A DNA stretch of 24,046 nt from the IMG/VR virus record IMGVR_UViG_3300012971_000079, positions 1 to 24,046 of that record; one strand, given 5' to 3'. Source of the stretch: a virus (lineage: Duplodnaviria; Caudoviricetes). Positions 1-24,046 of this stretch are shown here, piece by piece (the stretch's first letter is position 1; every line of letters starts with the position of its first letter). The position numbers were made by a program, and so were the translations under genes. The notes beneath the pieces were generated by a model. It was not told the origin of the DNA. It saw only the letters and a list, made by a program, of their open reading frames with translations, and searched no databases.

Positions 1-1
1 C

Positions 2-1855
2 GAAACCACACGCAATGAATATACTGGCGACGGTAGCCTTAAAATTTTCCCCTATAGCTTCCGAATCCTCGACAAAACTCAAATCGCCGTTTTAGTCGAT
101 CAAGGCCAAATGGTCTTGGACACCGATTACACCGTAAGCGCTGTTAATAATGACGCCGGCGGGAACATCACTTTCACCGTAGCCCCAGCCTTAAACAGCA
201 AAATAACTTTTCTAAGAACCGTACCCGCCACGCAGGAAGTGGACCTAAACGAGGGCCAACCCTTTGACGCTGAGATAAATGAGACCGAATACGACCGGCT
301 AACAATGATGATTCAGCAGGCGCGGGAAGTATTCGTTCGCTGTCTCAAGTTTGCCCCGTGGTCGCGCCAAAAAAACGTTATTGTACCCGAGCCCGAAGAA
401 GGAAAGGTTTTAGGCTGGACATCGGGAATCCTTGCCAACCAGAGCGGCGGCGTCGACGGGGAGGCGTTTATATGGCTTGGAACATGGAGCTCCGCCACAG
501 CTTACATACCGAACGACGTTGTTTTCTATAACGGCAGCTCCTATATCGCGATCCTTGCAAGCACCAACCAAGTACCGACAAACACGACATACTGGCAGTT
601 AATGGCGCAGAAGGGCGCCGATGGCACACCAGGCGGGAGCACGGTATTAAGTAATACCGTCACATCGGTAGGAGCTACCCAAGCGGCCGGCGTTGCTACA
701 ACCGCATCGCGCGGCGATCACCAGCACGACCACCCCAACACGGGAACTTTTTTACCGGACGCGCACCACCCGAAAAGCCATACCCACGCGGGCGACGGAT
801 CCGGAACCGTGGCCGAGAGCGCTTTAAGTTTAACCGACATAACGACCAATAACGTCAGCACCGCCAGACACGGATTCACCCCTAAACTTCCAAACGACGC
901 AACCAAATACCTCGACGGCACTGGGAACTATACGGTCCCGGCCGGAGGAGGAGGCGGCACTGGCGACGTTGTCGGACCGGCAAGCGCGGTTGACAATGAC
1001 CTCGCGTTTTTCAACGGAACTACCGGGAAACTCATTAAGTCGGGCGGACAAAACCTGCCCGAAACTAGGCTCATTCTTTCCGACGTAACAACGAACAACG
1101 CGACAAATGCTCAACATGGATTTTTAAAGAAGCTCCCGAATGATGCCAGCGTTTATCTCGACGGAACGGGCAATTTTTCAACACCAACCATAGGCGGCGG
1201 ACGCCCGCTGAACCCGGCAATCGCGTCTTACTACAAGGACGATTTTGAAACCGGCACGACAGCAACCGGCAGCATCGGTGAATTTAGGTGGTTTTTAGGC
1301 GGCAGTGGCTCCCTTAACATACTCGATGGCGAGCTAAACCATCCGGGCATAATAAATTTGGTTGCTAGTGGTAGCAGTATGCGCAGTCTTCACTTGGCGA
1401 TCAACACGACGCGCGGCCAATATATTTTCAATCAGTTATTTGACCATTATTTCATTGCTCGCATAAGAACATCGACAACCGCCATTATTACCCGATACGG
1501 GATTTTTTGGATCGGCGAAAATGTTATAGCCAATCCGCCAACAACGGGAGTTTACTTCGAGAGACTAGATACGGACACCAACTGGTTCGGTGTGTGCCGA
1601 AACGTAAATGTGCAGACCCGGATTGATATGGGCGTTGCGGGCGATCTTCTTTTCCACCGCTTCAGGATCAGGCGCGTAGATGCAAGTACCATCGGTTTTA
1701 CAATCGACAATGGGACAGAGCTCACAATTAACACCAATGTCCCAAACACCACACAGGCGACTTTTCCGGTCTTTGAGTGTGGAGCAACAACGGCAACCGG
1801 CAAAGATATAGATATTGATTTCTTTGACCAGCTTCTAACCGGAATGACTCGTTAA
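2..1855 (+). CDS. Tail fibre / receptor-binding protein, 5' end outside the window (frame open from position 2)
   Basis: The frame upstream of ATG110 reads ETTRNEYTGDGSLKIFPYSFRILDKTQIAV...LDTDYTV...ETEYDRLTMMIQQ, like a T7 gp17 N-terminal anchor. It is followed by a WLGTWSSATAY..NDVVFYNGSSY CBM5/12-like module, HxH motifs, a duplicated 42-aa unit and a C-terminal beta-rich domain. Confidence 0.85.
   Translation, partial: ETTRNEYTGDGSLKIFPYSFRILDKTQIAVLVDQGQMVLDTDYTVSAVNNDAGGNITFTVAPALNSKITFLRTVPATQEVDLNEGQPFDAEINETEYDRLTMMIQQAREVFVRCLKFAPWSRQKNVIVPEPEEGKVLGWTSGILANQSGGVDGEAFIWLGTWSSATAYIPNDVVFYNGSSYIAILASTNQVPTNTTYWQLMAQKGADGTPGGSTVLSNTVTSVGATQAAGVATTASRGDHQHDHPNTGTFLPDAHHPKSHTHAGDGSGTVAESALSLTDITTNNVSTARHGFTPKLPNDATKYLDGTGNYTVPAGGGGGTGDVVGPASAVDNDLAFFNGTTGKLIKSGGQNLPETRLILSDVTTNNATNAQHGFLKKLPNDASVYLDGTGNFSTPTIGGGRPLNPAIASYYKDDFETGTTATGSIGEFRWFLGGSGSLNILDGELNHPGIINLVASGSSMRSLHLAINTTRGQYIFNQLFDHYFIARIRTSTTAIITRYGIFWIGENVIANPPTTGVYFERLDTDTNWFGVCRNVNVQTRIDMGVAGDLLFHRFRIRRVDASTIGFTIDNGTELTINTNVPNTTQATFPVFECGATTATGKDIDIDFFDQLLTGMTR
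815..1186 (+). repeat. Internal 42-codon duplication in the tail fibre (815-940 and 1061-1186)
   Basis: ESALSLTDITTNNVSTARHGFTPKLPNDATKYLDGTGNYTVP vs ETRLILSDVTTNNATNAQHGFLKKLPNDASVYLDGTGNFSTP, 26/42 aa identical; each copy is followed by a Gly run. Confidence 0.9.
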
Positions 1856-3420
1856 TGCCCGAGCTACCCCAAATCTTCGCCCGCACCCGGCCCGCGGAAC
1901 TATCCTTGCCGCGGGCGCCGGATGCTCCGGGTGCCTTTTGGGAAAAAATCGCCCAGGTCTCACACCATATTCAGGAAGGAATGGAAACCGCGGAGACTGC
2001 CCGGCTTAGAGGCGAGGGCGCGGCATCAATCGTCGGCGCCTATACCAACGCCCGGATAGATAACGCCGACCCCGAAGAGTATAAGCAGCAGGCAACCGAG
2101 GCAGTAAGGGAAGCGCATCAATCTATCTTGGACCAAGCAAGCACGGGCAATGTGAGGCTTAGAGTACAGTCGGCGCTTGCGGACGATATCATCCGCGCAC
2201 AAACCCATATCGCAGTACAGTATCACCAAAAACAGATCGACAAGGCCGAAGCGGACTTTGATAAGGCTTACGCGGACGCGCTTATCAAAATCGGACAACC
2301 AGAGACAACGCCACAGCAACGGGAAAACGAAGAGCGTGAAGTAGGAAAGCTCGGAACCAGCATGGTTGCCAAGGGCCTAATGAAATATAAACGATTCGAA
2401 GACAAGATGATCGCATGGAAGAAACAGGCAACTATCAACGAAATTAGGGGAATGATTCGGCGTGACCCCGTCGAGGCTTATGACCTAATGAGAACGCCGA
2501 AATATCAACAGTATTTAGATGAGTCTACGCTTTTAAGTTTGGAAACCAGAGCCCGAACCGAGGCCGAACATAATGACGCAAAACTAGACAAACTTGAAAA
2601 GGAGCAGATGAACCGCACACGGGACGCCCTCGTTTTAGGGGTTCAGACCGGACAAACCACCGACGAACTTTTAAACCGGGCGCTTTCAACTCATGCCATC
2701 GACTTTACCCGCTGGAAAGAAGTCAGAACCGAGATGGAGGCTTTCGAGAAATCGGATGGCACCAGAGTGTCTAATCGTGCCGTGTTTAGCGACCTTGAGG
2801 CGCGAGCCAGATTTGGCGGACTCCAGCCCGGAGTAAAACTCCCAAGCCCCGACGAGGTGAACCAGGCGGCAAAGGCCGGACTTCTATCCAGGGCCGACAA
2901 GTCGCATATCGACACCTTAATAGCTGAAGGTATGCGACGAAACGAACAGGATAAGGAACAGAAAGACATCTCCAAAGACCCGCTTTATAAACGCGGACTC
3001 GCTTCCGTAAGGGAGCGACTACCATCAAGCGACCGGCTCGATCTCGACGCGGAAACCCGAATGATAGTCGGAAACGCTCTTAGAGACTTTGACCTCGCGA
3101 TGAGATCCGGCAAGTACAAGATGAGCGACGCCGACAGAGTGGCCGATTCAATCGTTCAAACCGCGCTTGCGCAGATGGGAAAGGCCGACGCGGGCCTAAG
3201 AATAAGACTCTTGCCCGGCATTACGTCGCCCGAAGACGTAGGCCAGGCAGTTAGAGATAAGCGCATGACGCCCGATCAGGCCCGCCAGCAGCTTCAGATC
3301 CTCGACCAGCTCGAACGAAGCAAAAAGACCAGGCCAACCCCCGGAGGCGGCGGCGCACAAAAACCGCAGACCGAAGCCGAACGAAATAAAGCCGCAATGG
3401 GGTTAGGCATAGGGCCTTGA
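1855..3420 (+). CDS. Probable internal virion (ejection) protein
   Basis: 521-aa helical, charged protein with an MPELP start, TAATG-coupled to the tail fibre gene and immediately upstream of the giant internal virion protein, as in podovirus core-protein clusters. Confidence 0.6.
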   Translation: MPELPQIFARTRPAELSLPRAPDAPGAFWEKIAQVSHHIQEGMETAETARLRGEGAASIVGAYTNARIDNADPEEYKQQATEAVREAHQSILDQASTGNVRLRVQSALADDIIRAQTHIAVQYHQKQIDKAEADFDKAYADALIKIGQPETTPQQRENEEREVGKLGTSMVAKGLMKYKRFEDKMIAWKKQATINEIRGMIRRDPVEAYDLMRTPKYQQYLDESTLLSLETRARTEAEHNDAKLDKLEKEQMNRTRDALVLGVQTGQTTDELLNRALSTHAIDFTRWKEVRTEMEAFEKSDGTRVSNRAVFSDLEARARFGGLQPGVKLPSPDEVNQAAKAGLLSRADKSHIDTLIAEGMRRNEQDKEQKDISKDPLYKRGLASVRERLPSSDRLDLDAETRMIVGNALRDFDLAMRSGKYKMSDADRVADSIVQTALAQMGKADAGLRIRLLPGITSPEDVGQAVRDKRMTPDQARQQLQILDQLERSKKTRPTPGGGGAQKPQTEAERNKAAMGLGIGP

Positions 3421-3421
3421 G

Positions 3422-6400
3422 ATGCCGGATTTTGCTTTCGAGTATTACGATAAACTCAACCGGCAGAACGAGGCCGAGAACCAAAAAGGTCTTGCCGATA
3501 TGTACCGGCGGGCCGGACTCGACGGCGCCGGAAACCCCGTTGATACCCCGCCAGTAACAACCACCAAACCCATACCAGTAAAGGCCGCACCAGCACAGCA
3601 AGGCGGATTTATGTCCGGGCTTGTAACCGGAGCCACGCAGGAAGGCCCGGCCGGCATGAACTCGCTTTTATCCAACGCCTTTCAAATACTTGACTCAGCA
3701 GCAACCAAAGTAAGCGAATGGACCGGGCTTAAAAAGGGCGGCGCTTTCGGAATGATCAGCAAGGCCTTAGATGATGCAGCCCGAGCGCAACAACCGAGCG
3801 AAAGAGACCTTCAGAGCCAGGAGAACTTTTCGGCTTACATTGGCCGAGCCGTCGGCGCCCTACCTTTTAGAGCAGCAGAGTATGTAGCCGGGACCGCAGC
3901 CACCGGAAACCCGATTGCCGGATGGGCTTTAGTGGATGCGGTTCGCCAGGCCGACAAGGGAGTATGGGAAGCAGCCAAGGGCGGGCTAGTCGGCGCGGCA
4001 ATGGGCCGCACCATGAAGGCCGCAGAACTCTTGCCGCTTTGGCAGAGGACCGCCACCGGCGCGGCATTATTCGGAGGAGTGGCAGCGGCAGAAGGGCAGG
4101 GCCTACCCGGAGTTTTATCAGGTGCGGCAGTCGGCGGTGCGATGGGAGCTATGGGAGGAGCAAGACCGCCGGCTAAAAGCAAAGTGACCGCAGCGGAGTT
4201 AAAAGCCGCAGAGGAGAGAGGAGTGCCAGAGCCAGCAAAACCAGCAGAACCCACAGCGCCACCAGAGCCCATAGCGCCAGGAGAGCCAGCGCCACCGCCA
4301 AGCCGGGAAACTCTAAGAGAAGTAGTCCGCGCACCGACGCCACCAGGTCAGGATATTCTGTTACCCGGGGGCGGCGTAATGCAAGGCCCGCGCTTGCCCT
4401 TGCCGGAACCCTCGCAGATTCAAGAGCGGATCCGCACCACCAACGAGCGAGCCCGAGAATTAATGACCGAAGCCGAACGGCCAACGCCCGAAAGCCAAGT
4501 TGACATTTTCCGCCAACCGCAAGACATACCGCTACCCGGTAAGGCCGGCGTAATGATATCGCCCAGGGCGGCGCTTTCAGACCTACGGGAAAAGATCGCC
4601 AGGGATAACGAGCTACAGCAGGCCCTAACAGACCTCGGCTTAAAGCCCGGAGATCGAAACGGCGAAGCCAAACTAATAGCCCATGCCGAGGCGGCAGGAA
4701 TTCAGCCCGAACAAGTCGGAAACGGCGCCAAGATAGTTAACGCAATCCCCGAGGCCAAGGCCGCGGTCAAAGAAGCGGCCCCTAAACTCTTTAAGGTAGA
4801 CCCCGGCATGATGGCCGAGATCAAAGGTCAAGTGGAACAGAGCACGGATCCGCATGCGCTTTTATCCATCACGGTTGATGCGGCTAACCCGAGGGACATA
4901 AGGCAATCCGCGGCAAACCGGCTAAACGCACTCAAGGCGAAAGACGTAGGCGCGGCGATCCGGGCCGGCGATGAGGCTTTTATAAAGAAAGTGGCGCAGT
5001 CGGGAATGTTGCCCACGACTTTTACCAGTCTTGCCAAGGGGATCCTAAAAGAGAAAAGGCCAGAACCGACCGAGCCGCCCAAACCTTCACCGCTTCTCGA
5101 AACCCTAAAAGGCCAGGCCGGTTTTACCGCAACCGACTTAAACTTTATGTTAGCGCGAGCCGTCGGCGGCGCCCTTTACGGCTATTCCCAGGGCGACACA
5201 ACCGAGGACCGAATCAAAAACGCCTTAATCTTTGCCGGGCTCGGAGCGATAGCTTCCCCCTCAATGATTAAGCGCATCATCACCAGCGCCAAAAAGGTAG
5301 ACCCGGAAATCATAAGGGAGCATTCCCGGCGCGATGAGGGCTTGAGCCCGACCGTCGATCACGCGGTTACCATGAAGCCCGAAGACGTGCGCGCGCTTGC
5401 CGACTATCTCCAGAAGCCGGAGGAACTCCCGACCACCGGCCGGTTCGAGGGCTTAAACTTCGACCACATAAACCAGCCCGAGGATGTGAAATTCGTTGTC
5501 TCGAAGATTCTTAACATGTTCCAGAAGGACATTGAGAAGGCGCGGGGATATCCAAGAGGGGAGGCCGAACCCGTAAGCCATGAGCAGACAATGTATGAGG
5601 CGCGAAAGCTCGCGAATGATCTAGGGATTACCGAAAGGGAGTTGCTTTTTTGGCCGGAAGGGAAGCCCATGACCCGGCAGGAAATGCAAGTTGCCAGGAT
5701 GTATGCCGCGGCATCGGACGCCGAGCTTATGTCGAGCTTGCAACAATATAAGGATAACCCCACGCCCGAGACCTCGAACAAGTTTTTGGACCGAGTAGCA
5801 AAGACCGCGCTGTTAAACCGCACGTTTGTGGCCGACGCTTCCGAGACCGCCCGGAAACTCGAAAGCCTAAAGATTGACGTGGCCGGCGACGAGATATTTT
5901 TCGTCAAGCATATAGGCGACGTATTGAGCGGTGTCCAAAAGACCGGCTGGAGTGTTGACCGGCTTGCCAACAGTCTTTTGGATTTAAAGGAACAGGCCAA
6001 ACGAAACCAGTTTGTAAATAACGCCAGCAAGCCGGGCAAGGCCGATGCCCTTTTAGAGCTTTGGTACGGCGCGTCGCTTCTGTCCAATCCGAAGACCCTA
6101 CTTGTCAACATGATAGGAACGCCGATGGCCTTGGGCTGGAGCATAGGCAAAAGGTTTATTGCGGCCGGCATGACCGAGGCAATGGGAAAGCGTGGCGATC
6201 CTAACTTTGTGCAGTTTAGTGAACCGATGGCTCAAATGTGGGGAATCCGCCAAGGTTATCAAGACGCATGGAAAGCAGCTTCGGACGCCTTTGAGCGTGG
6301 CATAAGAACAGTCGGAGGCTCGAGTAAGTTTGAAATACCAAGGGAAGGGCGGCTAAGAGCGGAAGCGTTTGGTTTAGATCCGGGCTCGATCCTAGGTCAG

Positions 6401-7885
6401 GGCTTGGACTACCTAGGCCACGCGGCGCGCTTTTTCCCGCGCGTCATGTTAGCGACCGATCAATATTGGGAAACGATAGCCCGGTCAATGGAAATATCCG
6501 CCAGGGCGGCGCGAGAGGCATCCAGCATGACTACAGACCCGCGCGAGATGGCCCGGCTCATGCGGCAGTTTACTATAGAGGATAATGTCCCGCCGGGATG
6601 GAAGGAAGCCGCCGACCGATTCGCGGTCTACAATTCCTTTAACTCGGAACTCGGCGGACTCATGTCGAAGATGAACCAGGGAATCGGCGGGCTCAAAGAC
6701 TCCGGGCCAATGGGACCGGCTTACTATTTATTGCTCAAATCAGTGGCGCCTTTTATCACTATCCCTACGAATATCGCCAAATGGACCATACACGAGGGAC
6801 CGCTGGCGATGCTTTCAAATCACTTCTATCAAGAAGTCGCCAAGGGCGGCGCGGATGCCCAACTCGCTTTTGCCGGCGTTGCGCTAGGCTCGATGCTGAT
6901 GGCAACAGGGGCATACCTCGCGAAGGAAATGACCTTGACCGGACGCGGGCCGGCAGACGCCGAACAGCGAAAAATGCTAGAAGCGGAATACGGTTGGCGT
7001 CCTGACTCTTTAAAGATAGCGGATAAGTACGTCGCCATTGACCGGCTCGACCCCATAGCGATGCCCTTAACGTGGGCTGCAGACATGGTTGAGGTCGCGG
7101 GCCACGTAGACGACGCGGATTACTTTCAGCTCGGAGGTGCGGCAGTCTTAGCACTTACTCGGTCGCTTGCCAATAAGACTTATCTCCAAGGTGTGACGAA
7201 CTTCTTTGACGCCATTTTCTCAAACGAGCCCAAGAAGATGTATAAGTTTATGGCCGGGGAAGTGACCTCGTTTGTTCCGGGCTTTGTGCGCGGAATCCGC
7301 CAGCAGACCGACCCCTACACCCGCCAAGTGAATACCATGATGGACGCCCTTTATAATCAGGTGCCCGGATATTCCAAACTTCTCCCACCCGTGACCGACG
7401 CTTTCGGGAAACCGATCCTATCTGGGTACGGCGCCGGCGACGACTTTGTGAAAATCTTTGGGATCATAAACCCGATTGCATACCGCACCAAAACCGATAA
7501 CGCGGTTGTAGATGAGATCCTAAAAAACCGTGTCCAAATATCGACACCTTCAGACACCATCTTTGGAACTTCAGATAGCCCGTGGGACTTTAAACCACCT
7601 GACGCCCGAAACGGCGTCAAACTCCAGCCGTGGGAGTATCACGCCTATAAAAAGCTATCGGGCGAGTTTGCCATGGAAAAGTTAGGCGAGCTAATTCAAT
7701 CCGACCGCTACCAAAGAGCCAGCGCTGGCCCGGACGGCGGCAAGGCTATGATGATTAGAAACGTGATCGCGGTATCCCGCGAGTATGGACGCAAGGAACT
7801 TTTAAAGCAGCTACCGGCAATCGACCAGGCCGTAAGAGATAAGCTAGAGGCCCGGCGCGAGGCGCTTCGAGCTTCCGGGCAATAA
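3422..7885 (+). CDS. Large internal virion / DNA-ejection protein (C-terminal region LPD38-like)
   Basis: 1487 aa with Gly/Ala-zipper hydrophobic segments, a Pro-rich linker, and the motifs LTGRGP, YGWRPDSLKIADKYVAIDRLDP and NKTYLQGV typical of large podophage ejection proteins. Confidence 0.7.
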   Translation: MPDFAFEYYDKLNRQNEAENQKGLADMYRRAGLDGAGNPVDTPPVTTTKPIPVKAAPAQQGGFMSGLVTGATQEGPAGMNSLLSNAFQILDSAATKVSEWTGLKKGGAFGMISKALDDAARAQQPSERDLQSQENFSAYIGRAVGALPFRAAEYVAGTAATGNPIAGWALVDAVRQADKGVWEAAKGGLVGAAMGRTMKAAELLPLWQRTATGAALFGGVAAAEGQGLPGVLSGAAVGGAMGAMGGARPPAKSKVTAAELKAAEERGVPEPAKPAEPTAPPEPIAPGEPAPPPSRETLREVVRAPTPPGQDILLPGGGVMQGPRLPLPEPSQIQERIRTTNERARELMTEAERPTPESQVDIFRQPQDIPLPGKAGVMISPRAALSDLREKIARDNELQQALTDLGLKPGDRNGEAKLIAHAEAAGIQPEQVGNGAKIVNAIPEAKAAVKEAAPKLFKVDPGMMAEIKGQVEQSTDPHALLSITVDAANPRDIRQSAANRLNALKAKDVGAAIRAGDEAFIKKVAQSGMLPTTFTSLAKGILKEKRPEPTEPPKPSPLLETLKGQAGFTATDLNFMLARAVGGALYGYSQGDTTEDRIKNALIFAGLGAIASPSMIKRIITSAKKVDPEIIREHSRRDEGLSPTVDHAVTMKPEDVRALADYLQKPEELPTTGRFEGLNFDHINQPEDVKFVVSKILNMFQKDIEKARGYPRGEAEPVSHEQTMYEARKLANDLGITERELLFWPEGKPMTRQEMQVARMYAAASDAELMSSLQQYKDNPTPETSNKFLDRVAKTALLNRTFVADASETARKLESLKIDVAGDEIFFVKHIGDVLSGVQKTGWSVDRLANSLLDLKEQAKRNQFVNNASKPGKADALLELWYGASLLSNPKTLLVNMIGTPMALGWSIGKRFIAAGMTEAMGKRGDPNFVQFSEPMAQMWGIRQGYQDAWKAASDAFERGIRTVGGSSKFEIPREGRLRAEAFGLDPGSILGQGLDYLGHAARFFPRVMLATDQYWETIARSMEISARAAREASSMTTDPREMARLMRQFTIEDNVPPGWKEAADRFAVYNSFNSELGGLMSKMNQGIGGLKDSGPMGPAYYLLLKSVAPFITIPTNIAKWTIHEGPLAMLSNHFYQEVAKGGADAQLAFAGVALGSMLMATGAYLAKEMTLTGRGPADAEQRKMLEAEYGWRPDSLKIADKYVAIDRLDPIAMPLTWAADMVEVAGHVDDADYFQLGGAAVLALTRSLANKTYLQGVTNFFDAIFSNEPKKMYKFMAGEVTSFVPGFVRGIRQQTDPYTRQVNTMMDALYNQVPGYSKLLPPVTDAFGKPILSGYGAGDDFVKIFGIINPIAYRTKTDNAVVDEILKNRVQISTPSDTIFGTSDSPWDFKPPDARNGVKLQPWEYHAYKKLSGEFAMEKLGELIQSDRYQRASAGPDGGKAMMIRNVIAVSREYGRKELLKQLPAIDQAVRDKLEARREALRASGQ

Positions 7886-7898
7886 ATCCAAAACCAGT

Positions 7899-7946
7899 TA
7901 AAAATTTTTTCACTTGACAAGCTATGCTTTCAGGATTAGTATAGCT
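7899..7946 (+). promoter_or_regulatory. Sigma70-type early promoter with an overlapping inverted-repeat operator
   Basis: TTGACA 7914-7919, 17-nt spacer, TAGTAT 7937-7942, and an AT-rich UP-like tract upstream. Inverted repeat AGCTATGCT (7920-7928) / AGTATAGCT (7938-7946). Confidence 0.75.
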
Positions 7947-7950
7947 GTAT

Positions 7951-7968
7951 CATTCATTCATTCATTCA
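7951..7968 (+). repeat. (CATT)4 CA microsatellite in the early 5' UTR
   Basis: cattcattcattcattca read directly from the sequence. Confidence 0.9.
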
Positions 7969-7986
7969 ATGAAAGGATTCATATCA

Positions 7987-8172
7987 ATGACAACATCTCA
8001 AGTCAAGCAACTTCTGAAAGACAACAATCTGAGATACCGCGACGTTGGGCGGAAATGGAAAGTGACGCCGCAAATGGTGAGCGATTTTATAAACAAGAAA
8101 ACTAAAAGCGCGCGACTGGAAAGGAGGCTCGCGCAATTAATCGAAGAACTAACAGGAAAGGAGGTGATCTGA
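7987..8172 (+). CDS. Ner/Cro-like HTH transcriptional regulator
   Basis: LRYRDVGRKWKVTPQMVSDFINKKTKSARLERRLAQLI is an HTH pattern. SD AAAGGA favours ATG7987 over ATG7969. First gene after the promoter. Confidence 0.7.
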   Translation: MTTSQVKQLLKDNNLRYRDVGRKWKVTPQMVSDFINKKTKSARLERRLAQLIEELTGKEVI

Positions 8173-8173
8173 A

Positions 8174-8383
8174 TTGGACTATTTCAAACTCGGTTCTGAC
8201 CTCGTGAGAACTCAGGCCGAGGAATTAAGCGCCCGCTGTATATGCGGACATCAACGCTATCAGCACGTTTTAAGTGAAGCGAAAGAATCGACTCCCGAGA
8301 ATCCGCTTTATTGGTGCACGGCTAAAGTTTCCCGCGAAATGTATTGTCTGTGTGAAAATTTTTGTGACGAGGAAAACAAATAA
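8174..8383 (+). CDS. Small Cys/His-rich (Zn-binding) phage protein
   Basis: TTG start with a perfect AAGGAGGTGA SD; CICGHxxxxH...C...CLCENF. Confidence 0.65.
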   Translation: MDYFKLGSDLVRTQAEELSARCICGHQRYQHVLSEAKESTPENPLYWCTAKVSREMYCLCENFCDEENK

Positions 8384-8402
8384 GAAGGAGAATAAATTTT
8401 TT

Positions 8403-9431
8403 ATGCCCCAAAAAATTTCAAACATTATTGGATATACCGCCTTACTTCTCTTGATCGCGGCTTCCGTCTATAGCGCGGAACCGCGACAGCCAAAAACGCT
8501 TTCGTACACATTGGTCCCGATCACGGACCAAACGACTACGCCGATAGCGATCAATGATAACGATGTTGTGTTAGTTGAGCGCCAGCTTGTCGCGCAAGCG
8601 CAAGCGGCACCTTTGCTGATAAACAAGCGCGGCAAAGAATCGCCGCCGTGGCAATGTCCCGGAACCGTCAATGACACGGTAGGCGAGAACCTAAATAACT
8701 TGAATCAAATCGTCGGGCACTGTGGACATCAACCAGGCTTCACCACGATGGCTTTTGTCGCCAATCCCTTGACAGGTGCTTACAGGCTTCTTGCGTTTCC
8801 AGGGGCTGCGGCGACGTGGGGCTTCGGGGTAAACGACGCGGGTTCTGTGATTGGATTCTATTCCAATCCTACGCACGCACTCGACAGCCACGGCTTTGTC
8901 TGGGACTCAGTAAACGGTTATCGCACTCTTGATTTGCCCTTCCTAAACGGCGGGCCGACCCGGCTACTTGGCATCAACAACGCCGGCGCAGTGGTGGGCT
9001 TCACCTATACCGACCTCCTTGTAGATTTTGAAGTCCATAGCTGGATCTACGAGGGCGGCACCTTCACCACGATTCAGCATCCGGACGCTTTCGATGAACT
9101 GAGCACCTTTATTCAGGGCTTCAACAACAACGGGCAGATATTTGGAAGCTATGAGGGGCCAGGCTGTTTCCAGTCGGGTAGTTGCTTGTTCTCGTGGGAC
9201 GACGGCAAATTTTCGCCCGTGACGCTGCCGGTGCCTGACAACGCGCTGCGGCCCGATGGTGTCGCGACCAAGGCGACCATATTTGGGCTGCAGGGTTACA
9301 ACGATAATCAAGAATTCATCGGCACATATTTTCAGACCCTTACCTGGAAGCTAAACGAATACGGCGACTATGTAAGCGCGACTTTTAATCTGGTCGACTT
9401 CATCGCCAAGCCAGTGAAAGGAGGAAGATGA
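8403..9431 (+). CDS. Secreted beta-propeller protein with HAF-like extracellular repeats
   Basis: ATG8403 with SD AAGGAG gives the signal peptide MPQKISNIIGYTALLLLIAASVYSA. Six repeats follow: AINDNDVV, NLNNLNQIVG, GVNDAGSVIG, GINNAGAVVG, GFNNNGQIFG, GYNDNQEFIG. Confidence 0.75.
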   Translation: MPQKISNIIGYTALLLLIAASVYSAEPRQPKTLSYTLVPITDQTTTPIAINDNDVVLVERQLVAQAQAAPLLINKRGKESPPWQCPGTVNDTVGENLNNLNQIVGHCGHQPGFTTMAFVANPLTGAYRLLAFPGAAATWGFGVNDAGSVIGFYSNPTHALDSHGFVWDSVNGYRTLDLPFLNGGPTRLLGINNAGAVVGFTYTDLLVDFEVHSWIYEGGTFTTIQHPDAFDELSTFIQGFNNNGQIFGSYEGPGCFQSGSCLFSWDDGKFSPVTLPVPDNALRPDGVATKATIFGLQGYNDNQEFIGTYFQTLTWKLNEYGDYVSATFNLVDFIAKPVKGGR

Positions 9432-9434
9432 TTT

Positions 9435-9728
9435 ATGAATATCATGCGCACGACTGAATATGTTTCGATCATTCGCGCAATGATGGGTCACGCCAAAGAC
9501 CCAAGCTACAGCGTGAGGCTCGGGGCCGCAACGTTGCTCGATTATTACCTCCAAAATTACACCGTCTGCGATCATTGGGCTTACCCAAAACGCCTTTGGA
9601 AGTTTTCTAAATGCGTCAACCACAAACCCGCCCAAGATATTTGGGCGAGCTTTAACGATAATTTTTGGAAGCAGTTTAGAACCGGAAAGGAGATCGACGA
9701 AGACGAAAAGGAGGAACAATGGCAATAG
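9435..9728 (+). CDS. Hypothetical protein
   Basis: Strong SD AAAGGAGG; tiles between neighbouring genes. Confidence 0.6.
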   Translation: MNIMRTTEYVSIIRAMMGHAKDPSYSVRLGAATLLDYYLQNYTVCDHWAYPKRLWKFSKCVNHKPAQDIWASFNDNFWKQFRTGKEIDEDEKEEQWQ

Positions 9729-9805
9729 CTCAATGGTGCGCGTGGTGCATGAAGTGGATTTATGTGCGCCGGCCGCATGACCCATGCCCGGAGTGTGGGC
9801 GATGA
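9719..9805 (+). CDS. 28-aa Zn-ribbon microprotein (not in ORF track)
   Basis: SD AAGGAGG; MAIAQWCAWCMKWIYVRRPHDPCPECGR* (CxxC...CPxCG); stop overlaps the next ATG (ATGA at 9802). Confidence 0.65.
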   Translation: MAIAQWCAWCMKWIYVRRPHDPCPECGR

Positions 9806-10032
9806 GCGACGGTGAAATTCTAGGCGTTAACCGGCGCACTTACAAGGGACCGGGTTGGATAGAAACTGACATTGTAGTTGTTTTGGTAGCTGGCACTATC
9901 GGTGATTACGCCGCCTACATTGCGACCGGAAGGAGTCCGGAATGGTGCGCCAGACACGGCGATAAACTTTGTTTCGCTGAAGCACAGGTTCATTTTTGCA
10001 ATCAACTTAAAGAGGAGAAATATCGCGAATGA
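9802..10032 (+). CDS. Hypothetical phage protein
   Basis: ATGA-coupled at both ends; VVLVAGTIGDYAAY..PEWCARHGDKL. The start is more likely 9802 than 9784. Confidence 0.6.
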   Translation: MSDGEILGVNRRTYKGPGWIETDIVVVLVAGTIGDYAAYIATGRSPEWCARHGDKLCFAEAQVHFCNQLKEEKYRE

Positions 10033-10379
10033 AAGGACTACGTTGGACTGAAGCCGAACTTGCGGCCTATTGCGCCAAAGGCAAGACGACCGAGCCAAAG
10101 ATTACGGAGCAGGACTTTCAACGCTGGATAGTGAATTGCGCAATAGTGCTAGGCTGGAGCCACTACCACACATGGAATAGTTTCCACTCTCAAGCAGGCT
10201 TTCCCGATTTAGTTCTAATTAGACCGCCGCGGATAATCTTTGCCGAAGTCAAAAACGCAACCGGGAAAGTAACCGTCACTCAGGACATATGGTTGACGCA
10301 ACTTGCGAAATGCCCAGGCGTTGAAACGTACCTTTGGAGGCCGGCTGATATGGACCGAATAGGAGAGATTTTGAAATGA
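10029..10379 (+). CDS. VRR-NUC domain nuclease (PD-(D/E)xK)
   Basis: EQDFQ...AGFPDLVLIR..IIFAEVK..GKVTVTQDIWL matches the VRR-NUC motif set. Confidence 0.85.
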   Translation: MKGLRWTEAELAAYCAKGKTTEPKITEQDFQRWIVNCAIVLGWSHYHTWNSFHSQAGFPDLVLIRPPRIIFAEVKNATGKVTVTQDIWLTQLAKCPGVETYLWRPADMDRIGEILK

Positions 10380-10531
10380 AGGATCAATTTATTGTTCGGG
10401 TTGCTTGCGACAACTGCCTTAAAGCCAAGCGACTTGATGAGATGAGCGAACAGGACGACAAAGGCCCTTGGCTCTGCGAGGACTGTTGTAAGGACCGTGC
10501 AGAAAAAGAGCTAGAAGAGGAAGAGGAATAG
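10376..10531 (+). CDS. 51-aa Zn-finger protein with acidic tail (not in ORF track)
   Basis: ATGA overlap and SD AGGAG; MKDQFIVRVACDNC...WLCEDCCKDRAEKELEEEEE*. Confidence 0.65.
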   Translation: MKDQFIVRVACDNCLKAKRLDEMSEQDDKGPWLCEDCCKDRAEKELEEEEE

Positions 10532-10608
10532 AAAGAGGCCCGACCGAATGCCACGACGGCCGGGCCTTTTGGATCAACCCAAACCAGCGAGTAGGCTGAC
10601 CCGTGGAG
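10530..10608 (-). ncRNA. Predicted ~80-nt antisense RNA
   Basis: Inferred from the minus-strand promoter at 10615-10642 and the terminator-like hairpin at 10532-10570; no ORF; ends are approximate. Confidence 0.5.
10532..10570. terminator. Hairpin, possibly a bidirectional intrinsic terminator
   Basis: Stem AGGCCCG 10536-10542 / CGGGCCT 10561-10567, followed by TTT on + and preceded by GAAAG (a short U-rich tract on -). Confidence 0.6.
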
Positions 10609-10614
10609 AGAACA

Positions 10615-10642
10615 AGCCTATCACTGGTGACAACCGTGTCAA
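10615..10642 (-). promoter_or_regulatory. Minus-strand sigma70-type promoter
   Basis: Reverse complement reads TTGACA (10642-10637), 16-nt spacer ending TGA, TAGGCT (10620-10615): a perfect -35 plus an extended -10. Confidence 0.6.
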
Positions 10643-10654
10643 CGGAGGTAGGCT

Positions 10655-11602
10655 ATGAAATTTTTAGCAATCGTGTCCCTATTTTTTTTCCCTGCGATAG
10701 CTTATAGCGAAGTGACTTGCCACAACGCACAACCAGAGGAGTTAGCCTGTGGGCCTGTGACCGTGCCAAACCAAATTGGATCTATACTTACAATCTCGAC
10801 CAACTTTAATACGAACACGTGCGCACGCTTTTCTGATATAGACGTCCGCACCACCGGCAGCGGCATTAACCTTGTAGGCCCGATTGTGGCTCAAGTACCT
10901 AATGAAAGCGTTTGGTTTGTGTGGCGTACCCCTACGCAGGTAGTGTCCAATTGGTCCTGTACGATGACCGTTAAGGTCAACGGGCGCATTCCTATTCCTG
11001 GTGTGCAAAAAGATATTCATCGGCAAAACAGTCAGGCAGCAGACCAATGGGCCAACGCGATATTTGCCAGCGCCGCCCTTATAGCGCTTTCGCCTGATAA
11101 AGTTGCTGCCGCAGTGCTGGCGATAGCTGGGGGAACCCTTAAAATTATCTCCAATCGGCAACAAGGGCTTGCAGATGACCCTCCTGGTCCTGACTGCTAC
11201 GAGCTCGTTGATCCACCTTGGCCCGCAAGCGGCCAGCCTATAGACATAGTTGGAATGGATTCGGTGCCATATATCGGCGAGTATTGGCATGACCTTTTAA
11301 CGAGCTATGCCAATGGCCTACTTGGAAATGATGCCGTTGCGATTGAGGCTTACGGTATTTCGGCGCGAGCGAGCGCCGACAGGGCGCTAACTTGCCTTGA
11401 ACAACAAGATTTAGCATGGAATGACTTGCAGACCGAGCGGGCGCACTATTTCATTCGGCAAATGGGCGTAGGACTTAGTGATGCGAGCTACAACCTTTGG
11501 GTACTACAATGGATCTTCGAGCAAATCGGTATTGACCCTGGATTAACTGATGCTGCAATTTTGACAGGTGAGATGGGGTGGAACTATCAACAGGTGCAAT
11601 AA
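10655..11602 (+). CDS. Secreted Cys-containing protein of unknown function
   Basis: SD GGAGG; signal peptide MKFLAIVSLFFFPAIAYS; beta-rich N-domain, hydrophobic Ala-rich hairpin, ADDPP motif and helical C-domain. Confidence 0.7.
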   Translation: MKFLAIVSLFFFPAIAYSEVTCHNAQPEELACGPVTVPNQIGSILTISTNFNTNTCARFSDIDVRTTGSGINLVGPIVAQVPNESVWFVWRTPTQVVSNWSCTMTVKVNGRIPIPGVQKDIHRQNSQAADQWANAIFASAALIALSPDKVAAAVLAIAGGTLKIISNRQQGLADDPPGPDCYELVDPPWPASGQPIDIVGMDSVPYIGEYWHDLLTSYANGLLGNDAVAIEAYGISARASADRALTCLEQQDLAWNDLQTERAHYFIRQMGVGLSDASYNLWVLQWIFEQIGIDPGLTDAAILTGEMGWNYQQVQ

Positions 11603-11844
11603 TGATAAAAATCGCTGAAAGTATCATCTTCATTTTGGTGGGATTAATAAAACTCAACCGAGATTTTCCATGGTTGGCGAGCAGTCTTATTGACATCCTA
11701 ATGGTGTTTGTCGGCGCTGCTATCTTCATAAGTTTGTGGGTTTACATCCCACTACTAGACGGTTTTACTTTTTTTACCCTGGCGGCCTGGATAATAGGCC
11801 AATGGTGGGAAAACAAGAAAGGAGATTTTTATGTCGAACAATAA
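11602..11844 (+). CDS. Small membrane protein (about 3 TM segments)
   Basis: TAATG-coupled start at 11602 (MIKIAESIIFILVGL...); three hydrophobic stretches and a basic tail. Confidence 0.65.
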   Translation: MIKIAESIIFILVGLIKLNRDFPWLASSLIDILMVFVGAAIFISLWVYIPLLDGFTFFTLAAWIIGQWWENKKGDFYVEQ

Positions 11845-12988
11845 CGGCCCGCTTCTAAAGCCGGCCGAAAAACAGACCGCTTACCTAAAGGCCGGAATCC
11901 TAGGCTTTGCCGCATCCGGGAAAACTTACACCGCTGCAGCTATCGCGCGCGGGCTTGCGCTACTAGAGGAGCAGGCCGGGAGAAAAAAGGCGGTTGCGTT
12001 CTTTGATACCGAGACCGGGTCGGACTACGTCGTCGACGGATTCAAAAAGCAAGGGATTGAGCTTTTAGTCGCCAAGACGCGCGCCTTTTCCGACCTTTTG
12101 ACCGTGGTCAAAGAGGCCGAGCAGACTTGCTCCGTCCTAATCGTCGACTCAATCAGCCACGTTTGGACCGAACTCGTCGACGCCTATCTTCACAAGAAGA
12201 ATAAGGATCGCCTTGCGGTTTGGGACTGGAACCCCATTAAAACCGAGTGGCGCCAGTTCACAGACCTTTATCTTTGCTCCAAGCTCCACATCATAATCTG
12301 CGGCCGCGCGGGCAACGTTTACGAAGAATACCTTAACGAAAGGGGGGAAAAAGAGATCCTCAAGACAGGTACGAAAATGCGCGTTGAAACGGAGTTTGGT
12401 TATGAGCCGTCCTTGCTGATTGAGATGGAAAGAATCCAGCCCGAGCAGAACCCGAAAAAGAAAAAAGGGTCGGCCTTTGTCCACCGCGCAACAATCCTCA
12501 AAGACCGCTCAGACATCATGATGGGAAAGCAGATAGATGACCCCGGCTTCGCGGACTTCTTGCCTGTCATAAAGTCGCTTAACATCGGCGGCGAACATTT
12601 CGTTTTGGACACGTCCCGCACCTCGGACGAGATGATTAAGGACTCCGACCGCTCGCTTGAGGATCGGCGGAAATTCCAGGAGATTTATACCGAGGAGATT
12701 GAAGGCCAGATCGTTTCCGCTTTCCCAGGCCAGTCGGCTGCGGAAAAGAAGATCAAGGCGGACATCCTCGAGGTGGTTTTCGACTCCCGGTCGTGGACCA
12801 AAATCAAGATGTTTCCGCCCGAGGAGTTACAAAAGGGACTTCAGTCTATCAAGTATCTTTGCCGGCGGATAGCCGAAAACGAGGACGCCGAGGCGGTGAC
12901 GCTTCAGTGGCTTCGCGGCGAGCTTGTAAAGGCCGAACCACCCCAGACCCCACCTGCACCTGAGCCCGAACAAGAATCGCTGATCTAG
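11831..12988 (+). CDS. P-loop ATPase, AAA_24/Sak4-like recombination protein
   Basis: Walker A GFAASGKT, FFDTETGS, Walker B VLIVDSISHVW, HIIICGR and FGYEPSL. Confidence 0.8.
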   Translation: MSNNNGPLLKPAEKQTAYLKAGILGFAASGKTYTAAAIARGLALLEEQAGRKKAVAFFDTETGSDYVVDGFKKQGIELLVAKTRAFSDLLTVVKEAEQTCSVLIVDSISHVWTELVDAYLHKKNKDRLAVWDWNPIKTEWRQFTDLYLCSKLHIIICGRAGNVYEEYLNERGEKEILKTGTKMRVETEFGYEPSLLIEMERIQPEQNPKKKKGSAFVHRATILKDRSDIMMGKQIDDPGFADFLPVIKSLNIGGEHFVLDTSRTSDEMIKDSDRSLEDRRKFQEIYTEEIEGQIVSAFPGQSAAEKKIKADILEVVFDSRSWTKIKMFPPEELQKGLQSIKYLCRRIAENEDAEAVTLQWLRGELVKAEPPQTPPAPEPEQESLI

Positions 12989-12998
12989 CCCCACCTTC

Positions 12999-13043
12999 AG
13001 GCCGGGGAGCCCCGAGCGGGCCACCCCCGGCCTTTTCTTTTTT
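12999..13043 (+). terminator. Rho-independent terminator
   Basis: AGGCCGGGG 12999-13007 pairs with CCCCGGCCT 13025-13033 around an inner GC hairpin, followed by TTTCTTTTTT. Confidence 0.85.
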
Positions 13044-13045
13044 CC

Positions 13046-13091
13046 TTGACAGTTTATTCCATACTCGGTAAGGCTTAACCTCTATTCCATA
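13046..13091 (+). promoter_or_regulatory. Probable promoter of the replication operon, with 9-bp direct repeats
   Basis: TTGACA 13046-13051; weak -10 TAAGGC at 13069; TATTCCATA at 13055-13063 and 13083-13091. Confidence 0.55.
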
Positions 13092-13111
13092 TTTGAAAGG
13101 AGGTGATTCGT

Positions 13112-13306
13112 ATGGACACCTCAGCAGACCTTTTAAAGGTTTTTGCAGTCGCCAAAATTCTCGATCTTAGCCCTGCAAGCATTCGACTTTATGCAGACAA
13201 GGGAAAGCTAAAATGTCTGCGTACGACCGATGGAGACCGCATTTTTTTGAGATCAGAAGTTGAAGAATTCGCCGCCCAAAGGAAAAAATCAACCAAAAAA
13301 CAATAG
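13112..13306 (+). CDS. Xis/MerR-like (HTH_17, BldC-like) DNA-binding protein
   Basis: LLKVFAVAKILDLSPASIRLYADKGKLKCLRTTDGDRIFLRSEVEEF; SD AGGAGGTGA points to ATG13112. Confidence 0.8.
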   Translation: MDTSADLLKVFAVAKILDLSPASIRLYADKGKLKCLRTTDGDRIFLRSEVEEFAAQRKKSTKKQ

Positions 13307-13345
13307 CCCTTTTCGAGCTACCCTCTAGCCGCCAGAAAGGAACTT

Positions 13346-14440
13346 ATGGACATGCCGCATCTACCATTTTTTCAATTTTACACCGCTGATTGGATTCAGG
13401 ACACTCAGGTCTTAAACCACACCGCCAAAGGATGCTGGATTGACATACTTTGCCAGCTCTGGATTTCACCAACTCCAGGCGAGCAAACGTGGAACCGACG
13501 GGAGTTTATAACGCTCGTCAGATTAGACAACCACCAGACAACCACCGCGTTACTAATAAAAGACCTCTCTACAGTGGCTGAAATTTACCTCAAAGATGAG
13601 GCTGGAAACGTGTCAGATGTGCATGAGGATTGGGCTTTTATAAAGATAATAAGCCGCAGAATGGTACGCGACTGGCATAAGCTAAATGCTCGAAAAGACA
13701 AGTATAAAAAGTACAACCGCAAAAGAACGACCAAAGAACGACCGAAAAACCACCAGGTTACCACTTCATTTACCACTTCACAACCACCGCCTAACCACCA
13801 AGAAACCACCGATAGAATTCAGAATTCATATATCAGAAGTCAGAACTCAGATACATATGTCAGTTCTAAATCCGATATTAAGTACTTAAAAGATCCAGCC
13901 GCTAATGCGGCTGCATATGCAGACCCATCCGGGTCTGGATCTTTTAAAAATAAAAGTTCGGATTCGGATGCGGCTTCGCCGGATCGGAGCGCGCCAAGCG
14001 CGGACTCGGACAGCAGCAACGGCAATCACGGGGAGCCGTGGCGGCCGGCGTTTCTCAGAATCTTCTCTTTCGATCCTCACCGCTTCAACCGCCTGATCGT
14101 TTGGGTTCAGGCCCAAAAAAAACTCAACTACCCGGAGATCGTCATCAAGCAGGCTCTCGAACGCTTCGAAGAATTCGACCGCGGGAACAAGATCGAGGAC
14201 TGGTGGCCCTACCTGCAGAAGATTTTGAAAAAAGAGTTTGCCCGCCACCAAGACTCGGAGCACGAGACCCGTAAAAGCGAGACCCGTAAAAGCGAGGAGC
14301 GTAAAAGCGCACTTCGAGCCCTCGCGCGCGGAGACTCGAGCCCCGTAAAGAACGCCCTAGACATGTCCGACAAGGAGCGCGCGGCAACACTTTCCAGATT
14401 GCGCGCTTTGCGGGAGGGGATAGGCCGGAGGGTGAATTGA
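13346..14440 (+). CDS. Replication initiator (DUF1376/YdaU-type N-terminus)
   Basis: LPFFQFYTADWIQDT..L....KGCWIDILCQLW; low-complexity centre encoded by phased repeats; short helical C-domain. Confidence 0.8.
   Translation: MDMPHLPFFQFYTADWIQDTQVLNHTAKGCWIDILCQLWISPTPGEQTWNRREFITLVRLDNHQTTTALLIKDLSTVAEIYLKDEAGNVSDVHEDWAFIKIISRRMVRDWHKLNARKDKYKKYNRKRTTKERPKNHQVTTSFTTSQPPPNHQETTDRIQNSYIRSQNSDTYVSSKSDIKYLKDPAANAAAYADPSGSGSFKNKSSDSDAASPDRSAPSADSDSSNGNHGEPWRPAFLRIFSFDPHRFNRLIVWVQAQKKLNYPEIVIKQALERFEEFDRGNKIEDWWPYLQKILKKEFARHQDSEHETRKSETRKSEERKSALRALARGDSSPVKNALDMSDKERAATLSRLRALREGIGRRVN
13716..13890. repeat. Iteron array and AT-rich heptamer tract: probable replication origin
   Basis: AC(C/G)(A/G)C cores at 13716, 13727, 13738, 13749, 13760, 13772, 13783, 13794 and 13805 (11-bp period), then AGAATTC AGAATTC ATATATC AGAAGTC AGAACTC. 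Confidence 0.75.
14263..14309 (+). repeat. 15-bp tandem repeat x3 within the initiator gene
   Basis: CGAGACCCGTAAAAG x2 then CGAGGAGCGTAAAAG, encoding ETRKS ETRKS EERKS. Confidence 0.9.
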
Positions 14441-14601
14441 TTAGCGTACAGAAATCAAATTGGCGGGCTTTGCAGGAAGGGATAGGGGAAAGGCTTAACT
14501 CGGGGGAGATCGTTTGCTGTAGGCCGTGTTTTGTGCGAAATAAAGGCCATTCTGAAAGCATTACTGCCTTTTGCATAAATTTACATGCCCTTCACACGTG
14601 A
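14437..14601 (+). CDS. 54-aa ORF carrying a diverged copy of the initiator C-terminus (possible relic)
   Basis: TTGA overlap with the initiator stop; MISVQKSNWRALQEGIGERLNSGEIVCCRPC...; compare the initiator end LRALREGIGRRVN. Confidence 0.4.
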   Translation: MISVQKSNWRALQEGIGERLNSGEIVCCRPCFVRNKGHSESITAFCINLHALHT

Positions 14602-14926
14602 AAATGCGAGACGACTTCGCGGCCGAGGCGGGCGCAAAAAACTAGCCGAGCATGAGAAGACCAAATTTGCGGCAGAAATCGTGCGCCAGATTATCGAGGC
14701 CCACGCTAAGCCGATAGCGCTTCAGTTCGTAAAGCGCGCGCAGAAATCAGATCGAGTTTTGATCGCTGCCGTTGATAAACTCCTGCCCGAGATCAACCGC
14801 ACTGCGAATGAGCGGCCTATTGCAATTCAGATCATAATCGAAAGCCCCAATAACCAAGGGACAAACGGAGCGGCGCACCCGGACGCTGAAGGCGATAGCA
14901 AACGTTTGATAGTCATTGAGACATGA
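14585..14926 (+). CDS. terS: Probable terminase small subunit
   Basis: MPFTRENARRLRGRGGRKK N-terminus, helical body, beta-tail IAIQIII; upstream of terL. Confidence 0.6.
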   Translation: MPFTRENARRLRGRGGRKKLAEHEKTKFAAEIVRQIIEAHAKPIALQFVKRAQKSDRVLIAAVDKLLPEINRTANERPIAIQIIIESPNNQGTNGAAHPDAEGDSKRLIVIET

Positions 14927-15426
14927 AAGGATTTTGCAAAAACGGACACGATCTTAGTGTGAGCCAATACGTGAACGGCAACACGGGCAAGCGCCGTTGT
15001 GGTATCTGCCAGAACGAATATAGGCGTAATCGCTATCACGGAACACACGGGGAAAAGATTCGAATAAGAAACCTGGCTTACCACAACAATCACAGCGCTG
15101 ACATCTACCGCCGCCGCCGAGAACGTCGCAAGCAACACCCAGAGAAGTACCTAAACCAACTAAGGCGTAATCGAGCCCGCCGTAATGGAATTTCGGTTGC
15201 TCAACTCGACCAGATGGAAAAAGATCAACGTGGTAGATGCGCGGCGTGTCATCGTAAAGCTACGCTTGTTGTGGATCATTGCCATGTAAGTGGAATTGCG
15301 CGCCACCTACTGTGCAACCAATGCAACACCGCAGTAGGTCTATTGCAAGATAGCCCGGAAAGAATCAGAAAACTTTTAAATTATGTCGTTAGAGTCTCCC
15401 AAATCGTCATTGCAACTCAAAGTTAA
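14923..15426 (+). CDS. Endonuclease VII-family (Endonuclease_7) protein, probable free-standing homing endonuclease
   Basis: QRGRCAAC...LVVDHCHVSGIARHLLCNQCNTAVGLLQDSPERI...Y; N-terminal CKNGH...CGIC Zn module. Confidence 0.9.
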   Translation: MKGFCKNGHDLSVSQYVNGNTGKRRCGICQNEYRRNRYHGTHGEKIRIRNLAYHNNHSADIYRRRRERRKQHPEKYLNQLRRNRARRNGISVAQLDQMEKDQRGRCAACHRKATLVVDHCHVSGIARHLLCNQCNTAVGLLQDSPERIRKLLNYVVRVSQIVIATQS

Positions 15427-16792
15427 GGGCATCGTAGGCCAATTCGTTACTGCTGTTTCTAACGGAACTGCGCGGGAAATAGCCTGTTTTGGTGCACGCG
15501 GCGACGGAAAAACGATAGGCGGTTTAATTTCCATGGTTGCGCACGCGCAGCAACACCATGCTACGAAGCATAAACTCCCCGTCCCGTGGATGTGTGTCAC
15601 AGATACGTTTCAATCCCACAAGCTCAAGACTCTGCGGTCGATGGATGACCCGCTCTGGCAGGGTTTATGGCAGATTCGCGAACAAGGCCATATTGCTGAG
15701 TTTATTCTTGACGGTCAATGCCTGGTTAAATGCGATCTGTTCGGGATCGAGGACCAAGGCGCGATGGACCGGGTCAGGATGGAGACGTGCGGCGTCTGGT
15801 TCGAGGAGGCGGCGCCGTCCGCCGTCATGGTGCAATCGGCCGGCATATCGGAATCGGCTTGGTTGCTGGCCTTGACCTCGCAACGTGTAAAATCCCACGC
15901 CAACGTGGCCATGCTAACGGAGAACTATCCCGAGGAAGATCACTGGACGTGGAAGCGGTTTGTTACCGATCCGGCGCCAGCATCGCTTTACTTCCGCGTG
16001 CCACCCGGCGAGCGAGCCAGTCCAGAACAGCGTGAGGAATGGAATCGAGCGCTAAAGAACCGGCCCGATTTAGCGCGTCGGCTTTTGCAAGGTCAGCCCG
16101 GTACGATCCTTATGGGTCAGCCAGTAGCACAGGGTTTTAATTTGGACTATCACGTAGCTAAAGAATCACTTGAGTTAGTGCGCGGAAGTGAAATTGGAAT
16201 TGGCTTCGATGGAGGCCACACGCCGACCGCGATTATTGGACAGCAGACCTTAACCGGGATGAGAATCTTTGCATCCTTGTATTTGGAGAACGGCGGGATG
16301 CGCCAGCTCCTTGAAACGCAGGTTCTGCCGTGGCTGGCAAGGCGCGCGCCTTGGACGCTAAGAGACTCGAGTCAATTGCTAATCGGCTATGACCCGTCGC
16401 TTGATGTTGGCGAGCAATCGGACATTGATCAATCGGCGCTCCGCGCAATCAACGACGCGCTAAACTGGCCGGCATGCGAAGCCGGGCCTGTCCGCTGGCC
16501 GAATCGGAAGGACGCGCTGCTCCAGGCGCTATCCCGGCGGGAAGGGCTCGTTATTGATCCTTCATGCGATCCGCTTATCAAGGCGCTATCGGGTCGCTGG
16601 TATTATCCGAAGTCACACATTGAGGAGCTGAGATCCGACATTCCCAAAAAACCGAACCATCCGTGGGAAGATTTAGGTGATGCGCTTATTTACTTGTTAT
16701 GCCGTTTTGGTGTAGTAGGAACCGAGATGTGGAGTAACACCGCAAGCGATCAAATAGAAATTAAACGCAACCTAGAACATTTTCATCAGTAA
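15383..16792 (+). CDS. terL: Terminase large subunit
   Basis: Walker A-like IACFGARGDGKT, Walker B VWFEEAA, motif III LTEN, nuclease IGFDGG and HPWEDLGDALIYL; upstream of the portal. Confidence 0.88.
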   Translation: MSLESPKSSLQLKVKGIVGQFVTAVSNGTAREIACFGARGDGKTIGGLISMVAHAQQHHATKHKLPVPWMCVTDTFQSHKLKTLRSMDDPLWQGLWQIREQGHIAEFILDGQCLVKCDLFGIEDQGAMDRVRMETCGVWFEEAAPSAVMVQSAGISESAWLLALTSQRVKSHANVAMLTENYPEEDHWTWKRFVTDPAPASLYFRVPPGERASPEQREEWNRALKNRPDLARRLLQGQPGTILMGQPVAQGFNLDYHVAKESLELVRGSEIGIGFDGGHTPTAIIGQQTLTGMRIFASLYLENGGMRQLLETQVLPWLARRAPWTLRDSSQLLIGYDPSLDVGEQSDIDQSALRAINDALNWPACEAGPVRWPNRKDALLQALSRREGLVIDPSCDPLIKALSGRWYYPKSHIEELRSDIPKKPNHPWEDLGDALIYLLCRFGVVGTEMWSNTASDQIEIKRNLEHFHQ

Positions 16793-16798
16793 AGAAAA

Positions 16799-16984
16799 AT
16801 GGGATTTTTATTTAGTCCGCCGAAGCCGCCCAAGCCCCCGCCGGTTCCAACCGTAACTAGTCCGGACGTGCAGCAGGCAGCGGCAGACGCGCAGCGAAGA
16901 GCCGCGCTAGCTCGAGGGCGCGCATCCACGATCTTAACCGCGCAGGTGCCGGGCAAGGTGCCGCTAGGAGTGGTAGGAGGATAA
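16799..16984 (+). CDS. Small Pro-rich virion-module protein preceding the portal
   Basis: MGFLFSPPKPPKPPPVP...RRAALARGRASTILT, the pattern commonly seen just upstream of podophage head-tail connector genes. Confidence 0.7.
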   Translation: MGFLFSPPKPPKPPPVPTVTSPDVQQAAADAQRRAALARGRASTILTAQVPGKVPLGVVGG

Positions 16985-17260
16985 ATGGGATTTCTGCTTC
17001 CTCGGTCCATTCCCTTTTTACCGGAAATTTCACACAACATATGGCGTAAGTTTGTTCACAAGGTGAAGGTTATAAGCCGAGAAAATAGACGGCCACAAGT
17101 CGACCGGATAGATAGATGGATTTACGTCATACAAATGCGCAAGACCGGAAATTCTTTCAGGGAAATAGGGAAAGCGTTGGGTGTAACAAGACAGTATGCT
17201 TGCTCACTTTACAAAGAAGCCGTAAGAGCGGGGCAACGTTGGATTGAAAAACATCCATGA
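16985..17260 (+). CDS. Sigma70-region-4-like HTH protein
   Basis: MRKTGNSFREIGKALGVTRQYACSLY; SD GGAGG. Confidence 0.7.
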   Translation: MGFLLPRSIPFLPEISHNIWRKFVHKVKVISRENRRPQVDRIDRWIYVIQMRKTGNSFREIGKALGVTRQYACSLYKEAVRAGQRWIEKHP

Positions 17261-17445
17261 GCGTACCCGACGACATCGTAAAGAAGGAATCAGATAACAA
17301 TCAGGACTGGACTCCCGGCGACGTTATCTCCGCATACGAAGACGGTTTTATCGTGCTCGATGACGGGACGATAGTCTATAACCCGATAAGGGCTAGGGAA
17401 TTCTTAAAAACGACAAATGAGTCTACCCGACGACATCGTAAAGAA
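17257..17445 (+). repeat. 29-bp direct repeat (17257-17285 and 17417-17445)
   Basis: ATGAGCGTACCCGACGACATCGTAAAGAA vs ATGAGTCTACCCGACGACATCGTAAAGAA, 27/29 identical. Confidence 0.95.
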
Positions 17446-17451
17446 CTTTGA
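17257..17451 (+). CDS. Hypothetical protein whose first 9 codons copy the portal start
   Basis: MSVPDDIVK vs portal MSLPDDIVK; ATGA-coupled to the upstream gene. Confidence 0.6.
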   Translation: MSVPDDIVKKESDNNQDWTPGDVISAYEDGFIVLDDGTIVYNPIRAREFLKTTNESTRRHRKEL

Positions 17452-19105
17452 AACGCTTCGGATGAAGCGAATTCTGTTCGATCACCTAGCGCAGGAAATC
17501 ATTGACTATGTGGCTCCTCATTTTGATGATGTTGTTTTTACTCGTGTGCCCGGCTGGAAAAAGACCCAACACATATTTGATTCAACTGCTTCTTATGGGT
17601 GGTTTGTTTTAAGCCAGTTCATTCAAGGATCAGTCCTAAACCAAGCAACTAAATGGTTTGGGCTCAAATCCAAAAATCCCGATCTTAATCAAAATCAGAA
17701 CGTAGCGACCTGGTACGCGGACGCGACCAACCGGGCGTTAGGCGTCATGCGCTCATCGGCCTTTTACGGTTGCGCAGGCCAGTCGATCAATAGCTGGATT
17801 GGTTTTGGCAACGGGCCTGTATTAATCGAAGACGTGCCGCAGGTGCGCGAGGGGCTTGCGCGCATTCGCTACACGTCGATCCCGTTCGGCAAGTACGTTA
17901 TGGCCGAGGGGGTAGACGGAAAGATCGACTGCGTTATCCGGACCGTCAAGATGACCGCAATCAATGCCAAACGAATGTTCGATAAAGAGAAGGGGGAATC
18001 CACCGGTAACCTAGGGGTGTCGGACCGAATCGAGCGAGCGGCAGAGAAGGAGCCCTTTTTAGAGTTTGAGTTTTTGCATTCTATACATCCGAGGGACGTT
18101 TATAATGCCAATCAAAAAACCAAAGGAAAGACAGCCAGAGACATGCCAGTCGCCTCATGCTGGGTTGAAAAGGAAAAGAAGCGACTGGTTAGAGAGTCTG
18201 GATATAGACGATTTCCCGTTGCTGTCGCTCGCTATGATTTACTCAGTGGAGAAGTTTTTGGTAGAGGACCAGCCCATCTCGCACTCCCTGATGCTAGATC
18301 ACTCAACCGTGCCGACGAGATGGAATTAGTGCAGTGGGAAAGAGAGATTGACCGGCCCTTAAAGATCAGACGAAATACTGTCATTGGCGGGATAGTGGAC
18401 GCCCGGCCCGCGGGCCGAACAACCGTCACCGACATAAACGGCATCGGCGATTTATTCGATCACAAAACCAACTGGCAAGCCGACGACTTGATGCGAAAGA
18501 GAAAAGAGCAAGCGATACTAAGGGTCTTTCATGTTAATGAAATCCTTAACTTGCTTGCGCGCGAAAAGCCGGAGATGACGGCGTTTGAAGTGAATGCCCG
18601 GCTTAACTTACTCCAGCAGATTTTAGGGCCGGTATTCGGCCGGCTGGAATCGGATTTCCTCTCCGTCATTGTCGAAGTGACTTTAGAGAACATGGCTTAT
18701 GCGGGGCTCCTGTTAGATCCGCCCGATGAGTTAAAGGTGACGGGCGAGGGCTATGACATCGTATATGAGGGGCCACTAGCCCGCGCGCAGCGAAACACCG
18801 AAATAACGGCCATTCAGCAGTCTATTGCGGATGTATCCGGCATTGCGCAGTTTGACCAGGAAGCGGTCCAAATGGTGGACTTTAAGAAAGCGACGCGAAA
18901 GCTCTTTGAGATCCGCGGCACTCAAGATTTGGTGCTTAGCGAGCGAGAGTTCGAGAAGAAGCTCGAAGTCTTGCAGCAGCAGCAGCAAGCGCAGCAGATG
19001 ATGGCAGCGGGCGCGCAGACTGCGGAATCTTTAGGCAAGGTGGCGCCGTTTGTGAAACTGGCAAGAGAACAGACCGGGGCGACACCGCCGGCGGCGGCAG
19101 CATGA
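17417..19105 (+). CDS. Portal / head-to-tail connector (T7 gp8 / BPP-1 Bbp21-like)
   Basis: IFDSTA, KWFGL, FPVAVARY...GEVFGRGPAHLALPDARSLN, EMTAFEV..R....Q.LGPVFGRLESDFL, YEGPLARAQ; 562 aa. Confidence 0.93.
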   Translation: MSLPDDIVKNFETLRMKRILFDHLAQEIIDYVAPHFDDVVFTRVPGWKKTQHIFDSTASYGWFVLSQFIQGSVLNQATKWFGLKSKNPDLNQNQNVATWYADATNRALGVMRSSAFYGCAGQSINSWIGFGNGPVLIEDVPQVREGLARIRYTSIPFGKYVMAEGVDGKIDCVIRTVKMTAINAKRMFDKEKGESTGNLGVSDRIERAAEKEPFLEFEFLHSIHPRDVYNANQKTKGKTARDMPVASCWVEKEKKRLVRESGYRRFPVAVARYDLLSGEVFGRGPAHLALPDARSLNRADEMELVQWEREIDRPLKIRRNTVIGGIVDARPAGRTTVTDINGIGDLFDHKTNWQADDLMRKRKEQAILRVFHVNEILNLLAREKPEMTAFEVNARLNLLQQILGPVFGRLESDFLSVIVEVTLENMAYAGLLLDPPDELKVTGEGYDIVYEGPLARAQRNTEITAIQQSIADVSGIAQFDQEAVQMVDFKKATRKLFEIRGTQDLVLSEREFEKKLEVLQQQQQAQQMMAAGAQTAESLGKVAPFVKLAREQTGATPPAAAA

Positions 19106-19302
19106 GAAAAGCTAGAAATTGGCAGTGGACATGTTTTGCATGTTTGGAGTTTGGGGGAGGACTCACGCAAACCCATTGTCAGTTTTGTGGTGTAGAAAGA
19201 TGGCTTGCCCGTCTTATGGATAAAAGCATTATCGACGGGCATACTTCTTGGCGGACTAAGAAAAGGCGCGAGATTGCACTGAGAATCCATTACGGAGCAT
19301 GA
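19102..19302 (+). CDS. Small Zn-finger protein
   Basis: WTCFAC...HCQFCG; ATGA-coupled to the portal. Confidence 0.6.
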   Translation: MRKARNWQWTCFACLEFGGGLTQTHCQFCGVERWLARLMDKSIIDGHTSWRTKKRREIALRIHYGA

Positions 19303-19496
19303 ATAAAGTCCTTCACTGCACATGCAAGAAAGACTTTTCCCGCAAGCGCTATCAGCGGCGAAAAGAATACCGGGCGGATTTGATTTGGCATTTTTGGTGG
19401 ACGCATGACATTGACGCGACGCGCGCGCCGGCGCATGTTGACGAGCTCGGGCTTGATACCATAACACGCAGGCGGAAAACGGAGGCGAGAGTCTAG
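19299..19496 (+). CDS. Hypothetical basic protein
   Basis: ATGA-coupled; tiles the operon. Confidence 0.5.
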   Translation: MNKVLHCTCKKDFSRKRYQRRKEYRADLIWHFWWTHDIDATRAPAHVDELGLDTITRRRKTEARV

Positions 19497-19497
19497 T

Positions 19498-19692
19498 ATG
19501 GTAATCATCCAATTCATTCTCATTTGCGTGGTTATCGGCTTGGTCGTTTGGCTAGTGAACACCTATTTGCCGCTGCCGGTGCAGATCAAGCAACTGATTG
19601 TGATTGCCGCCGTGGTTTTACTTGTGTTGGTCTTGCTTGGTGCAATGGGATTGTTCACTTATGATATTCAAATTCCGAGATTTGGCAGATGA
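19498..19692 (+). CDS. Two-TM small membrane protein (Thivi_2564-like)
   Basis: ILICVVIGLVVWLVNTYLPLPVQIKQLIVIAAVVLLVLVLL; SD GGAGG. Confidence 0.75.
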   Translation: MVIIQFILICVVIGLVVWLVNTYLPLPVQIKQLIVIAAVVLLVLVLLGAMGLFTYDIQIPRFGR

Positions 19693-19958
19693 GAAATGGC
19701 CGAAAGAAGATCCGCCGTATCATCTATCGCCAACACTCAGACGAGCAGATACGAGCGGCGATCAAGGCAGCCTGCCCGGAAGGATCTATATTTGCTGATT
19801 ACCTTCAGACGGTTTGTCTCGAGCTGGTTGAAGCGCCAACTGAGTTTGAAAGGGGAGTGGCGGAAGGAAAGCGCCGGCTGGCCGGGGAGATTTTAACTAT
19901 CGCGATCACGCCGGACACCGACATAACGGTAGAAAGGAGTTTAGATCATGCCCCTTGA
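19689..19958 (+). CDS. Bbp19-like protein (between portal and scaffold)
   Basis: FERGVAEGKRRLAGEIL motif, size and position. Confidence 0.6.
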   Translation: MRNGRKKIRRIIYRQHSDEQIRAAIKAACPEGSIFADYLQTVCLELVEAPTEFERGVAEGKRRLAGEILTIAITPDTDITVERSLDHAP

Positions 19959-20787
19959 ACTACCAGCGGAGATTTCCCAGGGAATCCCCGCCGACGTTTT
20001 GTCAAACAACGCCGTTCAACGTTACAACGATATCGGCTCTTTGATGAAGGGCCACATTGAGGCGGAGAACTATATTCGGAGCGGCAAGGCGGTTGCGCTC
20101 CCGGCCGAGGACGCCAAGCCCGAAGATTTGGAGAAGTGGAAATCTGAAAACCTTTCCAAGTTTTCCAAAGTCATAGACCTACCGCCGTCAAAGGCCGAGG
20201 AGTACGAATTCAAGTTTGAAGGCGTATCTAGCGACGTTCTAAAAAACGATCAGCTTTTAAGCTCTTTTCGCGACACCGCGCACAAGTACGGCCTATCCAA
20301 AGCGCAGGCCGCAGGGATAGCGCAGGCATTTGCAACCGAGATCGCTCCTCGGCTTGCACCCCAAGGGCCGCAAGTTGAGTTTATCGAGGGACAAGAACCT
20401 GTTGACAGCTTGATGAAAGAAGTTTTCAAAGGCGAAGCGCCTAAACGACTCGACGAGTATAAGCGCGGCGTTGAAATTTTATCTCAGACCAACCCTAGAC
20501 TAAAGGATCTTTTAAACGATGGCATTGCACCATGGGAAGGAAAGTTCACAGCGTTAGGAGATAACCCGACTATAGTCCAACTCATTACCGACGTTGGCCG
20601 GCTTACGGGTCAGGACTTTGGCGGACACGTAGCACCAAACGATAGGGCAGTGCTTGACGCCCAGGAAGAAATCAACCAGATTATGCACAACAAAGAGCAC
20701 CCGTGGCACGAGCGTTGGAGAAAAGGGGATAGGACCGCGCGCGAGCACATGAACGAACTTTATAAGTCGGTAACCGGAGGAAGATAA
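19948..20787 (+). CDS. Capsid assembly scaffolding protein
   Basis: SLMKGHIEAE, LP.EDA.PE, PPSKAEEYEF, FRDTAHKYGLSKAQA, LGDNPTIVQL and C-terminal EINQIM..HPW; lies between portal and MCP. Confidence 0.78.
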   Translation: MPLELPAEISQGIPADVLSNNAVQRYNDIGSLMKGHIEAENYIRSGKAVALPAEDAKPEDLEKWKSENLSKFSKVIDLPPSKAEEYEFKFEGVSSDVLKNDQLLSSFRDTAHKYGLSKAQAAGIAQAFATEIAPRLAPQGPQVEFIEGQEPVDSLMKEVFKGEAPKRLDEYKRGVEILSQTNPRLKDLLNDGIAPWEGKFTALGDNPTIVQLITDVGRLTGQDFGGHVAPNDRAVLDAQEEINQIMHNKEHPWHERWRKGDRTAREHMNELYKSVTGGR

Positions 20788-21156
20788 TGCCGGCGACTTT
20801 GCTAAAACAAGGGCTAACGTTTCAACAATGGAAAGCTCAATATGCGCCACACGATTCAGGGAAGGACTATGACTTACGCGGTGCGTATGAAGCCGGCATT
20901 GTGCCGGGGCCAGATCAACATTTTCCTGACACGTTTAAGCTCCCCGGACATCCGACCTTTTCCATTGAGTCTAAATATTGGAAGCCCGGCATGCCAGCGG
21001 GACGGTGGGAGGGCGAAAAATATATCCCGATGGATGCAAAGACAGCAGCCGAATGGGTGAAGACCCATCCGCAAAAATAGGAGATAAAATGCCTTTAGCA
21101 GGACCGCGCGCGAGCACATGAACGAACTTTATAAGTCGGTAACCGGAGGAAGATAA
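20731..21156 (+). repeat. Perfect 57-bp direct repeat (20731-20787 and 21100-21156) of the scaffold gene 3' end
   Basis: AGGACCGCGCGCGAGCACATGAACGAACTTTATAAGTCGGTAACCGGAGGAAGATAA occurs twice. Confidence 0.97.
20787..21080 (+). CDS. Hypothetical phage protein (cargo X)
   Basis: TAATG-coupled; DYDLRG...HFPDTFKLPGHPTFSIESKY...GRW motif. Confidence 0.7.
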   Translation: MPATLLKQGLTFQQWKAQYAPHDSGKDYDLRGAYEAGIVPGPDQHFPDTFKLPGHPTFSIESKYWKPGMPAGRWEGEKYIPMDAKTAAEWVKTHPQK

Positions 21157-21372
21157 AATATGCATTATGACTATCGGGGAGACGAGGAGCATTGCATTTT
21201 CGATAATCCTAGGGATCTTGATGCGGTCGAGATTCTACACGCGGAACAGTGGAAACCTGGAATAATGCAGTTATATGTTCGTCACCCGAAACTTAACCCC
21301 TGCCAGTTTACTATCGCCTATTGTGCGACAGGACTTTTCGAGAACAGGGAGGCAAAATGCCATTAGCAGGAC
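21086..21372 (+). repeat. 19-bp direct repeat (21086-21104 and 21354-21372) of the start of gene 21357
   Basis: AAAATGCCTTTAGCAGGAC vs AAAATGCCATTAGCAGGAC, 18/19 identical; both are preceded by a GGAG SD. Confidence 0.9.
21160..21366 (+). CDS. Hypothetical protein (cargo Y)
   Basis: Uses the GGAGG SD supplied by the second 57-bp repeat. Confidence 0.55.
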   Translation: MHYDYRGDEEHCIFDNPRDLDAVEILHAEQWKPGIMQLYVRHPKLNPCQFTIAYCATGLFENREAKCH

Positions 21373-21527
21373 AGGCACAAAAGAGAGTGTCGGCAGCTAT
21401 GCGCGAAGTTCATTCGAACATTCCCTCGACCGTGCCGGCATGGGTGCGCAAGAATCCGAAGAAGCGCGAAGCGATGTTAAGGGCGATTGCCTTTTCCAAA
21501 GCGCGAAAAGCAGGAGCGAAAGTCTAA
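21357..21527 (+). CDS. Small basic protein (DUF6496-like)
   Basis: SD GGGAGG, MPLAGQAQKRVSAAMREVH...AIAFSKARKAGAKV. Confidence 0.7.
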   Translation: MPLAGQAQKRVSAAMREVHSNIPSTVPAWVRKNPKKREAMLRAIAFSKARKAGAKV

Positions 21528-21718
21528 TGCCTAAATTTCTAAACGTTGACACGTTTGACCCCGATATTGTAAAAGCGGTTCGTAGAATGACCGACAACGG
21601 CGCTTCGGTCGATGAGATTCAACGGGTGGTCGGGATGCCGCGTGAAGTGGTCGAGCGCCACAAGCGGGATTATGAAAACCAAAAGAAACGAGATCACGGT
21701 ATCAAGCCTGACGATTAA
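21527..21718 (+). CDS. Small HTH protein
   Basis: TAATG-coupled; VRRMTDNGASVDEIQRVVGMPREVVERH. The real start is probably 21527, not 21275. Confidence 0.65.
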   Translation: MPKFLNVDTFDPDIVKAVRRMTDNGASVDEIQRVVGMPREVVERHKRDYENQKKRDHGIKPDD

Positions 21719-22053
21719 AAGGGGGTGATAAATGAGCGGAGCCTTTAATTAGCAAAGTTCCCGACGTTGCAGGAGTAAAGAAACTTTGCGCAGACCCTAA
21801 ACCATCTAGACGATTTTATCCCACCTCATCCTTCCATAGGGCTGTCGTTTTAGGGTTTGTGGAAAGTTTAGACTTTCCAATTTCGGCCACCCTTCCTTTT
21901 AAAGGAAGTCCCGAATGAGGCCGACCTAAACAGTCGGCGTTTAGCGGCACGTTAGCCGTTAGATGAGCCCCGGCTTATGCCGGCTACCCTCTTCGAGGCG
22001 GTTTGGGAGACCCGCCAAAATGCTCCCAAATTTGAAGGGAAGGAGTGTTTCAA
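21719..22053 (+). promoter_or_regulatory. Long structured non-coding leader of the major capsid gene (candidate cis-regulatory RNA)
   Basis: Consecutive stems 21752-59/21782-89, 21790-801/21849-60, 21860-67/21872-79, 21882-21915, 21920-25/21933-38, 21941-48/21955-62 and 21965-21991, then a pseudoknot at 21997-22030. Confidence 0.65.
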
Positions 22054-22986
22054 GTGGCCGAAACAATCACCGAGTGGCAAAAACGCCAATTCAATTCCAA
22101 CGTTAAGTTTGTTTATCAGCAGATGGAATCAATGGTTACTAAGTACATTGATTCCGAGATGTATCACGGGAACGTGCAGGGGAACTTGGACGATTTCGAT
22201 GTTGCCGGCGCGTCGCTAACTAGAGATAAGGTTGACCGCTATGAGGAAACCCAATGGGGCGAGCTGGAGAAATCCCGGAGATGGTGTAGACCGATCCGGG
22301 CTTACCTCGCGCTGCCCTTGGACCGCTACGATAAAGTCAGATCCGCAATCGAGGACATCAATTCGATTCACACCCGGGCTATCGTTTACGCGCTACGGCG
22401 AAACGAGGATAAGCGGGCAATCGACGCGATGAACGGGCTGGCGCTCGGAGGAGAGCAGGCGACGGTATCAACCGCGCTTCCGTCCTCGCAGCAGATCGCT
22501 TTAGGGTCTTCACCGTCGGACGTTTTGAACTTAACCAAGATCAAGGCGGTATCGGCAAACTTCGATCAGAACGCTGTCCCAATCGGCAAGCGCCATTGGT
22601 TGTATTCACCGGGCCAAAAGTCGGCAATCCTCGCAATTACCCAGGCGGCAAGCTCGGACTTTACCGCGCATAAGATTTATGACCGGGGCGACATCGACTC
22701 TTTAGACTGGATGGGTTTTGTCTGGCATCACATCTTTGACGTGAAGAACCAGGGTGCGGCGGGCATCACGACGATTCAGCGCATGTTGCAACTAACTGGC
22801 ACAACGCGAACCAACTTGGCGTTTGCTTCCGACGCCGTGGGAGTCAGCAAGTGCGAAGACATCAAGACCGAACTCGATTATCTGCCGACCAAGACTTATA
22901 CCTGGCAGGCATTCGGCGAGATCGACGTAAACGCAGTCAGGGTTTTGGACGGCGGTGTAATGTCGATCCTTTGTAAGGAGGAGTAA
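22054..22986 (+). CDS. Major capsid protein (BPP-1 Bbp17-like, HK97 fold)
   Basis: GTG22054 with SD AGGAG 8 nt upstream. Q.FNSNV..VYQQMES, SRRWC, D..DKVR, YALRRNEDKRAIDA, LNLTKI, ASSDF, WMGFVW and AVRVLDGGV. Confidence 0.9.
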   Translation: MAETITEWQKRQFNSNVKFVYQQMESMVTKYIDSEMYHGNVQGNLDDFDVAGASLTRDKVDRYEETQWGELEKSRRWCRPIRAYLALPLDRYDKVRSAIEDINSIHTRAIVYALRRNEDKRAIDAMNGLALGGEQATVSTALPSSQQIALGSSPSDVLNLTKIKAVSANFDQNAVPIGKRHWLYSPGQKSAILAITQAASSDFTAHKIYDRGDIDSLDWMGFVWHHIFDVKNQGAAGITTIQRMLQLTGTTRTNLAFASDAVGVSKCEDIKTELDYLPTKTYTWQAFGEIDVNAVRVLDGGVMSILCKEE

Positions 22987-22989
22987 ACA

Positions 22990-23427
22990 ATGGCGCTAAC
23001 ACTATCAAACGAAGCAACGGCCAGGGCAGTCCTTGGCGTATTGGCCGACAAGCGGCAGTTGACCGGGCTCATTGTGGCGCCACAGTTTAGCTTTACCGCC
23101 GATGCAGCAGCAGGCGCCGGGCCTATAGTCACGCTAATGACGGTTCCGGCAGGATTCAAACCGTTACTTGTGGGATTTTTTACTGATGGACTCTCGGCAT
23201 CGGCCGGTGTCGGGCTCAACTGCAGGATAGGCGATTCTGTAAATAATGCGCGACTCATGGCAGATGTTGACGCTGACCTAACGGCCAGCAGCATCAGCTT
23301 AGCAACCACGGCATTAAACTATGAGTTCACGGCCGACACGCCTATCATCTTGACAATGACGGCGGGGAAAACTCCCACGGCCGGCAAGCAATGCTTTGGC
23401 TGGATTCTCGGGCACGTTAGGGCGTGA
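22990..23427 (+). CDS. Probable capsid decoration/cement protein
   Basis: 145-aa beta-rich protein directly after the MCP, with a strong SD AAGGAGGAG. Confidence 0.55.
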   Translation: MALTLSNEATARAVLGVLADKRQLTGLIVAPQFSFTADAAAGAGPIVTLMTVPAGFKPLLVGFFTDGLSASAGVGLNCRIGDSVNNARLMADVDADLTASSISLATTALNYEFTADTPIILTMTAGKTPTAGKQCFGWILGHVRA

Positions 23428-23446
23428 CATCGTTCGCGGGCGGGCG

Positions 23447-24046
23447 ATGGAGGGCTACACGGTTTATGGAGAGGAAAGGCGGTTAGAGGGGCAACTCCTT
23501 GACCGTGTAGCCCTTGTCTGCGGTAATGCCGAAACCGTTTTTGACGATTTGACCGAGGCGCTTAGAATGTTTGAGTCGCCGGCCATATTCGGAGTCAATG
23601 AAATCGGTTGCTACCTCGGGTTGATCCATCATTGGGTTTCGTTACACGGCGATAAGTTATCCCGATGGGTAGCGGTCAGGCGCGCGGAACCTTCGGTTTG
23701 GCAAGAGTTTAAAACCCACACATCGAGTACGGCGATAGCGCCAGCCGATTATATTTGGAAAATTGAACCCTGCACGTTTCCATTGAGCGGGCTATTTGCC
23801 GCCCAGATCGCCTACATCATGGGGGCGGAAAAGATCATTTTATGCGGTTGTCCGGGCGATGGAACGAGGCGGTTTTTTGATCGCAAGCCGCGCATTGATT
23901 ACAGCTACGGCGGCGGGGAAACGCCCGGCGACCAGCGCGACCGAGAGCATCTTTTACAAGAACTTAATCGAGTGCCCGAGTTAAGGAAAAGATTAAAGTC
24001 TATGTCAGGGCGGATGCGGACGATTTTAGGGGGGCCTAATGCGTAA
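23447..24046 (+). CDS. DUF115/MptE-like (sialyltransferase-like Rossmann fold) enzyme
   Basis: VALVCGNA, IFGVN, HHWVSLH, SGLFAAQIAYIMGAEKIILCGCP; start probably ATG23447. Confidence 0.6.
   Translation: MEGYTVYGEERRLEGQLLDRVALVCGNAETVFDDLTEALRMFESPAIFGVNEIGCYLGLIHHWVSLHGDKLSRWVAVRRAEPSVWQEFKTHTSSTAIAPADYIWKIEPCTFPLSGLFAAQIAYIMGAEKIILCGCPGDGTRRFFDRKPRIDYSYGGGETPGDQRDREHLLQELNRVPELRKRLKSMSGRMRTILGGPNA

Follow-up and report, generated by a model that had tools for sequence, protein, structure and literature searches.

Two slot alleles in tandem between the scaffold and capsid genes of a short-tailed phage: the probable scar of a misaligned cross

Introduction

How does a phage come to carry the end of one gene and the start of another twice over, with a different small gene in each of the two gaps? 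The window (i.e., the whole 24,046-nt stretch of DNA analyzed here, a single contig that makes up the entire assembly) is part of the genome of a short-tailed phage; it is incomplete and encodes terminase, portal, capsid, internal virion protein, and tail protein genes. Between a probable scaffold gene, so labeled from its position between the portal and capsid genes, and the major capsid protein gene, the window reads A-X-B'/A'-Y-B. Is the central join real DNA, is the interval a place where related phages carry different cargo, and what event would leave both gene ends duplicated? We propose that one misaligned cross stacked two alleles of a slot in tandem and left the duplicated ends between them as its scar, a reading to which we give a probability of roughly 0.65. 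The features needed for the argument are as follows.

11831..12988, + strand: AAA_24 ATPase with Sak4-like annealase similarity (PF13479, E 1.9e-11; phrog_124, E 9.3e-9)
15383: terminase gene
17417: portal/head-tail connector gene (PF12236)
19948..20787, + strand: probable capsid scaffold gene, 279 aa (phrog_3742, a family of unknown function, E 7.7e-12; 10 homologs)
20731..20787, + strand: A, first copy, comprising the scaffold 3' end with a GGAGG Shine-Dalgarno sequence and the stop; exact repeat
20787..20800, + strand: opening 14 nt of X, shared with the start of cargo Z in a related strain; left slot boundary
20787..21080, + strand: cargo X, 97 aa, the stand-alone form of a widespread phage domain
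21080..21104, + strand: B', a truncated copy of gene B consisting of its Shine-Dalgarno sequence and initial 16 coding nt; 22/25 against the B start
21089..21156, + strand: two chimeric mini-ORFs, MPLAGPRAST* and MNELYKSVTGGR*, read from sequence
21100..21104, + strand: AGGAC microhomology, the B'/A' junction, crossed by run X2 record 9
21100..21156, + strand: A', exact second copy of A; collapsed 57-nt contig, depth 15.4, in run X1
21160..21366, + strand: cargo Y, 68 aa, overlapping the B start by 10 nt
21346..21372, + strand: Shine-Dalgarno sequence and start of B; right slot boundary (run X7 joint, 20800 to 21346)
21357..21527, + strand: gene B, 56 aa, a small basic protein; homologs in L089, L005, L006, and L109
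21527..21718, + strand: gene C, 63 aa, with weak helix-turn-helix similarity; conserved in the interval
22075..22986, + strand: major capsid protein gene (PF19821, E 5.6e-46)

The capsid gene would start at the GTG at 22075, judging from its Shine-Dalgarno sequence, and its ORF is listed from 22045. Gene B is kept in the scaffold-capsid interval of related phages.

Both gene ends are duplicated around a 5-nt join

The initial annotation, made from the letters of the window, described an exact copy of the scaffold gene end, and the two stretches (20731-20787 and 21100-21156) are indeed identical at 57/57 positions; across 30 shuffled versions of the window, exact repeats reach at most 13-18 nt. 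The copy of the B start that it described (21086-21104 against 21354-21372) matches at 18/19, and the likeness extends to 22/25 when 21080-21104 is set against 21348-21372. The AGGAC at 21100-21104 closes the B copy and opens the A copy, as had been claimed, with no further match on either side. Given that a microhomology of at least 5 nt is expected at ~0.5% of random junctions (equal base frequencies), microhomology probably guided the cross. The ORFs that had been named, X (20787-21080), Y (21160-21366), MPLAGPRAST* (21089-21121), and MNELYKSVTGGR* (21118-21156), are all present, the two mini-ORFs being likely by-products of the join.

Do these mini-ORFs form a translation relay? The ATGA overlap on which that proposal was built is there. 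As evidence for a relay it is weak, because the ATGA lies at the same offset, 18, in the single-copy A of two relatives (L088 and L089) as in the window and because Y has its own GGAGG Shine-Dalgarno sequence; only a 1-in-3 frame match is left to explain. We therefore set the relay aside as a selected feature and regard it as largely incidental. Signals of other kinds are equally sparse: the region holds 2 promoter-like sites against 1.5 expected and no + strand terminator, one 9/12 promoter-like site overlaps A and is incomplete in A', and A folds worse than its own shuffles (z +1.67), i.e., with no hairpin above chance. Folding of the junction at 21075-21165 (top strand, z +1.34) likewise reveals no attC-type hairpin.

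The join in assembled contigs

Seven runs, all labeled soil metagenomes, hold the window. Six of them (X1-X5 and X7; 4 samples, 3 studies) were compared with it as assembled contigs, not raw reads. The test named beforehand was whether reads cross the B/A junction, and assembled contigs do cross it; a concatenation of two strains is not borne out. In run X2 (sample S2), one 355-nt contig (record 9) covers 20865-21219 with 0 differences, passing from X through the join into Y with 235 and 115 letters on the two sides. Contigs in runs X1 and X3 also pass the join and end at 21129, 25 letters beyond it, where the threshold for bridging was 31 letters, and in run X4, A' is joined to Y (21127-21290). 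The B'/A' junction thus exists as real DNA in 2 samples, and its presence in contigs of runs X1, X2, and X3 leads us to reject a concatenation by the assembler.

How many genomes carry X? In run X1, which may be the source sample of the window, A forms one collapsed 57-nt piece at depth 15.4, X stands at 8.6, and the backbone stands at 7.6 (length-weighted over four pieces), i.e., ratios to backbone of 2.02 for A and 1.13 for X, single-contig depth being a rough measure. Under a sampling model with an assumed 150-nt read, the X ratio has a P of 0.29 if all genomes carry X, 0.02 if 70% do, and 0.0006 if 50% do, from which we conclude that most genomes in run X1 carry X. Y has no cover in this run, of which ~84/100 was read, and the gap carries no weight. 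Contigs cannot phase X and Y across the 57-nt repeat, and they drop rare variants.

A variable slot between scaffold and capsid

The interval had been described as one slot with alternative cargo, and a survey of related genomes agrees: it takes at least four states, namely X (L088 and run X4), Z (runs X3 and X7), empty (L089), and X+Y (the window). The left boundary falls at the scaffold end or up to 14 nt beyond it, and the right boundary at the ribosome-binding site of B. At least four states with such boundaries indicate that the slot reading is right.

The individual states are as follows. L088 has a scaffold gene with 701/840 nt identical to that of the window, its own A (48/57), and then X (134/147 nt), inside which the contig ends; record 15 of run X4 has scaffold followed by X and is the same kind of strain. 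In run X7, a 573-nt contig (record 30) follows the scaffold end to 20800, passes into other DNA, and returns to the window sequence at 21346, where B has its Shine-Dalgarno sequence; the contig has a side of 59 letters and was aligned at 80% likeness, and it hence belongs to a related strain. Record 10 of run X3 departs from the window at the same base, 20800. We call the insert of runs X7 and X3 cargo Z, its sequence being known from a 30-nt loose end alone. In L089, whose capsid protein is 81% identical to that of the window and whose counterpart of A is identical at 35/57, B comes immediately behind the scaffold stop. In phages further removed, the interval has C and then B (L005, L006, and L109) or, elsewhere, a C-like gene alone, and L001 and L002 are distinguished by one clean 211-nt insertion in the interval. 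None of the 8 related loci tested (0/8) has a long near-exact repeat in the slot. The scaffold-capsid interval is, in short, a variable slot for which co-occurring relatives carry several alleles between conserved flanks.

A viral contig collection, from which near records may be missing, was scanned with two DNA motifs, P0041, and the scaffold and capsid proteins of the window and returned no close relatives, and no relative of the phage was found in the prokaryote genome contigs scanned. In run X4, the gene C of a related strain is extended by 36 nt at its end (window 21716-21717).

Cargo X and cargo Y

What are the two genes that have been stacked? X has 26 homologs including itself, of 55-170 aa, and its relatives are encoded in 524 viral stretches; 58 of the 80 loci kept sit in ORFs of at least 340 aa. 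The domain pattern W..YD..A..H.PD.FK.P.HPTFS.ES..G.W is found in L007-L086 and in the window. Neither Pfam nor PHROG has a family for X, and searches of annotated phages and of the Atlas returned no hit. Its structure model is confident (pLDDT 88); against the PDB the model has no match at Z 2 or more, and its best viral-structure matches (E 0.002-0.005) are unnamed or "putative structural" phage proteins. X is likely a virion-associated domain, and several invariant polar residues could form a binding or catalytic site. One candidate, P0038, is X with a reversed tail; it looks like an assembly fold-back and was set aside. Y finds only itself among 5.8 billion proteins, and its Atlas hits are all under 0.9.

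How the scar arose

The scar is real, recent, and well preserved. An off-register cross or the integration of a circle had been offered as its origin, and the data support an origin of this kind; both routes give the same product. We favor the cross. In this model, the partners would be a phage with X and a near-identical one with Y. On the left, the AGGAC in the start of B would be mispaired with the AGGAC that opens the last 57 nt of the scaffold gene; on the right, the crossover would take place by ordinary homologous recombination, within B or farther along. Such a cross would yield A-X-B'/A'-Y-B, and later recombination between the two A copies could delete X. The stacked product would be expected to be viable, since every essential gene stays whole and X and Y each retain a ribosome-binding site of their own. 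The versions of the B start at which X and Y end are different (22/25 alike), which fits both as former single occupants of the slot. Were suitable partners at hand? A scaffold on record is identical to that of the window at 278/279, with the difference inside A. It could stem from a second assembly of this DNA or from a sibling, and in the latter case it would indicate that near-identical partners were available. Neither parent is seen, as the A-X-B and A-Y-B joints are absent from the joints listed for the 6 runs and L088 ends inside X. The two A copies are identical at 57/57, while L088 differs at 9/57, which implies that the parents were very close or that the copies were later homogenized.

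Could the same sequence have come about in another way? An A-X-B' circle, closed at AGGAC in a phage with X and then inserted by homologous recombination into the 57-nt A of a phage with Y, would yield the observed sequence exactly and would account for two full A copies, and mini-circles between nearby repeats are documented for T4-like phages (PMC2839356). In contigs, a free circle would show the same junction words as the linear form. However, X shows no excess depth in run X1 (1.13x backbone), A is devoid of the promoter and stem-loop features of the T4-like cassettes, and a rare circle must persist into a coinfection; we regard this route as unlikely. Duplication may instead have come first, with A-X-B' duplicated by slippage at AGGAC and the second X later replaced by Y. 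Such a history would account for the 57/57 identity of A, against 48/57 in L088, and would draw on an allele exchange that is common in the slot, but it requires a two-X intermediate, which is unseen, and with B' and B differing at 3/25 nt, B must come from the donor while A' must not. To this order of events we grant a slim chance.

Two further accounts fare worse. Is the slot a dedicated switch, with A and B as reusable arms by which the Sak4-like protein expands and collapses it, so that progeny with X alone, with Y alone, and with both arise? Nearly the same boundaries recur in at least four slot states, a Sak4-like gene is present in the window, and gene-start duplications recur; moreover, the Sak4 of phage HK620 anneals oligonucleotides up to 20% diverged (PMC5928155). 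A switchable slot is also what the initial annotation inferred, and here it is not supported: joints 21104-21373 (X-B) and 20787-21157 (A-Y) are absent among the joints listed for the contigs of 6 runs, these contigs contain no X-only or Y-only genome of the strain, i.e., 0 collapsed forms, and depth in run X1 fits about one X per genome. The depth model places the X-bearing fraction in that run above ~0.7 (P 0.02 at 0.7, with read length assumed), 0/8 related loci have a long near-exact repeat, A is plain coding sequence without structure (z +1.67), and B' offers 19-25 nt only. A dedicated switch is in our judgment very improbable. The protein at 11831 is a candidate recombinase with a putative role in the scar. 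Finally, the whole arrangement might be a product of assembly, in which the 57-nt repeat served to link two strains, or a genome with Y and a free circle with X, into one contig. Several related strains do co-occur in the samples, two head modules share one contig of another phage (L090 and L092), and the evidence here consists of contigs. Against this stand the B'/A' junction sequence in runs X1, X2, and X3 (2 samples), a B' too short to mislead an assembler, and an X depth equal to that of the backbone, and we find it extremely hard to credit. The L090/L092 contig itself is 87.9 kb long and has the head module twice, with and without a 211-nt gene; it is probably two strains joined by the assembler.

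A second scar at the portal and possible gene-start joins

If alleles can be stacked once, does the window hold other traces of the kind? There is a second scar, in which 42 nt around the portal start occur twice.

17244-17285 and 17404-17445, + strand: second scar, the two copies 81% identical, with 22 nt exact

The ORF at 17257-17451 opens with the first 9 codons of the portal gene, 8/9 residues being the same, and this duplication ranks at the top of 528 start pairs (19/21 nt; mean 5.5). The window version of this portal slot is bridged by record 18 of run X5, and other alleles, with other DNA between 16982 and 17416, are found in runs X7, X1, and X4. The variable slot itself lies between gene 16799 and the portal gene (window 16799-17451). 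Genes 16799 and 16985 have an MGFL start in common (13/21 nt), which we do not count as a scar because it barely exceeds the tail of the 528 pairs, two of which reach 12.

Similar likenesses appear at the starts of other genes. The N terminus of X, of the L088 X, and of P0012 resembles the B N terminus of L005, L006, and L109, a likeness that 0/237 other starts equal, in a test that was post hoc and rests on these three related B sequences; the other 24 X homologs have no B-like N terminus. In L004 and L105, a small gene before the scaffold gene has a start region that matches the scaffold start at 20/29 nt, mostly in the ribosome-binding region, which exceeds all 6,037 distant pairs from 14 sequences, and within L004 the start regions of the small gene and the scaffold gene (2095-2117 and 2299-2321) agree at 21/23 nt. 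These sequence comparisons suggest that newcomers often join inside the start of a resident gene (the portal, X, and the scaffold of one relative), a pattern that would be mildly new.

Does such a pattern call for a special mechanism? Selection for junctions that keep expression can account for start joins without a dedicated system. We can also imagine start capture, in which incoming DNA is joined again and again within the opening codons of resident genes (B, portal, or scaffold) and the duplicated ends serve as reusable arms, the head-gene slots expanding and collapsing as an accordion driven by the Sak4-like protein. The newcomer would thereby inherit a working translation start and would bring a fresh start for the resident behind it. 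We think this rather unlikely; if it were true as a rule of the clade, it would supply a concrete mechanism by which new phage genes arrive already wired for translation.

Comparison with known systems

Misaligned crossing between phage variants is a known way for phages to gain genes. Junctions in phage mosaics are usually erased before they are seen, and that of the window is fresh: its repeat is exact, its 5-nt microhomology can still be read, and sister alleles of the slot occur in related samples. As it stands, we are dealing with an ordinary kind of event, well preserved, and for that reason with a clean teaching and test case for phages adding rather than swapping genes.

The closest printed case in the literature covered is that of genes 67 and 68 of mycobacteriophage Island3, where a small additional gene is bordered by a ~60-bp copy of the preceding gene's 3' end: 60 bp are common to the 3' ends of the two genes, and Brujita has one copy (PMC3029335). 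The authors there could not separate deletion from intermolecular insertion, and they describe allele substitution at gene boundaries beside this example (PMC3029335). As in Island3, the extra gene of the window lies next to a short copy of a neighboring gene's end, and the relatives of the window are single copy without the extra gene (L089 is empty, the run X7 strain has one other cargo, and 0/8 loci have a long repeat). The Island3 repeat, as described there, ends the extra gene and is diverged, whereas the repeat in the window is exact, both slot ends are duplicated, and the microhomology is visible. Boundary-sequence and illegitimate-recombination models of mosaicism, as outlined in PMC3029335, place junctions at or near gene ends and starts that keep genes intact and expressed, as here; in the window, the ends of the neighboring genes themselves, and no separate linkers, are the conserved arms.

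How does the locus compare with other variable regions? In flexible phage genes and metagenomic islands, a stable core is accompanied by coexisting variants of short regions, which recombination exchanges (PMC7468147). Variants and their presence or absence are treated there, and the paper does not use the word "tandem," whereas in the window two variants are stacked in one genome. The PeSL cassettes of T4-type phages are repeat-flanked orphan genes with mini-circles, and the likeness is plain insofar as an orphan gene of a variable region lies between short direct repeats, and recombination between these could excise or insert it (PMC2839356). PeSLs are multicopy intergenic elements of ~100 bp with a promoter and a stem-loop, whereas A is a two-copy coding sequence without either (PMC2839356). 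The repeat has no strong sigma-70 promoter with a terminator stem-loop, and in the 24 kb of this incomplete genome it has two coding copies instead of many intergenic ones.

Is there, then, an analogy to integrons? Integron cassettes are promoterless small genes in a row behind a fixed site, as in the window. The window differs in that no integrase was found, no attC-like hairpin is present, and there are only two units; scans of 32 and 30 window proteins, from an incomplete genome, contained no tyrosine integrase. The literature covered, mostly without subscription papers and supplements, holds no report of stacked alleles or gene-start capture in phages.

Other features of the window and its relatives

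Several further observations fall outside the slot. An endonuclease VII family gene at 14923-15426 overlaps the start of the terminase gene and may be a homing endonuclease. A replication gene contains 48-nt adjacent inverted arms, 73% alike, at 13869-13964. Two genes, at 8274-9431 and 10655-11602, have signal-peptide-like starts and no family match, which is unusual among replication genes, and they are possibly host-directed cargo.

Upstream of the capsid gene lies a structured leader that is conserved in 6 phages, at the following positions.

21875-22070: window
6885-7030: L089
6090-6255: L002
3408-3578: L004
9725-9900: L109
4835-4990: L006

The leader has no Rfam match, and there are 0 Rfam matches across the whole window. 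It has 24 predicted pairs, 15 of them with changes on both sides, and is a possible regulatory RNA. In L003, at about 5860-6400, an insertion of ~570 nt that is missing from L001, L002, and L004 sits between the leader and the capsid start.
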